This document shows, one piece after another, positions 1 to 64,000 of a stretch of 64,000 bases of DNA. Made by a program: the position numbers and the translations under genes. Numbering within the stretch: the stretch's first letter is position 1; each line of letters begins with the position of its first letter. Under the pieces are notes generated by a model. The model had not been told where the DNA came from. It was given only the letters and a program-made list of their open reading frames with translations, and did not search any database. The DNA lies in the IMG/VR virus record IMGVR_UViG_2721755777_000003, positions 62,001 to 126,000 of that record. The stretch is one strand, 5' to 3'. The DNA is from an uncultured virus (IMG/VR IMGVR_UViG_2721755777_000003) (Duplodnaviria; Heunggongvirae; Uroviricota; Caudoviricetes).

Positions 1-99
1 CAGAATAATATGCAATAATTTATTTTATTTTTATTCACGACAAATAACACATCCCTTATGTATGTGTTAAAATGTCTGCTGATTTGTCTTTAATCCTCA

Positions 100-255
100 T
101 TAGGATACCTTTGCTTTATATTTTGATCTAATCATTTCTGCTTCATTTTCAAGGTGATTATCTTCCTGGGAAATTTCTAAATTTATATCTCCCATTTCCA
201 TGTATCCCTTAGCCATTTCCTCATAAGAAAGTGCTTTCCCGAAATGCTTTTTCAT
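100..255 (-). CDS. aimX: AimX, 51-aa arbitrium effector (MazE-like, phi3T type)
   Basis: Not in ORF track; read manually: MKKHFGKALSYEEMAKGYMEMGDINLEISQEDNHLENEAEMIRSKYKAKVS; GGGGG RBS; directly downstream of aimP; closely resembles phi3T AimX as recalled. Confidence 0.9.
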   Translation of the reverse strand: MKKHFGKALSYEEMAKGYMEMGDINLEISQEDNHLENEAEMIRSKYKAKVS

Positions 256-267
256 TTTAATTCCCCC

Positions 268-304
268 ATGGTCTTATATTTGGTTTTATAAAATATAGGA
301 ACTT
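268..304 (-). promoter_or_regulatory. Probable AimR operator/aimX promoter region
   Basis: AAGTTCC-AT-rich spacer-AAGACCAT between the aimP terminator and aimX; position expected for the AimR box. Confidence 0.5.
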
Positions 305-317
305 CCCCTTTAAATTA

Positions 318-351
318 GAAAAGACGCCTGATCCTTTGGATCAAACGTCTA
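318..351 (-). terminator. Intrinsic terminator after aimP
   Basis: Hairpin AGACG..TGATCC/GGATCA..CGTCT followed by a T-tract on the minus strand. Confidence 0.7.
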
Positions 352-380
352 ACCGTTGACTATGTAAATTCCTAGTTGTG

Positions 381-506
381 TTATGCTCCTCTGCTAGCTG
401 AAGCCACTGTGATATCTCCGTTAGCAGTTTGGACTGATTGTTGTCCACTTACAAACCCTACAGTTAAAGCTAGTAAAATGACAATCGCGCAATTAAATTT
501 CTTCAT
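381..506 (-). CDS. aimP: AimP arbitrium pro-peptide, 41 aa; predicted mature signal SASRGA
   Basis: Read manually: MKKFNCAIVILLALTVGFVSGQQSVQTANGDITVASASRGA; signal peptide, C-terminal xxxRGA, AAGGAGGTG RBS, directly after aimR. Confidence 0.95.
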   Translation of the reverse strand: MKKFNCAIVILLALTVGFVSGQQSVQTANGDITVASASRGA

Positions 507-534
507 TCTTTCACCTCCTTTCAAGTGAAGAAAG

Positions 535-1689
535 CTAGAGCGCAATTAAATTTAATACTTCATCTGAGTATCCACGCTTTTTCAATTCAATCAAAGGTAG
601 ATTTAGACAGAGCCTATCGCCTGATTTTTTGAATTTCTTTATACTCTCGTGAAAATTGGACATATCATTATACAGCAAGCCCTTAACGTGATAAAGAAAC
701 CCTAAATCATCATCCAGAACATCATGTTCTTCAATTTTTTTAATAACATCTTCTGCTTTCTTAGTTTCTTTGATATTAGTCAAATAAAAAGCAGCTTCAA
801 TCATATCCGGTATTTCTTGAGACTCGAAATCTACCCATTTGTTTTCTCTCGCCCAGACATTATCTAAAAAGCAAAGTGCGAGTCGTAATTTATAATGATG
901 ATGGCTATTGTCTTTTGCAAAGTTCAAGCCTTTTTCATAGCATAGTTTTGCTTTAGCATAATCTTCAAAAATGTATGTATTCCCAAGTGTTAAATAACTA
1001 AATACAATCAATCTGTTATTATTGCATTCTTCAATTACAGCGCTACAATGTTTTCGGGTTTCTTCTAGTTCATAATCATTTAAGCTTATATTGGCCTTTA
1101 ACAGTTCAATTCGACCACTGTACGAATCTTTTATAAATCCATCAGACAGTTCGTCAATCTCCAGAAACTGAGCTGTACTTTTCATTAAGCCAAATTCTCC
1201 AATTTTCAAGTATTCGTACATAATCATAATATTCGAAAATGAATACATTTCAGGAGATTTAATTCTATATTTCCCAGTTTCCCGGATCGCTTCATTTATA
1301 GAAATTTTATTATTATTCAGTTTTCTATGTAGGGAATAAACCTGTCCCCATTCACGACTTATTGAATTAGATGATTCGCAAAGATTGCTTACGATCTTAT
1401 CAGTCAATGCATTCCATTGGTTTAAATCTGCATACTCGACAGACTGTCTTGCGCTTTTTTTATTGGGATCCAATGATAAGAAGTAGTCACTTAGAAGCTG
1501 CTCTTCATTATCCGGAAACAAGCTCTTAACAATATTAATTAAACCGCCTAAGTTGTCCATTTCTTTCTCTGGGGTGTTGATGAATTTGTAAAAACCATTA
1601 ACCTTTTCGTACCCTGCTATTTTTGAGAGTTTCGCTGCGAGCTGGTTGTCTTTTTCACATTCATTCTTAATCATCTGCTTAAGATTCAT
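535..1689 (-). CDS. aimR: AimR arbitrium peptide receptor/regulator (HTH + TPR)
   Basis: N-terminus MIKNECEKDNQLAAKL..GYEKVNGFYKF matches phi3T AimR as recalled; TPR-like helices; upstream of aimP. Confidence 0.95.
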   Translation of the reverse strand: MNLKQMIKNECEKDNQLAAKLSKIAGYEKVNGFYKFINTPEKEMDNLGGLINIVKSLFPDNEEQLLSDYFLSLDPNKKSARQSVEYADLNQWNALTDKIVSNLCESSNSISREWGQVYSLHRKLNNNKISINEAIRETGKYRIKSPEMYSFSNIMIMYEYLKIGEFGLMKSTAQFLEIDELSDGFIKDSYSGRIELLKANISLNDYELEETRKHCSAVIEECNNNRLIVFSYLTLGNTYIFEDYAKAKLCYEKGLNFAKDNSHHHYKLRLALCFLDNVWARENKWVDFESQEIPDMIEAAFYLTNIKETKKAEDVIKKIEEHDVLDDDLGFLYHVKGLLYNDMSNFHESIKKFKKSGDRLCLNLPLIELKKRGYSDEVLNLIAL

Positions 1690-1731
1690 TGGTTACTCCA
1701 CCCCTTCCCAACTAATGTTCCCTTGTTTATA

Positions 1732-1781
1732 ATATACATTAGAGTTGTCAGAATTACAAGTATTTATTTTATTTTTATTCT
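1732..1781 (-). promoter_or_regulatory. sigmaA-type promoter for aimR with an upstream SPbeta repeated element (SPbRE)
   Basis: Minus strand AGAATAAAAATAAAAT-6nt-TTGTAA-17nt-TATATT. Confidence 0.65.
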
Positions 1782-1887
1782 AATTATTTTTTAAGGAACC
1801 CTTATCTGTTTAAAATTCGTATTTTATATAAACCGGCACAATAAGAATCCTTACTGTGCCTTAAAGATATTTAGTCCGAGTTTATCT

Positions 1888-2229
1888 TTATTGCTCCTTA
1901 TCACCAGGCCAAATACACATTTCAATTTCACTTTTTAACTTCTTTTTTGTTTCTTCGTCTAATTTGTTATAGAGAGTGCGAAGAAGATTACGCTGATCAA
2001 TAATCATGTCAACTAAGACTGACCTGGTACGTTTATTTAAGCCCGCTTTTGTCAGTAGCCACTCGTCTTCATACCCAATAAGCTCAAGCAACACTGATTC
2101 AAGATCGCGTATCCGTTTTTCCATTTGATCTTTGTATTCAGCTCCTGCTCTAAAACCATTTTTAAACTCTTCATTATCAAATTTGTTCTTATTTAGATTA
2201 TTGATAAATGTTTCATCCATGTCCATCAA
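1888..2229 (-). CDS. Hypothetical phage protein
   Basis: 113-aa ORF with 4-bp overlap to the upstream gene. Confidence 0.7.
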   Translation of the reverse strand: MMDMDETFINNLNKNKFDNEEFKNGFRAGAEYKDQMEKRIRDLESVLLELIGYEDEWLLTKAGLNKRTRSVLVDMIIDQRNLLRTLYNKLDEETKKKLKSEIEMCIWPGDKEQ

Positions 2230-2771
2230 CCACCAAAATATGTGAAATCAAAATAGTACTCAGAGGCATTATCTTTAAACTTCATGTCAAGTAATAGCTC
2301 TACCCCTTCGTTCCCTCTTTCAACCGGTATCACGGAAACATCATGTGTACCTAATGGGTAACAATTTAAAAAGAGTTTAGCACTCTCTTCTCCTCTCTTT
2401 ATTGCTTTATCTATGCTGATATTTGAATTGTTTTCTTGAAATTCTTTATTAATACTTTGTAATACAAAAAATGCCTCAACTTTATCTTCAGATGCCCTGC
2501 TATTCGCAACAGTCCTATTTACTTTATGATCAAATGAATCTCCGATTAATGGCAATGTAAAAAGCTTAAACACTGTATCCTGAAGAATTTCTTTTTTACC
2601 TTTCTCATAAATATCAATGTAATACTCTTTATATAATATCTCATTAACAAATTCTTTTGTTTTTAAATCAACACTTTTTGAAGGATATTTCCCTTTTGGG
2701 GTTGCTACCAATAAAATAATGGATTCGTAATTCACACTAAGGCATTTTCTATAATGATTTAATTCTTCCAT
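2226..2771 (-). CDS. Hypothetical phage protein
   Basis: 181-aa ORF with GGGAGAAGG RBS. Confidence 0.75.
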   Translation of the reverse strand: MEELNHYRKCLSVNYESIILLVATPKGKYPSKSVDLKTKEFVNEILYKEYYIDIYEKGKKEILQDTVFKLFTLPLIGDSFDHKVNRTVANSRASEDKVEAFFVLQSINKEFQENNSNISIDKAIKRGEESAKLFLNCYPLGTHDVSVIPVERGNEGVELLLDMKFKDNASEYYFDFTYFGG

Positions 2772-2824
2772 TCTAAAACCTTCTCCCTTTACATTACATT
2801 AATTTTTATTTAGACTTCTGTTTT

Positions 2825-2956
2825 TTAAATTCTCTTCCATTCAACATACTCAAATCGCTGCTGATAAAGGTCTTCCAGGATTGCGGCCCATTCAACCCAG
2901 CCATCCGCAACAATACTTTTCTTCTCCCCATCCTCAATCCATTCAATCCAGTACAC
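2825..2956 (-). CDS. yopG: YopG-like 43-aa protein
   Basis: Read manually (GTG start): MYWIEWIEDGEKKSIVADGWVEWAAILEDLYQQRFEYVEWKRI; follows yopF; GAGGAG RBS. Confidence 0.8.
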   Translation of the reverse strand: MYWIEWIEDGEKKSIVADGWVEWAAILEDLYQQRFEYVEWKRI

Positions 2957-2967
2957 CTGAACACTCC

Positions 2968-3183
2968 TCACCTAGTAATAACTTCAATTTGTCTTATGGC
3001 AGAGGTTGCTTTAAACTCTGTATGCAACTCGTTTGCGATTACTAAAGCTTCTGACATTGTAGTGAACTTAGAAGCGCCATGAAGCCTCTTAGATGTCTTA
3101 TAACCACTTCCATCTAATTTAAATGACTTGAAGTAATCATCATTTTCAAATTGAATAACAAAAAAGGTATCGATAACCGGCAT
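2968..3183 (-). CDS. yopF: YopF-like protein
   Basis: 71 aa; recalled sequence and synteny with SPbeta yopE-F-G. Confidence 0.75.
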   Translation of the reverse strand: MPVIDTFFVIQFENDDYFKSFKLDGSGYKTSKRLHGASKFTTMSEALVIANELHTEFKATSAIRQIEVITR

Positions 3184-3185
3184 AG

Positions 3186-3437
3186 CTAACTCCTCTTCAA
3201 CAGACCAGCAATTTTTATGGCCAGTGGCAGCAATCCAATTAATATGTAAAACACCATGATATTTATTTTATTCTTAAAGAACAGTTCAATCATATTCTGC
3301 TCCATACCTGGTGAAAATGAATCAATCAGTTCCTGCTTAAACTCTTCATCATAAACCTGATCAACAAATAAGGCCTTAAATCCTGTCAGAAAGCCTACAC
3401 CAAGCCAGAGTATTAAGAAATATGCTATTCCAATCAA
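3186..3437 (-). CDS. yopE: YopE-like membrane protein
   Basis: 83 aa, two hydrophobic segments, FVDQVYDEEFK motif. Confidence 0.8.
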   Translation of the reverse strand: MIGIAYFLILWLGVGFLTGFKALFVDQVYDEEFKQELIDSFSPGMEQNMIELFFKNKINIMVFYILIGLLPLAIKIAGLLKRS

Positions 3438-3507
3438 ATTAAAGCCCTCCTTATATACATCGTCTGGTATTATAGTAGTGTTAAATACTTTGTGTAGGTG
3501 AAATTTA

Positions 3508-3690
3508 ATGGAAGAGAAAGATTTTGAGACTAATGGCTACGATGTAACAATTGTATATGATTATAAGGAGTATCCCGATGTTAAATATGGACGCTGTGAC
3601 AACTGTGATTACGCTTTATTCAAGAGTTCAGTGAAAAGTGGTGTGTTTTTACGTGAGTGTCGTAGGTGTGGTATGAAGAAGAGCATTTAA
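3508..3690 (+). CDS. Small zinc-ribbon protein on the opposite strand to its neighbours
   Basis: CDNC...CRRC; AGGTGA RBS; TGgTATTAT upstream; hairpin at ~3679-3702. Confidence 0.7.
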   Translation: MEEKDFETNGYDVTIVYDYKEYPDVKYGRCDNCDYALFKSSVKSGVFLRECRRCGMKKSI

Positions 3691-3700
3691 ATGCTCTTTT

Positions 3701-3943
3701 TTATTTCACTGGAATCATGTAGCTTACATATACTTCAATTCCGTCTTCAGTTTTATATTCCGCAATCCTGTCTGGATCAGCTTCAATCTTCTCTATTAGT
3801 CGTTTCGCATCCTTATTCCTCTTTGCAGTATTGGCAACAACAATCCAAGACCAATAATTCCATTCAGAGATATAGGACTTAATCTTTTCTGGTATCTTGT
3901 GACCTTTTGTGTAAACCTTGATCATTTGCATACTCCCCTCCAA
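3701..3943 (-). CDS. Hypothetical phage protein
   Basis: ORF in the early operon; GGAGGGG RBS suggests a start near 3931. Confidence 0.7.
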   Translation of the reverse strand: MEGSMQMIKVYTKGHKIPEKIKSYISEWNYWSWIVVANTAKRNKDAKRLIEKIEADPDRIAEYKTEDGIEVYVSYMIPVK

Positions 3944-3947
3944 ATCT

Positions 3948-4175
3948 TCATTTAATCCAATAAGCCGGCGGAACGCTCAATACTTTATTCTGTTCGTCCA
4001 AGTATGCATATTTCCTTTCCCAATCACTTTTCTTCCATGCTTCTTGATTGGTGAATGACGTATCTAAAGGCTTTGGATATTCTCCGTTCACCCATCCATC
4101 TTCAATATGATTTAGTTTGGCTTCGTTGCCTTTATCATCGTATTTGTACCAGACAGTAATCATTTTGGCTGCCAT
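3948..4175 (-). CDS. Hypothetical phage protein
   Basis: 75-aa ORF, GGAGTGG RBS. Confidence 0.7.
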   Translation of the reverse strand: MAAKMITVWYKYDDKGNEAKLNHIEDGWVNGEYPKPLDTSFTNQEAWKKSDWERKYAYLDEQNKVLSVPPAYWIK

Positions 4176-4204
4176 AAGTCATCCACTCCCTAAAGATCGT
4201 AGTT

Positions 4205-4813
4205 TTATCTTAAACTCAATAATCTACTCATTTGCTCCCTTAATATAAACAGCTTGGATGTTTTAAATTGTTTTACTTGATAGTCCATGATATAACATTC
4301 TGATAACCATTCAGGTATGTATCCAAAATGCTGCTCACCCAATATTATCCTCTGTAAAGCTAATTCAATTTTCATTTTCACCCAATAATAACTTGAATAA
4401 TAACTTATATACTTGAAATTATCATAAGGTTGTCCATCATGCTCTAAAATTTCTTTATATTGATTGACATAACAATCATCTTTTCCAGTATGTGAAGTAT
4501 TCCTCACCCAAATAGTTTGGTCGTTTGCTTCCCAATAAGCTACATTTTTTCTATGCCCTTGTCTCATAACAAGTGCACCTTTGTTTAACAGGTCTTTATT
4601 ATACTTCTCCAAAAAAACAAAGCAGCCTTTCCAATTTTCATCATCTTTTATGGGATTAATAAAGTCACTTTCACTTACAACTGCATTTACCTTTTCAAGA
4701 TCAGTCACTTCATAGTTTATAAACGGCATTACATGTGGAAAAGAAGTCGAATTATAAGGAGTGGTTTTAAAGCCATTATTATGAAATCTGATTAATTTTA
4801 CATATTGCCTCAT
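4205..4813 (-). CDS. Hypothetical protein
   Basis: 202-aa ORF abutting the upstream gene. Confidence 0.7.
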   Translation of the reverse strand: MRQYVKLIRFHNNGFKTTPYNSTSFPHVMPFINYEVTDLEKVNAVVSESDFINPIKDDENWKGCFVFLEKYNKDLLNKGALVMRQGHRKNVAYWEANDQTIWVRNTSHTGKDDCYVNQYKEILEHDGQPYDNFKYISYYSSYYWVKMKIELALQRIILGEQHFGYIPEWLSECYIMDYQVKQFKTSKLFILREQMSRLLSLR

Positions 4814-4814
4814 T

Positions 4815-5351
4815 TTATCTCACTAATTCCAATGATCTTACTCTATTGTTATAGTTAGTCCAGCCCTTTGCTATTAGTATAATTTGATTAATGTCAATGC
4901 ACTGGCTTACGATGAATCCACCCCAATAATAATCGACTGACTGTTTAAAGAACTCAGTTGTAAATTCCACACCAAAATCCTCAATAATTTGCATGAATTC
5001 CTTAAATTCTTTGATGGCAAAGTGCCTGTTAGAGTCTTCGATAAGGTCAGGGTGTACAATATCATCAATAAAGTACGCTGTTCTATTTCTAAGGTTAAAT
5101 TCAACTTTGAATTGCCGGCCTTCAATCTCCAAATCATTGGCTGTAATAAGATCAGCACTGATTTTCTCAAAATAAATTTCGCCTTTTGATATTCTTAATA
5201 ATTCTGAAATATTTTTGAATATATTTTCTGTTGAAATTAAAAATTCTTGTTTAGAGATTTCCTTTAAACTGCTAGTTATAATGCTAATTTTAATCCACTC
5301 CATTTCAGTTAAAAGAATGATTTTATTCAGTAACACCATTTTCATATTCAA
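4815..5351 (-). CDS. Hypothetical protein
   Basis: 178-aa ORF; start uncertain. Confidence 0.65.
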   Translation of the reverse strand: MNMKMVLLNKIILLTEMEWIKISIITSSLKEISKQEFLISTENIFKNISELLRISKGEIYFEKISADLITANDLEIEGRQFKVEFNLRNRTAYFIDDIVHPDLIEDSNRHFAIKEFKEFMQIIEDFGVEFTTEFFKQSVDYYWGGFIVSQCIDINQIILIAKGWTNYNNRVRSLELVR

Positions 5352-5712
5352 GGTTGTATGTTGCTATTTCGTGTACTCCTATATCCCCTGCAAAGTTTCC
5401 ATCCTCATGTTCCTGTTGTAAATAAACCTCTTTATCTTTTTCAAAGATTTCTCTTGCTTCATCTAATTCAGTTACAGCTTGCGATCCCATTCGATCTGTT
5501 ACAGTAAATACTAAGCACCGTTTTAACTCGGTACCATCTTTAAGGACTACGTCTGCCATGACGTACCCATTTGGCTTTAGTTCGCCAATTTCATTACGTC
5601 TTTTATCGATTGCCTCTTGAAGAACCACAGAAACAGTATTGTTATCAGACTCACTTAAAGCCATTTCTAATTCTTCAATTTCCTCAAGTAGTACTTGAAT
5701 TTCCTCTCTCAT
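5323..5712 (-). CDS. Acidic hypothetical protein
   Basis: 129 aa, AAGGAG RBS. Confidence 0.75.
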   Translation of the reverse strand: MREEIQVLLEEIEELEMALSESDNNTVSVVLQEAIDKRRNEIGELKPNGYVMADVVLKDGTELKRCLVFTVTDRMGSQAVTELDEAREIFEKDKEVYLQQEHEDGNFAGDIGVHEIATYNLEYENGVTE

Positions 5713-5740
5713 TCTTCATCTCTCCTTTTTAATATACGCC

Positions 5741-6115
5741 CTATGAAACCCATAAAAATTTCTCATTGTTGCACCTTAAATCACCTAAAATGGTTACAGC
5801 ATCGCCAATATCATACAAACAATCAAGGTATTCGTTTAAAGCATCTGCCCAGCTATCAAAATCGAATTCAGTGGATTCTTCACCATTTTCAATTGACTGT
5901 TTGATCCATTCAAAGTTCTCAACAACTATTTTAAAGTCATCTAGAAAAATTTCATCTAGAGCATTATTGTTTCCTTTTTCAATTCGTCGTTCTTCTTTCC
6001 TGAGTATGTATTTCAATTCAGGAAGCACATTTTTCGCAACCTCATGTACAGCATCATTTGTTTCTTTGTTTGTAAGGTATTGCTTGATATTAATTTGATT
6101 TCTCCATTTTGGCAT
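5741..6115 (-). CDS. Hypothetical protein
   Basis: 124 aa, AAGGGG RBS. Confidence 0.75.
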   Translation of the reverse strand: MPKWRNQINIKQYLTNKETNDAVHEVAKNVLPELKYILRKEERRIEKGNNNALDEIFLDDFKIVVENFEWIKQSIENGEESTEFDFDSWADALNEYLDCLYDIGDAVTILGDLRCNNEKFLWVS

Positions 6116-6238
6116 TTCTATATTCCCCTTTCATGTGTGGTTTTCACCTTCTAATTTTGTAAAAGTACGATTTTAAAAAAAGCCTGCAATTATCCTTCAT
6201 GTCTACATTGCAGGCCTCAATTCTCACTTAGTTCTGCC

Positions 6239-6481
6239 CTAGTTTTGCTTTACTCTTTCAACGAATCTTGATGCTAACTCCCTGTATATTACTTCACTAA
6301 TCATATGTAGTTGAGTGATATTCGTATTAAAAGTATCATGTAAATTTCTAACCTTTCCCTGCTCTAGGACACCTGATTCCCGCCACTGTTTTAATTCATT
6401 AAAGCAATCTGCTAGAAAGGTATCCGTTTGCTCTTTTAAATGTTGTTCTAAATTATTCAATCTCTCCACTCTCTTTTCCAT
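6239..6481 (-). CDS. Hypothetical protein
   Basis: 80 aa; own promoter upstream; hairpin terminator ~6175-6217. Confidence 0.75.
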   Translation of the reverse strand: MEKRVERLNNLEQHLKEQTDTFLADCFNELKQWRESGVLEQGKVRNLHDTFNTNITQLHMISEVIYRELASRFVERVKQN

Positions 6482-6513
6482 TGTTTTTTAATGTTTCCTT
6501 AACTTGTAACTTT

Positions 6514-6542
6514 AATATACCATGATCACTTAAAGTGATCAA
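6514..6542 (-). promoter_or_regulatory. sigmaA promoter containing a perfect palindromic operator
   Basis: TTGATC-17nt-(TG)TATATT; TGATCACTT-A-AAGTGATCA (6523-6541) overlaps -35 and spacer. Confidence 0.75.
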
Positions 6543-6549
6543 TATCTTT

Positions 6550-6753
6550 TTAATCTTTTTTGTAAATCAACAGCTCATGTAGCTCAATGTCTAAATATGT
6601 ACAGACTTTATCCAACAGATCCCTTGGGTACCGCTCCATTTCGTCATGATACAGCTTTCTAACTGTGTTAAAACCATGGTCAATATCATTGGACAGCTTT
6701 CGAATACTGATATTCCTTTCATCTAATATTGGCTTTAAATTTGATTTAATCAA
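6550..6753 (-). CDS. yopB: YopB-like Cro/XRE HTH regulator
   Basis: [47 protein letters not shown] start after GAGGT RBS. Confidence 0.85.
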
Positions 6754-6846
6754 TATTACTACCTCGCATTCATTATGTATGATCACTTTAAATTATCATT
6801 ATATCCATAAAAAAGGTCAAGGATATACCTTGACTATGTATTAAGC

Positions 6847-7284
6847 TTACCAATCAAATGAATCTTCATGTTCAAATCCATAAATACCTTTAATCCACAC
6901 ATCTCCACATCCTGGATTCTTTGTAATCTCTAACACATGATTACGATTTGCATCTCCCTCTACTCGATCTGCAGCAGTATAGTCGGCATAGTTCCCTACA
7001 AACTGCTTTTCACTACGTGGGAATACCCAGCCAGCAAGAGTTATCCTACTGATTTTCATATTTAGAGTACACCCCTCAGCATTGCTAATTGTGAATTTGT
7101 AGAAGAGCCAAGTGCGATCGTAATTCCGATCAAAATAATCTGCCATTGAGAAACTCTCTGAATCCTCACTCATATGAAAATTCACATTTTTGTAGTCTAA
7201 GGTAAGCTTCGCCTCAGCACTTGGTGTCGTGAAACACGAGATGAAACCAATGCAAATTACAGCCAAAAAGATTAGCTTTTTCAT
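6847..7284 (-). CDS. Secreted protein of unknown function
   Basis: Sec signal peptide MKKLIFLAVICIGFISCFTTPSAEA; beta-rich mature part. Confidence 0.75.
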   Translation of the reverse strand: MKKLIFLAVICIGFISCFTTPSAEAKLTLDYKNVNFHMSEDSESFSMADYFDRNYDRTWLFYKFTISNAEGCTLNMKISRITLAGWVFPRSEKQFVGNYADYTAADRVEGDANRNHVLEITKNPGCGDVWIKGIYGFEHEDSFDW

Positions 7285-7380
7285 TCTCTCTCCCCCTTTT
7301 CCAAATTATACTATATTTGAAATAAAGGCGAAAGAACAGGCAGAAGCTTCGTGATTCATCTGTATTCTTCATGATATAGC

Positions 7381-7430
7381 TAGATATACATGTATCTATG
7401 AATATCTACATGTATTTATAAGTATCTATA
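7381..7430. repeat. 10-bp-phased degenerate tandem repeat (nnTATCTAyr)
   Basis: TAGATATACA TGTATCTATG AATATCTACA TGTATTTATA AGTATCTATA. Confidence 0.6.
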
Positions 7431-7588
7431 CCTCCCTACACCATACAAATATACCTTATTGAGAACAAAAATATTTATTTTAGTTCATTTTTAAGAACAA
7501 TTCTTCCATTTCTATGATATAATCATCACTGCTTATAAGTAGCCTTACTGCTTATTCGCCATATGGTATAGGAAAGAGGTTCTTAAAA

Positions 7589-8680
7589 ATGAACGTAAAG
7601 CATTTTAATTGTTTCTTTGTTATCAGGCTGTTTGCTGCTCTGTGTGTGCTGGTTGGCCATGCTACAAGAGACTTAAACATTTCTGTCCTTGGTTATACCC
7701 CAGAGAGTAAAGCATTGTTTCACACCGGCATATCAATCTTCTTTTTTCTAAGCGCATTTTTTCTTTTCACTTCTTATGAAAGATCCAGGCTTAAAGGAAA
7801 TAATGTAACCGATTTTTATTGGAGCCGTATTATCAGGATCTCACCCGCAATATACACCTATGCTATTGCCTCCACGGTACTGTTAATTGTTTTAGGAGCT
7901 CTTTCATTCTCAGTGTTCACTGCTAAAGAGTACTGGATATGGCTTCTGAGCAATCTTGTGCTATACCCTCAATACTTCCCTGATATATTCAAACATATTG
8001 GCACAGGTCGCCTTAACGATTCACTTTGGACAATTCCTGTTCAGATTAGCTTTTACTTGGTGTTACCCGTAATGTATTGGTTTTATAAACGTTTCGGATT
8101 CAAAAAAATGATTCTTTGCTCTTTTACTGTTGCCGCTTTCAGTGTGTTAGTCTCTTTCATTATTTTAAAGTTCGCGCCTGGCAGTGTGTTCGGTAACCTG
8201 TACTTACATTCTTTCCTGCCACAGATGTTTTATTTCACTTTGGGCATCTTCTGGGCAAAGGCATGGAGTAAGTCATCACAGCATATTGTTTTATTTTTGT
8301 CTTCGGTAATTTTATTTTTACTTATTAAGGCAGATCCCATGCATCTTAGTTCAATAAACAGTACACTATGGAACTTTTTATGGTTTGTGCCGTTAAGCTA
8401 TGCGATCGTTTGGTTCGGGTACAATGGGCCGAAAATATTTTGGCAGCTGAACCGGTTAGATGATATCAGTATGGGGATTTTCATATGGCACATGGTGATC
8501 ATCAACATCTTCTTGTACACTGGAATTAATAAAACACTGTCTGATTACCCGCTGATAATAGCCCTAATTGCTGTTACTGCTGCATCCGCATTTCTTTCGT
8601 ACAGAATCGTGGAAAAACCCGCTCTTAAATTACGTAATATCAAGAAAAACAAACCAGTCAAAACGAAGATTGCGAGCTAA
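7589..8680 (+). CDS. Membrane O-acyltransferase, acyltransferase-3 (OafA-like) family
   Basis: RLFAALCVLVGH, FFFLSAF, R-I-I-R-I-S-P, LWTIP.Q..FY, ISMGIFIWH, SYRIVEKP motifs; about 10 TM helices. Confidence 0.9.
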   Translation: MNVKHFNCFFVIRLFAALCVLVGHATRDLNISVLGYTPESKALFHTGISIFFFLSAFFLFTSYERSRLKGNNVTDFYWSRIIRISPAIYTYAIASTVLLIVLGALSFSVFTAKEYWIWLLSNLVLYPQYFPDIFKHIGTGRLNDSLWTIPVQISFYLVLPVMYWFYKRFGFKKMILCSFTVAAFSVLVSFIILKFAPGSVFGNLYLHSFLPQMFYFTLGIFWAKAWSKSSQHIVLFLSSVILFLLIKADPMHLSSINSTLWNFLWFVPLSYAIVWFGYNGPKIFWQLNRLDDISMGIFIWHMVIINIFLYTGINKTLSDYPLIIALIAVTAASAFLSYRIVEKPALKLRNIKKNKPVKTKIAS

Positions 8681-8763
8681 TGGCCAAGGGCTGTTCATGT
8701 AGGCAGCCCGTGTTCCATTTAGCATGAAATGGTGTTTTTATTTAAGGTTGGAAGATTAGCGTT

Positions 8764-8874
8764 TCATCCAATAACTTTGATATTTTCGCTTTCACAGGAT
8801 GGACAGTCCTCATCAAAGTCATCGCCAATCCATCTATACTCACACTCTTCACACTTGATTAGTAGCTCATCCAT
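8764..8874 (-). CDS. 36-aa zinc-ribbon microprotein
   Basis: Read manually: MDELLIKCEECEYRWIGDDFDEDCPSCESENIKVIG; AAGGAG RBS. Confidence 0.6.
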   Translation of the reverse strand: MDELLIKCEECEYRWIGDDFDEDCPSCESENIKVIG

Positions 8875-9020
8875 TGTTCATCTCTCCTTTTTTATTCTGT
8901 TTCATAAACAACAGATGTCTTTTCATTTTCGTTTACCGGTTGTATCGATAAGTTGTTTGGCTCGCACCGATACCTCTAGGTAGAAAAAACGTTCATTACC
9001 ACAATCATTACATTTAGCCA

Positions 9021-9251
9021 TTACTCCGCAGCCTCCTCTGCATATAAATCATAATAATTTTGTTTAATTAAATATTTACTCTTTCCTAGACGATGACTTT
9101 CACTACAAACAGTTTCTCTTGTTTTCTTGTCAAGAACAGAGGTAGACCCTGCTCTATGCCTTGTTTTTAAAACCCTGCTATTGGTATGCTTTAAATACCA
9201 TTTTTTAAATAAATCATATTCTTCCACCGACACTTCTTTCATTACTGCCAT
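9021..9251 (-). CDS. Hypothetical protein
   Basis: 76 aa, AGGAG RBS. Confidence 0.7.
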   Translation of the reverse strand: MAVMKEVSVEEYDLFKKWYLKHTNSRVLKTRHRAGSTSVLDKKTRETVCSESHRLGKSKYLIKQNYYDLYAEEAAE

Positions 9252-9296
9252 TACTTCATCATCTCCTGTATAAAATTGTTGTTTTATTCTTACTTG

Positions 9297-9446
9297 TCAA
9301 TCTGACTCCTGAATGAGATCGCCGTTAAAAAAGATTAATAGATCTACCTGCCCCCCTCTGAGGTATGCGTCAAATTTAATTGTCTCGTCTTCAATCATTT
9401 CTCGGATACTCTCTTTGACAACTTGTTTTACTTGTTCTTCAGTCAA
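9297..9446 (-). CDS. 49-aa hypothetical protein
   Basis: Read manually (TTG start, GGAG RBS): MTEEQVKQVVKESIREMIEDETIKFDAYLRGGQVDLLIFFNGDLIQESD. Confidence 0.55.
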   Translation of the reverse strand: MTEEQVKQVVKESIREMIEDETIKFDAYLRGGQVDLLIFFNGDLIQESD

Positions 9447-9491
9447 TTTCTCCACTCTCCATTCTGTTTAAGTATTGTTTTATTTAAAATT

Positions 9492-10037
9492 TTAATTGGC
9501 AAGAATTCTAATATAAGACTTTGACTGGTTAGTCATCTTTTTAATATCCTTTCGCCATATCATGACTTTTTTTCTTTCAAAACTATTCAATTGTGAACCG
9601 TACTCTTTAAACATTTTCAATAAATTTTGATCTAGTGAATTTAACGTATGTACTAAGTCCTTGAAATTTTTTTGTTTAACTATACGGTTGCGCTTTCGAG
9701 CATAACTTGGCACTCTTTTCTTTGTTGGATCAACTGGAAAATAAGACCCTTCTAATACATCAAGTTCAGCGTGATAGTACCAAAATTCAGCATCCTTGTG
9801 AAATTGCTCTAGTTCGCTAATAATTCCCTTTTCAGACACCGTTAGTCCAGTTGAAAGTTCAACCTCTTTTATCAATTCCTCGTAATCCTGATATGTGATT
9901 TCCTGATCCAATTCTGAGAAACCAATTAAGTTAGATTTGAACTCATTGATTATTGTTCGGGCTTCTTCTAATTCATATTGCTTCAAGACGTTAATCATTA
10001 AATTTTTATAATAACTAAGGACTTGTTTTTTTAGCAT
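9492..10037 (-). CDS. Hypothetical protein
   Basis: ORF; start moved to the ATG after GGGGAG RBS. Confidence 0.7.
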   Translation of the reverse strand: MLKKQVLSYYKNLMINVLKQYELEEARTIINEFKSNLIGFSELDQEITYQDYEELIKEVELSTGLTVSEKGIISELEQFHKDAEFWYYHAELDVLEGSYFPVDPTKKRVPSYARKRNRIVKQKNFKDLVHTLNSLDQNLLKMFKEYGSQLNSFERKKVMIWRKDIKKMTNQSKSYIRILAN

Positions 10038-10194
10038 CTTTAATCTCCCCATTCTGTTTAAAATATGCATTTTATTTTATTTTTACCCTTAAAATATGTA
10101 TGCTCCGCTGTTGTTTTAACTTGATTTAAGTATATCATGACTATTTTAAATAATCAATACTTATTTTATTTTTATTCTTAAAGTGCGTATTTTG

Positions 10195-11796
10195 TTATGA
10201 TGTAAGCATGAGAAGCTTCGATGTATCCAGGATATAATAAGAAGCATTGTTTACCGTAGCACTGTAAGATTGCTCACCCTCAAAATCATTGATTACGTCT
10301 TTTTCTTCTGCCGTCATATCCTGATATTTTACCTTGCCGTATGAAGGAGGAAGCCAATTTTTCTTTTGGCTGCCAAAGATATTAAATTTCTTTAGAATTT
10401 CCATATCTTTAAACTCGATGTGACATGTTCCTTTTTTATAGAAAGTTACATAGAAGTACTTTAATTCTATTTTTTTCGTTTCACCGTAATGCTTAGCCAG
10501 TTTTAGAGATTCATCTATGTTTATGTCTTCTGTTAACCCATTGTCAAGGTAATTGAAAACTTTTTCGATATCTTTCAACTTTTCTAAGACCTTGTAGTCT
10601 GTTGGACTATAGTGACCGAGCCAACTACAATACCCGTTTAGTGGAATAATTATTTTTTTATTAATTTTATATGATTTATTTGTTTTCCATCCATTATATA
10701 AGTGCACATTTTTTGATGATTCATCATAGTAATGCTTGTGGCTAAATTCTTCAAAAAGATTAAGTATTGTATCTTCTACGCCCTGCGTCATCTCTTTGCT
10801 CATCTGAATTCTTAATGTATAGATATTGAACAAAGAAAAGTCATAATCTCTTAATTCCTCAACGTGCTGCAAGTACTTTTGTTTCAGGTTGCTTGTAAAG
10901 AGCCCCATAAACTGATCATTGTTAAATAACGTATTCCAATACTTCGCCCTAATTTGTTTTATATATGTATTCTCTATGTCATTTTCTTCGGTATTCTTAT
11001 CAATTTGTAGTTTCAATATTGGAGTACTGTCATCATTGAAACTATGCAGAATTAATGGTTTTAAACTGTTATATTCATTGATTAATTTTAAACCCGCTTT
11101 GATTTCATAATTGAACTGTTCTACAATCCCTTTTATAAAGTCTGCATTCACTAACTGTGTTGCTTTATAATCGGCACTAATTTTATGGGGCTCTTCTTTT
11201 TTCAATTCTTCTATTAGTACGCTGCTATATTCTTGTTTTTCAATGCTTATGTATATTAGCGCCGTTTCAACTTCTGTGCTTCGCTCTGAGTTCGAAAAAG
11301 CGTTTTGAATGTATTCAACTTCTGCATTTATTTCCTCTAGCTTTCGTATAAGAAATTTTCTGTCATTTGAATACGGATTTTTTAATGTTTTGGCATTTAG
11401 TACGCAAACAATTTGGCCGGATCTTTGTTGCTTTTCAATTAATTCAATTGCCTTTAATAAATGTTTAACACCACTGCTAAAAGGTGGATTCATAAAAATC
11501 AAATCATACTTCTTGTAAGTGTTAAACGTCAGAAAATCATCTGCAATCACTCTGTAATCTTTGCCTTTAAGTATGTGTCGTAAGTTTTCATCTTGTTCAA
11601 TTGCATCAATGTCATATTTCGAATTCCTTCTATAGTTGCTGGTGTTTTTAAATTGATTGTGAATAGCTTCTACTAAGTTTCCTTTACCTGCTGACGGCTC
11701 CAAAACGGAGTTAATGTACTTCCATTCTACTTTAGATGTCATTTTTCGGATTAACTGTGGTGGTGTCGGATAAAAATCCGGATTATCTTTAAACAT
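10195..11796 (-). CDS. SAM-dependent DNA adenine methyltransferase, probably DUF4942-type
   Basis: FYPTP, VLEPSAGKG (motif I), MNPPF (motif IV); C-terminal WKTN..YKINKKII and FYKKGTCHI motifs. Confidence 0.85.
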   Translation of the reverse strand: MFKDNPDFYPTPPQLIRKMTSKVEWKYINSVLEPSAGKGNLVEAIHNQFKNTSNYRRNSKYDIDAIEQDENLRHILKGKDYRVIADDFLTFNTYKKYDLIFMNPPFSSGVKHLLKAIELIEKQQRSGQIVCVLNAKTLKNPYSNDRKFLIRKLEEINAEVEYIQNAFSNSERSTEVETALIYISIEKQEYSSVLIEELKKEEPHKISADYKATQLVNADFIKGIVEQFNYEIKAGLKLINEYNSLKPLILHSFNDDSTPILKLQIDKNTEENDIENTYIKQIRAKYWNTLFNNDQFMGLFTSNLKQKYLQHVEELRDYDFSLFNIYTLRIQMSKEMTQGVEDTILNLFEEFSHKHYYDESSKNVHLYNGWKTNKSYKINKKIIIPLNGYCSWLGHYSPTDYKVLEKLKDIEKVFNYLDNGLTEDINIDESLKLAKHYGETKKIELKYFYVTFYKKGTCHIEFKDMEILKKFNIFGSQKKNWLPPSYGKVKYQDMTAEEKDVINDFEGEQSYSATVNNASYYILDTSKLLMLTS

Positions 11797-11849
11797 TTTA
11801 AACTCCCCTTCTTTTTAGGGAATGAGATGTTTTCCCATCCCCTCTTATT

Positions 11850-13721
11850 TTATAAACTAGGTTTATATGTGTTGATTAGAGGCTTGAAGCTTTTATTATT
11901 TAAGTAATTTAGAACCTCGTCAAATTGTCTTTTGTCACACGAGTAGTACTTACTGTGAATTATTTTAGTCCCATCTGGTTTAACCTCTACATTATTCAAC
12001 ACAGTTTCGGGCAGCGAGTGCCATCCTTTGAACATCAATAATTCTGAATAGAAGTGTCGGTAATATAAATTTCTTTTATTTTCAGGCTTGTATGTCAACT
12101 TCACTGCATTATCATATTGAGCATATTTAGTTGACTGGCAACTGTCATACGTTATTCTTTCAGTAATTAAAGATCCAAGATCAGATATGTAAAACAGAGT
12201 ATATTTTTCACCTTTTTCAAGATCAGCATATTTAAATTGTTCTTGAATGCTGTCAACTTCATGGAGAATTCTGTATAACGAAATTTTCAATTCTTCTATA
12301 TCTACTTGTTGGATAATTTTTTTCTTCAACTTCAAACTTTTAAACTTCAACTTTTCTTTAAATAAAGATTTATATTTGTTCCAGTCTTCCTTTTTCCAGG
12401 TCTTATGTATATTTAATTCTTCAATTACCGAAGTTGAAATATCTTCCAACACATCTGCTTGATATTTTAACTCCTCTAATTCTCCTTCTTTTAACGCTTG
12501 CTTATGAGAAATTGACTTTTCAGTTTTTGCATTGTCCACTAAACCAACATACCTTGCATAAGAATAGCCTTGAGCATCTACAATAAATTGCAATTTCCCA
12601 CCGTAGTACACACCTACGCCATATAAATTCCATTTAACTGTGTTCTTTTCTAAATCGTCCATATTGTAATAATCAATCATTGAGTTGATCCTGTTGTCTT
12701 CCGTAAAACTTCCACCGGTTTCCGCAAGAAAATCAAAATCATTTAAAAGCAAGTTAGAAAAGTTGTTTAAAGCTTCTTCAGTATTGAAATGCACTTCTTT
12801 TGTAATTTTCACATTTTCAAGTCTGTAGTCACCTTTAGCAACCTCGTCTTTGTATTGATCAAGTGTTTGATTTTTGTTTAAGTTGGCAAACTGTGCATCA
12901 ATAACAAAATACTCTTGATCTTCATTCAGTTGTTTTACTACAATGCTGCTATAGATATTTTCGGCTTGTTTCTTTTCTTCTTCTTGCCGTCTCTTATATT
13001 CAGCATTTTTAAGCTCTTGCTCTTTTAAATACTCATTAAGTTCTTTTTCTTTTCTCGCTTTCTCGGCTTCTTCGAATTCTTCCATCTTTGAATCAAACAG
13101 TGCCATATCTTCTTTAATTTCTTCTGTTTGTTCTGTCACTGTGTATTCCCAGTCCAATGAAACTCGACCATAAAAGTTGTAACTACCTGCGTAATCAGTG
13201 TATGGATCTGCTGGGCTGTAGCAATGGCGATAATTGTTTAAAAGACTGTTGCAATAACCATAAATCGCAGTCAAATAAGCTGACCCTTTTTCATATGGAC
13301 TTGATTTGATTGTGATGTTAATAGTGCTATGTAAATAGCTTCCCCCAGTAGTAACAGAGAATTTGCATTGTGGGAAACGTTGTCTTATATGCTTTCTTAT
13401 TTCCTTTGCCATTTCTTTTACTTCTTGTTCCTTATTTACTTCTACTTCACTCCATTGTGTTGCATCCCACAGACCCATTTTTACACCCTTAGCTTTCTTT
13501 TTAGTTTTAGTGATTGTTTTAGAAGATGAGACTTCTTGTTTAGTGACACCATTAGCGACCTGCATTGATTTTTCTGTCCGTTTGCTCCACCAACATTTTT
13601 TGAATCCAGAGTATCGAAAACCGTTTGATTTAAGATGAGTTAAAACCTCTTGTTCTGGTTTACTATCAAAATAAAGTTCAATTCCGTTTAACTCTTCGTT
13701 AATTCTTAAAACAGCTGTCAT
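11850..13721 (-). CDS. Large early protein with a large-polyvalent-protein (LPD29-like) domain
   Basis: AKEIRKHIRQRFPQCKFSV motif; N-terminal GIELYFDSKP..LKSNGFRYS..WW module; co-transcribed with the MTase. Confidence 0.6.
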   Translation of the reverse strand: MTAVLRINEELNGIELYFDSKPEQEVLTHLKSNGFRYSGFKKCWWSKRTEKSMQVANGVTKQEVSSSKTITKTKKKAKGVKMGLWDATQWSEVEVNKEQEVKEMAKEIRKHIRQRFPQCKFSVTTGGSYLHSTINITIKSSPYEKGSAYLTAIYGYCNSLLNNYRHCYSPADPYTDYAGSYNFYGRVSLDWEYTVTEQTEEIKEDMALFDSKMEEFEEAEKARKEKELNEYLKEQELKNAEYKRRQEEEKKQAENIYSSIVVKQLNEDQEYFVIDAQFANLNKNQTLDQYKDEVAKGDYRLENVKITKEVHFNTEEALNNFSNLLLNDFDFLAETGGSFTEDNRINSMIDYYNMDDLEKNTVKWNLYGVGVYYGGKLQFIVDAQGYSYARYVGLVDNAKTEKSISHKQALKEGELEELKYQADVLEDISTSVIEELNIHKTWKKEDWNKYKSLFKEKLKFKSLKLKKKIIQQVDIEELKISLYRILHEVDSIQEQFKYADLEKGEKYTLFYISDLGSLITERITYDSCQSTKYAQYDNAVKLTYKPENKRNLYYRHFYSELLMFKGWHSLPETVLNNVEVKPDGTKIIHSKYYSCDKRQFDEVLNYLNNKSFKPLINTYKPSL

Positions 13722-13792
13722 TTTCAACCTCTCCATTCTTTATCACAATTTTATTTTTACTCTAAATGTATGTAATTCTTTGACTTGATTTA

Positions 13793-13842
13793 ATTTTAAC
13801 ATGATCACTTTAAATATTCAATAGTTATTTTATTTTTATTCT
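13793..13842 (-). promoter_or_regulatory. sigmaA promoter with SPbRE and a YopB-type half-site
   Basis: AGAATAAAAATAAAAT-5nt-TTGAAT-17nt-(TG)TAAAAT; second SPbRE at 13748-13763. Confidence 0.7.
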
Positions 13843-14031
13843 AAAAAAGAAAAACATATTATCGAGGTTCAGCTTGCTGAAACGAGACGGCCGTAAAGGC
13901 ACTTTCTTTACGGACGAATTTATTATTTTTTATTTAATTATTACCCCTCTTCCCCTTTAAGGGACACACCCCTCAAACCCTTGGGACAGTTGACTTTTTT
14001 TTATGATTTATTGCTTTATTTGCAATAAGGG

Positions 14032-15264
14032 TTATAAATCATTATTTAACCAATCAATAAACATTAACCTCATTCTTCTTGATGGAATGTAAATTGAAAT
14101 CGAATCATTATTTCTTATGCTGCTTCTCCATATCCATTGAATCATTTCTGAAAGGGCAAAATAAGTCTCATCAACTTTAACACCCTTAGAGCTAAAATAT
14201 TCAACTAATAATGGATTACAATAACGGTTAATAGCATAAACCAGTGTATTTTTATGACTATGTTCATTTGTAGACCGGATATTACATGGTATGAACCCCT
14301 TAGTATATCCCTTGCCTGAAAGCCTTGGTTTATAATCAATAAACGTTGTCCACATATTAAAGTTTGATTTAGACTTACATATGTTCTGAAAGTAATTCAG
14401 GATATTATTCTGCAGTCGTTTATGTAAAACCCTCTTATTTCTGTACCATCCTTTTGATAAGGAGTACTGTTCTTCACCGATTTTATTAAGATCACCATCA
14501 TATATATTTATATTGATTTTAATTTTATTCTTGATATGCTTGTCTGCTGCTGAATCATAAGGCACACACTTATATTTTCCCTTATCTTTTTTAATCATAT
14601 ATTTCTCATATGAAATATTGTTTAAATCATAATAATACTTCTGTAACTGTCCATCGAACAGATAAGTTAAGTTGTATACCTCTTTAAACAATTTGAATAT
14701 GTCAGCAGGAAAGTTCCAGAGTATGACTGAATCATTATGTAATATTAAATTGTTATTTAATGCAAGCTGTTTCAAGTGTTTAAACTCTCCATCATATTCC
14801 CTTTGCATATTCTTTTCTTGTTCCATGTTCCAGATTATTCGGTCGTCTTTATTAATTATCCAGTTATTTTTAAATAACATATCCAGGTCATCTGCAGATA
14901 TGTTTAACTGCTTTACAACCTCTATTGCTTCATCCAGTATCAAAGTATAATTACCTGAATAGATGAGTTCTTTTGTTGTCTCATTTGCCATCTTAAAGAG
15001 TGCGTGTGTAGTTGCTATATTCTTATTATCTGAAAGGTGCTTATGTAATGAATCCAGTTTATAAAATGTTTCTCCGTTTACGCTGTGTATCTTAGGTTCA
15101 ATAAACTTCTTTTCTGGACACGCTTCCTTGATCCTCTTTACCTCATCAAGATAAGGTGTAATAAAAATAAACTTATCATCTGTAGGTGCTTCATTCATCC
15201 TTTGAATCATATAGCTTGTCTTACCTGATCCCATTATAGAATCAATTATTTTAATTTTATTCAT
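14032..15264 (-). CDS. yonV: YonV-like P-loop (helicase-like) protein
   Basis: 410 aa; Walker A GSGKT, LILDE, QWIWRSSIR; position downstream of yonT-yoyJ-yonU. Confidence 0.75.
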   Translation of the reverse strand: MNKIKIIDSIMGSGKTSYMIQRMNEAPTDDKFIFITPYLDEVKRIKEACPEKKFIEPKIHSVNGETFYKLDSLHKHLSDNKNIATTHALFKMANETTKELIYSGNYTLILDEAIEVVKQLNISADDLDMLFKNNWIINKDDRIIWNMEQEKNMQREYDGEFKHLKQLALNNNLILHNDSVILWNFPADIFKLFKEVYNLTYLFDGQLQKYYYDLNNISYEKYMIKKDKGKYKCVPYDSAADKHIKNKIKININIYDGDLNKIGEEQYSLSKGWYRNKRVLHKRLQNNILNYFQNICKSKSNFNMWTTFIDYKPRLSGKGYTKGFIPCNIRSTNEHSHKNTLVYAINRYCNPLLVEYFSSKGVKVDETYFALSEMIQWIWRSSIRNNDSISIYIPSRRMRLMFIDWLNNDL

Positions 15265-15343
15265 AATGTATACAGACTTCCCCTTTAATATTAAAAATAA
15301 AGGAACGGATAAATGTTTTACCGCTCCTTCTCATATATGAAAT

Positions 15344-15583
15344 TCAATTATTGATTCTTTCTTCAAGACCATGAATACGTCTTTCAAGACCAGAGAATTT
15401 CTTATCATTGTATCGGTGATCACTTTCAATATTCTTGTTAATAATCTTAAGCATGGATACAACCTCTTCAGGTTCATTTTCTTCGATCCGTTTAACCGTT
15501 TCTTTAATATCCTTAACGTCCTGCTTAATTGTGTTAATATCCTTGGAAAGTTGCTGTATCGCTTCAAGGATCTGATTTCCCAT
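15344..15583 (-). CDS. yonU: YonU-like coiled-coil protein
   Basis: ILEAIQQLSKDI..IKQDVKDIKE; third gene of the yonT operon. Confidence 0.55.
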   Translation of the reverse strand: MGNQILEAIQQLSKDINTIKQDVKDIKETVKRIEENEPEEVVSMLKIINKNIESDHRYNDKKFSGLERRIHGLEERINN

Positions 15584-15619
15584 TCCGCTCACCTCTATTA
15601 AGCTTAGTATAGCATGATG

Positions 15620-15838
15620 TCAGTTAGATTTGTTTACCTTCTTTTGGCGTATAACAAAGTAAGCGATCCATAACAAAATGATAATGATACACGTTACTAT
15701 GAAGATAGCCGTAATAAGCGACTGTATTCCGCTACTGAAGTAATCTTTGATGAAGAGGAACAATAAGAATAAAACAATAAATGTTATGTTCGTAAACCAT
15801 AATGAAATTCGTTTCATGTTTACAATGTGCTTGTCCAT
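15620..15838 (-). CDS. yoyJ: YoyJ-like small membrane protein
   Basis: Two TM segments, basic tail, directly after yonT. Confidence 0.6.
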   Translation of the reverse strand: MDKHIVNMKRISLWFTNITFIVLFLLFLFIKDYFSSGIQSLITAIFIVTCIIIILLWIAYFVIRQKKVNKSN

Positions 15839-15852
15839 GTTATAATATGGGT

Positions 15853-15950
15853 AGTGACTAAAGGGGAATTAATCCCCTTTAGCGTGTTATCTGCGTATAC
15901 GTTTGCGTTGTCTCTTGCTACGGAGGCGCTTGCGTGTACGCTTTTTCTTT
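15853..15950 (+). ncRNA. Probable SR6-type antisense antitoxin RNA (ends approximate)
   Basis: TTTACA..TGtTATAAT promoter (15819-15846) pointing antisense into the yonT 3' end; hairpin CTAAAGGGGA/TCCCCTTTAG. Confidence 0.6.
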
Positions 15951-16066
15951 TTGCTTTTTTTATTCTTCATCAGGTTTTGAATCTTCTCAGCTATCGTTAA
16001 ACAGTTGATGATTAAAACCGTGATAGGAATAAGGAAAGCAATTGTTATACCCACTTTCTCAAGCAC
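15887..16066 (-). CDS. yonT: YonT type I toxin, 59 aa
   Basis: GTG start after AGGAGGTG; one TM helix and a very basic tail KKKKRTRKRLRSKRQRKRIRR. Confidence 0.9.
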   Translation of the reverse strand: MLEKVGITIAFLIPITVLIINCLTIAEKIQNLMKNKKSKKKKRTRKRLRSKRQRKRIRR

Positions 16067-17021
16067 TATGTACACCTCCTTTCCTATAACTCTATTATAG
16101 CACATTTTCCCTTCAAAGTCATTTTATTTTTACTCTAAAAATGGATTTTTTTAAATTATTTTGGCACTATTATTCATGTGTGTATAGGCTGTATGAGGCG
16201 TGTATGTGGATTGGATACCAATGATACTATGATCAAATTAAAATTGATTCTAGGTGTATTATAAGGCTTCTAATGATGTGTGATTAGTGTGTATAGGATG
16301 GATATATAATGTATGGTGAAGGAAACGGATAGAGATGATTAGGCAAGATGAGGATATGTAATGGTGGATGTAACGAGATGAAGGAATATGATTAGAGTGA
16401 ATATAAAATAGGTGTGTGGATTAGATGAGTAAATTGTATAGATAAAAAATAAGACTTCGATTTGCTTCCTTTCGTTATATACACGATTATTTTTAATGAA
16501 TGGGTATTCACTTTTAAGTTGACCGCTTAATTATTTTTTCAAAAATAAATATTGTTTTTCATTTGAAATTGTGTTAGCTGTGCAAATTTATCAGTTAAAT
16601 CATAAAAACCCTACATAACGTATCTTATATAGGGAATTCATTACCATTATATAGGGGGTATAATAACATCTAAAGGCAAAAAAACAGGAACAAACGTACC
16701 CCTAGCACTTCCATTTCCACACCCAACTTATTTTTCCACTTTCCCATTTTTCAGCCTATTTTCGCATCGTAATCGCTATCGTAAAAGCCTATAGTATCAA
16801 TGTTTTTCCACCCCTTATTCTCCCCTTTTTCATCAGATTTTTAACTCAACGACCACTTTTCCTCTCTCCTGCCTACGTTTTACGATCACAAAACACCTAT
16901 TATCCCCTTTGACAGCTCTAAAACATTGCTATATCAACTAAATAACCCTTTCCGACCTTCATTTACGATAAGCACTTTTTTTAGCTCACGATCACCCAAG
17001 GGGGGTCATTAAAAATCAAAA

Positions 17022-17050
17022 TAAAAAAGCCACCTTAATTGGCAGCTTTC
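17022..17050 (-). terminator. Terminator after the tubulin gene
   Basis: Hairpin AAAGCTGCCAA..GGTGGCTTTTTT on the minus strand. Confidence 0.65.
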
Positions 17051-17058
17051 CTTTAAAA

Positions 17059-18171
17059 TTAGCGCTTTAGTCTCTTCAGCGCCTCCATATACGAGGTCTT
17101 TTTCGATTCCTTGTTCTCCAGTTTCTTCGGTTTAAATAAATCCTCTCTACGGCGATTCTTCGCTTTATAAACAGTTGTTTCTTTAACTTCAGTGTTCCCA
17201 TTTTCAATTAAATCATCTAACTGCTTCATTCGCTCATTGATCCAGGTTAATCCACTAAGAATCGTTATCACCCTATTACCTTTATCATAATGCCCTTTAA
17301 ATAAGTCTAGGGGCATCTTGTTATCAAAGACATTAAACAGCTCATTATACGATATATGCTCCGTTAAGAACTCATGAACATCCAGAATGACTCCAGCTCT
17401 CATCACATTTGTAAACTCAACAGGAGTGAAAATCGAATTGTTCCACGACTTTTGTATATCTTCATGCAGCTTATCAAAATACTTACCCTCATTTGTAAAT
17501 TCATTGAGGTCTGTTTGAGCAATAGTCATGATTCCTGGTGTGTCAAAAAGCTGATTTAAATCCTTCCTGTCTAATGTGCTGATCTTTGATCCTCTGTCCG
17601 TGTAATTGAGTAAGACTTCGATTAAATCAAGGAACATCTTGTTTGTCTCCTTGTATAGTCTGCTTTCAGAAATCTTCCCTTCATATTTGCTCAAAACCAT
17701 TTGATTATCCAAAGGTAAGACACAGGTCTCTGGCATAGATAAGTCATCAAGTAACTCCAGTGTATTCATCTGGTTAACCAATACCTCGTTATTGTCAGGA
17801 AGGATTGGTACAGCAACTATTGTTTTATGTGTAAGACATTCGTTTAACAATTCTAATAATATAGGGGCTACTCCTGAACCGGTTCCACCAGCTGCAGAGA
17901 AAACTACGAAAATAACTTGAACTGAAGGCTTTTCCATTGTGTTCTTTATAAACTCAATAGAGGACTCCCAGTTATTTTTCATATGTTTCGCTGCTACGCT
18001 TCTGTCTTTACCTACTCCTTCTGTCCCTACCAGATGAAGCTTATCTTGAATATTGATTAATGAATTAAGGTCTGAAAGTGAATAATTTATTGCAACAGAA
18101 TGAAATCCTCTCTTCATTGCTTCATCCGCTATACTTCCACCGGCCTGACCAACTCCAATAAATCCAAACAT
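17059..18171 (-). CDS. Tubulin/FtsZ-superfamily GTPase, TubZ-like
   Basis: GVGQAGG (T1), GVGKD, AAGGTGSG signature (T4), LDN, LDRKDL (T7-like); basic C-terminal tail. Confidence 0.9.
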   Translation of the reverse strand: MFGFIGVGQAGGSIADEAMKRGFHSVAINYSLSDLNSLINIQDKLHLVGTEGVGKDRSVAAKHMKNNWESSIEFIKNTMEKPSVQVIFVVFSAAGGTGSGVAPILLELLNECLTHKTIVAVPILPDNNEVLVNQMNTLELLDDLSMPETCVLPLDNQMVLSKYEGKISESRLYKETNKMFLDLIEVLLNYTDRGSKISTLDRKDLNQLFDTPGIMTIAQTDLNEFTNEGKYFDKLHEDIQKSWNNSIFTPVEFTNVMRAGVILDVHEFLTEHISYNELFNVFDNKMPLDLFKGHYDKGNRVITILSGLTWINERMKQLDDLIENGNTEVKETTVYKAKNRRREDLFKPKKLENKESKKTSYMEALKRLKR

Positions 18172-18455
18172 TAAACCCTCTCCCCTTCTAATTGATATCT
18201 CAAAGCTTCTTGACCATATTGAGTAATAAAAATTGTATGCTCTTTACTGTTTTTCACTATATTAATAAATTGCAAGGCCTCCAGCCGATCGATGCTCTTT
18301 CTAAAGGTAGCATCAGTTAACTGAGTTTTTGCTTGAATGGTTTTCTTCCTAATTGATTTAAACTTTAAATCAGCCCCTTCATCACTCAATAAGCCTAGAA
18401 TATACAGATCATTTCGAGTTAAGTTGTCAATTACAGAATCAAAATAAGTATCCAT
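18171..18455 (-). CDS. Small winged-helix DNA-binding protein, TubR-like adaptor
   Basis: 94 aa from the ATG after AAGGAGGGG; wHTH pattern (TIQAKTQLTDATFRKSIDRLEALQFI..ITQYG); TAATG overlap with the tubulin gene. Confidence 0.7.
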   Translation of the reverse strand: MDTYFDSVIDNLTRNDLYILGLLSDEGADLKFKSIRKKTIQAKTQLTDATFRKSIDRLEALQFINIVKNSKEHTIFITQYGQEALRYQLEGERV

Positions 18456-18521
18456 GTAACCCCTCCTTAATATCTGATGATTTTGAAGTATCTTGGTTGA
18501 TATACGATTATTATATTGTCT

Positions 18522-18565
18522 ATTTGTATTTAAATGCAAATATTTTTGTATCTTAATGCAAATAA
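18522..18565. repeat. Tandem pair of ~20-bp imperfect palindromes between divergent genes
   Basis: ATTTGTATTTAAATGCAAAT and TTTGTATCTTAATGCAAAT. Confidence 0.65.
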
Positions 18566-18633
18566 TTATACTCTGCTTGTATGTAAACCAGTCATTTTAT
18601 AAAATTTATTCAAACAGCAAAAGGATGATTTAA

Positions 18634-18870
18634 ATGGAATATAGGGTTAAAAGTAAGTTGGATTCATTTTTAAGCAGCAAAGGTATCGAAAAAGGCTGGT
18701 TAGCAGAGCAAATAAAAGCTGAAAGAGCAAGTATATCTAGATGGTGTAAAAATGACAGCGAGGGATTTGCAACCGTCCTCCCTAGTACATACAATCTTTT
18801 ATTGATGGCACATGTTCTAAATTGTAAAGTTGACGATCTTTTTGAATTAATCGAAATTAAATCCAATTAA
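18634..18870 (+). CDS. XRE-family HTH regulator
   Basis: WLAEQIKAERASISRWC..LLLMAHVLNCKVDDLF. Confidence 0.85.
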   Translation: MEYRVKSKLDSFLSSKGIEKGWLAEQIKAERASISRWCKNDSEGFATVLPSTYNLLLMAHVLNCKVDDLFELIEIKSN

Positions 18871-18885
18871 CTTTGGATTTTTATG

Positions 18886-18914
18886 TTTACAAGAGTAAAA
18901 ATAAAATATATAAT
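18886..18914 (+). promoter_or_regulatory. sigmaA promoter of the yonO operon with SPbRE filling the spacer
   Basis: TTTACA-AGAGTAAAAATAAAATA(17)-TATAAT; further SPbRE copies at 18958 and 19178. Confidence 0.8.
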
Positions 18915-18989
18915 AAAGACACAACCACATGAAGTGGTCTTTATTTTAATCATTTTTAGAGTAAAAATAAAATAGTATGGAGGTGTAAG

Positions 18990-19169
18990 ATGAAAAAGCA
19001 GTATTTATTTAGTCATTTAATGGGGTTTATTGAGGGAAAAGTAGTCGATGGTACAGCAACACCCGAAGAAGAATACCTTTATCAGGATTACAAGTGGTAC
19101 GGAAAGATTAATAAGCAAAGCTTTACATATCGAAGTTTAGTAAATCAATATCTTAATAGCGAATATTAA
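18990..19169 (+). CDS. 59-aa hypothetical protein upstream of yonO
   Basis: Read manually: MKKQYLFSHLMGFIEGKVVDGTATPEEEYLYQDYKWYGKINKQSFTYRSLVNQYLNSEY; GGAGGTG RBS. Confidence 0.75.
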   Translation: MKKQYLFSHLMGFIEGKVVDGTATPEEEYLYQDYKWYGKINKQSFTYRSLVNQYLNSEY

Positions 19170-19209
19170 GCACTTATAGAGTAAAAATAAAATAATCGGA
19201 GGGGATTGA

Positions 19210-21084
19210 TTGAAAAGAAAAAAAGACGGATTGTCTAAGCAAGTTCACATCTACAGTGTAGACACATCGGCATTTTATAATGACAAAGAAAATTCATTAC
19301 ATAATAAGATTTTGAAGTCTTATAGATACAGAGATTACCTTAAGACATTAGACAATGTAAATCATAAACATAAGAAATACATATCACAAAGGATTACATA
19401 CCTTAAAGAATGCCTTTATTCCGCATTTGAAGAACATAATGACATCAGAACACTTCGAACTGATAGTTTAAGGGATAATAAAGTGATTTCTTTATTTGAT
19501 TCAGTGTTGACCCGTACATTAGGGATTAAAGAAAACACCCTTTCAGAGGAAATCATGGTTGTCCAGACTTATCATTTTGAAGTATTGAAGGACATTATTG
19601 ATCAGGGATTTTTACATAACAAAGAAAAATACGTTTATTTCACGAGCAGCGCCGGTCAAATTCGTACAAAGAAGTCATGTTTCATTAAAAAAAGCACCTA
19701 CGATAAGTATCAGGATGCTTTGACATGCGGCTTGAGTATTGAAAAGATTAACTCCCTTGGTGGTAGCAGCATTAACAAATGGAATAGCTATATGGCCTTA
19801 TCTAACAGCGCCAGTAGCCCTTGGGAGATTGATATTGATAAAGCTATTGTTGTCAACGACTTAGAAACTGATGTGTCGAGTTTCGTTGACTACATTGATC
19901 GAGATACCTACGAGATCACACGAAAAACAATGAACATTCCCATTGAACATACAGATGGCTGCGGAATGATACTCCCTAATCTAAGTCGTAAAAGCTTCAT
20001 GGTAAGACTCCCATGGGTAAAGGGTTTATTAGTCCCTTTTGATTTTCGTAAATTTGCTGAGGAAAACAAAGCTTTTAAAGTAACTGATATATACGGCAAG
20101 GAATGGGACGTGATGAAAGATGATGTTCAAATTATCTTCACTAAGAGCCAGTTTAAAATGTGGAAGTATTATTCATCGTGGGAAGAATATCAAGGCAATT
20201 ATAAAAAATATGGATGCTTAGGGGCAAAACTCAACGAAGAAGATCCTTCTGTTGAAGGGAAGCTCACTTATCAAATGCTCCAGACACTTACAGATATCTC
20301 CGATGAAGAATTAATTCAAATGAGCTCAAAGACTGTAAAAGAGATTACCACATTGGGAACTGACAAAGAAACCATGTTAAGAGTTCTTGGAGCTACAGAG
20401 AAAAAGAAACATCGGACAGCTCTTCAGGACGCTTTACTTCTATATCCAGAACTTCTTAACGATGATCACACGAAAGAAATTATTAAAAATAAAAAGAAAA
20501 GCATGATTAAAGATGCCAAATCAGGAAAATTGCTTGTTGATGGTGCTCGTTATACATATTTATGCCCTGATCTGTATGCTTTCTGCGAAAAATTATTTCT
20601 GAACATCCAGAACCCAAAAGGACTGCTTTCAGGAAGTGATGTCCATTGTTCTTTATATGATGAAGGGTATATTGACATCCTCCGCTCCCCTCACCTATTC
20701 AGAGAGCATGGTGTTAGGTGGAACAAAAAAGATGAGAAATATGAAAAGTGGTTCATTACCCCAGGTGTTTACACAAGCATTCATGATCCGATATCTAAGT
20801 TGCTGCAGTTTGATAATGACGGGGATAAGGCCTTAATTATTTCTGATGAGTTAATCGTCAATATTGCCAAGCGTAATATGGAAAACATCGTTCCGTTGTA
20901 TTATGAAATGTCTGTAGCCCAGAAACAAAAGATTAATAGCAAGAACATCTATGAAGCACTAACTCTTGCTTATGGGATCAATATCGGGGAGTACAGCAAC
21001 AACATCACTAAAATATGGAACAGTGACAATATAAACCTGGACGTGATCAAATGGTTATGTATGGAAAATAACTTTACTATCGAT
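19210..21084 (+). CDS. yonO: YonO single-subunit two-barrel RNA polymerase, exon 1
   Basis: HTDGCG, RLPWVKG, RSPH and catalytic FDNDGD motifs; ends ..NNFTID at the 5' splice site. Confidence 0.92.
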
Positions 21085-22375
21085 TAAATTTATAGTCGCG
21101 TCGCATAGCGATATGCGGATGAAAAGTCAGTGAACCTAGAAATCTAGGGTGTACATTCAGCGAAAAGTAGCGATAGGAAATGATCGTCAATGAGTGTGCT
21201 AACAGGGGAATTCTAATTAATGCATTTTACATTTTTGAACAATGATATTTAAAACAAGGGGGTGACAAAGTGAAGTTTATAAATGAGGATGAGCATAAAT
21301 ATTTGAGTGGGATATATAAGATTGAGCAGATAAGCACCGGCTTAATATATGTGGGGAAAACTAAGATGAAATTTATTAAGCGTTACTGGCATCACACTTG
21401 GAAGCTGAAAAACAATTCGCACTGTAATCGACATTTGCAGAATACCTGGAATAAATATGGAGAAAACGATTTCCAATTTCATGTATTGCAAACAGTTGAT
21501 CCAAACTCAGATATGAACGAATTAGAAACTCACTACATAAATGAACTAGGTGCCTATTTAAATGGCTTTAACATGACCACCGGCGGAGAGGGCAAGAGTA
21601 ATTGTAAGATGTCTGACTCCACCAAAAGAATTATTGGGGAAAAGAATAGGATTAATAACACCGGAAGAAAACTTAGTGATGAGACTAAAGCCAAAATGAG
21701 TAAAGCGAGAATTGGCAGAAAGCTCTCTCCGCAACATAAGGAAAAGCTTTTACAATCTAGAATGAATAAAAGGCATTCGCCAGAATCTAGATTAAAGATG
21801 CGTCAGTCTCATTTAGGGTCAAAAAATAAATCCTCAAAAATAAATGAAACGAAAGCATACGAGATAAAAGTTCGTTTGATTAATGGAGAAAAGATGTCCG
21901 AAGTATCAAAGTCAATGTGTGTTTCCTACCCCATCGTTAAATCAATATTAGAGTGTAAAGTATGGAATCATATTCATGTTACTGGGTGGGACGACTTTAT
22001 TCTTAAATACAAAAGCAAGAAGAAAAGCACTCTTACTCCAAAAGAAGTATTTCGCATAAGAGAACTTCTTAAAAAAGGGTTATCAGCACCCCATGTTGCA
22101 AAAAAGTGTAACATAAAACCCAATGTTGTCTATGGAATTAAACAAGGAAGAACCTATAAAAATGTAAAATGAATGTAGAATGTATTATATGAAAACCCTG
22201 TGCCAAGCGTTTACATCATGCTGGGAAGCACTTGTAAATGAAGGTGCAACGACCATCCTTTATGGAGTAATAATAAGGTGAAATTCCTTATTATGAAGCG
22301 CTGACCATCTGTCTAGCACAGATGATGATATGGTCTATTCCCTAATAAAATATCGGGAAACCGAGGGTATCAAAG
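21085..22375 (+). mobile_element. Group I (IA-like) self-splicing intron, 1291 nt
   Basis: P1 with U21084.G21095 wobble; P3 GTCAGTG/CGCTGAC; P4 ACAGGG/CCCTGT; P7 GACCA/TGGTC; P8 CATCTG/CAGATG; terminal omega-G 22375; excision restores the reading frame. Confidence 0.92.
21270..22172 (+). CDS. Intron-encoded GIY-YIG homing endonuclease with NUMOD3-like repeats and C-terminal HTHs
   Basis: SGIYKI..IYVGKT, R/H/E/N GIY-YIG residues; repeats KLSDETKAKMS and RHSPESRLKMR. Confidence 0.92.
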   Translation: MKFINEDEHKYLSGIYKIEQISTGLIYVGKTKMKFIKRYWHHTWKLKNNSHCNRHLQNTWNKYGENDFQFHVLQTVDPNSDMNELETHYINELGAYLNGFNMTTGGEGKSNCKMSDSTKRIIGEKNRINNTGRKLSDETKAKMSKARIGRKLSPQHKEKLLQSRMNKRHSPESRLKMRQSHLGSKNKSSKINETKAYEIKVRLINGEKMSEVSKSMCVSYPIVKSILECKVWNHIHVTGWDDFILKYKSKKKSTLTPKEVFRIRELLKKGLSAPHVAKKCNIKPNVVYGIKQGRTYKNVK

Positions 22376-23023
22376 TTCGCAAAAACCTTATTCATGCCTA
22401 CCCGACCTGATCATGTTGATGAAAAAATTAAAGATTACGTAAAAAATAAAGTGCCCCACTTCTTTATCAATGCAAAGGATAAAGAAGAACATAGTGTTGA
22501 GTTAATTAATGAAAGCACAGTAAATAAGTTAGACTCCATTATCCCTTCTGACCGAATTAATTTCGCAGCTGTGGCAGGAAAGTTTGATTATCGTTTTCTG
22601 CTCAAGAACAAGGAGATTAAGTTGGACGAGGCAATTATTAGTGAGTACAAACGATTAGACCAAAACAAGAAATGGCTCATGAATGATGAAGACATTAAGC
22701 CTGGACAAAAACTTTATGTTTATAAGGTTATCAAAGACAGATTGCTGAAGATACATGAAGACGAACAATATGTTGCTGATGTTCTGATTAAGTATCTGTA
22801 TAAAAAGAAGAGTAAGTTCAAATCGACACTGTGGGAATGTTTCGGTGCTTGTATATTAAATAATCTAACACACAACCTGAAAACACTAAGAGTTTGCAGT
22901 GATTGTAAAACGCTATTTAGGGCTAAAACAAGCAAGAAACTTTTCTGTGGGAAATGTACAGTTAAGAGGAATAAACAAAAAACAAAGGAACGTGTCATCC
23001 GATTTAGAAATCAAAATGTGTAA
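22376..23023 (+). CDS. yonO: YonO RNA polymerase, exon 2 (spliced product 840 aa)
   Basis: TTC GCA AAA ACC TTA TTC ATG continues ..[15 protein letters not shown]..; C-terminal CxxC..CxxC. Confidence 0.9.
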
Positions 23024-23283
23024 CGGTAATAAAAGTACCATGAGCCTTACTCCCCCAAGGGGTACAGCGATTTTACCGAAAAAAGTATAACAAAAAAAGT
23101 GCCTTGAACCCTTGATACGACTGGTCTGAAAGCCCCTTTTGAGATAATCGCCATAAGGGAGAAAGAAAGCTAATTTCCACATATAAGGGTGAGTACGTCT
23201 CCCATTTTTCAAAAGAAGCACAAACGTTACCGTAATTATACTTTAACACAAAAATAAACAAAATCACTAGGAGGAATTAAAAC

Positions 23284-23559
23284 ATGAACAAAACAGAATT
23301 TGTTGGAGAAGTTGCTGAAAAAATAGGAGTTACTAAGAAAGAAGCTGCGCCTAAAGTAGAAGCAGTATTTAATGTGATCGTTGAAACACTTACAAATGGT
23401 GAATCAATCAAGATCCCTGGAGTTGGAACGTTTGAAGTTCGTGAACGTGCAGCTCGTAAAGGGAGAAATCCACAATCAGGTGAGGAAATTGATATTCCGG
23501 CTACAAAGGCGCCTGCATTCAAGGCTGCTAAAGCTCTAAAAGACGCAGTGAAAGCTTAA
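23284..23559 (+). CDS. yonN: HU-family DNA-binding protein
   Basis: MNKTE..GTFEVRERAARKGRNPQSGEEIDIPA..PAFKA. Confidence 0.95.
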   Translation: MNKTEFVGEVAEKIGVTKKEAAPKVEAVFNVIVETLTNGESIKIPGVGTFEVRERAARKGRNPQSGEEIDIPATKAPAFKAAKALKDAVKA

Positions 23560-23586
23560 TAAAGTATCCTTCCTCCCTTTTCCCTA

Positions 23587-23726
23587 GAATGCGGTGGCGA
23601 AAAAGGTAAACGCGTAGATCGAGGTGGTATGACTGACCTTCGGGAATCTCGAGGCCAACCTTCAAGAGAAGACTAATAGTTGGCGAATTGTCATCCATGA
23701 GAGGTGCAAATCCTCTCCCGCATTCA
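23587..23726 (+). ncRNA. tRNA-like RNA with an expanded central domain (no canonical anticodon arm)
   Basis: Acceptor-like stem GAATGCGG/CCGCATTC, D-like arm TGGCGAAAAAGGTAAACGC, T-like arm GAGAGG-TGCAAAT-CCTCTC, ~85-nt structured insert. Confidence 0.55.
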
Positions 23727-24191
23727 TCTCCAGGTTAATTAATTAGAGTTCTTTTATTGATGGCATGGGGGTGTCGTCAATAATAAGCTGTTTACTGATA
23801 TGTGGGATATCAGTTCTCGGCTAATATTCATTTGTTTGAGGACTTGGAATGCCAGGGTTTCAGATAAATGGATATTAGCGGGGTATTGCCCCATCGTGGA
23901 CTAAGCTTTTTCTAAACATGTCTATTCTCACTTTCATACGAACAAAAGCATTAAATTCGACTTTACAGCTACAACTGGTCATTGTAGTTAGTCGGATAAT
24001 GGTCACTTATGAGGGTTCGAGGTTAACTCGGATGTCTGTATCTAAAAAGAGACAGGTAAATGGCTATTATCGGGCTAAAAATGTCGGTAAGACTTAACGC
24101 ATTAATGCAAATTGCGACTTTATCCCATCAGGGTTTTATTATGGCAGATTTTTCGTGCTTGCTTAAACAAAACGAAAGGGAGAGTTAAAGG

Positions 24192-24461
24192 ATGGCGAAG
24201 AATCGTAGAAAGCCGGCTGTGATTAAAGCAGTAAAATTTGAAAACACGGCGCACTCAATCGCTGATATTTCGAACTTGGTCGGCCAAAGGACGATTGTCA
24301 TCAGTTGTCAGATAGGCTGTCCGACAGTAACAATCCCAACATTACATGGCAACAATATCGCACAAGTAGGTGATTATATAATCCGTGAAGAAGACAAGTT
24401 ATATTTGTGCAAACAGGATACTTTCGAAAAAAGACTTGCAACAGCCAAGAAGACTCTGTAA
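24192..24461 (+). CDS. Phage hypothetical protein
   Basis: RKPAVIKAVKF..IPTLHG..AQVGDYII..CKQDTFEK pattern common in small phage proteins. Confidence 0.7.
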   Translation: MAKNRRKPAVIKAVKFENTAHSIADISNLVGQRTIVISCQIGCPTVTIPTLHGNNIAQVGDYIIREEDKLYLCKQDTFEKRLATAKKTL

Positions 24462-24537
24462 ATTTTAATTGGATGGAATGTTAGAAAAATTACACTTAAT
24501 ACCCTTTTTATCCTATAATGGAATAAGGAGGGGTTAC

Positions 24538-25200
24538 ATGGAGATCAAAAAAGAAGAACTGATTATTTCGGATTTTGAACATCTGTATATAATAGAGTTG
24601 TACTCTTTAGCAGATGCTATCAAAAGAGATTGCGAGGAAGTTTTCAATGAAGTTAAGATACCTTCAGAAAAAGGATATTATGCAATTGAGTCTTCAGCAA
24701 AAATCCATTCGAAGATCAATTCAATAGTTATTAATGCAGCTAATATTAAGAAGTTAATATATCCCCAAGAATTCAGAAAGAAAAAGGAGTCAGCAAAGGT
24801 ATATAATGCTCGCATAGCCAGAGCGCAGATTTTCAAAACAATTCTAGGTGATTTAGATCTAGAGGAAATTAAAAAGACGAATGTCAGAAATCGGCTTGAG
24901 CACTTTGATGAGTACTTAGATAAAGCAATTTCAACGTTTCAAGATGAAAATTCAACAATAAAACATAAACACGCACTTGTATCGTATAATACTATTCTTT
25001 CTCATATGAAAGCTATTGATCCTCCGGTATATCCACTAAGACTTTATGTATCAACAGAGAAAGTATTTTATCATCTCGAAACTTCAATAAATATCGGAAA
25101 ACTATATGAAGAGGCTAAGGGATTACTGGGCATTTTATTAGAATTAGAGGATATAAGAGAAGAGATGGGTGGAGTACTTTTGAAATTGTATGACTTTTAA
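24538..25200 (+). CDS. Moron protein with a HEPN-like Rx4H motif
   Basis: ATG after AAGGAGGGG; TATAAT at 24514; RNRLEH motif; helical. Confidence 0.6.
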   Translation: MEIKKEELIISDFEHLYIIELYSLADAIKRDCEEVFNEVKIPSEKGYYAIESSAKIHSKINSIVINAANIKKLIYPQEFRKKKESAKVYNARIARAQIFKTILGDLDLEEIKKTNVRNRLEHFDEYLDKAISTFQDENSTIKHKHALVSYNTILSHMKAIDPPVYPLRLYVSTEKVFYHLETSINIGKLYEEAKGLLGILLELEDIREEMGGVLLKLYDF

Positions 25201-25478
25201 TTCTCTTTACATAATGCAGTCAGAACAAGGCTTCCGCACCCTACGGTGGAGGTCTTTTTGTGCTTGCGTTTTACTTTATGGATCGGTCGGAATGTGCTTA
25301 CGAGCCTTCCGTTACGCAAGTTATCAATAGTCTCCTTCGGGCGTTTCCCCAACGCCTATCCGACTTATCTTTTCATCTCCTTTATATCCCCTTTTCGGAC
25401 GTTACCGATGCTTCGGATCATCGGGCTTCCGAAGGAGCTTATTGTACGTAAATAAAACAAATATTGGAGGAATTTAAT

Positions 25479-25688
25479 TTGGCTAAAGGCAAGAAAGAGT
25501 ATTCTTTAAAAAAATGCACTGTAAATGTTGATGAAGATCAAATTATTGAACATAAAGGTGATGGTATACACATTCACTCACTATCTAAATACCTAAGAGA
25601 GCTTGAAAGCAAAACAGATCCAATTGATTTCACGTTAAAAAGCGACAGTGATGTTGTTCCTCAAGAAACTGAAGGACTTTCTGAGTAG
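25479..25688 (+). CDS. yonK: YonK-like protein
   Basis: TTG start after GGAGG; size and position upstream of yonJ. Confidence 0.55.
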   Translation: MAKGKKEYSLKKCTVNVDEDQIIEHKGDGIHIHSLSKYLRELESKTDPIDFTLKSDSDVVPQETEGLSE

Positions 25689-25699
25689 GCGGTGACTAA

Positions 25700-26887
25700 A
25701 TGACAGCTATTTTAGATCCTGTTTTACAGCGAGAAAAAGACGAATCGTTCACTGATTATCATATTAGACTTTTCAAAAACAAAGACACTTATCACATTGA
25801 CACAAAAACAATTGCTGCCCTTTTAAACAAGGATCAGGGAACCAACTATGATGAAAGCAAATGGCGTAAAGACTTTAAACAATTTGAGCGCTGGCACGAT
25901 TACTTTATCTCAAAGAATATGAACAAAGAAGTTCAACAAAAACATGAAGAAATTCGCATTGAATCCGAAAAACAAACAATCAAAGCACGAGATCAAAAAA
26001 GAGAATACCGGAAATTCATTGCCAATCAAGCACGGTTTGAACAAATTAAAGATGATGTCGTACAAGCTATTGCATCTCTAGAGTCAAAAAGACCCCTTCG
26101 CTTCACCTTCCCATCCCCCGCTATTGCTGAAAAACATGGGCTTGCATTATTCAGTGATTGGCACTTCGGAATGGAAATCGACAACCGCATTAATAAATTT
26201 AATAAAGAAATCTTCAATGAGCGTGTAGAACATCTCACCAACAAAGTGATTGAGTATGGTAAGCAGAATCATGTCTCCACATTACATGTAGCAAATCTCG
26301 GTGATTTAATCGGAGGTCTTATTCATGTGTCTACAAGAGTTCAGGCCAATGAAGATGCTGTAGAACAAATTAAATATGTATCAGAAACGCTTGCTGAGGT
26401 TTTAGCGATGTTGGCAAGTGAGTTTCAAGAAGTTAAGTTCTACAACGTAGCAGGAAATCACGGTCGCCTCTCCCCTTCTAAAAATGATGTAGGGATTAAA
26501 GAAAACTTTGAATACCTCATTAATTGGTACCTCGAAGCCAGATTGAAGAACATAAAGAACATCTCCATTGAACCTGAGCAAGACGGATTCATCCCCGCTA
26601 AAATCAACAATCAGGAAGTCGTGTTTGTACACGGACACTACGATCGTGTTGATCAGTGCGTAACACGATTGCCTCAATTACTTGGCTACATCCCTTCTTA
26701 CATATTCGGTGGTCATATTCATCACAATTACGAAAAAGAGTACGGTAGCACAACAGTTGTTGTAAATGGAGCACTTGTCGGTGCGGATGATTATGCTATG
26801 CAAGGTCGGTTTGGCACAAAACCTTCTCAAAAATTTATGGTTTTTGATGAAGCAGGTATTGAGGCTACATACATAATTCGCTTTTAA
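25700..26887 (+). CDS. yonJ: YonJ-like calcineurin-type metallophosphoesterase
   Basis: SDWH, GD, GNHG, HGH, GHIHH motifs. Confidence 0.8.
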   Translation: MTAILDPVLQREKDESFTDYHIRLFKNKDTYHIDTKTIAALLNKDQGTNYDESKWRKDFKQFERWHDYFISKNMNKEVQQKHEEIRIESEKQTIKARDQKREYRKFIANQARFEQIKDDVVQAIASLESKRPLRFTFPSPAIAEKHGLALFSDWHFGMEIDNRINKFNKEIFNERVEHLTNKVIEYGKQNHVSTLHVANLGDLIGGLIHVSTRVQANEDAVEQIKYVSETLAEVLAMLASEFQEVKFYNVAGNHGRLSPSKNDVGIKENFEYLINWYLEARLKNIKNISIEPEQDGFIPAKINNQEVVFVHGHYDRVDQCVTRLPQLLGYIPSYIFGGHIHHNYEKEYGSTTVVVNGALVGADDYAMQGRFGTKPSQKFMVFDEAGIEATYIIRF

Positions 26888-27047
26888 AATAAAAAGTTAA
26901 AGGAATGATCCTATGTCTGCCAATGAATTTATTGAAATATTAGTAGAACAGTGGGACAACCTGTCCCCTGAAAGCAAGAACACTCTAGTAAATTTGATTG
27001 TTAATTAATATAAAACTTTAATTTTATTCAGATGAGGATGAGGAAGA

Positions 27048-27548
27048 TTGAAAGAAGAAACTAAAATTCTTTGGGAATATGTAAAGCTGCTAAAAGAAAT
27101 TAATGATAGTGGTTATCTGTGTAATAGGGAATTAAAAGACGCTCTAACAAGTCTGCATAAAAGCCTGGGATTTGAGAAAAACACTAAAAGTGAACAATTG
27201 AACCAAGATGTCAAATTCTCTACTAAACCCTTAAACGGAAATAGCCACACATTGAGCTCGGGCTATATTCCTGAAAGAATTGCTGTAATTAATCCTGGAA
27301 GAGAAGAAACAACCTTTTTAATTATTGATTTATACAATTCCCGTGTTGAGGACATCTCAAAGAAAGTGGAATATGGAACGTTTAAACATCAGGCTAGTCA
27401 AATAAAAGCCATAATTATAGACAAACGACCGAGTAAATTAATAATTGATGCAAATGGTATTGGAAAAGGTTTGCTTGATGCTCTTGCTGATACCTTAAAA
27501 GGAACCAAGGTTGTTTTGTCTGAAAATGGTGCCTTAACTTATAAATAA
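27048..27548 (+). CDS. yonH: YonH-like protein resembling a terminase nuclease domain
   Basis: 166 aa; IIDANGIGKGLLD resembles the in-window TerL IVDGNGVGGGLID. Confidence 0.6.
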   Translation: MKEETKILWEYVKLLKEINDSGYLCNRELKDALTSLHKSLGFEKNTKSEQLNQDVKFSTKPLNGNSHTLSSGYIPERIAVINPGREETTFLIIDLYNSRVEDISKKVEYGTFKHQASQIKAIIIDKRPSKLIIDANGIGKGLLDALADTLKGTKVVLSENGALTYK

Positions 27549-27656
27549 AATACTTTTTTAGAACGTCCAGTGATGATTTGAGAAATCTCGACTCCCTCTC
27601 TATTGCTGGGCGTTTTATAAAACGTGTTTTTGAACCAAAATTTTGGAGGTGAACCA

Positions 27657-28664
27657 ATGCCAAGAAAAGCTAAAGAAAAGGAAAAATTGATCTGTGCTGC
27701 TTGTCAAAAAGAAAAGGACAAAGAGTCAGGGTTCTATAATTCACGAAGCAGTCTGTATGAGAAGACTGGAAAAGTCCCTATTTGTAAGACTTGCTTGAAG
27801 AAAAACATTGATTACAACAATATTGAATCAATATATACAGTCTTACAACAGATTGATGTTAAATTTGATCCGTTGTATTGGGAACAAGCTGAAAAGAGAA
27901 AAACAGATACATTTAGCGCTTATATGACAATGGCTAATTCCTTGAAGCAATTTAACGGTACTGGTTATAAAGACAGTGTTTTTGAAAGACAACCAGAGAA
28001 TCCACTTATAGAGGAATCTACGCCTACAAACAATTCTGGTGTTAGCCAACCTGAAATTTCAGATGACCTGATTGATAAATGGGGAATTGGTTACACACCC
28101 GATGAGTACCGTCAGTTTGAAAGAAAATACAATAAACTCATTCGAAATTACGGCGAAAAAACCACACTTCATACTGAAGGCTTGCTTTCATATATTCGTT
28201 TTCGTGTAAAAGAGGAGCTAGCAACTGCTAAAGGTGATGTAAAAGAAGCTAAAGAATGGGGTTCATTAGCTTCAAAGGCAGCTACAGATGCAAAAATTAA
28301 TGTATCTCAGTTAAGTAAGAGCGATATCAGTGGTGGAGTCGATGTACTTTCTCAATTATTTGAAGCCGTTGAAACAGAATTGGGCATTATCCCCCTTCTC
28401 CCTCGTTTAGCAGCCCAACCATATGATGACGCTGATCTAATCATTTGGGCGATTATAAATTATTACAGAAGGCTCGAAGATAAGGAAAAAGTCGATTACA
28501 AAGACATTTACCACTTTTATGATGAAATGCTTGAAGAGGACTTCAAATCAAAAGGATTGTCGCCTGAAGAAATTGATAAACTAAAGAGTGCTCGCAACAA
28601 TGTTTTCAGAGACTTGGAGAATGTGTACAAAGAACCTCTTTATGACACAGGTGATGAAGATTAA
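27657..28664 (+). CDS. Zn-finger protein, probable terminase small subunit (yonG position)
   Basis: CAAC..CKTC; TAATG coupling to TerL. Confidence 0.55.
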   Translation: MPRKAKEKEKLICAACQKEKDKESGFYNSRSSLYEKTGKVPICKTCLKKNIDYNNIESIYTVLQQIDVKFDPLYWEQAEKRKTDTFSAYMTMANSLKQFNGTGYKDSVFERQPENPLIEESTPTNNSGVSQPEISDDLIDKWGIGYTPDEYRQFERKYNKLIRNYGEKTTLHTEGLLSYIRFRVKEELATAKGDVKEAKEWGSLASKAATDAKINVSQLSKSDISGGVDVLSQLFEAVETELGIIPLLPRLAAQPYDDADLIIWAIINYYRRLEDKEKVDYKDIYHFYDEMLEEDFKSKGLSPEEIDKLKSARNNVFRDLENVYKEPLYDTGDED

Positions 28665-30412
28665 TGGCTAGTTATAAAAACTTCACCTCGAAAAACAAGA
28701 AGCACACAAAAGACAGAACAGATATTTACGACGCAGCTTTTGAAACCCCTCTGAATCCCGATGACAATTCAAACCTCATTGGCAAGAATATCTCCAAGTG
28801 GGCTGAGTTCACCTCATTTATTCGTTTTTATCCAGACATTTTTTACGATATGTTGAAACCCGAAGTCGGCGGAATTGAGCTGGATTTATACCAAAGAGTT
28901 ATGATGAGAACACTCAGTCGCTTCCCACAGAACTACTTCTGTATTCCACGTGGCGGATCAAAAACGCTTACCCAGATCATGGTTGCTTACCATACAGCTA
29001 TTTGCTTCCCTAATGTAACATTAGCCATTACCGCTTCCACAAAGGAATCGGCGGTAAAAATATGGAAAGAAAAGCACGAGGAAATTTTAAGGTTTTACCC
29101 TTCCATTAAAGATGAAATCAAGAGTGAAAACTTTTCAAAAGACAGTGGGCGAGTTGAATTTCAAAACGGGGCGATCATCGATAACCTGGCAAACGCCCAA
29201 TCCTCTAAGGGTTTACGTAGAAGACGTGGCTCCTTAGAGGAATCTGCCTTGATTGATAAAGATTTATACGATGATGCTATCGAGCCGATTTTTAATATCC
29301 CTCGTACAACCATGACTGGCGAAATTGATCCCGCTGAATTAAATGGTCAGATTAACCGATTCTCTACATCTGGATACAAAAACTCAGATGAGTACGAAAA
29401 AATCCTTACGATGGTTAAGGAAACTGGTGATCTTAAAGGATCCTTTGTATTCGGATCAGATTGGCGCATTCCTATTCACTTTGGCCGTCAAAAAATGTCT
29501 GTTATTAATAAAGCACGACAAGGGAATGTAACTCGATTCCGTCAGAACTATCTTTGTGATTGGATTGGCGCAAGTGACGGTGCTTTAATTAATATCAGTA
29601 AATTGATCAAAGCTAGGACAATTACCCACCCCGAACTTTCTTGTCCTAGAGATAAAAATAAGAACTTCTTGCTACATGAATATGTAATCGGGGTTGACGT
29701 AGCCCGCTCTGCAGCTGAATCAAACAATAAAACAGCTATCGTCGTTTTGAAGATTATCAGAAACAGCAACAACCTCATTAGACAAGTTCAAGTAGTCAAT
29801 ATCATAGAGCCGCCAAACGGATTGAGTTTTAAAGAACAATCAATCATGGTAAAAAGAGTTTTCAAAAACTATGGAGGAAATCAAGATACTTCCCTCTCGA
29901 GAGTTAAAGCTGTTATTGTCGATGGAAACGGAGTCGGTGGCGGTTTAATCGACCGGTTATTAGAGGATGTTACGGATCCGGAGACCAATGAAGAACTTGG
30001 ATGCTGGGCTACAATAAACACTGATCAAAAGCCGGATGTCCCAAATTCTCCAGAAATCGTTTACAACCTTAAATCCCAAGGTATTAACCAAGACATTATT
30101 ACTCAATTCCTGGATTATGTTGAGTCCGGAAAATTGAAGTTGCTAAAGTCCTATGATGACATCAAGAACCAAAAAAGCATATCTGATGATGTAATGATTG
30201 AAGCAGCATGTATTCAAACTCAATTGTTCATTGACGAAGTTGCAAACCTCAGAATTAAAAAGACACAGAATTCTTTCACTGTTGAGCAAGTTGTAAAAAG
30301 AATTGATAAGGATAGGTACAGTGCTATTGCTTATGCGCTGTATTACATAGCTTTATTTTTAGAAAAGGAAGAATCCGATGATGAATATTCATTTGGATTC
30401 TTTTTTAATTAG
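28664..30412 (+). CDS. Terminase large subunit (yonF position)
   Basis: PRGGSKT Walker A, GSLEE, GVDVARS and KDRYSA nuclease motifs. Confidence 0.9.
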   Translation: MASYKNFTSKNKKHTKDRTDIYDAAFETPLNPDDNSNLIGKNISKWAEFTSFIRFYPDIFYDMLKPEVGGIELDLYQRVMMRTLSRFPQNYFCIPRGGSKTLTQIMVAYHTAICFPNVTLAITASTKESAVKIWKEKHEEILRFYPSIKDEIKSENFSKDSGRVEFQNGAIIDNLANAQSSKGLRRRRGSLEESALIDKDLYDDAIEPIFNIPRTTMTGEIDPAELNGQINRFSTSGYKNSDEYEKILTMVKETGDLKGSFVFGSDWRIPIHFGRQKMSVINKARQGNVTRFRQNYLCDWIGASDGALINISKLIKARTITHPELSCPRDKNKNFLLHEYVIGVDVARSAAESNNKTAIVVLKIIRNSNNLIRQVQVVNIIEPPNGLSFKEQSIMVKRVFKNYGGNQDTSLSRVKAVIVDGNGVGGGLIDRLLEDVTDPETNEELGCWATINTDQKPDVPNSPEIVYNLKSQGINQDIITQFLDYVESGKLKLLKSYDDIKNQKSISDDVMIEAACIQTQLFIDEVANLRIKKTQNSFTVEQVVKRIDKDRYSAIAYALYYIALFLEKEESDDEYSFGFFFN

Positions 30413-30430
30413 AAATTGAGGAGGTGAATA

Positions 30431-31972
30431 ATGACTACATCTGAACCACAGTCATCATATGAATTTAATACAAATTTAGCGCCGCTTGATTCGTTGTTCT
30501 TTAATGATTTATTTAACGGCATTTCTTACGACAAAGTTAAATCATGGCTGAAAGACCACAACGTTTACAATAAACAGATTAGGGATGCCTCTAAATTGCT
30601 TTATAACGCAAATGGTGTGTATAGAAACGTTATTGACTACATGGTAGCCCTCCCTACTTTAGACAGAGTTATTTTGGGATCAAGTAAAGTAGCTGATTTC
30701 AAATTGAACAAACAAAAGTTCAATCTGGCTTTAAGGAAAATCAGCGACAAAAGTGTTGTCAGGGATGCATTAGGGAAACTCAGCAAATATGGAACTGGTT
30801 TTTATTATTTTGATTCTGTAGCCAATGATTCTTTTCCCGCCACTCTAAGTGACAATGAGATCGGATCAATAACAGAATCAAATGCTATTGATGACTTTAA
30901 TTGTTCCGTCCTCCCCCTTCCCCTCGATTATTGCAAAATTATCGGCAGGAAAAATTCCTCTTATCAGTTAGCCTTTGATGTCTCCTATTTTGACAAGTTC
31001 ACAAGTAACGGAAGATCATTAAAGCTTAGACGCTGGCCAGAAGAAATCAGACAAGGCTATAGAGCTTATAAGAAAGATCAAAATCGAAAATGGCTAGTTC
31101 TTGATAACAATAAGACCATTGCTGTTAAAGGAAGTAGCGACATTGAAGATCAATGGGGACGCCCAATCGGTTTATCTGCATTTATTGATATGGTTTATGA
31201 TGAATACTTTGTTGACACTAAACGGAACATTTTAGATGAACTTAACAGTACTTTAATCTACCAGACCTTCCCTGAAGGCGATCAAAAAGGGAAATCAGCT
31301 TTATCTCAAAAGCAACAGGAACAGCAGCATGAGAATATAAAAAAAGCGTTAGTTGCTAAAGGAAGCGTTAAAGGTGTTAAGTTCTTTTCTTTGGCCTCTG
31401 GAACAAAATTAGACAAGTTGGAAACTAATGTAGATTTCTTGAAGGTTAAAGGTGAAGACGAGCTCATTAAACGAATCACTACAAATTTAGGATTTGCAGG
31501 ATCTGCTCTCAATGGTCAAGACGGTAACTACTCTTCTCAACAAACCAATATCGAGATGGTTTCTTCCCAAATATTCTCCTGGTTAGAACAAATTCAAAGT
31601 GAGTTTAACAAGGTGATAAATGCCAATATCATCAAAGATCCTCGCTCTTATATTGAGGTTTACTACCTCCCTCTTACCCACGTTAACAGGAAAGAAAAAG
31701 TCCAAAACATGAAAGACCTTTATACAAGTGGTCGAGGCAGCCTCATTGCTTGGATAGCCGCTACTGGATGGAATCCTGATGCTTACTTATCCCTAATGGA
31801 ATATGAAAAAGACGAAGGTTTTGATGAAAAATTCCCTGTTCATGCGACCTCTTTCACAATGAGTAAGAATAACGATAAGTCAGCTGGCGCGCCTGAGATC
31901 GATAATCCCAAAAATGAAAACACGATTAAATCGAAGACAAATAACAGTAACGGAACGCCTTCTGGCTCTTGA
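30431..31972 (+). CDS. Portal protein (yonE position)
   Basis: 513 aa directly after TerL. Confidence 0.75.
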   Translation: MTTSEPQSSYEFNTNLAPLDSLFFNDLFNGISYDKVKSWLKDHNVYNKQIRDASKLLYNANGVYRNVIDYMVALPTLDRVILGSSKVADFKLNKQKFNLALRKISDKSVVRDALGKLSKYGTGFYYFDSVANDSFPATLSDNEIGSITESNAIDDFNCSVLPLPLDYCKIIGRKNSSYQLAFDVSYFDKFTSNGRSLKLRRWPEEIRQGYRAYKKDQNRKWLVLDNNKTIAVKGSSDIEDQWGRPIGLSAFIDMVYDEYFVDTKRNILDELNSTLIYQTFPEGDQKGKSALSQKQQEQQHENIKKALVAKGSVKGVKFFSLASGTKLDKLETNVDFLKVKGEDELIKRITTNLGFAGSALNGQDGNYSSQQTNIEMVSSQIFSWLEQIQSEFNKVINANIIKDPRSYIEVYYLPLTHVNRKEKVQNMKDLYTSGRGSLIAWIAATGWNPDAYLSLMEYEKDEGFDEKFPVHATSFTMSKNNDKSAGAPEIDNPKNENTIKSKTNNSNGTPSGS

Positions 31973-31989
31973 GAGGAGGTGATTAATAT

Positions 31990-33144
31990 TTGAAAAGCAC
32001 GATTTTAGAAATTAATAATCAGAAAAAAACCAGTGGTCAAACATACATCAAGTGGGTCGTTCTTGAAATTCATGAAAACAATACTCAGTTTAACAAGAAC
32101 GGTATTACCTGGCTGGAGAAATACATAAACGCTAACCTTGAATCAATCAAGTTAATGCCAATTTGCGCAGAGTTCTTGGATGATGAAAACAGTGAGCCAT
32201 TCGGACACGGTTTAACAGAAGTCAAGGACGGCACCCCTCTCTTTGAAAACAGCGCAGTGGTTGGTACTACTACCAATGCTTACATTGACACTATAGATGT
32301 TAATGGTGAGCCAAAAAGAGTATTAATAGCCGAAGGTTTTCTATACAACCAGCGCTACCCTAAATTTGTCCAATGGTTAAAATCAAAAATGTTTGATGGT
32401 GATTTCCCTGAGACCTCGGTTGAAATAGCAGCTGTAGAAGGCTCAGATGCAATTGAATATGAAGGTGGATGGAAAGAGCAAGGGCGTATACCTATGAAGT
32501 TTGACTTTACAGGTGATGCAATTTTAGGTATCGATCCTGCAGATGACGCTGCCATTTTACTTGAATTAAACAGTAACAAAAAGGAGGATAATTTAATGTC
32601 AAAATCTCAAGAAGAAGTAGTCCTTGAGTTAAACAACAAACTTGATAATAAGAATAAAGAAATTGGAGAGTTAAATCAAAAAGTTGAGAAACTTACTGAG
32701 GACTTAAAGCAAAAAACTGAAGAACTGAATGCCGCTGTTAAAGCTGCAAAGGATGAAAAAGCTAAGGCTGACGCAAAAGAAAAAGAAGCGCAAAAAGCTA
32801 AGGATGAAAAAGCCAAGGCAGATGAAGAGCTTAATTCCCTAAAGGAATTCAAAAACAAGGCGGTAGCCGAAAAGATGCAAGGAGAGCTTAACCAAGCTTT
32901 AAAGGAATATTCTCCTGAAGAAAAGGATGTCGCAAAAGAGAAAATTGAAATGTTCTCTAAGTCCCCTTCTGTCGAGCTTAAAAACGAAATTATTTCTGAA
33001 ATCAACTCAGCAATCGCTCGAACCTTCATAGCTGCACGCTCAAAGAAGCAAGCCTCTGAGACTAATAGCACAAATTTCGATATTTATTCAGAAGTTCGTG
33101 ATTCTGGGCAACAAAGTTCAGTGACTATTGATGATCTTTATTAA
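31990..33144 (+). CDS. Prohead protease/scaffold
   Basis: PFGHG and TSVEI protease-like motifs; long C-terminal coiled coil. Confidence 0.7.
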   Translation: MKSTILEINNQKKTSGQTYIKWVVLEIHENNTQFNKNGITWLEKYINANLESIKLMPICAEFLDDENSEPFGHGLTEVKDGTPLFENSAVVGTTTNAYIDTIDVNGEPKRVLIAEGFLYNQRYPKFVQWLKSKMFDGDFPETSVEIAAVEGSDAIEYEGGWKEQGRIPMKFDFTGDAILGIDPADDAAILLELNSNKKEDNLMSKSQEEVVLELNNKLDNKNKEIGELNQKVEKLTEDLKQKTEELNAAVKAAKDEKAKADAKEKEAQKAKDEKAKADEELNSLKEFKNKAVAEKMQGELNQALKEYSPEEKDVAKEKIEMFSKSPSVELKNEIISEINSAIARTFIAARSKKQASETNSTNFDIYSEVRDSGQQSSVTIDDLY

Positions 33145-33184
33145 GATAAAATAACACTTTTATAAAATTTAGGAGGAATACTCA

Positions 33185-33649
33185 ATGTTCAAATTCGGAA
33201 CAATTGGTGCTTATAAACAAGTACGAAATAATCCACGCTGCAAGGCTAGTGTCGATTTAGTCCCTGGTCTAGTCGTAATCCCTAACGATTCTTCTGGTAA
33301 CGCATTCCCTCCAGGCGCATCTTCTACTGCAAAAGGTGATGTATATGTGGTTGGAAACATTATTGATAAACCTGAAATTCGCAATAAAGAAGACTTCAAA
33401 GTCCTAAAAGGTGAATATGTCCTTGCATTTAATTTAGCAGACTTAAAAGGACTGCCAATTGAACTCAGCTCAGACGTGGTAGTTGATTATGATGCGCTTG
33501 TTAAAGATGACGTATTGGTTCCTGCTGCGGACAAAACAGGTAAATGGGTTAAAGCTGGCGATGACATTGCGGAGTTTAAAGTATCTCTAAAAGTCTTAGA
33601 GAAAAATACATTTGGCGGAAAAGGTTTGCGCCTAACAGTACAGGCTTAA
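33185..33649 (+). CDS. Head decoration/minor capsid protein
   Basis: Position between scaffold and major capsid gene. Confidence 0.5.
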   Translation: MFKFGTIGAYKQVRNNPRCKASVDLVPGLVVIPNDSSGNAFPPGASSTAKGDVYVVGNIIDKPEIRNKEDFKVLKGEYVLAFNLADLKGLPIELSSDVVVDYDALVKDDVLVPAADKTGKWVKAGDDIAEFKVSLKVLEKNTFGGKGLRLTVQA

Positions 33650-33673
33650 TTAATATTCTGGAGGTAATTATTA

Positions 33674-34780
33674 ATGTTTACAGTTGAATTAAACAATGTT
33701 CAAAAAGACTCAAACCATTATGCAAATGCTAAATTGAATGCTAAGTCCCCTATTGTAGAAATCTTTTCTGCAGCTGCAACGGGTCAAGATCTTTCCAAGT
33801 TTGGAGCAAAAGCCAATGCTGCTATGACCCATGTGAAGGAACTAGCTTCCAAAGCTCTTATGGGCAACCCTGTAGCTAAAGCCGAGATCAACACAATTGT
33901 GCGTTATGCCATTGAGCCTAAGCTTATTTCAGCAATTAAGCTATTTGATTTTATGGGCACATTTAGAACTATTGGCTATGATCAGCAACCAATGATGACA
34001 ACATACGCGCATGAATCCATCCGAAGCCAATTCCAAGCTTCCCGCGGTGACGTACCGTTCGCTACTACAACTTGGAGCGAATATCCAATTGGAACTCATA
34101 CCATTTCTTCTGGCTATGCTGTTAACTATCGTGAGATTCAAAGTGGAAACCTCGATAAAGTAGCAGAAGGCATGGAGCAAGTTCAAACAGATATGATGAA
34201 CAAAGCAATGTACTATGTTGTAAATGAAATGTTCAATGCAATTAAAAATGCAACAGGCGTTAAATACTTTGCTGAAACTGAAGGTATCACCAAATCATCT
34301 GTAGACGATATTATCACAAAGATTCGCCGATTTGGACAACCTTCTATTGTTGGTGACTTTTCTGTTGTTTCTCAGTTAAATGACTTTGTAGGGTTTCAGG
34401 CTGTAGCCGGAGATGCTTCAAGCACTAAGCTCCCTCAGTCTGTTATGGATGAAATCCGAAGAACAGGATTGCTTAACACTTATAAAGGTTCTTCTGTTGT
34501 AGAATTACCTAATGCTTATAATCTTACTGAATTAAATAAAGCCGGCGACAACTTCAAAACATATCTTCCTGAAGGACTTCTCTTCTTCATTCCTCAAGGT
34601 AAAAAGTCTCCTCTTCAAGTTTTCCAAAAAGGCGGACTCACATCAATGAATGGTAACGACATTATCACTGGAACTGAGATCACTCGTTTTGATATGGAAA
34701 TTGGAGCTGGTGTAGCAAAAGGACAAGAACATCAAATTGGTCTCATCAGAGACACAAAATATGAATTACCACAAATTTAA
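33674..34780 (+). CDS. Major capsid protein
   Basis: 368 aa, position, strong RBS, terminator immediately after (34795-34820). Confidence 0.75.
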   Translation: MFTVELNNVQKDSNHYANAKLNAKSPIVEIFSAAATGQDLSKFGAKANAAMTHVKELASKALMGNPVAKAEINTIVRYAIEPKLISAIKLFDFMGTFRTIGYDQQPMMTTYAHESIRSQFQASRGDVPFATTTWSEYPIGTHTISSGYAVNYREIQSGNLDKVAEGMEQVQTDMMNKAMYYVVNEMFNAIKNATGVKYFAETEGITKSSVDDIITKIRRFGQPSIVGDFSVVSQLNDFVGFQAVAGDASSTKLPQSVMDEIRRTGLLNTYKGSSVVELPNAYNLTELNKAGDNFKTYLPEGLLFFIPQGKKSPLQVFQKGGLTSMNGNDIITGTEITRFDMEIGAGVAKGQEHQIGLIRDTKYELPQI

Positions 34781-34834
34781 ACAATTTAAAATCTAGGAGG
34801 GCTGTGTCCCTCCTTTTATTTTTGGAGGGATTAC

Positions 34835-35308
34835 ATGTCTTTTAATTTAGATAAAAAGATCACAATTAAAAACCTATGTCCATGGGATTTATATTTCCGA
34901 AAGATTGACACTCACGGAGACTTCAGATTACCGGCCAATGGAATTAGACAGATTACAGCTGGGGAAGTGCAATCCCAAGTCTATGACAATACCTCACTAT
35001 TCACTGGAACTGACGGTCAAGGTACTCATGCCAAAATCTATATTGATGACAAAGAAACCCGTGTGCACTTAGGCTTTGAGACTGAAGATAAAGATGACAA
35101 GCAAGAAATTGTTACTGTAGAACGAATTAAACAAATCTTGGGGTATAAAACACAAAAAGCCTTCGAAGAAAATGTTCAAAAGGAAATCTTACTTGAGTCT
35201 GAGAAAGCTCAGCTGTTTGAGGTAGCTAAAAAAGAAAAGATCAATGATTACGCTAAGATTAAGTTCATAGAAGAATACACTGGATTTAAATTTGATACTC
35301 AATCATAA
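34835..35308 (+). CDS. Virion morphogenesis protein (yonA position)
   Basis: Synteny only. Confidence 0.55.
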   Translation: MSFNLDKKITIKNLCPWDLYFRKIDTHGDFRLPANGIRQITAGEVQSQVYDNTSLFTGTDGQGTHAKIYIDDKETRVHLGFETEDKDDKQEIVTVERIKQILGYKTQKAFEENVQKEILLESEKAQLFEVAKKEKINDYAKIKFIEEYTGFKFDTQS

Positions 35309-35320
35309 GGGGGTTAAATT

Positions 35321-35707
35321 TTGACTCCTTATGAAAAAGTAATTAACGTTTTCCACTCAATGTTTCAATCTAATGAAATTCTCCCCGATGGACTTGAGCA
35401 GCAATTTTTCACTAACGCCGTGGGTGAATATGAAACTGAACTAACGGAACTTGGCTTTGATGAAGAGTCCAATACATTTAAAGATCCCCTTACATCTCCT
35501 CAAATTCAGATTTTAGGAATGCTCATGTATAAAGGCTATCTTGGAAGATACCGTGACAGAGCCTTAAAATTAAATAACGTTGTGGGTCGAGATATTCAAT
35601 TGACGGGGTTAGCAAACACAAAAGCTCAAGTTAACAGGGCATACGAAGACCTAATCGATGATATCGAAAAAAAGTTGAGCAAATTAAAAATGAATAACTT
35701 TGATTGA
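35321..35707 (+). CDS. Head-tail connector-like protein
   Basis: Synteny; MTPYEKV start. Confidence 0.55.
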   Translation: MTPYEKVINVFHSMFQSNEILPDGLEQQFFTNAVGEYETELTELGFDEESNTFKDPLTSPQIQILGMLMYKGYLGRYRDRALKLNNVVGRDIQLTGLANTKAQVNRAYEDLIDDIEKKLSKLKMNNFD

Positions 35708-35716
35708 GGTGATTAG

Positions 35717-36382
35717 ATGTCTATAGATTGGTATCTAACCTCTTCTTCAAATTATTTGAGTGGCTGGGAAAACGAAGAGTTTAATTCAAACAAATATGAA
35801 ATTTTCAAAGAAATCTTAGCAAATTCACCTGAAACTTACGACATTGAATTGAATGGTAAGCCAGAACAGGTGATAATTCAAACCACTCAGGACAGCGAAA
35901 CAAAAAAAGTCCTTACAGTTTTAGGCTTATTAAATCGTGGAGACTTGATTTTGTATGACGGTAGTTACTGGTTAGTTAATTCGCGCCCCACTGATAACAA
36001 AATGAATGACAGTGCTACTATGCGGCTTTGCAATTCATCAATCAGTCTTACATCTTCTGACAAACTTATTGATTCTGGAAAGATTGATGAAGTTACAGGG
36101 AGACCGATAAAGATTAAAGTACCCGGTGAGAAGGTTGACATCCCGTGTGTTTTAGAACGGACAACCTCAACAATTGGATCAGAATTGGCCATAAACATTC
36201 CTGAAGGACAAGCACATGTCACCATCCCCTTTTTAAAACATGAAAAGTTAAAGAAGGGTCTTTTTCTTTCTTTTTATGGCGAGGAATTCCGTGTTGATGA
36301 TATAGACTACTCCAAAGTCTATGGAGACCATGGAACAATTAGACTTATAGCCAAAAAGAAAGTTGGAGGTGATAGCGATTGA
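35717..36382 (+). CDS. Head closure/adaptor-like protein (yomX position)
   Basis: Synteny. Confidence 0.55.
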   Translation: MSIDWYLTSSSNYLSGWENEEFNSNKYEIFKEILANSPETYDIELNGKPEQVIIQTTQDSETKKVLTVLGLLNRGDLILYDGSYWLVNSRPTDNKMNDSATMRLCNSSISLTSSDKLIDSGKIDEVTGRPIKIKVPGEKVDIPCVLERTTSTIGSELAINIPEGQAHVTIPFLKHEKLKKGLFLSFYGEEFRVDDIDYSKVYGDHGTIRLIAKKKVGGDSD

Positions 36383-36885
36383 GTATGATGGTTGAACATA
36401 TGACAACTGTATTTAGAACTATTATGAATGATACAGAATTGAATCGTCTTTTATATTATAAAGATGACCCTCTCTCCTCTTCTCTCCCTGACGTTCAAAT
36501 GTTGGAAAATTATTATGATCCAGTTGATGATGCTCCATCAATATTAAGCTCCATAATTAAGCGTGCTCCCAAAACTGATGATTTAACCGATCAACCAATT
36601 TGCAGGCTGTGTGTTTATCTTGGCAATGGAATTCCTAAACCCTCTACCCAAAGTGTGATGCTGCTAGATCAAGACTTGATGATTGATGTTTATACACACA
36701 TTAACACCTATGAAGAGACTGAATTCAGGAACCTGAAAATTACTGATCGTATTTGTGACATGCTTTTCAATCAAAATTTTGCTGGTATCGGTAAAAATGT
36801 TAAATATACAAGGTTGCTCATATCAAATGCACCTGAAGGGTACTTGGGATACAAATTAATATTCACTTTCGGAGCTATGAAATGA
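36379..36885 (+). CDS. yomW: YomW-like tail completion protein
   Basis: 168 aa; synteny. Confidence 0.55.
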   Translation: MSMMVEHMTTVFRTIMNDTELNRLLYYKDDPLSSSLPDVQMLENYYDPVDDAPSILSSIIKRAPKTDDLTDQPICRLCVYLGNGIPKPSTQSVMLLDQDLMIDVYTHINTYEETEFRNLKITDRICDMLFNQNFAGIGKNVKYTRLLISNAPEGYLGYKLIFTFGAMK

Positions 36886-37607
36886 TTGATATGGAGTTTT
36901 TCATTACTGGAGAACCTATCTCTACAGAACTTGGTGAATGCAGATTCATTAAAGTTAAAGAGTACGGTCAGTTAGCCAATTATTTAAGGCTAATCAAAAT
37001 GTCCAAAAAAGAGATCATTTATGTTTATAGCAAAGAAGATGTTAATCGTTTTGGGGAACTTGATGAGCTTGTTGCTGAATTGAAAAAAATGACTCTTTAT
37101 GAAATTTCGGACACCCTTCCTAATTTTCAAGAAGCCTATAGCACAGTGTTTTCTAAAATGTTCAATGGAGAAGAAATACTGGATAAGCTTACTCCAGACA
37201 ACTTCGATTCCATTAGAGAACTTGTATTAAAAATGTGTTGTTTGAAGGAAGAAAAAATAAGCTCCAATCCTGAGATTCAAAAAGCTAATGAGCGAAGCAA
37301 AAGAGTTAAGAGTCAAGATGTGGATCCAGTTGATATGGCAGATATCATTAGCACAGTATCAACTTATACAGGCTATCTTTATAAAGACATTAATGACATG
37401 ACCCTGTTTCAACTTTATATGACTTATCACCGGATTGCTCAATTCAAGCAATATGACACTTCTACCCTCTTTGCCACAGTTTCACCAGAAGCAGGTAAAA
37501 ACATTGTGAACTGGGATAAACACATTGACTTATTTGAGGAAGAGAAACATTACATAAGCCGAGATAAATTTATGAAAGAGACCAAAGGTTTTTCTAAGGG
37601 CAGCTAA
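36882..37607 (+). CDS. yomV: YomV-like protein
   Basis: Synteny and size. Confidence 0.55.
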   Translation: MIDMEFFITGEPISTELGECRFIKVKEYGQLANYLRLIKMSKKEIIYVYSKEDVNRFGELDELVAELKKMTLYEISDTLPNFQEAYSTVFSKMFNGEEILDKLTPDNFDSIRELVLKMCCLKEEKISSNPEIQKANERSKRVKSQDVDPVDMADIISTVSTYTGYLYKDINDMTLFQLYMTYHRIAQFKQYDTSTLFATVSPEAGKNIVNWDKHIDLFEEEKHYISRDKFMKETKGFSKGS

Positions 37608-37646
37608 AAGCTGTTCCTTTTTTTATTTTAAGGAGGAAATCTATAG

Positions 37647-38438
37647 ATGAAAACAGTTATTCAAGATACAGCTGATGTTTATTTCAGAAGAAAATCTGAT
37701 GGTCAGCTTGTATTCACAGCAGAAGCACAAACAGCTTCATTCTCCCAAGCCATCTCCGAAGAAAAACTTCGTGGTGGTATCGGAAATAAACCGCTTTATA
37801 TCTTGAAGTCTGAAAAAGAAATCAATCTTACTGTCAAGAATGCATATTTCGACTTAGAGTGGTTAGCAATGACACAAGGTGAAACAATTGAGGAAGAAGC
37901 AAAAGTTCAGGTTTTCGACCGTGAACATGGTCTAATTGTTGATGACAAAAATGCGGTTACACTTAAAGGTAAACCGGTAAGTGATGTAACCTTCTTCAAC
38001 AAAAAAGGATTGACTTATAAGACGCCTGTATCTACAGATGGCACGTATTTAATCCCTACAGGATTTGCTGGTACAAAAGAGAAATTAACAGCTGTATATC
38101 AGATTAACAAAATCGGCAGACGGCTCGCTATTAAAGCAAGTAAATTCTCTGAGCGATATGAAGTTGAGTACCGTACAATTGCGTATAACCCTGATACCGA
38201 AGAGGTCTATAGCGATATCTACATTCAATTCCCTAACGTATCCCCTTCAGGTGAGTTTGAAATGTCCCTCGAAAACGGTAATGCATTAGCTCCAGAAATT
38301 AAATTTGAAGCACTAGCCGACACTGACACAGACGAGATGGCCGTTGTTATTGAAGCGAGCAGAGATGATAATGTAGCCACTCCAGATCCTGACCCTGATA
38401 CAGAAACTCAAACTAAATCCGTAGACGTTGGCAATTAA
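37647..38438 (+). CDS. yomU: Major tail tube protein (YomU-like)
   Basis: MKTVIQDTADVYF start; strong RBS; synteny. Confidence 0.7.
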   Translation: MKTVIQDTADVYFRRKSDGQLVFTAEAQTASFSQAISEEKLRGGIGNKPLYILKSEKEINLTVKNAYFDLEWLAMTQGETIEEEAKVQVFDREHGLIVDDKNAVTLKGKPVSDVTFFNKKGLTYKTPVSTDGTYLIPTGFAGTKEKLTAVYQINKIGRRLAIKASKFSERYEVEYRTIAYNPDTEEVYSDIYIQFPNVSPSGEFEMSLENGNALAPEIKFEALADTDTDEMAVVIEASRDDNVATPDPDPDTETQTKSVDVGN

Positions 38439-38458
38439 TTTTACAGGAGTGATTTTTA

Positions 38459-38926
38459 ATGGCAGCAAAACTTAATGATTTCGATGGTATAAAATCTTCA
38501 GCTAGAGATGATGGAAACGGTGGTTTAGTAACTGACATTCATCTCAAATCACAAGAAAAGCCTCTACAAGTTGACTTCCCTCAAGCTGGTTTAGATGCTA
38601 TCAAAGGCATCCAAGTACAATCCCCTTCCGTGACCTTGAATGAAAGAGATCCTGGTTTCTCCTCTTTTAAAACGGATAAATTCACTGTTACTTCAACAGC
38701 CCAAAAAGTTACCGCAGGTATCACTGACAGAACAGCGCTTACTATTTATCCTCCCGCAGAAGGCACGGTTTACATTGGGAACTCAACTGTAACTGCTGAT
38801 ACGGGTATCCCATTGACTGCCGGTGACAAACCTTTTTCAGTTCCTGTCGCCGCGGGTAAAACACTTTATGTCTATGTGATTAATGACGGTACTGACAGAG
38901 ATGTAAGAGTATTTGAAGCTAAATAA
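38459..38926 (+). CDS. Virion accessory protein, beta-rich C-terminus
   Basis: Follows tail tube gene; terminator 38929-38955. Confidence 0.6.
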   Translation: MAAKLNDFDGIKSSARDDGNGGLVTDIHLKSQEKPLQVDFPQAGLDAIKGIQVQSPSVTLNERDPGFSSFKTDKFTVTSTAQKVTAGITDRTALTIYPPAEGTVYIGNSTVTADTGIPLTAGDKPFSVPVAAGKTLYVYVINDGTDRDVRVFEAK

Positions 38927-38997
38927 TTAGAGGGGAAGTATCCCCTCTCCTTTTTAAATAAAAGTCAGTTTTTAAACAGACTTAGGAGGTGGAGTTG

Positions 38998-39354
38998 TTG
39001 ACAGAAACCGATGAAAATATTTTAAAAACCATTCCAGATAAAGCAACCTTTACATTCCACGAAGCAACAACTGCCCCGTCTGAAGGTGAAGAATTTGTAG
39101 TATCACATTATCGGGATATTACTGTTAAGATCTCTGGTTCCTCAACTTCAAGAGAAATAAAATTCTTTGCCGTAGATGAAAATGGTGAAAAGACAGAAAT
39201 TGCTGGAACAAACAAAACTGATTTTCAATTAGGTACGGGCACATTGAATACAAATGAAAACTGGGATTTCGATATTGCGGGGCTTTTCAAATTCATGGTT
39301 GAGGTTGTTTCCGTAAATGGAGATGTAACGATTAAAGGAATTGCGGTGAGTTAA
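38998..39354 (+). CDS. yomS: YomS-like tail protein
   Basis: Size and synteny upstream of the fibre gene. Confidence 0.6.
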   Translation: MTETDENILKTIPDKATFTFHEATTAPSEGEEFVVSHYRDITVKISGSSTSREIKFFAVDENGEKTEIAGTNKTDFQLGTGTLNTNENWDFDIAGLFKFMVEVVSVNGDVTIKGIAVS

Positions 39355-40685
39355 TGAGTAGCAGTAAATTTGTAGGTCAGCTTAAACAAAACAATGAGCA
39401 AATTAATAATCTTAAAGATCAATTTTTCAGAACTGAATCTCATATGTCAGATCATGAAAAACGCTTGAATGACAAAGTTGATGAGTTCATGGAAAAGCAG
39501 AATTTCGATTTCAAAATGCACATTCAAAACAATGAGAATCCACATCAAGTTACAAAAGAACAAATTGGATTATCAAATGTTCTTAATGAAGAGCAAGCCA
39601 CAAAGGTGGCTTTTGATGGCCATCTTGACGATAAGAAAAATCCCCATTCAGTTACTAAAAGCCAAGTTGGTTTGTCTAAGGTTGATAACATTCAGCAAGC
39701 AGCGAAAATTGATTTTGACGCTCACGATGCAGACCTCGATCGACATATCACAAAGGATGAGCGCAGTTATTGGAACAGCTCCGATGAAAGGTCAAAGTCT
39801 TTTTTAGCTGAACATACAAACGATCAATCAAACCCTCACAAGGTAACTGCTGAACAGGTTGGGCTTGGTAGTGTGGACAATGTAAAGCAAGCTGCTAAAA
39901 GTGATTTTGATAATCACCTGAACGATACCAATGTTCATATAAGCAAGCCTGATCGAGAAAAATGGGACGCCGCTCAACTCTTCAAACTTACAGGCGATGA
40001 TGGGAAAGTAATCTACAAAAACAGTACCGAAAAAACAGAATACAACGATTTGATTACCACCGGGTTTTATTTAATCGGCAACCAGGGGCTCCATTCTCCT
40101 GCTAACTTGTCCAATGTTTATTTGGTTGTCATGAATTATGGTGATACAGTAGCCCAATTTGCTTTAGAAGCATATTACGGAACGCATACTTATTTCCGAT
40201 TTAGGAAAAGCGATTTAACTTGGACTACGTGGCAAACACATGAAACGACTGATGGAGCACAGGTCAGAGCTAATACTGCACTCAACTCAGCTAAAACCTA
40301 TACAGATACCAAGCTTTCCTCAATGACATGGTACACTCCTACTTTGCAGAATGGATGGGTTAATTACACTGATGCTAACTCTACAGATCAAACAATATAT
40401 AAAACTCGATACACAAAGGACGCTACAGGAACTGTCTTTGTAGAGGGCGCTATAGCAAAAGGAACAATTGGCTTTGAAGTAGCAGCATTCACTTTGCCTG
40501 AAGGATACAGGCCTGGACGGGCGTTTCAATGGGTTGGTGTGGCTTCCCAATCAGGAATGTCAGGTATACCGCAAACTTATAGAGCGCTTATTGACACTGA
40601 CGGAAAAGTTATTATAGAAAATAGCTCAAACACCTCCAAACCCAATGATTACATTAGCTTAGGCTTTAGTTTTAAAGCCGTGTAG
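39354..40685 (+). CDS. yomR: Tail fibre/baseplate protein (YomR-like)
   Basis: Three NPHxVTxxQxGL repeats; C-terminal LQNGW..FTLPEGYRP fibre-tip motifs. Confidence 0.75.
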   Translation: MSSSKFVGQLKQNNEQINNLKDQFFRTESHMSDHEKRLNDKVDEFMEKQNFDFKMHIQNNENPHQVTKEQIGLSNVLNEEQATKVAFDGHLDDKKNPHSVTKSQVGLSKVDNIQQAAKIDFDAHDADLDRHITKDERSYWNSSDERSKSFLAEHTNDQSNPHKVTAEQVGLGSVDNVKQAAKSDFDNHLNDTNVHISKPDREKWDAAQLFKLTGDDGKVIYKNSTEKTEYNDLITTGFYLIGNQGLHSPANLSNVYLVVMNYGDTVAQFALEAYYGTHTYFRFRKSDLTWTTWQTHETTDGAQVRANTALNSAKTYTDTKLSSMTWYTPTLQNGWVNYTDANSTDQTIYKTRYTKDATGTVFVEGAIAKGTIGFEVAAFTLPEGYRPGRAFQWVGVASQSGMSGIPQTYRALIDTDGKVIIENSSNTSKPNDYISLGFSFKAV

Positions 40686-40695
40686 GGAGAATATT

Positions 40696-40974
40696 ATGAT
40701 GCAAGTATACAAATATGACGAAAATTATATTTATGAATCCCCTGTTGTACTTGAAGACGATAGTCCGCTTCCTGATAATTGCACTACTATAGCTCCATCC
40801 GATGGTCTTTATATTCCCAAATTCAGTCCTAAAACGAAAAAATGGATTGAGTCCGCCTCAAAAGAATACATTGACAGTTTAAAACCACTTGATCCCGAGC
40901 CATCGGAAGCTGAAAAGGTTAAAAAACAATTAAGTGACTTAACATATCAACTAATGATGGATGGTGTACTTTAA
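40696..40974 (+). CDS. yomQ: Tail fibre assembly protein (YomQ-like)
   Basis: PDNCTTIAP..WIE motif; synteny. Confidence 0.65.
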   Translation: MMQVYKYDENYIYESPVVLEDDSPLPDNCTTIAPSDGLYIPKFSPKTKKWIESASKEYIDSLKPLDPEPSEAEKVKKQLSDLTYQLMMDGVL

Positions 40975-41127
40975 TTGAATTGGTATGAACTTATAAAAGA
41001 TTATTACAACGATGGCAATGGTGTGTGGGATGAATATCGTGTAGCTCAAGCTGTAGTCAAAGGCAAAATTACACCAGAACAGTACGAAGAAATTGTTGGA
41101 AAAATATATATTGAACCAACTACCTAA
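40975..41127 (+). CDS. yomP: XkdX-family protein, 50 aa
   Basis: Read manually: MNWYELIKDYY..AVVKGKITPEQYEEIVG. Confidence 0.75.
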   Translation: MNWYELIKDYYNDGNGVWDEYRVAQAVVKGKITPEQYEEIVGKIYIEPTT

Positions 41128-41145
41128 TTATGATAATTTTAGGTT

Positions 41146-41994
41146 ATGAAAATAATAAATTTTATAACATTAACCGTTGCTTTAGTCATACTAGGAGGAT
41201 GTTCATTTAACGAAGTTGATTCATCAGCTTTAGGCTATGGAAAAGGAAACAGTAAAAAATATGAGCCGTTAATGATTGCACATCGAGGCGCATCAGAAAT
41301 TGAGCCAGAGCATACCTTACTCTCCTATGAACGAGCAATAAAAGACAAAGCAGACTACATTGAAATTGATTTAAGACAAACCAAAGACGGTCATCTAGTC
41401 GCAAATCATGATAAGACTGTTGATCGAACCACAAACGGCAAAGGAGAAGTTGAGGATCTTACATTAGATCAGATTAAAAAGCTACGTACTGAAAAAGGGC
41501 AAAATATCTTAACGATTGAAGAAATCATTAAAAAGTTTGGACAAACTACAAACTATTATATCGAGACTAGAACAAACAACAAAGGCAAATTAGTAATGGA
41601 GAAAAAGTTAATTGACATACTCTCTAAAAATAAACTAATCGCTAATAACAAAGTTGTTCTAGAATCATTTAGTGACAAAAGTCTAAAGAAATTACATAAG
41701 CTTAACAGCCATGTGCCTCTTGTTCAACTTTTAAAAGATGAAGACGTAAAGAATATGAGCAATTCAAAGCTAAAAGAAATAAAAAAATATTCTAATGTTG
41801 TTGGCCCTAATGCCAAATTGGTTGATAAAGATTTTGTTGAGAAAGTCCACAATAACCATATGAAAGTACATGTGTTTTTTGATACTGATAAAGAAAGAAC
41901 ATACACTTCCAAAATGCTGAAGTTAAAAGTTGATGGACTATTCACAAATAATCCAGCTTATACAGAAAAAGTTCTAAAAGAAGATTATAAATAA
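41146..41994 (+). CDS. Lipoprotein glycerophosphodiester phosphodiesterase (GDPD)
   Basis: Lipobox LGGC; IAHRGAS, PEHT, IEIDL..TKDG, HD, DGLFTN motifs. Confidence 0.92.
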   Translation: MKIINFITLTVALVILGGCSFNEVDSSALGYGKGNSKKYEPLMIAHRGASEIEPEHTLLSYERAIKDKADYIEIDLRQTKDGHLVANHDKTVDRTTNGKGEVEDLTLDQIKKLRTEKGQNILTIEEIIKKFGQTTNYYIETRTNNKGKLVMEKKLIDILSKNKLIANNKVVLESFSDKSLKKLHKLNSHVPLVQLLKDEDVKNMSNSKLKEIKKYSNVVGPNAKLVDKDFVEKVHNNHMKVHVFFDTDKERTYTSKMLKLKVDGLFTNNPAYTEKVLKEDYK

Positions 41995-42012
41995 AATACA
42001 AGTTTTATTTAG

Positions 42013-42042
42013 ACACCTCTCCCCTATTGAGGTGTCTTTTTT
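42013..42042 (+). terminator. Terminator after GDPD
   Basis: AGACACCTC..GAGGTGTCT plus T-tract. Confidence 0.8.
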
Positions 42043-42076
42043 AATGTGTGCAGAGGATATATAAGGAGGAAATGAG

Positions 42077-42562
42077 ATGGCATCGAAAAAATTAAATCTT
42101 GGGTTAATCGAAGAAAGTGTAAGTAAATATGACAAGAAAGAACGAGTGCAACTAACTGATGACGTTCATGTTTTTATTTACCCTTACTTCTCCCCTACCC
42201 GCTTAACCAAAATGCTTACTGAATTAATTACTGATCCACAAAATGCTCAAGAAAAAAACATTGACTTTAAAAGCATAAATCCTGTTCAATGGGGATTCTT
42301 TTCACTAATTAAAGAATTTACAGACTTGGGTATTCCAAGTGATATCAAAAACAAAGTAAAGTGGTTTGTTAAGCTTGTGGACTCTGAATTTTTCCCATTG
42401 ATTATCAGTAGTTTCCCTGAGGAAAGCATGAAGAAATTTAGAGAAGCAACAAAGATGATGCAAGAAAATTTAGACAAACTGTCAAACATATCTCAAGAAG
42501 AAATAAATGATCTTATCCTTAATAAGGTCGAAGAGATTGAAAATGAACAAGAGGCTGAATAA
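42077..42562 (+). CDS. yomO: YomO-like protein (possible tail assembly chaperone)
   Basis: Synteny and size. Confidence 0.55.
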   Translation: MASKKLNLGLIEESVSKYDKKERVQLTDDVHVFIYPYFSPTRLTKMLTELITDPQNAQEKNIDFKSINPVQWGFFSLIKEFTDLGIPSDIKNKVKWFVKLVDSEFFPLIISSFPEESMKKFREATKMMQENLDKLSNISQEEINDLILNKVEEIENEQEAE

Positions 42563-42978
42563 TGGCCAAGAATATAAAAGATATAGCAGCACTAATTGAA
42601 TATGCCGCGAAGCAAGCCGTTCAAAAACAGGCAAACACAAAAAATACGCTGATTAAAACAGGTCAAGAGCATGTGCAATCTGATGTGTACGACGCCTACA
42701 ATCCCCTAGAATATGAACGTACATCTCTTTTGAAGGACTCCTTTGTCATTCAAAACGAATCTAACGGAATTTCATTAGACAATACCCGTGGAGACAACGG
42801 TAAGAATGTTGCCACGGTTGTTGAGACTGGTCAAGGGTACACGTATCCAGATAAATACGATTATGGATACGGAAAACCACGCCCATATATGAAGAATACT
42901 GCTGACTCCTTAAAAGATGGACGATTAGTTGCTGCTATGAAAAAAGATTTAAATGCAAGTGGTATTAAAACAGAATAA
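42562..42978 (+). CDS. yomN: YomN-like protein (HK97 gp10-like)
   Basis: YERT..L and KPRPYM motifs. Confidence 0.6.
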   Translation: MAKNIKDIAALIEYAAKQAVQKQANTKNTLIKTGQEHVQSDVYDAYNPLEYERTSLLKDSFVIQNESNGISLDNTRGDNGKNVATVVETGQGYTYPDKYDYGYGKPRPYMKNTADSLKDGRLVAAMKKDLNASGIKTE

Positions 42979-42991
42979 CGGTGGTGTATTA

Positions 42992-43993
42992 ATGGCCAGA
43001 GAAATAAAACAAAACATGATGCGCTCTAGAGCCGAAAAGTTGCCCGAAGTCACGGATGAAATGTGGGGTCAGGTTGATGACGAGCATAGAAGCTTAACAC
43101 AAGAATTTCTTGATGCCCACTCATTCCGAGATAAAACCAGGAAGCAATACAACTCCTCTCTTCGTCAGTTCTTCTGGTGGGTGCATAATTCCTTGAATGG
43201 GAAGAAGCTTTACAAAATATCCAAAAGGGATTTCATCAGATATCAAAGCTTCCTGAAAAATAGAGGGATGTCTTCAAGTGGAATCGCTTTAAAAAAGGCT
43301 GGAGTATCTTCTTTAAATAACTATATCGAGAATGTTGTTGCTGAAGATGACGATAATTATAAGTCATTCAGGAACTTCACAAGAGGTCTTCCTGCCATCC
43401 CTAAAACAACTACGTATGAAAAAGTAAAAGTTACTTACGATGAATACAGAACAATGATGAAAGTGCTTGAAGAAGATAAGAACTATTTGGGGATGGCTTG
43501 GTTAGCTACTGCTTTTAATGTAGGTGCCAGAAGAGCTGAAATTATTCAGTTTAAAACCGAAATCCTGAATTATGAGATACCTGAAGGTCAATCTTATGTC
43601 ATGGCTCACAAAGTTCTTGGAAAAGGAAAAGGCGAAGGAAAACCCCTCGACTACATGATTAACACAGAAGCACTGGAATATTTGAAGCTTTGGCACGAAC
43701 AACGGGGATATGACCATGAATATCTATTTACTACACAGTACGGTGGCCAACCAAGACAAATGTCAGAGGGTTGGGCTGACTATTTTTGTTCTGATGTTCT
43801 TTCTGATATCCTTGGCCGCCGCATTAACCCTCACCTCTTTAAAGCCTCCTGTATTACTTACCTTCTTGAAGTCAAGAAAATTAAGATTGAGCTCGTGAGT
43901 AAATATGTTGCACAGCATAATGATGTGTCTACAACAATTAAGCATTACGACCTTCGTGATTTTAAAGAAGAAAAGAATCAAATCTTCTCGTAA
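42992..43993 (+). CDS. yomM: Tyrosine recombinase in the tail region
   Basis: 333 aa; GARRAE, GKG, HLFK, QH and HY catalytic motifs (K in place of the HxxR arginine). Confidence 0.85.
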   Translation: MAREIKQNMMRSRAEKLPEVTDEMWGQVDDEHRSLTQEFLDAHSFRDKTRKQYNSSLRQFFWWVHNSLNGKKLYKISKRDFIRYQSFLKNRGMSSSGIALKKAGVSSLNNYIENVVAEDDDNYKSFRNFTRGLPAIPKTTTYEKVKVTYDEYRTMMKVLEEDKNYLGMAWLATAFNVGARRAEIIQFKTEILNYEIPEGQSYVMAHKVLGKGKGEGKPLDYMINTEALEYLKLWHEQRGYDHEYLFTTQYGGQPRQMSEGWADYFCSDVLSDILGRRINPHLFKASCITYLLEVKKIKIELVSKYVAQHNDVSTTIKHYDLRDFKEEKNQIFS

Positions 43994-43998
43994 ACATT

Positions 43999-44253
43999 AT
44001 GAGTCTCTTCAATCCTCACCAAAGTTCAATTGAGAATATGCAACAGCAAATTGATGAATTGGCCGAAGCTGTTGCTGAATTAACTAGGCTGCTTGATACT
44101 AAAGCAGATAGGAATCAATTCGGGTCTAAACAGATTGATGAATCCAAAATCAGTGATGGTAAGGTTCTTGTTTACAACGGAAGTACCGGTAAACTTGAAT
44201 ACGGAAAGATTAAGAAAAGCCTGCTGGGAGACATATCAATTGATTTGCTTTAG
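43999..44253 (+). CDS. Hypothetical protein
   Basis: 84-aa ORF. Confidence 0.55.
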   Translation: MSLFNPHQSSIENMQQQIDELAEAVAELTRLLDTKADRNQFGSKQIDESKISDGKVLVYNGSTGKLEYGKIKKSLLGDISIDLL

Positions 44254-44375
44254 GCAGCACTCTTTATGAAATCCCTCTTTTATTCAGAATCAAAATCCTT
44301 CAATTGAGGGATTTTGCTTATGGATAAAACTTAAACATGTTTCCATATTTGACGATAATATGGAGAGGTGATTGT

Positions 44376-44849
44376 ATGGAAGCAGTTAAGGCCTATAAGA
44401 ATATTTATAAACATAAATTTGCTGAAAAATTAATATGCTCCAGTAATGAAGAGCTCCTTAAATTTATCGAAGAAGAATTCCCTAGAAAGCCTATCAGTTC
44501 TTATAATACTTACAAACAAAAAATAGAGGCACTGAGCACCTTAGATGACACAGAATTAAATTTAGCAATAGCTAGAATGACCAATATTGAAAATATACAC
44601 GATCACACCAAACTTTGGCCTGTTGGAAGTTTATTAGTAGCCACCTCTTTTATTGCTCTACAAATCATATTAAAAGTGAATATAACAAAAATAGATAAAG
44701 ACAACTATCTTAACGCTTTGTACTATGTTTTGTTGGCTATGGCTGTGTGTTTATCATTCTTATTAAGTATGCAAAAAGAAAGAAAAAAAGTAGTAACGGC
44801 AAGCTTTTTCAAGGAATTGTTGATTCAAATTAAGTCAGATAAGGATTAA
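44376..44849 (+). CDS. Two-TM membrane protein (moron)
   Basis: ATG after GGAGAGGTG; two hydrophobic helices. Confidence 0.65.
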   Translation: MEAVKAYKNIYKHKFAEKLICSSNEELLKFIEEEFPRKPISSYNTYKQKIEALSTLDDTELNLAIARMTNIENIHDHTKLWPVGSLLVATSFIALQIILKVNITKIDKDNYLNALYYVLLAMAVCLSFLLSMQKERKKVVTASFFKELLIQIKSDKD

Positions 44850-44916
44850 TGTTGGGTTATTCTAACTTACTGGAAACCATGATATAATGTAGGAAAATAA
44901 TACTGGTGGTGGTTGG

Positions 44917-45597
44917 ATGGGTTATAAGATTATGGCTTATGGCGGCTATTTTTTATTCAGCCTTTTCTTCTGTTTAATGGATGGTTGGAAACCTCTGGGA
45001 GTTTGCTTGACAATCCTAGGCTTACTTATATTAGCTACTGAACCGTACAGGATAAAATCCGCAGCACTTGCAGATAAGATTAGAAAAAATGCTGAAATGC
45101 TAAAGGCCTACGATAGCGAATTTAATCCTGATAATTTCTTTAGCACTTATAAAACCAAAATTGCTTATAATGAAGATAAGAGTATTCTTAAGGTATATCA
45201 GCTTAATGGCGAAGAAATAAACGAGTATGTTATCCCTTTTGACCAAATTATTCAATCTGAAATCTCACTGGATGATCAGGTGATTTCGAAGGTTGCCAAA
45301 TCAGGGATTATTGCTGGAGGATTATTAGGTGGTGGAATCGGTGCAGCAATTGGCGGTTTGTCAGCCTCCTCTACTCAAACAGAAATGGTGAAGTCAATTA
45401 CGCTTAAAATTACAGTCGAAAACCTCAAAAATCCTATACACTATATCCACTTCCTTCCTTCTCGTGAGGATGATGGATATGAACCTCAAGGTTATAAAAA
45501 AGACGGTAATATAATTCAACAGGCTTTGAAAAACGCCGAATATTGGCAAAGTGTTATGGATGTAATTATCAAGAAAACAAGTACAGTCGCTCAATAA
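44917..45597 (+). CDS. yomJ: YomJ-like membrane protein (putative immunity/superinfection protein)
   Basis: 226 aa, N-terminal TMs, glycine zipper; own TGaTATAAT promoter and terminator; lies before the tape measure gene. Confidence 0.7.
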   Translation: MGYKIMAYGGYFLFSLFFCLMDGWKPLGVCLTILGLLILATEPYRIKSAALADKIRKNAEMLKAYDSEFNPDNFFSTYKTKIAYNEDKSILKVYQLNGEEINEYVIPFDQIIQSEISLDDQVISKVAKSGIIAGGLLGGGIGAAIGGLSASSTQTEMVKSITLKITVENLKNPIHYIHFLPSREDDGYEPQGYKKDGNIIQQALKNAEYWQSVMDVIIKKTSTVAQ

Positions 45598-45655
45598 TTT
45601 GAGTGGCTTTTTTATTTGCTCTGATTAGCCCCACTTGAAAGGATGTGACTTATTT

Positions 45656-48600
45656 TTGAGTCAAGATTTAAAAATAATATTGACCCCAAAAGCTGATACC
45701 TCCTCAAAGACTGTCGAACAGTTAAATCAGCAAATTAAATCTTTAGAGAAAAAGCTTAATTCCCTTAATTTAAAGACCAATATTGATGCCTCTGCTTTAA
45801 AGACTCTCAACGACTTCTCCTCTGCGGTTGACACTTACCAAAAACATCTCAAATCCTTCAATCAAACAATTAAAGAAACTACAATGATTACCAGAAATGC
45901 TGATGGTACTGTTGAAAAACTTACGCAGCAGTATAAGAAAAATGGCGAAATCATTCAGCGTGAAACAAAGACCATAGACAATCGCAATCAATCATTACGA
46001 GAACAAACGCAAGAAGTTAACAGGCTTGCTCAAGCGACTGAAAAACTAGGTCAGGTACAGAAAAGAACAGAACAGAAGAATTCTCAAGGACAAACAACGA
46101 GGGTTACTCAAAAGAACCGCAATGGCTTCGATGATATAACATATACGACTGATCCAAAAACAAACGCTACTACGTCAAAAGTAACAACGAATTATGATCA
46201 ACAACGAAAAGCTATTGAACAATTAAAGCTAGATTTAGAAAAACTTAGACAGCAAGGAATTGTAACTGACACCACCCTCTCTTCTCTTGGACGGAAATTA
46301 AACACTGCTCAAACAGCTCAACAAATTGAAGCATTACAAAACAGAATTAAAATGCTCGATGATAAGTCTGCTGCTGTAGCTAAAAATAATGAACTCCGAA
46401 AAACTATTGAGCTTTATCAACGGCAAGCGCAGGTAAACGTACAAAACCTTAATACGCGTTATGGCGATACGATGGGCGCTGGAAGTAGACAAGCTATCCA
46501 AGAATATCTGAATGAAGTTAATAGTCTTAACGTAAGTGTCGGCGGAAGCAATATCAGATCTCAAATGCAAAGCTTGAACATGCAATTCAGGGAATTGGCT
46601 TCAAATGCGCAATCAGCAGCTAGTCAAGCCTCTTCTTTCGGCGCGGAGCTAACACAAGCTTTCAAAAGTATGTCTACATATTTAATCTCTGGTTCTTTGT
46701 TCTACGGCGCTATATCTGGACTCAAGGAAATGGTATCTCAGGCTGTTGAAATTGATACTCTAATGACAAACATCAGACGTGTGATGAATGAGCCTGATTA
46801 CAAGTACAATGAACTTCTTCAAGAGTCAATCGATTTAGGTGACACACTTTCAAACAAAATCACTGACATTCTCCAAATGACCGGTGATTTCGGGCGTATG
46901 GGCTTCGATGAAAGTGAATTGTCCACTCTAACAAAAACCGCCCAGGTTCTACAAAACGTCTCTGACTTAACTCCTGATGACACAGTTAACACTTTAACTG
47001 CCGCCATGTTAAACTTCAATATTGCAGCCAATGATACAATTTCAATTGCAGACAAGCTAAATGAAGTGGATAACAATTACGCAGTAACTACTCTTGATCT
47101 GGCCAATTCTATTCGGAAAGCAGGAAGCACCGCTTCGACTTTCGGCGTTGAATTAAACGATCTGATTGGTTATACTACAGCAATTGCAAGTACCACTCGT
47201 GAATCAGGAAACGTTGTTGGTAACTCACTTAAAACTATTTTTGCCCGGATAGGAAACAACCGAAGCGCAATCAAAGCGTTGGATGAAATCGGAATTTCTG
47301 TAAAGACTGCAGGTGGAGAAGCAAAATCTGCGAGTGAGTTGATTAATGAGGTAGCAGCCAAATGGAACACATTAACTGATGCTCAAAGACAAAACACTTC
47401 TATTGGCGTTGCGAATATCCATCAATTGTCTCGATTTAATGCCTTAATGAACAACTTCTCTATCGCCCAAAATGCCGCAACAACTGCTTCTAATTCTGCA
47501 GGTAGCGCTTGGAGCGAACAACAGAAATACGCAGATAGCTTACAAGCAAGATTAAATAAACTTCAAAACAATTTCACCGAATTGGCTATAGCTTCATCGG
47601 ATGCCTTTATTAGCGACGGATTGATTGAGTTCACTCAAGCTCTGGGTTCTTTGTTAAAAGCATCTACTGGAATAATAAACACTGTTGGTTTCCTCCCCCC
47701 TCTTTTTGTAACGATTAGCACCGCTACATTGTTACTCAGTAAAAACACTCGAACTTTAGCTACTACTCTTATATTTGGCTCAAAAGCAATGAGACAAGAA
47801 GCATTAGCTAGCATCGGATTAGAAGCAGGTATGACCCGCGCTGCTATTGCATCAAGGGTTTTGAAAACTGCTCTTAGAGGGCTTCTGGTTTCCTCAGTGG
47901 TTGGGGTTGCATTTGTTGCACTGGGCTTTGCTTTAGAAAGCGTAGTTTCATCATTCGCAGATGCCAAAAAAGCTAAAGATGATTTTGAACAGAGTCAACA
48001 GACTAATGTTGAAGCAATTACAACCAACAAAGACTCCACAGATAAACTGATCAAACAGTACAAAGAGCTTCAAAAAGCTAAGGAATCAAGAACCCTTTCA
48101 TCAGACGAAGAACAAGAATACCTTCAAGTTACTCAGCAATTGGCTCAGACATTCCCCGCTTTAATTCAAGGTTATGACTCTCAAGGAAATGCAATTTTAA
48201 AAAGTAATAAAGCTTTAGAAGAAGCTATTGAGAACACTAAAGAATACCTTGAACTTAAAAAGACGGAAACTAAAGACAGCGCCAAGAAAACTTTCGAGGA
48301 CGCTTCTAAAGAAATTAAAAAGTCTAAAGATGAGTTGAAGCAATACAAACAAATTGCTGATTATAATGATAAAGGCAGACCAAAATGGGACTTCCTTGCT
48401 GATGATGAAGATTATAAAATCGCTGCAGATAAAGCGAAGCAAGGTATGCTTAAAGCACAATCTGACATAGCAAGTGGAAATGCAAAGGTTAGAGACAGTG
48501 TTCTCTCAATCGCCCAAGCATACAGTTCTATAGATATCAGCAATACTTTAAAAACGAGTATCAATGACATTGTAGGTAAACTCACTTTAAAAGATGATTT

Positions 48601-51600
48601 GAATCCTGATGATCTCGATAAATTCTCTTCTGCATTGGGTAAACTCCAAGAGAAAATGCAATCGGCATTGAATTCAAACGATGAAAAAGCATTTGATAGC
48701 GCGAAAAAGGATCTGCAAACCCTTTTGGAGACCTATTCAAAATCCGGTTCTTCTATTGATGTCTTTAAGTTGAGTTTTGATAAGGCACAAAAGAACATTA
48801 AAGATGGAGATAAGGCCATTTCTTCTGTTAAATCGGAAGTTGGTGATTTAGGGGAAACTCTTGCTGAGGCAGGTAACCAAGCTGAAGATTTTGGTCAAAA
48901 GCTCAAAGAAGCACTTGACGCAAATGATATCAGTCAGATTAAAGATGTAATCAAAGGCATGTCAGAATCAATGCAGTTTGACTCTGTTCAAGGCATTCTT
49001 AACGGGGATATTTTTAATAACACCAAAGAACAAGTTGCTCCTTTAAATGAACTTTTAGAAAAGATGGCTGAAGGAAAGAGCATTTCTGCCAATGAAGCTA
49101 ATGCTCTAATCCAAAAAGATAAAGAATTAGCCAAAGCAATAAGTTATGAAAATGGTGTTATAAAGGTTAACCGAGATGAAGTAATTCGTCAGCGAAAAGT
49201 TAAGCTCGATGCCTATAATGACATGGTTCAATATAGCAATAAGCTAATGAAAACTGAAGTCAATAATGCCATTAAAACCTTAAACGCTGATTCTTTACGA
49301 ATTGACAGCCTTAGAAAGCTTCGGAGAGAGCGTAAGCTCGATATATCCGAGGCAGAATTGTCTCAGCTCGAAGTTAAATCAATTAATAATGTAGCTGATG
49401 CGAAGAAAGAATTACATAAGATTGAAGAAAAAATGTTGCAACCTGGTGGATTTTCTAACAGCCAAATCTCTGCAATGGATAGCGTTAGAGCTGCTCTTAA
49501 ATCCTACATCTCAGCATCTGAAGAAGCTACATCTACTCAGGAAACAAACAAACAAGCGTTAATAGAATCAGGTACTTCCCTTGAAAAATGGACAGACGAG
49601 CAAGAGAAAGCAAATGAAGAAACCAAAACGTCCATGTACGTGGCTGATAAATACAAGGAAGCTCTGGAGAAAGTTAATGCTGAAGTCGAAAAGTACAATA
49701 AGCAAGTAAACGACTATCCAAAGTATTCCCAAAGTTATCGAAATGCCCTGCAGAAAGAAATTAAAGCTCTTCAACAAAAGAAAAAACTTATGCAGGAGCA
49801 AGCCAAACTCCTCAAGGATCAAATTAAGTCAGGGAACATTGCACAATACGGTATAGTTACCTCTTCCCTTTCCTCTGGTTCATCTTCTGGTGGTTCTTAC
49901 ACTTCTGGCGGTGGGTCTTACTCCGGTAAATACTCCAGCTACATTAATTCTGCCGCAAGCAAATATGGTGTCGATCCAGCTCTAATTGCAGCTGTAATCC
50001 AACAAGAATCAGGATTCAACTCAAGAGCTCGTTCTGGAGCAGGCGCAGCCGGATTAATGCAGTTGATGCCTTCCACTGCTAAAAGCTTAGGCGTAAACAA
50101 TGTTTATGATCCTTATCAGAGCATTATGGGTGGCACGAAATATTTAGCCCAACAACTAAACAAATTTGGTGGCAATGTTGAAAAAGCACTTGCTGCTTAT
50201 AACGCAGGGCCTGGTAATGTAATTAAATATGGTGGAGTCCCTCCCTTCAAAGAAACTCAGAATTATGTTCAGAAGATCATGTCAAATTACACCAAGTCAA
50301 TGACTTCTGCTAATTCCTCCATTGCAAGCTACTACACGAAGAACAGTGCGTTTAGAATAAGTTCTAAATATAATGCGCAAGATGGCGCTTACCGATCAAC
50401 TCCACATAAAGGTATCGACTTCGCAGCAAAAGCTGGAACCGCAATTAAATCGGTTCAGAGTGGAAAAGTTCAAATTGCTGGTTATAGCAAGACTGCCGGT
50501 AACTGGGTTGTCATTCAGCAGGATGATGGAAAAGTTGCTAAGTATATGCATATGCTTAATACCCCTTCTGTTAAAGCCGGTCAAACTGTTAAAGCTGGTC
50601 AGACCATCGGTAAAGTTGGCAGTACGGGTAATTCAACAGGAAATCACCTTCATCTTCAAATTGAGGAAAACGGAAAGACAATTGACCCTGAGAAGTATTT
50701 AAAAGGTGTCGGTACATCTATTTCAGATGCATCCCAAGCCGAAGCTGAACGACAACAAGCAATAGCGCAAGCTAAATCCGACCTCCTCTCCCTCCAAGGC
50801 GACATTGACTCAGTAAACGATCAGATACAAGAACTCAGATATGAAATCGTTCAGTCGAAACTTGATGAGTATGACAAGCGCATTGGTGATTTTGATGTAA
50901 GAATCGCTAAAGACAAAGCCCTCGCTAGTCATTATCTGAGCGACAGTAAAGAATTCCGCAAGTATACAAACGATCAGAAAAAAGCTTTAACTGAACAGCA
51001 AAAGATTCAGAGTCAGAAGGTTTCTTTTATTGAAAAAGAAATCAAAACAAACAAAACTCTGAATGCCGCTCAAAGAGCACAGCTTGCTGAGGAATTAAAA
51101 CAAGCTAAGATTGATCTCATCAATTTCCAAGAAGAAGTAAGAGAACTTCAGGGACAGCTCATCCAATCCAAAGTTGATGAAACGCTTAACGGCATAGAGA
51201 AATCAACCAAGAAAACTGAATCCAAGCTTAAAGATGTTGGAAACAAAATATCCATGACCGAGGAAGATAAAGACAAGGTTAAATATTATAGCCAACAGAT
51301 TAAGCTTATTCAGCAACAACAGACTGAAGCGAAGAAGTATATCAAACAGTTGGAAGCACAAAAGAAAGCTGCTAAAGGGTTCCCAGATATTCAGAAACAA
51401 ATCACAGAGGAGATTGAAAATTGGAAAGATAAGCAGAAGGATTACAACCTAGAGCTTTACAACACAAAGAAATCAATCAAAGATGTGTACAAATCTCTTG
51501 CTGATGAAGTTGTCTCCATCTACAAAGAGATGTACGAAAAGATGCGTGATATTGAATTAAAAGCGCATCAAAAAGCTACGCAAGACTTGATTGATGAGAT

Positions 51601-52546
51601 TGATAAAACTGATGATGAAGCTAAATACCAAAAAGAGCTCAAAGAAAAGAATCAGGCTATTCAGGAAACCAAAGATAAACTAAACAAACTATCCCTTGAT
51701 GACTCTGATGAAGCAAAATCACAGGTTAAAGACTTGGAAAAGCAACTTCAAGAACAGCAAGAAGCATTAGATGAGTTTCTTAAAGATCGTGAAAACAGTA
51801 AACGAAAAGAATCGTTACAAGATCAGCTTCAAAAAGATGAAGATTCAATTAACAAGAAATACGATGATCTCGTTAATGATGAGCGTGGGTTTAAGGAACT
51901 TGAGAAAAAGCTAATGGATGGCAAAATTACCGATATTGCTAAGCAACTGAATGAATTCTCTAAGTTCATTAACAGCAATATGGAGTCCATTGGGAAAAGC
52001 ATCTCTAATAACCTTATCGATAAGCTTAAAGAAGCTTCTAATGCCCTTAATACTGTGACCAAGGGTAATAAAACTGGAAAAAAGGTATCTTCTTTTGCAT
52101 CGGGCGGATATACAGGAACAGGACTAGGTGCAGGTAAGCTCGCCTTCCTACACGATAAAGAGCTCATCCTTAATAAAACCGACACTGCAAATATCTTGGA
52201 TACAGTAAAAACTGTACGTGAGAACAATGCTCCAAAAGAAGAGACACCTAAATGGGGTCAAGATGGGAAATTAGCAGCCTTGATTAACAAAGGGATTACT
52301 TCTATTCCATCAATAATTCCGAATATTAATCAATCCAGTCTTTCTAATAGTTTGATACCGAGTATTCAAAGCCTCTCTTCCCCACCAGATGCTACTAAGT
52401 CAGTAAACGGCACTGTAAACAACAATAATTTTAAAGCTACATTTAACATTAATGAATCAGAAAATCCTCAGAAAACAGCTGATTTTGTATTCAATAAATT
52501 TGCAAATGGTCTTAAAAACAAGGGCATAAATTTCAACAACTCATGA
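45656..52546 (+). CDS. cwlP: Tape measure protein with lytic transglycosylase and M23 peptidase (CwlP/YomI)
   Basis: TMP core; SLT motifs IQQESGF, GLMQLMP, AAYNAG; M23 motifs HKGID, YMHM, STGNHLH. Confidence 0.92.
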
Positions 52547-52590
52547 GCCAGTGTATATGCTGGCTCTTCTTATTTTTGAGGTGATAAAAA

Positions 52591-56663
<4,073 letters not shown>

Positions 56664-56683
56664 GAAAGGACGGTGAATTTAGT

Positions 56684-57499
56684 TTGGATTTTCCTCAGCT
56701 CTATAACGATCCCACCCTTTCTCAAAAAAGGAAGGGCTCAATCAATGACCCTTATTTAAGCTATAGTGAAACTTTAACTGTTTACAATGGTCGAGTCTTA
56801 CTTACAGAAGTGCCTAACCGTGAGTACAGAGTCGAGGTTAGTGGTGACAGTAAAGAATGGCGAGAAATTGAAGATGGTGAATTAGAAGACAACTACTTTA
56901 AGGTTGATTACCTTATGGGAGTTGTCTTTTTCAATGGTTCAAATGAAGGCAAATCACTTACTTTTACATATCAAGGAGAAGGCGCATCCTTCTTCCCTGC
57001 CTCAAGAATTTGGATTAAACGGCAAGGAAATATGGTCATTGAAACACTTCAAGGCTTAATTGATGATGCTGAAGATGCCATTATTCGTATCAACGAACGT
57101 ATTGCTGAATGTGAACGTGTCACCAAGAGATGTATTGAAATAACAAATTGGTGCAGACAAGCAACATCAGATTATGAGTATGTAGTTGAAAACACTAGGA
57201 AGATTTACTTGCCGTTTGTGTACACCTATCAGGATTTATTAAACACTTATCCTTCCCCTCAAATTGGTTGGACTGTCACTGTAAAAGAAACAGGTATTGA
57301 ATATAGATGGGATGGTTTCGACTGGATAAATATTAGCATCTCAGATAAGTATGATGGTTTCAACATTGTTTCTAGCTATGTAGAGCCTTACAACATCAGG
57401 TCAGTATGGTTGAGAACGAATAATGCTCCCAAAAAGATGAGGATAAAACCATCTGTAGAACCCCCTGACGGAAGCATGGTTTGGATTAGAAAAGGATAA
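56684..57499 (+). CDS. yomF: YomF-like tail protein
   Basis: 271 aa; synteny. Confidence 0.65.
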   Translation: MDFPQLYNDPTLSQKRKGSINDPYLSYSETLTVYNGRVLLTEVPNREYRVEVSGDSKEWREIEDGELEDNYFKVDYLMGVVFFNGSNEGKSLTFTYQGEGASFFPASRIWIKRQGNMVIETLQGLIDDAEDAIIRINERIAECERVTKRCIEITNWCRQATSDYEYVVENTRKIYLPFVYTYQDLLNTYPSPQIGWTVTVKETGIEYRWDGFDWINISISDKYDGFNIVSSYVEPYNIRSVWLRTNNAPKKMRIKPSVEPPDGSMVWIRKG

Positions 57500-57512
57500 G
57501 GAGGAGTATATA

Positions 57513-60104
57513 TTGAACGACAATTTAATTCCCGTAAACACAATGGGTTATATGGACGAAGAAACAGAGCAATGGATACCCATTGATGCTATAGGGTTAA
57601 AATCAAATAATATTAGATATACTGCAGACGATATTCAAGAGGCTTTTGAAAAAGCTTCTAAGGATATTAAAAACGTAATAAACACAGTCGATTCTGGTTT
57701 AACAAATATCACAAACACTATTGGAGACATTTCAAAAATCCCTGCATCCGGTGCAACAATTGTTGATAAAGTCTTAAATGAATTTATCAGACGAAGTGTC
57801 AATGTTCAGGATTTTGGAGCTAAGGGTGATGGTGTCACTGATGACACTGAAGCTTTCAAAGCTGCCTTTGCAAGTGGGAAACGAGAGGTTTTTGTACCCG
57901 CGGGTATTTATATGGTTCAAGGATTACATATCCCCTCTTATGTCAGACTTTACGGTGTTGGATCAGGATCTATTATCAAACTTCACCCAACTGCTACCGG
58001 AACATCTTGTGTGTTAACCAATAGCGACTACACAAACGGAAACGAATATATCTTAATTGAAGACTTAGACCTCGATTGGAATTTAGACAAAAAGGACAAC
58101 ACCATTACAAATGGAACAAATGCAAACTGTGTGGGTATTGTTAACTCTAAATTTGTTCGGGTTAGAAACGTCAATGCTCGTAATCCAGGTGTACACGGTT
58201 TTGATGTAAGCTCCCCTGTTTGGAACTCTTCTTCTGATGGAGCAGATCATTATCAGCCAAATGGTAGCAAATATGTTTGGATTGAAAATTGTACTGCAAC
58301 TAACTATGGTGATGATGGCTTCACAACTCACTATTCAGACTACATCTTCTTCACTAACTGTTATGCTTATGACGCTAATGGATCCGCCCACAGTAAAGGA
58401 GCTTCAAATTCAAATGGTTTTGAAATTGATGATGGCTCTAAAAATGTGTGGCTTGTGAACTGTTACAGCCGAAAAAACTGCAGAGGTTTTGAAGTCAAAG
58501 CTCACAACAGAGCACCGGCAGCAAGAAACGTAAACCTAATTAACTGCTATTCCGAAAATGATATCCGCGCTTTCGACTTTAGACATATTGGCTTCCACCT
58601 AGCCTCCGAAAAAATCTCCACAAGTGCTTTTGACATTAATGTCGTTAACTGCACTGCACAACACCCTATTTTCAGTGACCTTTACCAAGGTTTAAATCCT
58701 CGAGCACTTGTTATTTCCGCTTATAGAAATGTCAACGTATCAAACTTCAATGCAATTGGTGATCCGACGTATGATTATAAGAATACTACAGTAATCTCTA
58801 CTCAATATAAGAGCAGAAATATCAACCTAAGCAACATCACTGTTTCGGGGTTTACAACAGCAAGTAACGATATCTATGTAATCGGTGGAGCTCAAAAATC
58901 AGACAATGTAAACATCTCGAATGTAACCATTAATCAATCTGCACTAGTGGGTATTGCTGTTGGAAGTAAAGTTGGCTCAGTCAATATCAGCAACGTTAAC
59001 ATGACGGGAACAAACAAATCAGGTTCAATTGGCGTTTATTGTACTAACTCCCAGGCCAATATTAATGCTACGATGTGTGAACAATACGCTACTCCCAGTA
59101 AAATTGCCGGGAAAACCTACGCATTTATCCCGAATAATTTCAAAGGTGGTACACGAATTGCGACGACTTCCGGCTACGCTAAAACAAATACTAGCGTCGT
59201 AATGGCATCTTCAGGTGGCGGACAAGCAACTGGTGACGCTTCTGCCGTTATTGCTACAACTGGCGGTTCTAAAGCAGAAGGGCCACGTAATGCAGTTATT
59301 GCTTCCTCTGGTGGATCTAAAACAACAGCTGAAGGAAGTCGCTCATTGGTTGTTGCATCAAATAATTCTTCCATTGAAGGATCAGGATCTTCTAGGGTTG
59401 TTATTGGATCACAATCTGTAATAAACAGAAAAGGGTATACCACTATATGGGGATACGGAACATCAGATACCCCTTCCATCTCGAACATTAAGATAGAACA
59501 TGATGCGATGAGAGGAAATATTGCCTTAACCGGTCAGGTTAAAGGCGCTTCAACATTTGCTGATTATGCGGAGTATTTCGAATCTGCAGATGGAAGAGCA
59601 ATTCCTACCGGATATATGGTCACACTTGATGGGGACAAAATTAAGAAAGCGAATCTCGGTGACAAGGTATTAGGGGTTATATCTGAAACAGCTGGTATTG
59701 TGCTCGGAGAGTCTTTATTTAATTGGCAAGGAAGATACCTCAAAAATGAATTCGGGGGTCTTATTTATGAAGATAGGGATGTGACATTTGTGGATTCGGA
59801 AGGTATGCAAAGAACAGAAATAAGAAGGCTACCAAAAGAAAATCCCAACTTCAATGCCAATGAAGAATATGTTCCACGATCTGAACGTCCTGAATGGAAT
59901 ATAGTCGGTATGTTTGGACAAATTTTCGTTCGCATTGATGAAACAGTTCAAGACGGCGACAGAATTGTACCCAAAGCCGGCAAAGGATCAAAATCCTCTG
60001 ATGCTTCAGGTTATCCGGTAATGAAAATAACAACACCTTATACAAAGGAAAGAGGATATGGTGTCGCTGTTTGCTTAATAACACCCACAGTTTGCCCTCT
60101 TTAA
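57513..60104 (+). CDS. yomE: Tailspike/pre-neck appendage: beta-helix plus C-terminal intramolecular chaperone (peptidase G2-like)
   Basis: VNVQDFGAKGDGVTDDT beta-helix start; ADYAEYFES and PRSERPEW chaperone motifs. Confidence 0.8.
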   Translation: MNDNLIPVNTMGYMDEETEQWIPIDAIGLKSNNIRYTADDIQEAFEKASKDIKNVINTVDSGLTNITNTIGDISKIPASGATIVDKVLNEFIRRSVNVQDFGAKGDGVTDDTEAFKAAFASGKREVFVPAGIYMVQGLHIPSYVRLYGVGSGSIIKLHPTATGTSCVLTNSDYTNGNEYILIEDLDLDWNLDKKDNTITNGTNANCVGIVNSKFVRVRNVNARNPGVHGFDVSSPVWNSSSDGADHYQPNGSKYVWIENCTATNYGDDGFTTHYSDYIFFTNCYAYDANGSAHSKGASNSNGFEIDDGSKNVWLVNCYSRKNCRGFEVKAHNRAPAARNVNLINCYSENDIRAFDFRHIGFHLASEKISTSAFDINVVNCTAQHPIFSDLYQGLNPRALVISAYRNVNVSNFNAIGDPTYDYKNTTVISTQYKSRNINLSNITVSGFTTASNDIYVIGGAQKSDNVNISNVTINQSALVGIAVGSKVGSVNISNVNMTGTNKSGSIGVYCTNSQANINATMCEQYATPSKIAGKTYAFIPNNFKGGTRIATTSGYAKTNTSVVMASSGGGQATGDASAVIATTGGSKAEGPRNAVIASSGGSKTTAEGSRSLVVASNNSSIEGSGSSRVVIGSQSVINRKGYTTIWGYGTSDTPSISNIKIEHDAMRGNIALTGQVKGASTFADYAEYFESADGRAIPTGYMVTLDGDKIKKANLGDKVLGVISETAGIVLGESLFNWQGRYLKNEFGGLIYEDRDVTFVDSEGMQRTEIRRLPKENPNFNANEEYVPRSERPEWNIVGMFGQIFVRIDETVQDGDRIVPKAGKGSKSSDASGYPVMKITTPYTKERGYGVAVCLITPTVCPL

Positions 60105-60253
60105 AGGAGGTGGTTATGTTCTAGTTAAAATATAAATTTTATTCAATTTACAGCATTCAAAAACAGAGATAACAAGAGCATATGTGAGATAAAGAGAGAT
60201 TGGGATTTGTCCCCTTCTCTCTTTTTTGTGCTCAAATTTAATTTTTAGGAGAG

Positions 60254-61309
60254 ATGTTTAATATGGCTATTCAAGTAAGAGAAAATCTTGTCTCAACCAG
60301 CAAATACTCTATTAAGTGTCCGTATACGTTATCAGCCTCTTATATTACATTTCATAACACAGCCAATGATGCATCTGCAGACGCTGAAATTCGCTACATG
60401 ATCGGCAACAACAATGAAGTTTCTTATCACTTCGCCGTTGATGATGAAGAGGTCGTCCAAGGCTTACCTACAAATCGAAACGCATGGCACACTGGTGATG
60501 GATCAGGTGCGAATTCAGGAAACCGTACTTCTATTGGTGTAGAGGTTTGCTACTCCAAATCAGGTGGAGAGCGCTACAGAAAAGCTGAAGCGTTGGCTAT
60601 TAAGTTTATTGCACAACTCCTTAAAGAACGTGGCTGGGGTGTGGATCGAGTTAAAAAGCATCAAGAATGGTCTGGCAAGTACTGCCCGCATCGAGTTCTT
60701 GATGAAGGTCGTTGGAATGCTGTTAAAGCTGCTATTGCTGCTGAATTGAAAACACTGGACGGAAATACTTCTTCCTCATCTTCAAAGCCAACAAACGTTG
60801 TTAAAACAAATGGTTCTTATGTTAAAAACACAGTTATCGCTGACAGTCTTAATGTGAGAACCCAACGCAATGCAAACTCCTCTATTGTACTCGCTCTTCC
60901 TAAAGGCTCCACTGTCCAATACCAAAAAGGATCAACTCAAAATGGTTGGGGATATATCAAATATACAAACTCTAAAGGTGCTACATACAGCGGTTACGTA
61001 AATGTGAAATACATTAAAAGTGATGCTGAACTTGGACAATCAACCCCAAAGCCTAAATCCACTTCTAAGCCTAAAAGCAGTGGTATCAAATCTGTAGGCA
61101 AAATTAAAATTGTCGGTGTACAAAGCGCTGCAATCGTTATGGACAGACCCGATAAAAACAAAGCGAAGAATCTCGGCACTGTGAAGCTAGGTGACACACT
61201 CAGCATTTCTGGCTCAGTGAAAGGGTCAAACAATGCTAAGGGTTACTGGGAAGTTATCTACAAAGGTAAACGCGGCTACATCTCAGGACAATTTGGGTCA
61301 AAAATCTAA
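60254..61309 (+). CDS. blyA: N-acetylmuramoyl-L-alanine amidase endolysin with SH3-like domains
   Basis: HNTAN, SYHFAVDD, AWHTGDG, HQEWSGKYCP motifs. Confidence 0.85.
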   Translation: MFNMAIQVRENLVSTSKYSIKCPYTLSASYITFHNTANDASADAEIRYMIGNNNEVSYHFAVDDEEVVQGLPTNRNAWHTGDGSGANSGNRTSIGVEVCYSKSGGERYRKAEALAIKFIAQLLKERGWGVDRVKKHQEWSGKYCPHRVLDEGRWNAVKAAIAAELKTLDGNTSSSSSKPTNVVKTNGSYVKNTVIADSLNVRTQRNANSSIVLALPKGSTVQYQKGSTQNGWGYIKYTNSKGATYSGYVNVKYIKSDAELGQSTPKPKSTSKPKSSGIKSVGKIKIVGVQSAAIVMDRPDKNKAKNLGTVKLGDTLSISGSVKGSNNAKGYWEVIYKGKRGYISGQFGSKI

Positions 61310-61415
61310 ATATATTTAAATATCTTTGAGGATGATTGTAGCTCAAAGTGTATCAATAATTATTTAGGAGGTGATGTGTCATTACCTCCTATTTTTTATG
61401 GAGGATGATTGCATT

Positions 61416-61787
61416 GTGGCTGAAAAAGAAAATTATGAAGTTTTAAAGACCGAGGTCTCTCATATTAAAGAACGTCTTAAAGAACAAGCAGAAGATAGAA
61501 AAATCATGTTAGAAACACAAAAAACAACAAGTGAATCGCTCATTAGGCTTACAACTGTTGTTGAGAATCAGGAAAAAAACCTTGTTGAAACAAAAAATTT
61601 GTTCACCACTGAGATAGCTGGATTAAGAAATGAATTTCAGCAAGTTAATCAGTCGCAGACAAAGTGGCTTCAAAACTTATTAGAAGGAACATTCGGAAAG
61701 ACATTAAAGATTTTAGTTTTAATTATTCTCTTACTGCTTGGTGCAGAGATCGCTGGTGTTGATATCACTAAATTAGCTAATTTATAA
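61416..61787 (+). CDS. Holin-associated membrane protein (coiled coil + C-terminal TM)
   Basis: Between endolysin and holin; GTG after GGAGG. Confidence 0.65.
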   Translation: MAEKENYEVLKTEVSHIKERLKEQAEDRKIMLETQKTTSESLIRLTTVVENQEKNLVETKNLFTTEIAGLRNEFQQVNQSQTKWLQNLLEGTFGKTLKILVLIILLLLGAEIAGVDITKLANL

Positions 61788-61799
61788 GGAGACGATTTA

Positions 61800-62051
61800 A
61801 TGACTAAAATTAACTGGAAAGTAAGACTAAAAAAGAAAACATTCCTGGTTGCAATCTTCTCTGCAACTCTTTTGTTTGCACAAGCTATTGCATCTGCTTT
61901 TGGATACGATATTTCTGTATTTAGCGATGATCTTACTGAGAAATTTAATGCTTTGCTTACATTTCTAACTGCAATGGGGGTTGTAGTGGATCCAACCACT
62001 ACAGGTATCTCAGACAGCGATCAAGCAATGGAATACACAGAACCAAAATAA
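61800..62051 (+). CDS. Phage holin (phiLC3-like family)
   Basis: INWKVRLKKK..GVVVDPTT.GISDS motifs. Confidence 0.9.
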   Translation: MTKINWKVRLKKKTFLVAIFSATLLFAQAIASAFGYDISVFSDDLTEKFNALLTFLTAMGVVVDPTTTGISDSDQAMEYTEPK

Positions 62052-62110
62052 CTTGGGGAGTTTGTCTCCCCTTTTTTTCATTTTCAAGAAGAAAGGAATG
62101 ATTTTTGATC

Positions 62111-62392
62111 ATGCAAATAGGATCTGGATATATCGGAAGTCCAATGCTTGAGAAGTCAGAATCTAACCATGAAGTAATCCCTTCCCCACCTGCAACCTGG
62201 ACGATTAAATATTCTTTCTATAAATTCAGCTTTTCGAATGATCAGGAATGCCACGTATCAATCAATGGTGGCGATCCTATCTATTTAAGAGCTGGACAAG
62301 GCTTTCAAATGGACGCTCATGATTCACCTATCACAAGCTTTAAAATTTCTGAGTCAGGAATAATATATAACTTTTTGGGGGCGCATAAATGA
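62111..62392 (+). CDS. Hypothetical protein
   Basis: ORF coupled to the collagen-like gene. Confidence 0.65.
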   Translation: MQIGSGYIGSPMLEKSESNHEVIPSPPATWTIKYSFYKFSFSNDQECHVSINGGDPIYLRAGQGFQMDAHDSPITSFKISESGIIYNFLGAHK

Positions 62393-62667
62393 GTTTCTTC
62401 AATCCAATGGTTAATGTCTCAATTGTCACTGGGAAATCTGCTTATGATATTGCAGTGGACAATGGTTTTTCAGGAACTGTAGAGGAATGGTTAGCATCAT
62501 TAAAAGGTGAAAAAGGCGACACTGGAGCTACAGGTGCAACCGGGGTTAAAGGTGCTACTGGCGCTGCCGGTAAAGATGGAAAATCAGCATATGAATTAGC
62601 CGTTCAACAAGGTTTCTCTGGAACATTAGATGAGTGGCTTGCTTCTCTAAAAGCAACAGCAAATTGA
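62389..62667 (+). CDS. Short collagen-like repeat protein
   Basis: Two GKSAY..A..GFSGT..EWLASLK repeats flanking Gly-X-Y triplets. Confidence 0.8.
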   Translation: MSFFNPMVNVSIVTGKSAYDIAVDNGFSGTVEEWLASLKGEKGDTGATGATGVKGATGAAGKDGKSAYELAVQQGFSGTLDEWLASLKATAN

Positions 62668-62818
62668 TCATATACCCTTCTCTAACGAGGAGGGTATTTT
62701 TTTCGTTTCGTTCATAATCAAATTATTGATTTGTTTTTAATTTTCACTCAAATTCCCTTTACATTTCTTTCCTCCAGTGCAACTATATAATAAAATGGAT
62801 TTGAAAGGGGTTTAGGAC

Positions 62819-63979
62819 TTGAAGAACGAAAAGGTCATTCCTTATGATTTAGTAGCAACAAAGATGAATCATTGGTATGTGGCTATTAAAAAGAATTGGG
62901 TCGGTAGAGCAGAAGAAATGCGTAAAGAAGTTATGCAGGAAATAAAAATTATGGAAGAAAACCAAGATGTTTTACTATACTGCTCCCTACTTGAGTTTAG
63001 ACATAAGCTAATGTTGGCATATATGTATCCTAACGCTATAAAAGACATTGAGAAAAATTATGGTGAGTTAAAAGCATATGAAGGCCATGAAAACTTAACA
63101 GGAATGCTCGAATATTACTATTATTTTTTCATGGGCATGTTCTATTTTAGACAAAAGGAGTTGGCATTCTCCCTTAATCACTATAGACAAGCTGAGAGAT
63201 ATTTGGATTCAATTGAGAGCGAAGATATTGAAGTTGAAAAAGCTGAATTTTATTTTAAATTGTCAGAAGTGTATTACCACATGAAACAGACTTATTTTTC
63301 AATGAATTATGCCATGAGGGCTTACGATATATTTAAAAAGCAACCTGCTATTGACGGGAGCCCTACATACGGGGTACAAAAGGTACGCTGTCAATTCGTC
63401 ATATTTGGTAATTTATTGGACAGTATGAAGTTTGATGAAGCTTTAAAGCAAGCATACAAAGCGTATCAGGAAGCAGTAGAGCTAAACAAAAGTGAAAAGA
63501 ATCGTGGGCATTTGATGCGTTCAGCACTGTTTAATATTGGATTATGTTATAATCAAATGGAAGAACTTGATAAAGCATTTTTTCACTTTAATAAGTCACT
63601 TCAAATCATTGAGCCGGAAAATCATGATTACGCTGCTAAAACATTATTTGTTATCTCCTTCTTAAAGGGAAGGCAAAATGACATTGAAAACGCAAAAAAA
63701 TTTTATGAACAGGCCAAACAGTTGGCTGAACGGCATAACAATGAAATGGTACTTGAAAAGTTAAAAATGGTTAAAGGACTTTTCTTGGACTATGATTTAG
63801 ACTTAGTTAGGAAAACATTCGAGTTCTTCAAAGAAAGAAGTATATACCCTGACATGGAAAGCTATGGTGTCTCTGTAGCAGATTTTCTCACTGGAAAACA
63901 GGATGCTTGGGGTGCAGTTGAATTTTATCGTTTGGCAAATGAAGCAAGAAGACAAATCAAAAGGGGAGAAGCAATATGA
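62819..63979 (+). CDS. rap: Rap-family TPR regulator/aspartate phosphatase
   Basis: MEENQDVLLY.SLLEFRH, LEYYYYFF.GM, EKAEFYFKLSEVYYHMKQT motifs; own promoter TTTACA..TATAAT. Confidence 0.92.
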   Translation: MKNEKVIPYDLVATKMNHWYVAIKKNWVGRAEEMRKEVMQEIKIMEENQDVLLYCSLLEFRHKLMLAYMYPNAIKDIEKNYGELKAYEGHENLTGMLEYYYYFFMGMFYFRQKELAFSLNHYRQAERYLDSIESEDIEVEKAEFYFKLSEVYYHMKQTYFSMNYAMRAYDIFKKQPAIDGSPTYGVQKVRCQFVIFGNLLDSMKFDEALKQAYKAYQEAVELNKSEKNRGHLMRSALFNIGLCYNQMEELDKAFFHFNKSLQIIEPENHDYAAKTLFVISFLKGRQNDIENAKKFYEQAKQLAERHNNEMVLEKLKMVKGLFLDYDLDLVRKTFEFFKERSIYPDMESYGVSVADFLTGKQDAWGAVEFYRLANEARRQIKRGEAI

Positions 63980-64000
63980 AAACTAAACTATTTATCTGTG
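63976..64000 (+). CDS. phr: Phr pro-peptide, 5' end only (truncated by the window)
   Basis: ATGA overlap with the rap stop; MKTKLFIC signal-peptide start; GGGGAG RBS. Confidence 0.7.

Follow-up and report, generated by a model that had tools for sequence, protein, structure and literature searches.

A TubRZ partition cassette with a likely 10-bp-phased centromere in an integrated SPbeta-like phage

In the present study, a stretch of 64,000 nucleotides of viral DNA (the window), positions 62001-126000 of a provirus-class record of 126,095 bases, was analysed around a pair of genes encoding a small winged-helix protein and a tubulin-like GTPase (Table 1). An earlier note, made from the sequence itself, had described a 94-aa winged-helix gene coupled through TAATG to a 370-aa tubulin GTPase with a GGTGSG loop, and the gene calls, the overlap, the Pfam match and a match to PDB 4ASN all confirm this description. 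The left end of the window contains the 3' part of a xanthine-permease gene, which we take to be pbuX, and the phage element sits integrated in this gene. The pbuX locus is already known as a Spbetavirus insertion site (bioRxiv 10.1101/2021.11.22.469490). No match to the serine recombinase was found in the 126,095-base record, probably because the record stops before that end. The genes are arranged as in SPbeta, from yonV and yonT/SR6 through a conserved non-coding stretch and the cassette to yonP, yonO and yonN; 109 ORFs of the record match SPbeta, and this order, together with aimR and the known integration locus, places the element in Spbetavirus. Within this genus it probably belongs to the proposed "eta" species, because TubZ matches of 94-99% occur in B. 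velezensis and B. amyloliquefaciens.

Table 1. Features of the tubRZ cassette and its surroundings (positions in the window)
Feature	Position	Strand	Basis
Type I toxin-antitoxin pair: yonT, 15887-16066 (-); SR6 RNA, 15855-15952 (+)	15855..16066		context
Likely genome-opening (pac) block in the conserved non-coding stretch of SPbeta-like phages	16455..16706	.	context
Predicted intrinsic terminator 3' of tubZ	17023..17052	-	hairpin with T tail
tubZ, 370-aa tubulin/FtsZ-family GTPase with flexible basic C-terminal tail	17059..18171	-	Pfam PF00091
tubR, 94-aa winged-helix centromere-binding adaptor (predicted)	18171..18455	-	PDB 4ASN match
Likely tubC centromere/operator, 4-6 degenerate units in 10-bp phase	18470..18529	-	statistical; binding predicted
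Predicted sigma-A-type promoter of tubRZ, TTGCAT-18-TATAAT	18510..18539	-	pattern match alone
Two palindromes, 18521-18542 and 18545-18562, 22 bp apart, over the predicted -35	18521..18562	.	repeat finder
78-aa Cro/XRE-type HTH gene, divergent from tubR	18634..18870	+	Pfam HTH_26, E 5.9e-6
Phage-wide repeat, three copies around yonP	18892..19193	+	likely SPBRE (MrpR site)
yonP and the intron-split phage RNA polymerase gene yonO	18990..23023	+	context

Several lines of evidence identify the larger protein. First, it matches the Pfam Tubulin family with an E value of 6.8e-20, over the curated cut-off. Second, its GTP-binding signature loop reads AGGTGSG (residues 94-100), the form also found in c-st TubZ, and G95, G96, G98, G100, D201 and D204 are unchanged in 45/45 aligned relatives; D201 and D204 align with the T7 loop of FtsZ and TubZ, so that the catalytic acidic residues are present. 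These residues confirm, at the level of sequence, that the protein is a TubZ with GTP-binding and catalytic positions intact. Third, the AlphaFold model (mean pLDDT 86.7; the tail at residues 329-360 is of low confidence, with a helix at its end) finds c-st TubZ as its best structural match, followed by CetZ and Bacillus TubZ, with FtsZ lower, and the net charge of the tail, +7, matches that of pBM400 TubZ. Fourth, in a tree of 57 rows built by a quick method, a 37-row clade of mostly viral contigs (support 99) includes both the window and pBM400, the latter at an uncertain position within it, and is separate from FtsZ, pBtoxis, pBsph, c-st and PhuZ. The comparison by HMM and phylogeny with TubZ, PhuZ and FtsZ, which had been suggested earlier, therefore groups the protein with pBM400 TubZ. 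It is not an FtsZ, with an ftsZ equivalog score of 29.6 bits against a cut-off of 295.2 and a place in a separate clade, and it is not a PhuZ, being distant in the tree, accompanied by TubR and a repeat array, and carried by a 126-kb provirus.

The smaller protein matches PDB 4ASN ("TUBR", the TubR of pBM400) with an E value of 1.3e-17, and its Pfam matches are weak. TubZ and TubR alike are 41% identical to the pBM400 pair, and tubR lies directly upstream of tubZ in 70/74 loci, the four misses having TubZ at 30-35%. The overlap of the tubR stop and the tubZ start suggests that the two genes are co-transcribed, and the operon probably has its own terminator, as had been claimed, in the form of a terminator-like hairpin 3' of tubZ (one scan found six such sites vs 1.8 expected). 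The predicted promoter has a weak -35 box and is absent from a stricter promoter scan. No TubY-like gene (MerR plus coiled coil) was found beside the operon or among the ORFs that co-occur with it. At a synonymous divergence of 0.18, pN/pS was 0.065 for tubZ (21 of 24 close loci, two frameshifted copies and one offset copy being left out) and 0.037 for tubR (19 loci, two loci with another allele being additionally left out), and both genes are, by this comparison of sequences, under strong purifying selection. We are almost certain that the locus is a real TubZRC (type III partition) system.

In this family, the centromere consists of direct repeats upstream of tubR that overlap the promoter, with autorepression (PMC6009700), and autorepression has also been described in PMC5016525. 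Repeats upstream of the operon had been reported in the earlier note, and two kinds are indeed present, the palindromes and an array in 10-bp phase that runs from the predicted -10 box to the ribosome-binding site of tubR, a course that fits autorepression. The array became visible at the level of the family. Among 25 non-redundant loci, self-match in the 60 bp 5' of the tubR ribosome-binding site gave z scores of +10.1 and +10.4 at lag 10 and of +9.2 and +12.6 at lag 20; the signal was at most +2.5 at 60-120 bp, absent at 120-180 bp and absent before 25 control genes. With the identical autocorrelation, a period of 12 bp is recovered for pBtoxis and pBsph and one of 11 bp for c-st, which indicates that the method detects known centromeres. 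Moreover, a 10-bp model trained on 24 loci with the window held out ranks the array first of about 252,000 positions in the 126-kb record, whether 4, 5 or 6 units are used, and 0/40 shuffled genomes score as high. In leave-one-out trials at period 10, the true site was the best of its locus in 9/25 cases, in the top 0.1% in 19/25 and in the top 1% in 24/25; at periods 9, 11 and 12, it was the best in 0, 0 and 2 of 25 cases and in the top 0.1% in 1, 5 and 6. Centromeres of this family may be divided into two or three blocks; here, a single block of 4-6 units was seen. The array is thus the likely centromere and a better candidate than the palindromes, which were rejected in this role and kept as likely operators, because the family period-10 signal lies downstream of them. 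In the window alone, lag 10 is not significant (z +0.1 to +0.6), as is also the case for pBM400 alone, and the pumilus-type site scores low under the family model (1.8); the single-window result and the weakly found pumilus-type site were counted against the segregation role considered below.

A third gene encodes the divergent 78-aa HTH protein. Among the loci taken from the best 80 of 204 yonO stretches, it accompanies tubRZ in 24/24 close and pumilus-type loci and is absent in 24/24 loci with YonO at 83-88%, and it is not universal among distant carriers. Only five ORFs of at least 55 aa in the record are common to two other carriers and missing in three non-carriers; they include tubZ, tubR and the 78-aa gene, and the remaining two are absent from plaBV1. 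By these sequence comparisons, the 78-aa gene belongs to the cassette of close relatives as its third member, and its product may be a regulator in the place of TubY or TubX. The palindromes are the likely operators of this protein. A further repeat is phage-wide, with 36 copies in the record at two mismatches or fewer, among them copies before yonP, yonO and yonT (the last at 16121-16136 on the minus strand, the fourth copy in this region). From its positions, compared with the MrpR peak list in PMC10516654, and not from a consensus, it is likely to be SPBRE, the site bound by the repressor MrpR. Copies flank the cassette, but none lies at the tubR promoter, and the cassette therefore does not resemble a plain lytic operon.

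The cassette is likely to sit between the RNA polymerase unit and the packaging start. The conserved non-coding stretch was matched in 25 phage records, and the genomes of BUCT082 and BUCT083 have been deposited with ends that correspond to 16455 and 16706/16707, 251 bp apart. This spacing fits the genome opening point and block of about 250 bp placed between yonP and yonR in bioRxiv 10.1101/2021.11.22.469490, and it leaves about 1.8 kb between tubC and the likely pac block. A structured RNA was also considered for the conserved stretch (16100-16890); no Rfam match was found there, and the pac reading fits better. Beyond this stretch, yonT (NCBIfam NF047537, E 2.5e-34) and SR6 (Rfam RF02892, 88.8 bits) were both recognised. 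According to the earlier note, SPbeta of strain 168 has other genes at the position of the cassette: tubRZ is missing there, but nothing fills the slot of about 230 bp that separates yonP from the conserved non-coding block, and yonR-yonS do not replace the cassette because they are located across that block. In tubRZ-free phages, other genes fill the slot.

Exchange has also taken place within the cassette. In 3/24 close relatives, a block corresponding to about 18210-19077 is replaced, with TubR at 51-52% and the HTH protein at 42%, and TubZ kept at 95-96%. The last TubR codons are retained, the upstream DNA is unalignable, and the swapped allele carries a different array and, at the position of the palindromes, a different perfect palindrome. 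Competition between co-resident circles would select for a changed centromere specificity of this kind; however, the swapped block includes yonP, and the swap may therefore be ordinary phage mosaicism. A natural exchange of TubR on a fixed TubZ should help to part the DNA-reading residues from the motor-binding residues.

The distribution of the cassette is wide and uneven. A protein search with TubZ gave 81 matches, 66 of them at 36-96% identity, from Bacillus, Metabacillus, Cytobacillus, Priestia, Brevibacillus and unnamed sources. Among 50,697 records, only two phages (five records) matched, c-st at 26% and phage G gp138 at 30%, and orthologues of TubZ and TubR at 41-44% were found on 18 Priestia plasmid records. 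In a survey anchored on yonO (78 loci from the best 80 of 204 stretches, a sample biased to close kin), the cassette was present in 19/19 loci with YonO at 94% or more, in 5/5 pumilus-type loci (YonO 71-72%) and in 3/30 more distant loci, many of these with short flanks, and an intact cassette was present in 0/24 loci with YonO at 83-88%. In a profile search of whole records, TubZ was found in 0/26 SPbeta-type records and 3/16 others. A quick YonO tree, from which one short locus was left out and in which the relative L207 was labelled as a carrier, nests the SPbeta group (support 100) within a clade in which the cassette is present on the outer branch. In L207, only the last 40 or so tubZ codons are left, adjoining yonP, a deletion remnant. 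It is therefore simpler to assume that the SPbeta lineage lost the cassette, and this loss is likely on these sequences. The carrier label changes several times on the YonO tree, and SPbeta-like phages are mosaic. Two of the 24 close copies are frameshifted; these copies, the absence from the SPbeta species and the deletion in one relative were likewise counted against a segregation role.

Among the known systems, that of pBM400 (Priestia megaterium) is the closest. It shares the gene order, the coupling, the clade and a basic tail with the same end motif, and the 10-bp model ranks its upstream site among the best 0.1% of positions in its locus. However, pBM400 is a 54-kb plasmid, compared with an integrating phage of more than 126 kb here, it has an upstream 326-aa HTH gene in place of the divergent 78-aa XRE-type gene, and the allele swapping seen in the phage cassette is a further difference. 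The earlier note had likened the layout to the TubZRC systems of Bacillus plasmids and of phage c-st; the type III assignment stands, but the closest relative is pBM400 and not c-st (Clostridium botulinum; TubZ-TubR-tubC(tubS)-TubY). The c-st system is likewise phage-borne, has a yonO homologue about 10 kb away and provides the best structural match (TM about 0.69/0.83), yet its TubZ is only 26% identical, its array has a period of 11 bp, its tail is acidic and not basic, and a MerR-type tubY, absent here, lies downstream. Phage c-st is a plasmid prophage (PMC8026635). The TubZRC systems of pBtoxis and pBsph show the same three-part layout and a similar fold, and their TubR proteins match the profile of the window's TubR clade (E 2e-5 and 3e-6), but they belong to true plasmids with a 12-bp period, and pBtoxis TubZ is about 19% identical by structural alignment. 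In Bacillus phage G, gp138 resembles TubZ and gp137 matches the TubR profile (E 1.7e-17), whereas this jumbo phage (498 kb) lies outside the 37-row clade and has no clear 10-bp array. PhuZ of the phiKZ-like jumbo phages is also a phage-encoded tubulin (PHROG 4733, E 5.8e-10), but it forms a distant long branch in the TubZ tree and, to our knowledge, functions as a stand-alone spindle in nucleus-forming phages, without a TubR and a centromere. A different motor is found in AlpA-AlpC-alpS of the Corynebacterium glutamicum prophage CGP3, which also combines an adaptor, a filament motor and upstream repeats in an integrated prophage. The AlpAC motor is of the actin type, with no homology, and the tubRZ cassette is known here from sequence. 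AlpAC is induced early, acts on the excised circle and increases replication about 2-fold, and alpA or alpC mutants contain about 2-fold less circular DNA (PMC4446434).

The state in which the carriers live bears on what the cassette might do. Of the IMG/VR carrier records, 30/44 are classed as proviruses, including all 16 near-identical ones that were checked, and the window's own copy is a chromosomal one and not a plasmid prophage, that is, a lysogen outside the chromosome. Two carriers have been deposited as circular plasmids of 122-125 kb, both with an intact serine recombinase. The prophage table published for one of them holds no second low-GC element of that size, and the Ph01 coordinates in that table, as we read them, fit the circular plasmid (PMC10177454). 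One of the three full-size SPbeta-like circles in PLSDB is without tubZ, and because such a tubRZ-free circle exists, circular records were rejected as proof of plasmid life. Two distant carriers, both complete and with terminal repeats, gave no match to the serine recombinase; tyrosine-recombinase-family genes are present in both, as in SPbeta. Counts of the serine recombinase were dropped as a measure of integration (14/49 records matched, and the window's own did not), probably because records end early, and the provirus class was used instead. A facultative plasmid state of the carriers may occur. The presence of partition genes is by itself no proof that an element replicates as a plasmid (PMC8026635).

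Herein, we tentatively propose, with somewhat less than an even chance of being right, that the cassette acts on the phage's own circle outside the chromosome so that copies reach both daughter cells. The context suggests that the substrate would be the circular phage genome. By analogy with pBtoxis, pBM400 and c-st, TubR dimers would coat the array, about one per helical turn, and thereby repress their own promoter and form a segrosome, which would track dynamic, GTP-driven TubZ filaments via the basic TubZ tail; from the anatomy of the locus, the divergent HTH protein on its palindromes would set the time during which the operon is on. The cassette probably serves a transient phase, either after injection and before integration or upon excision without lysis, with occasional longer carrier states. 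This segregation role is favoured by the plasmid orthologues, a promoter that is not part of the likely lytic regulon, the swap of specificity, the two circles and the two carriers without a serine recombinase match. A lasting plasmid state is disfavoured by the provirus records, the integrase kept in both circles and the tubRZ-free circle. Thus, the earlier suggestion that the phage segregates or positions its own DNA remains the best reading, and an action of one kind or the other on the circle outside the chromosome is likely, but a lasting episomal state would be harder to reconcile with the integration in pbuX, the proviruses and the tubRZ-free circle.

A lytic role, in which TubR-tubC couples the circle to TubZ filaments for positioning during replication or packaging after induction or infection, is less likely but is the strongest of the alternatives. 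AlpA-AlpC of the integrated prophage CGP3 (PMC4446434) is a precedent, PhuZ of jumbo phages can be likened to it, and the carriers are mostly integrated. In addition, tubC adjoins the RNA polymerase unit and lies near the likely pac block, the link to yonO or yonP persists in many distant carriers, terminase-like genes lie within 15-17 kb of the cassette in two complete distant carriers, and a modest benefit would fit repeated loss. However, no likely MrpR site is present at the tubR promoter, the position of an operator array across the transcription start points to steady autoregulation, and a lytic role does not require a swap of centromere specificity. The proximity to pac may stem from a junction of divergent operons at which insertions are tolerated and which tubRZ-free phages fill otherwise. 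In extension of the segregation role, most Spbetavirus lineages outside B. subtilis might lead a dual life, integrating or persisting as plasmid prophages actively partitioned by a pBM400-type tubulin segrosome with a 10-bp centromere, with the TubR-tubC-HTH module swapped as a block to escape incompatibility and SPbeta as a derived exception that lost the cassette. This broader view is doubtful at present; if it were true, large SPbeta-like phages, and not plasmids, would be the main reservoir of this TubZ subfamily.

The remaining explanations are improbable to different degrees. TubZ might tether the prophage-bearing terminus region or, as the earlier note had also suggested, interfere with host FtsZ and so delay division; a promoter that looks dependent on the host sigma-A, the placement of SPbeta-type insertion sites at the chromosome terminus (bioRxiv 10.1101/2021.11.22.469490) and the fold in common with FtsZ could be explained in this way. 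The ftsZ equivalog score and the grouping with pBM400 TubZ make such interference unlikely, a conserved TubR and array would be superfluous to a pure inhibitor of FtsZ, and we consider a role in the integrated state or on the host improbable. Slightly more improbable still, the cassette may be a relic of a plasmid-like ancestor that is being lost and has no present function. Its absence from the SPbeta species, the deletion remnant, the frameshifted copies and its patchiness in distant relatives would agree with decay, but the low pN/pS of both genes and the coupling and array intact across lineages only 35-55% identical would not. Finally, exclusion, in which a resident TubR binds the tubC of an incoming related phage, hinders its establishment and drives allele swaps, is the least probable; the joint replacement of TubR, array and HTH gene on a retained TubZ and the description of only one complete SPbeta-like phage per host (bioRxiv 10.1101/2021.11.22.469490) would suit it, but it leaves the conserved GTPase and catalytic aspartates unexplained and a swapped block that holds yonP may be ordinary mosaicism.

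A search of the literature on SPbeta with tubulin, ftsZ, TubZ and extrachromosomal states returned no paper describing the cassette. The main text of the Spbetavirus genus preprint contains no mention of ftsZ, tubulin, TubZ or partition, and its supplementary orthologue table may list the gene; excerpts of PMC12361552 mention FtsZ only for another phage. Studies of tubulin-based partition have so far concerned plasmids and a single plasmid-like phage, and the parts themselves are a set familiar from plasmids. What is new is the likely 10-bp array, the third HTH gene, the swap of TubR, centromere and HTH gene, and the position of the cassette with its likely loss from SPbeta. Selection maintains a partition machine in integrating phages that are close kin of SPbeta, with an SPbeta lineage that is without it. 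The built-in comparisons of carriers with SPbeta and of one allele with the other might reveal what an integrating phage gains from a partition machine in the interval from injection to integration or once it has been excised. The 10-bp array would add to the series of 12-bp and 11-bp centromeres and is a precise target for footprinting.

Several minor observations were also made. RNA-library contigs from 3/4 runs cover tubRZ and structural genes too; contig ends differ from study to study, and contig depth cannot rank genes. A flip of the GC skew near position 18000 was rejected as an origin, because it coincides with the change of gene direction. A scan of GTDB gave one close match, on a contig labelled Streptomyces that is a likely contaminant and is uninformative. 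Further array-like sites scored 16-25 at 61304-61371, at 7356-7423 and within uvrX of relatives. The lysin-side and uvrX arrays are not supported as TubR sites, because homologous, partly periodic DNA occurs in three tubRZ-free phages (scores 12-15.5). The array at 7356-7423 is unmatched in these three phages and lies near the shuffle range, 17.7 being reached by 1/40 and 3/40 shuffles.

The pairing of TubR with TubZ extends beyond SPbeta-like phages. The product of gp137 in jumbo phage G matches the TubR profile (E 1.7e-17) and its gene adjoins the tubulin gene gp138; therefore, this phage also carries a TubR-TubZ pair. Among SPbeta-related phages, two complete genomes with terminal repeats, G031 (164 kb, locus L049) and G037 (159 kb, locus L056), have terminase-like genes close to tubRZ. 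A serine recombinase match was obtained in neither genome, and both are considered candidates for true plasmid prophages. The clearest 10-bp array found was that of G037, with a score of 31.5 under a model whose training set included this genome. At L097, a locus resembling that of plasmid pBM400, the region upstream of tubR is enlarged by tandem repeats of approximately 42 bp, each corresponding by eye to about four array units. In addition, a cassette 99% identical to that of the window was observed in a 133-kb contig labelled Streptomyces (L031, NZ_JBHVTC010000023.1), which is likely a Bacillus phage contaminant.

Loss of tubZ was also observed. Two sister phages retain deletion remnants of the gene next to yonP, namely L207, with about 40 codons of its C-terminal end, and L183, with a shorter trace. 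Moreover, tubZ is frameshifted in two of the 24 close copies (L020 and L022, with pieces of 301 aa and 240 aa), reflecting either decay or sequencing error.

The phage RNA polymerase gene yonO is split in the window by an endonuclease gene, and this interruption is likely a group I intron carrying a homing endonuclease. A second, strongly divergent YonO-type gene (approximately 25% identity) is present in some carriers of the cassette, namely at loci L002, L004, L008, L019, L020 and L025, the last belonging to the carrier plaBV1, in which this gene encodes 923 aa and is preceded by a CoiA-family gene. Because TubZ is 96-99% identical in these carriers, it follows that close relatives exchange the RNA polymerase itself.

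Two other arrays in 10-bp phase were observed in the window. The first, on two strands, lies in the interval that separates the lysin gene from the next ribosome-binding site. Its counterpart in the relative G010 scores 24.8, and SPbeta, BUCT083 and the SH1 circle, all of which are devoid of TubR, retain it in part. A different regulator of the lysis genes may bind this array. The second, retained in G010 and plaBV1, scores near the range of shuffled genomes; among the phages compared, neither those lacking tubRZ nor the one of pumilus type has a counterpart. Elsewhere in the window, the DUF4942 and LPD29 genes hold the position occupied in SPbeta by yonX-yopA.

Coordinates of the features discussed
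Feature	Record	Coordinates	Detail
Array	Window	7356-7423	Flanked by 145-aa gene and acyltransferase gene
DUF4942 and LPD29 genes	Window	10195-13736	533-aa methyltransferase-like; 628-aa, large polyvalent-protein type
yonO, split	Window	19210-23023	625 aa + 209 aa
GIY-YIG/NUMOD3 endonuclease gene	Window	21270-22172	300 aa; between yonO pieces
Array	Window	61304-61371	
tubZ remnant	L207	1-360	
tubZ remnant	L183	7505-7660	
gp137-gp138	L251 (phage G)	2689-4116

What the first reader, a model, noticed from the sequence alone, without database searches (positions are those of the whole stretch)
21085..22375. Self-splicing group I intron with homing endonuclease inside the phage's own RNA polymerase gene (yonO)
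Seen: yonO appears as two ORFs around a GIY-YIG gene. Removing 21085-22375 gives ..[15 protein letters not shown].., an intact 840-aa RNAP. The insert has the P1 U.G wobble at the 5' splice site, P3/P4/P7/P8 pairings, extra hairpins after P7 (IA-like) and a terminal G; the endonuclease sits between the two P4 strands. Known: SPbeta introns are described in the ribonucleotide reductase genes, and YonO drives late transcription. I do not recall an intron described in yonO. Inference: late-gene expression depends on splicing, and the nuclease could cut intron-less yonO of co-infecting relatives (homing or phage competition). Annotation pipelines would likely call this a pseudogene.
Basis: partly seen in the sequence, partly recalled or inferred. 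Interest (0 to 1): 0.85.

Follow-up and report, generated by a model that had tools for sequence, protein, structure and literature searches.

The report
Mobile intron splitting phage polymerase gene
A 1.3-kb self-splicing-type (group I) intron that carries its own DNA-cutting enzyme interrupts the essential RNA polymerase gene of this Bacillus SPbeta-like prophage, and comparison with relatives shows it is a recently spreading mobile element of a well-known kind in a gene where it has apparently not been described.

Summary
yonO is split into 19210-21084 and 22376-23023 by a 1291-nt insert, 21085-22375. Intronless relatives such as SPbeta join exactly at ...ATCGAT|TTT/CGCAAAA. Joining the two parts in a script gives an open 840-aa frame collinear with SPbeta YonO.

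The insert folds as a group I, IA-type intron:
- P1 has a U.G pair at the 5' splice site, and the last base is G.
- The core is P3-P9 with a P3/P7 pseudoknot and P7.1/P7.2.
- In ten related phage introns, 590 of 633 helix cells pair and 47 of 68 positions show compensatory changes, above all 500 shuffles.
- Rfam RF00028 stays below its cut-off of 50 bits: 18 bits here, 38.3 bits (E 2e-8) on a natural ORF-less allele.

An intact I-TevI-like GIY-YIG endonuclease gene (21270-22172) sits in the P5 loop.

The element looks mobile:
- 21 of 78 IMG/VR yonO loci carry an intron at this codon, in three forms.
- The ribozyme is 96.5-100% identical between alleles whose exons are down to 77% identical.
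- A synonymous C at exon-2 position +3 marks all 21 intron alleles and none of 26 intronless ones.

Splicing itself was not shown. This is a new member of a known kind, and I found no paper describing it.

The parts
19210..21084 (+). yonO exon 1 (625 codons; catalytic DNDGD at aa 535-539)
   Evidence: ORF list. Pfam RdRP PF05183 at 31.5 bits. Collinear with SPbeta YonO. DNDGD located.
21085..22375 (+). Group I (IA-type) intron, 1291 nt. It begins with UAA, an in-frame stop for unspliced RNA, and ends with G22375.
   Evidence: Exact insert relative to intronless SPbeta. RF00028 scores 18.0 bits here, 19.7 bits in phi3T and 38.3 bits, E 2e-8, in the compact allele L016. Covariation.
21081..21098 (+). 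P1 hairpin. Exon CGAU plus intron UA (21081-21086) pairs with the internal guide UAGUCG (21093-21098). U21084.G21095 is the wobble pair at the 5' splice site.
   Evidence: Read from the sequence. Aligned as P1 by RF00028 in the compact allele. Orthologues L063 and L064 keep P1 with changed letters (by eye).
21102..21117 (+). P2 hairpin: CGCAUA, a GCGA loop, then UAUGCG.
   Evidence: 5 of 6 positions show compensatory changes.
21126..21132 (+). P3 5' strand GUCAGUG, which pairs with 22299-22305.
   Evidence: Pairs at 7 of 7 positions in all sequences where it aligned, with different outer letters in each distinct intron.
21135..21197 (+). Extra two-hairpin domain between P3 and P4, labelled P3.1 and P3.2 in this report. 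P3.1 is 21135-21139 with 21144-21148. P3.2 is 21153-21159 with 21191-21197, plus an inner stem 21170-21174 with 21183-21187 and a conserved AGGAAAUG loop.
   Evidence: Conserved across this clade of phage introns. The outer P3.2 stem has compensatory changes at 7 of 7 positions. The labels are mine, not from the literature.
21202..21207 (+). P4 5' strand ACAGGG, which pairs with 22196-22201.
21217..21233 (+). P5 5' strand, which pairs with 22172-22188. The endonuclease gene lies in the P5 loop.
   Evidence: Found in the MFE fold of the phi3T form. Coordinates.
21257..21266 (+). Shine-Dalgarno-like AAGGGGGUGA, with 3 bases between it and the GUG start of the endonuclease gene.
   Evidence: Read from the sequence. 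Similar motifs sit upstream of the orthologous ORFs in L063 and L064.
21270..22172 (+). Intron-encoded GIY-YIG homing endonuclease gene (300 aa): an I-TevI-like catalytic domain, NUMOD3, and a weak C-terminal HTH.
   Evidence: Pfam. PDB 1MK0/1LN0 (I-TevI catalytic domain) at E 2e-8, with the GIY, YVG, Arg, Glu and Asn positions aligned. PHROG 314 homing endonuclease at E 1.7e-29. The 300-aa ORF is intact in 11 of 11 full-length copies.
22172..22201 (+). P5 3' strand (22172-22188), J5/4, and P4 3' strand CCCUGU (22196-22201).
22209..22239 (+). P6/P6a hairpin: GUUUACA ... UGUAAAU.
   Evidence: MFE folds. RF00028 alignment.
22251..22256 (+). P7 5' strand GACCAU, which pairs with 22330-22335 (AUGGUC) and forms a pseudoknot with P3.
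   Evidence: 6 of 6 pairs in all 11 sequences, with 3 positions compensated.
22257..22294 (+). P7.1 (about 22257-22266) and P7.2 (22270-22278 with 22286-22294), the IA-type peripheral hairpins.
   Evidence: P7.2 has compensatory changes at 7 of 9 positions.
22299..22335 (+). P3 3' strand (22299-22305), P8 hairpin (22306-22311 with 22319-22324), J8/7 GAUGAU, and P7 3' strand (22330-22335).
   Evidence: The RF00028 alignment has high posterior probability here.
22340..22375 (+). P9 (CCCU with AGGG) with an inner GAAA-tetraloop hairpin, then the 3' tail ending in the terminal G22375.
   Evidence: This roughly 50-nt tail is about 85-94% identical (mostly 88-94%) in the short-match rows listed for Staphylococcus, Listeria, Enterococcus, Bacillus and other phage records.
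22376..23023 (+). yonO exon 2 (215 codons plus stop). The first codon is TTC. The C at 22378 is linked to intron presence.
   Evidence: TTC in 21 of 21 intron-bearing alleles against TTT in 26 of 26 intronless alleles.

Best explanation
Window 21085-22375 is a mobile group I intron of the IA type, inserted between codons 625 and 626 of yonO. yonO encodes the single-subunit RNA polymerase that SPbeta-like phages need to transcribe their late genes.

**Splicing (inferred).**
- The pre-mRNA is expected to fold into the ribozyme core P1-P9.
- An exogenous guanosine would attack after U21084, which pairs as a U.G wobble with G21095 in P1.
- The freed exon 1 would then attack after the terminal G22375.
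- This would restore an 840-codon yonO frame.
- Unspliced RNA would stop at the UAA that opens the intron.

**Homing (inferred).**
- The P5 loop carries an intact I-TevI-like GIY-YIG endonuclease gene with its own ribosome-binding site.
- By analogy with characterised intron endonucleases, it should cut intronless yonO alleles of co-resident or co-infecting relatives.
- Repair from the intron-bearing copy would then copy the intron in.

**What is shown here:** the exact insertion, the fold supported by covariation, the intact endonuclease gene, presence/absence polymorphism, and the signature of recent horizontal spread.

**What is inferred:** splicing in vivo or in vitro, endonuclease activity, and its target.
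For: **1. Exact junction.**
- Intronless SPbeta joins ATCGAT|TTTGCAAAA where the window has the 1291-nt insert.
- The exons joined in a script give an 840-aa frame, 84% identical and ungapped to SPbeta YonO.

**2. Fold.**
- P3, P4 and P7 pair fully in all distinct relatives, with different letters. In that call the P4 partner of the window and of L009 was mislocated; it was corrected.
- Over 12 helices and 10 ORF-excised intron cores, 590 of 633 cells pair, against a shuffle mean of 461 and a maximum of 483 in 500 shuffles.
- 47 of 68 positions carry double (compensatory) changes, against a shuffle mean of 28 and a maximum of 36.
- Sliding the 3' partner by 1-3 columns drops pairing from 93% to 34-43%.
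- The MFE z-score is -4.68 for the natural 331-nt allele.

**3. RF00028.**
- The full-length model match is 38.3 bits, E 2.1e-8, on compact allele L016. Its ribozyme is 98.4% identical to the window's, and P1 aligns on the exon-intron junction.
- It scores 19.7 bits, E 0.0088, on phi3T and 18.0 bits on the window.

**4. Relatives.**
- Parts of the core match elements that split essential phage genes.
- These include nrdD, terL (annotated as a join in PH15), DNA polymerase III alpha, and the SPO1-type DNA polymerase I gene with an I-HmuI-like HNH ORF.
- A 2025 paper reports in vitro or in vivo splicing for SPO1 and Bastillevirinae polymerase and terL introns (PMC11878797, passages).

**5. Endonuclease.**
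- Pfam GIY-YIG and NUMOD3.
- I-TevI catalytic domain at E 2e-8 with the catalytic positions aligned.
- The ORF is intact in 11 of 11 full copies.

**6. Mobility.**
- 21 of 78 IMG/VR yonO loci have an intron at this codon: 9 full, 3 of 400 nt, 6 compact, and 3 diverged orthologues.
- 16 of 24 phage records also have it.
- The ribozyme is 96.5-100% identical while exons are 76.6-100% identical (median 79%). The ribozyme is the more similar in 208 of 210 pairs.
- The exon tree needs at least 9 changes of presence.
- TTC at exon-2 position +1..+3 occurs in 21 of 21 intron alleles and 0 of 26 intronless ones.

**7. Target site.** The insertion lies in one of the three most conserved blocks of YonO. 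Windows 609-629 to 611-631 rank 3rd to 7th of 820.

**8. Function must be restored.** A yonO deletion gives no plaques in SPbeta (PMC5467207, passages). Yet isolated phages carry the interrupted gene.
Against: - **No direct evidence of splicing.** In RNA-library contigs of X1, X5 and X15 the intron is present unspliced.
- **The one joined contig is not a splice product.** It was seen in X1 only and carries TTT after the junction. That is the signature of intronless alleles (26 of 26), not of the intron allele (TTC). It is best read as a co-occurring intronless phage.
- **Rfam's curated score is never reached.** Scores are 18.0, 19.7 and 38.3 bits against a gathering score of 50. At the gathering threshold, the window and phi3T give no RF00028 hit.
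- **The covariation alignment is my own.** I made it from ORF-excised cores. Two rows (L009, L012b) were partly misaligned. The structure was derived from these same sequences, which favours it.
- **The core is unusual.** There is a roughly 65-nt two-hairpin insertion between P3 and P4.
- **Endonuclease activity and its cleavage site are unknown.** The HTH match is below Pfam's cut-off (18.4 against 27 bits).
- **The exon tree may be distorted by recombination within yonO.** The count of 9 changes is therefore approximate.
Confidence: 0.9

Rival explanations
1. A split gene rather than a spliced one. The insert is an intron-derived or endonuclease-bearing spacer that no longer splices. YonO would then be made as two polypeptides (1-625, and a C-terminal piece starting at ATG 22394) that assemble into an active polymerase.
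For: - GenBank annotators called two CDSs, yonO_1 and yonO_2, with the second starting at the ATG that corresponds to 22394.
- RNA-library contigs show the unspliced form.
- Split polymerase subunits exist in jumbo phages (PMC2919709, passages).
Against: - No Shine-Dalgarno-like motif lies within about 5-12 nt upstream of ATG 22394. The nearest, GAGGG, ends 24 nt before the ATG and lies inside the predicted P9 helix (read from the sequence).
- The ribozyme core is maintained with compensatory changes.
- The ribozyme stays 96.5-100% identical in two independent endonuclease-less forms. That is hard to explain without selection for splicing.
- The splice-site rules, U.G and a terminal G, are kept in the diverged orthologues L063 and L064.
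- Starting at ATG 22394 would drop six conserved residues, FAKTLF.
Confidence: 0.05
2. A decaying element in a defective prophage. The insertion has inactivated yonO, this provirus cannot complete a lytic cycle, and the ribozyme-like features are relics.
For: - The window comes from a provirus record.
- Unspliced RNA would terminate at the UAA at 21085-21087.
- Some yonO alleles in the survey are broken elsewhere: L049 and L065.
Against: - Isolated phages recorded with hosts and complete genomes carry the same intron, 97.5-98.1% identical. These are Goe11, Goe14, BUCT083 and SPbetaL4-7. phi3T, SPR and SPbetaL3 carry the 400-nt form.
- Both exons are open and conserved.
- The endonuclease ORF is intact in 11 of 11 copies.
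- CheckV completeness of the provirus is 98%.
Confidence: 0.03
3. A functional self-splicing intron whose endonuclease is no longer active or no longer homes. The patchy distribution would come only from ordinary recombination between phages and from intron loss.
For: - Two endonuclease-less forms are common: 10 of the 21 intron-bearing SPbeta-like alleles.
- yonO alleles are mosaic.
- SPbeta-like phages recombine readily, as the hybrid phi3T-SPbeta records in the phage collection show.
- Markers at -19 and -25 follow the exon clade, not the intron.
Against: - The 300-aa ORF is intact in 11 of 11 full copies, with all catalytic positions present.
- A 54%-identical orthologous ORF is kept in the same loop in a yonO lineage that matched the exon-1 query at 66% amino-acid identity.
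- The intron is far more similar than its flanks in 208 of 210 pairs.
- A tightly linked +3 marker travels with it, as expected for short-tract gene conversion that starts at the insertion site.
Confidence: 0.15

Closest known systems
Group I introns of the SPbeta ribonucleotide reductase genes bnrdE and bnrdF (Lazarevic et al. 1998, cited in PMC8270828; I read passages only)
   Same: Same phage group and the same kind of element: a self-splicing-type group I intron in an essential phage gene. This provirus also has RF00028 hits outside the window, at G000:C1:13584-13862 and 16538-16775. They probably correspond to those introns, but I did not confirm which genes they lie in.
   Different: The host gene differs: the phage's own RNA polymerase rather than a nucleotide-metabolism gene. 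The ribozyme sequences also differ. blastn between the yonO intron and those loci gave only 17-24-nt matches. One of those introns passes Rfam's cut-off (66 bits), and this one does not.
PhiPA3 gp210 intron in the virion RNA polymerase subunit gene (Birkholz et al., Science 2024, PMC11620839; passages read)
   Same: An intron with a homing endonuclease interrupts a highly conserved site of a phage-encoded RNA polymerase gene. The endonuclease targets the intronless homologue in a competing phage and gives a competitive advantage.
   Different: - PhiPA3 is a Pseudomonas jumbo phage with a multisubunit-like polymerase and an HNH nicking enzyme.
- Here the phage is temperate and infects Bacillus, the polymerase is the single-subunit YonO, and the enzyme is GIY-YIG.
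- No competition or cleavage data exist here.
Phage T4 td intron with I-TevI
   Same: A group IA-type intron with a GIY-YIG endonuclease. The catalytic domain matches PDB 1MK0/1LN0 at E 2e-8. The protein has a modular NUMOD3 / helix-turn-helix DNA-binding tail, and its ORF is looped out of the ribozyme core.
   Different: - Only about 90 residues of the catalytic domain are alignable.
- In T4 td the ORF sits in another loop. That, and I-TevI cutting 23-25 nt upstream at a CNNNG motif, are recalled and come from no call.
- A CATGG lies at -25..-21 in most yonO alleles, but its presence does not track the endonuclease.
SPO1-type DNA polymerase intron with I-HmuI, and the Bastillevirinae introns (PMC11878797; passages read)
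   Same: - The ribozyme architecture is shared, including the conserved GUGAACC-hairpin-GGGUGU-hairpin-GCUAAC domain between P3 and P4, and also P7.2, J8/7 and P7.
- The paper reports that the SPO1 and Bastille polymerase introns, its known positive controls, were detected by its splicing assay. It also reports that the phiNIT1 polymerase and SIOphi terL fragments self-splice in vitro.
   Different: - The host genes differ.
- The endonucleases are HNH types, placed in P8 or P6 rather than P5.
- Sequence similarity to the yonO intron is limited to core blocks at about 73-80%.
- I did not verify that the loci I used are the same introns as those tested in the paper.

Membership tests
Group I intron (Rfam RF00028) | P1 helix in which the last exon base is a U paired with a G of the internal guide sequence | tested here: met
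   Exon CGAU plus intron UA (21081-21086) pairs with UAGUCG (21093-21098), and U21084 pairs with G21095. RF00028 aligns this as P1 in compact allele L016. Orthologues L063 and L064 keep a P1 with U.G (by eye).
Group I intron (Rfam RF00028) | The intron ends in G (omega G) immediately before exon 2 | tested here: met
   G22375 precedes TTCGCAAAA. The boundary is fixed by the intronless alleles. All 21 SPbeta-type intron alleles end in ...GGGTATCAAAG.
Group I intron (Rfam RF00028) | Conserved core helices P3-P8 with a P3/P7 pseudoknot, supported by covariation | tested here: met
   - P3: 70 of 70 cells pair. P7: 66 of 66. P4: 64 of 66. P8: 61 of 64.
- Overall 590 of 633 cells pair, against a shuffle maximum of 483. 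47 of 68 positions are compensated, against a shuffle maximum of 36.
- Caveat: the alignment and the structure are my own.
Group I intron (Rfam RF00028) | Score at or above the curated gathering score of the covariance model (50 bits) | tested here: inconclusive
   - Window: 18.0 bits, E 0.094.
- phi3T 400-nt form: 19.7 bits, E 0.0088.
- Compact 331-nt allele: 38.3 bits, E 2.1e-8, full model 1-253.
- The result is significant but below the cut-off. The large P5 loop, the P3-P4 insertion and P7.1/P7.2 are scored as insertions.
- Relatives L006-L009 also gave no hit at E <= 0.01.
Group I intron (Rfam RF00028) | Guanosine-dependent self-splicing that yields ligated exons | not testable with these tools
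   RNA-library contigs show only the unspliced form. The one joined contig matches an intronless allele, TTT rather than TTC.
Subgroup IA of group I introns | Extra hairpins P7.1/P7.2 between P7 and the 3' strand of P3 (the feature is recalled from Michel and Westhof 1990, not read here) | tested here: met
   P7.1 is at about 22257-22266. P7.2 is 22270-22278 with 22286-22294. P7.2 pairs in 87 of 98 cells, with 7 of 9 positions compensated. I did not attempt assignment to IA1, IA2 or IA3.
GIY-YIG homing endonuclease (I-TevI-like) | GIY-YIG catalytic domain with the conserved Tyr, Tyr, Arg, Glu and Asn positions | tested here: met
   Pfam PF01541 at 30.9 bits against a cut-off of 22.6. The alignment to I-TevI 1MK0/1LN0 at E 2e-8 shows GIY, YVG, the Arg of KR, the Glu and NGxN aligned. 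The residue roles are recalled.
GIY-YIG homing endonuclease (I-TevI-like) | C-terminal DNA-binding modules (NUMOD / helix-turn-helix) | tested here: met
   NUMOD3 PF07460 at 32.3 bits against a cut-off of 20.4. HTH_38 is only 18.4 bits against a cut-off of 27, so it is weak. PHROG 314 homing endonuclease at E 1.7e-29.
GIY-YIG homing endonuclease (I-TevI-like) | Site-specific cleavage of the intronless allele near the insertion site | not testable with these tools
This rests only on indirect population evidence.
Mobile (homing) genetic element | Presence/absence polymorphism at one identical site among otherwise collinear alleles | tested here: met
   - 24 phage records: 7 with intron plus endonuclease gene, 9 with the 400-nt intron only, 8 intronless.
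- 78 IMG/VR loci: 21 with an intron at this codon, 53 contiguous, and 4 broken or truncated.
Mobile (homing) genetic element | The element is much more similar between hosts than its flanking host gene, and flanking markers are co-inherited | tested here: met
   The ribozyme is 96.5-100% identical against 76.6-100% for the exons, and is the more similar in 208 of 210 pairs. The +3 C is found in 21 of 21 intron alleles and 0 of 26 intronless ones. At least 9 changes of presence are needed on the exon tree.
YonO single-subunit RNA polymerase | Joined exons are collinear with characterised SPbeta YonO and keep the catalytic DxDGD | tested here: met
   840 aa, 84% identical and ungapped over 819 aa to SPbeta YonO. 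DNDGD at aa 535-539 in a top-conserved block. Pfam RdRP PF05183.

The most novel reading that the evidence does not exclude
The yonO intron-endonuclease may be a weapon in phage-phage conflict as well as a selfish passenger.

- The endonuclease would cut the intronless polymerase gene of a resident or co-infecting SPbeta-like rival. That would shut down the rival's late transcription or force gene conversion.
- The synonymous TTT-to-TTC change at exon-2 position +3 would then be the immunity or co-conversion mark.
- Because the phage's only late polymerase has to be spliced, late gene expression would also be tied to guanosine-nucleotide availability and to translation state in the host.

The natural three-state polymorphism occurs in model phages: full in Goe11 and SPbetaL4-7, endonuclease-less in phi3T and SPR, and intronless in SPbeta. 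This makes the idea directly testable in B. subtilis.
Probability: 0.3. Interest if true: 0.75.

Novelty: new member of a known kind. Interest (0 to 1): 0.55.

Why it matters
**A model system.** SPbeta, phi3T and their relatives are the model temperate phages of Bacillus subtilis, used for work on arbitrium signalling, prophage recombination and defence-system screens. YonO is their essential and evolutionarily unusual single-subunit polymerase.

**Practical consequences.**
- In many of these phages, the polymerase can only be made after RNA splicing. phi3T is one of them.
- That matters for annotation. The gene is currently recorded as two unrelated CDSs.
- It matters for cloning or expressing YonO from these phages.
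- It matters for interpreting which alleles win in hybrid phages.

**An experimental opportunity.** Three natural states exist at one codon in easily handled phages: intron plus endonuclease, intron only (in two forms), and no intron. A linked exon marker travels with the intron. Together these offer a ready system for studying the homing cycle and intron-mediated phage competition in a Gram-positive host. It would parallel the PhiPA3/PhiKZ case.

**Limits.** The element belongs to a well-known class, so this is an extension and not a new principle.

Tried and rejected
- **Rfam at gathering threshold.** The whole window and the phi3T locus gave no RF00028 hit. Only the E-value mode did.
- **RNA evidence for splicing.** The look-up of sequencing runs listed 23 runs. 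I laid 4 RNA-library runs, all as Logan contigs.
  - X1, X5 and X15 contigs carry the intron unspliced.
  - X4 contigs stop at 21011.
  - X1 has a 62-nt contig that joins 21085 to 22379 with TT in between. That gives GAT|TTTG, which is the intronless-allele sequence, so I do not count it as a splice product.
  - Parts without cover say nothing.
- **I-TevI-like cleavage motif.** I asked whether endonuclease-bearing alleles have lost a CNNNG motif at -25..-21. The window has TATGG, but the other 10 full-length alleles keep CATGG, and compact and intronless alleles vary. Rejected.
- **P10 pairing.** I asked whether the +3 C improves pairing with the guide region. By eye I found no complementary GAA in the P1 loop. 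Not supported.
- **Moonbeam endonuclease.** The 300-aa endonuclease in the Moonbeam polymerase intron has the same length but is unrelated (BLASTP E 0.31).
- **Alignment of whole introns with their ORFs.** This misaligned the introns whose ORF sits in P6 or P8. I replaced it with ORF-excised cores.
  - One search failed on a regular expression of mine and was rerun.
  - In one search the P4 partner was mislocated for the window and for L009, and the L008 P7 coordinate fell inside the ORF. The P4 partners were corrected.
  - In one search the inner P3.2 stem was mislocated. It was corrected.
- **Solved YonO structure.** None found.
- **Earlier notes of this scan.** None.
- **A name for the P3-P4 insertion.** A literature search for 'P3.1/P3.2' found nothing relevant.
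- **Not done.** I built no covariance model of my own, because a roughly 350-position model would exceed the calibration limit. I ran no structure prediction and no complex prediction.


Full report
**What is in the sequence.**
- The window is part of a 126-kb provirus record, CheckV completeness 98%.
- Between 19210 and 23023 on the + strand there are three ORFs.
  - A 625-codon ORF at 19210-21087.
  - A 300-codon ORF at 21270-22172.
  - A frame that is open from 22376 to 23023.
- The first ORF hits Pfam RdRP (PF05183), as expected for YonO. The middle ORF hits GIY-YIG and NUMOD3.
- I aligned the region with phage phi3T and with intronless SPbeta. The window carries an insert of exactly 1291 nt, 21085-22375, at the point where SPbeta reads ...ACTATCGAT|TTTGCAAAA...
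- A one-base T ambiguity is settled by the group I rule that the 5' exon ends in U and the intron in G.
- Joined in a script, the exons give an 840-codon frame with no stop. It is 84% identical and ungapped over 819 residues to the 839-aa SPbeta YonO, and reads ...[15 protein letters not shown]... across the junction.

**Is it a group I intron?**
- Rfam's generic model is weak on this element.
  - It gives nothing at the gathering score in the window or in phi3T.
  - In E-value mode it gives 18.0 bits (E 0.094) on the 3' half of the window's intron.
  - It gives 19.7 bits (E 0.0088) on the 400-nt phi3T form.
- A natural 331-nt allele without any ORF (L016) has a ribozyme 98.4% identical to the window's. 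On it the full model aligns end to end at 38.3 bits, E 2.1e-8.
  - P1 falls on the exon-intron junction, and P3, P6, P7, P8 and J8/7 fall in the expected places.
  - This is significant but still under Rfam's 50-bit cut-off.
- That allele also folds much better than shuffles, with z = -4.68 and 0 of 100 shuffles as good.

**Comparative evidence for the fold.**
- blastn found pieces of the ribozyme in 168-263 phage records of Bacillus, Staphylococcus, Listeria, Enterococcus and Clostridium hosts.
- I fetched seven of these loci. In each one the match lies in a gap that splits an essential gene.
  - Most gaps hold an endonuclease ORF.
  - The genes are nrdD in EFP01 and CS01, terL in PH15 (annotated there as a joined CDS), DNA polymerase III alpha in an Enterocloster phage, and DNA polymerase I in an SPO1-like phage, Moonbeam and BSP18.
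  - The SPO1-like locus has an I-HmuI-like HNH ORF.
- Three diverged yonO loci from IMG/VR carry an orthologous intron at the same codon.
- I cut the ORF-containing loops out in a script and aligned eleven cores.
- The helices I had read off the window pair across these sequences with many compensatory changes.
  - P3 pairs in 70 of 70 cells, with different outer letters in the distinct introns.
  - P7 pairs in 66 of 66 cells.
  - P4 pairs in 64 of 66, P8 in 61 of 64, and P7.2 in 87 of 98.
- I then dropped the near-duplicate row L016c, leaving 10 sequences and 68 pairs.
  - 590 of 633 cells pair, against a shuffle mean of 461 and a maximum of 483 in 500 shuffles.
  - 47 of 68 positions show a double change, against a mean of 28 and a maximum of 36.
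- Sliding the 3' partner by one to three columns drops pairing from 93% to 34-43%.
- P3 and P7 cross, which is the pseudoknot typical of group I introns. The two hairpins between P7 and the 3' strand of P3 (P7.1 and P7.2) are the IA hallmark. That attribution is recalled.
- Caveats.
  - The alignment and structure are mine and were derived from these same sequences.
  - Rows L009 and L012b were partly misaligned at the 5' side. This lowers the counts; it does not raise them.
- One unusual feature is a conserved two-hairpin domain of about 65 nt between P3 and P4 (21135-21197). It is shared with the SPO1-type polymerase intron and the nrdD introns. I could not find what the literature calls it.

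**The endonuclease.**
- The 300-aa ORF lies in the terminal loop of a long P5 stem (21217-21233 with 22172-22188).
  - A Shine-Dalgarno-like AAGGGGGUGA sits just upstream of its GUG start.
  - The ORF's last base, A22172, is the first base of the 3' strand.
- Its N-terminal 90 residues align to the I-TevI catalytic domain (PDB 1MK0/1LN0, E 2e-8). The GIY, YVG, Arg, Glu and Asn positions are in place.
- NUMOD3 passes Pfam's cut-off. A C-terminal HTH does not.
- The ORF is intact at 300 aa in 11 of 11 full-length intron copies, with 1-16 amino-acid differences from the window's.
- An orthologue 54% identical over 300 aa sits in the same loop in L064. In L063 it is broken into two frames.
- Among isolated phages, this protein occurs at 95% identity or more only in the seven yonO-intron phages. 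The next best matches are 41% identical or less.

**Evidence that the element moves.**
- Among 24 phage records that match the region:
  - 7 have the intron with the endonuclease gene: BUCT083, Goe11, Goe14 and SPbetaL4-7.
  - 9 have a 400-nt intron: phi3T and its derivatives, SPR and SPbetaL3.
  - 8 are intronless: SPbeta, Goe12, Goe13, SPbetaL1, L2 and L8, and one hybrid.
- The 400-nt form keeps the last 41 nt of the endonuclease ORF, so it is a deletion derivative.
- Among 78 IMG/VR yonO loci, the best 80 of 201 matches:
  - 53 have a contiguous gene.
  - 9 have the full intron.
  - 3 have the 400-nt form.
  - 6 have a compact 330-331-nt form with its own short P5 hairpin.
  - 3 have the diverged orthologous intron.
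  - 4 are truncated or broken elsewhere.
- Across the 21 SPbeta-type intron alleles:
  - the ribozyme is 96.5-100% identical;
  - the surrounding exons are 76.6-100% identical, median 79%;
  - the ribozyme is the more similar in 208 of 210 pairs.
- A tree of the exons, with 6 nt left out on each side of the site, needs at least 9 changes of intron presence among 47 alleles, 8 of them forced by well-supported branches. Recombination inside yonO makes that count approximate.
- A synonymous C at exon-2 position +3 (TTC against TTT) is found in 21 of 21 intron alleles and in 0 of 26 intronless ones.
  - Markers at -19, -25, +24 and +30 follow the exon clade instead.
  - This is what very short-tract co-conversion at the insertion site would give.
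  - It also argues against intronless alleles arising by precise loss from spliced RNA, which would leave TTC.
- The insertion point lies in one of the three most conserved blocks of YonO. The 21-residue windows starting at aa 609-611 rank 3rd to 7th of 820, comparable with the catalytic DNDGD block at 535-539. This is typical of homing-endonuclease targets.

**Does it splice?**
- This was not shown.
- I laid four RNA-library runs, all as assembled contigs.
  - Three contain the intron in unspliced form.
  - One metatranscriptome (X1) has a 62-nt contig joining 21085 to 22379 with TT in between. That reads GAT|TTTG.
  - All intronless alleles read TTT and all intron alleles read TTC. The intron-bearing contig in the same run does not share the base before 22379. 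The joined contig is therefore best explained by an intronless phage in the same sample, not by splicing.
- The argument for splicing is indirect.
  - In SPbeta, a yonO deletion gives lysates that form no plaques, and 37 late genes stay silent (PMC5467207, passages).
  - Phages isolated and propagated on B. subtilis carry the interrupted gene.
  - The ribozyme is conserved even after the endonuclease gene has been lost twice independently.
  - Exon 2 has no ribosome-binding site at a workable distance from its first ATG.
  - A 2025 study reports in vitro or in vivo splicing of SPO1 and Bastillevirinae introns in polymerase, terL and RNR genes (PMC11878797, passages). I did not check that its loci are the ones I aligned.

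**Comparison with what is known, and novelty.**
- Group I introns in SPbeta are described for bnrdE and bnrdF (PMC8270828, passages). This provirus also has RF00028 hits outside the window.
- An intron with a homing endonuclease inside a phage RNA polymerase gene is published for PhiPA3 (HNH gp210 in a virion RNAP subunit). There the enzyme nicks the PhiKZ homologue and gives a 3.7-fold competitive effect (PMC11620839, passages). A mobile intron in a 201phi2-1 polymerase subunit is mentioned in PMC2919709 (passage).
- I found no description of a yonO intron in these searches:
  - yonO with intron;
  - phi3T with group I intron;
  - Goe11 with yonO;
  - SPbeta with homing endonuclease, RNA polymerase and intron;
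  - YonO with GIY-YIG;
  - a six-term search.
- I also read passages of the SPbeta review, the Goe11 preprint and the 2010 two-barrel polymerase paper. The preprint mentions yonO once and introns not at all.
- Subscription-only papers and supplements were not searched. GenBank already shows the split as yonO_1/yonO_2.
- I therefore rate this a new member of a known kind. It is a solid, useful annotation and a promising experimental system, but not a new mechanism.

**Verdict.**
- Confidence that this is a functional, mobile group I intron with a homing endonuclease is about 0.9.
- Interest is 0.55.

Noticed in passing
window 15855-15952 (+): Rfam SR6_antitoxin (RF02892) hit at 88.8 bits, E 1.5e-14, above its gathering score. 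This is the antisense RNA of a Bacillus type I toxin-antitoxin pair, upstream of the yonO region.
   Followed up: no
G000:C1:13584-13862 and 16538-16775 (- strand; outside the window; loci L004, L005): Further RF00028 group I intron hits in the same provirus: 66 bits in L004, and 40.4 and 31.5 bits in L005. They probably correspond to the known ribonucleotide reductase introns of SPbeta-like phages. I did not check the host genes.
   Followed up: partly
window 21135-21197; also L006, L007, L008, L010, L011, L012, L063, L064: A conserved two-hairpin domain (GUGAACC-hairpin-GGGUGU-hairpin with an AGGAAAUG loop-GCUAAC) sits between P3 and P4 in this clade of Firmicutes-phage group I introns. The canonical core has only a short J3/4 there. 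It is supported by covariation. I could not find whether it has been described or what it does.
   Followed up: partly
window 22326-22375 (intron 3' tail, P9): The last roughly 50 nt of the intron are about 85-94% identical (mostly 88-94%) in the roughly 50 short-match rows listed, from Staphylococcus, Listeria, Enterococcus, Brochothrix, Lactobacillus and Bacillus phages (263 records matched the query in all). That is far more conserved than the rest of the ribozyme.
   Followed up: no
L016, L018, L022, L023, L042, L045 (about 5376-5706 in each): A compact 330-331-nt form of the yonO intron has its own 18-nt P5 hairpin (UUAUCG-AUA-CGAUAA) and no trace of the endonuclease ORF. It is either the state before invasion or a clean replacement. 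It is distinct from the phi3T-type 891-nt deletion, which keeps 41 nt of the ORF.
   Followed up: partly
L063 1985-2784; L061 5312-5746: In a diverged yonO lineage, the orthologous intron's GIY-YIG gene is split into two overlapping frames of 113 and 165 aa. This suggests a decaying endonuclease inside an otherwise intact ribozyme.
   Followed up: partly
L012 (Bacillus phage BSP18) about 845-2224: The DNA polymerase gene carries two group I-like introns almost back to back. The first has an HNH ORF and the second, 1850-2224, has none. At most a very short exon seems to lie between them.
   Followed up: no
L049 and L065 (IMG/VR yonO loci): These alleles are intronless at the insertion site, but their longest frame is only 442 and 395 aa. 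yonO is therefore broken elsewhere, by a frameshift, a stop, or an assembly error.
   Followed up: no
run X1 laid on window 20600-22800: One food-fermentation metatranscriptome holds both an intron-bearing yonO allele (a 1353-nt contig) and an intronless-type junction, and at least two exon-2 variants. Rival alleles therefore co-occur in one sample.
   Followed up: partly
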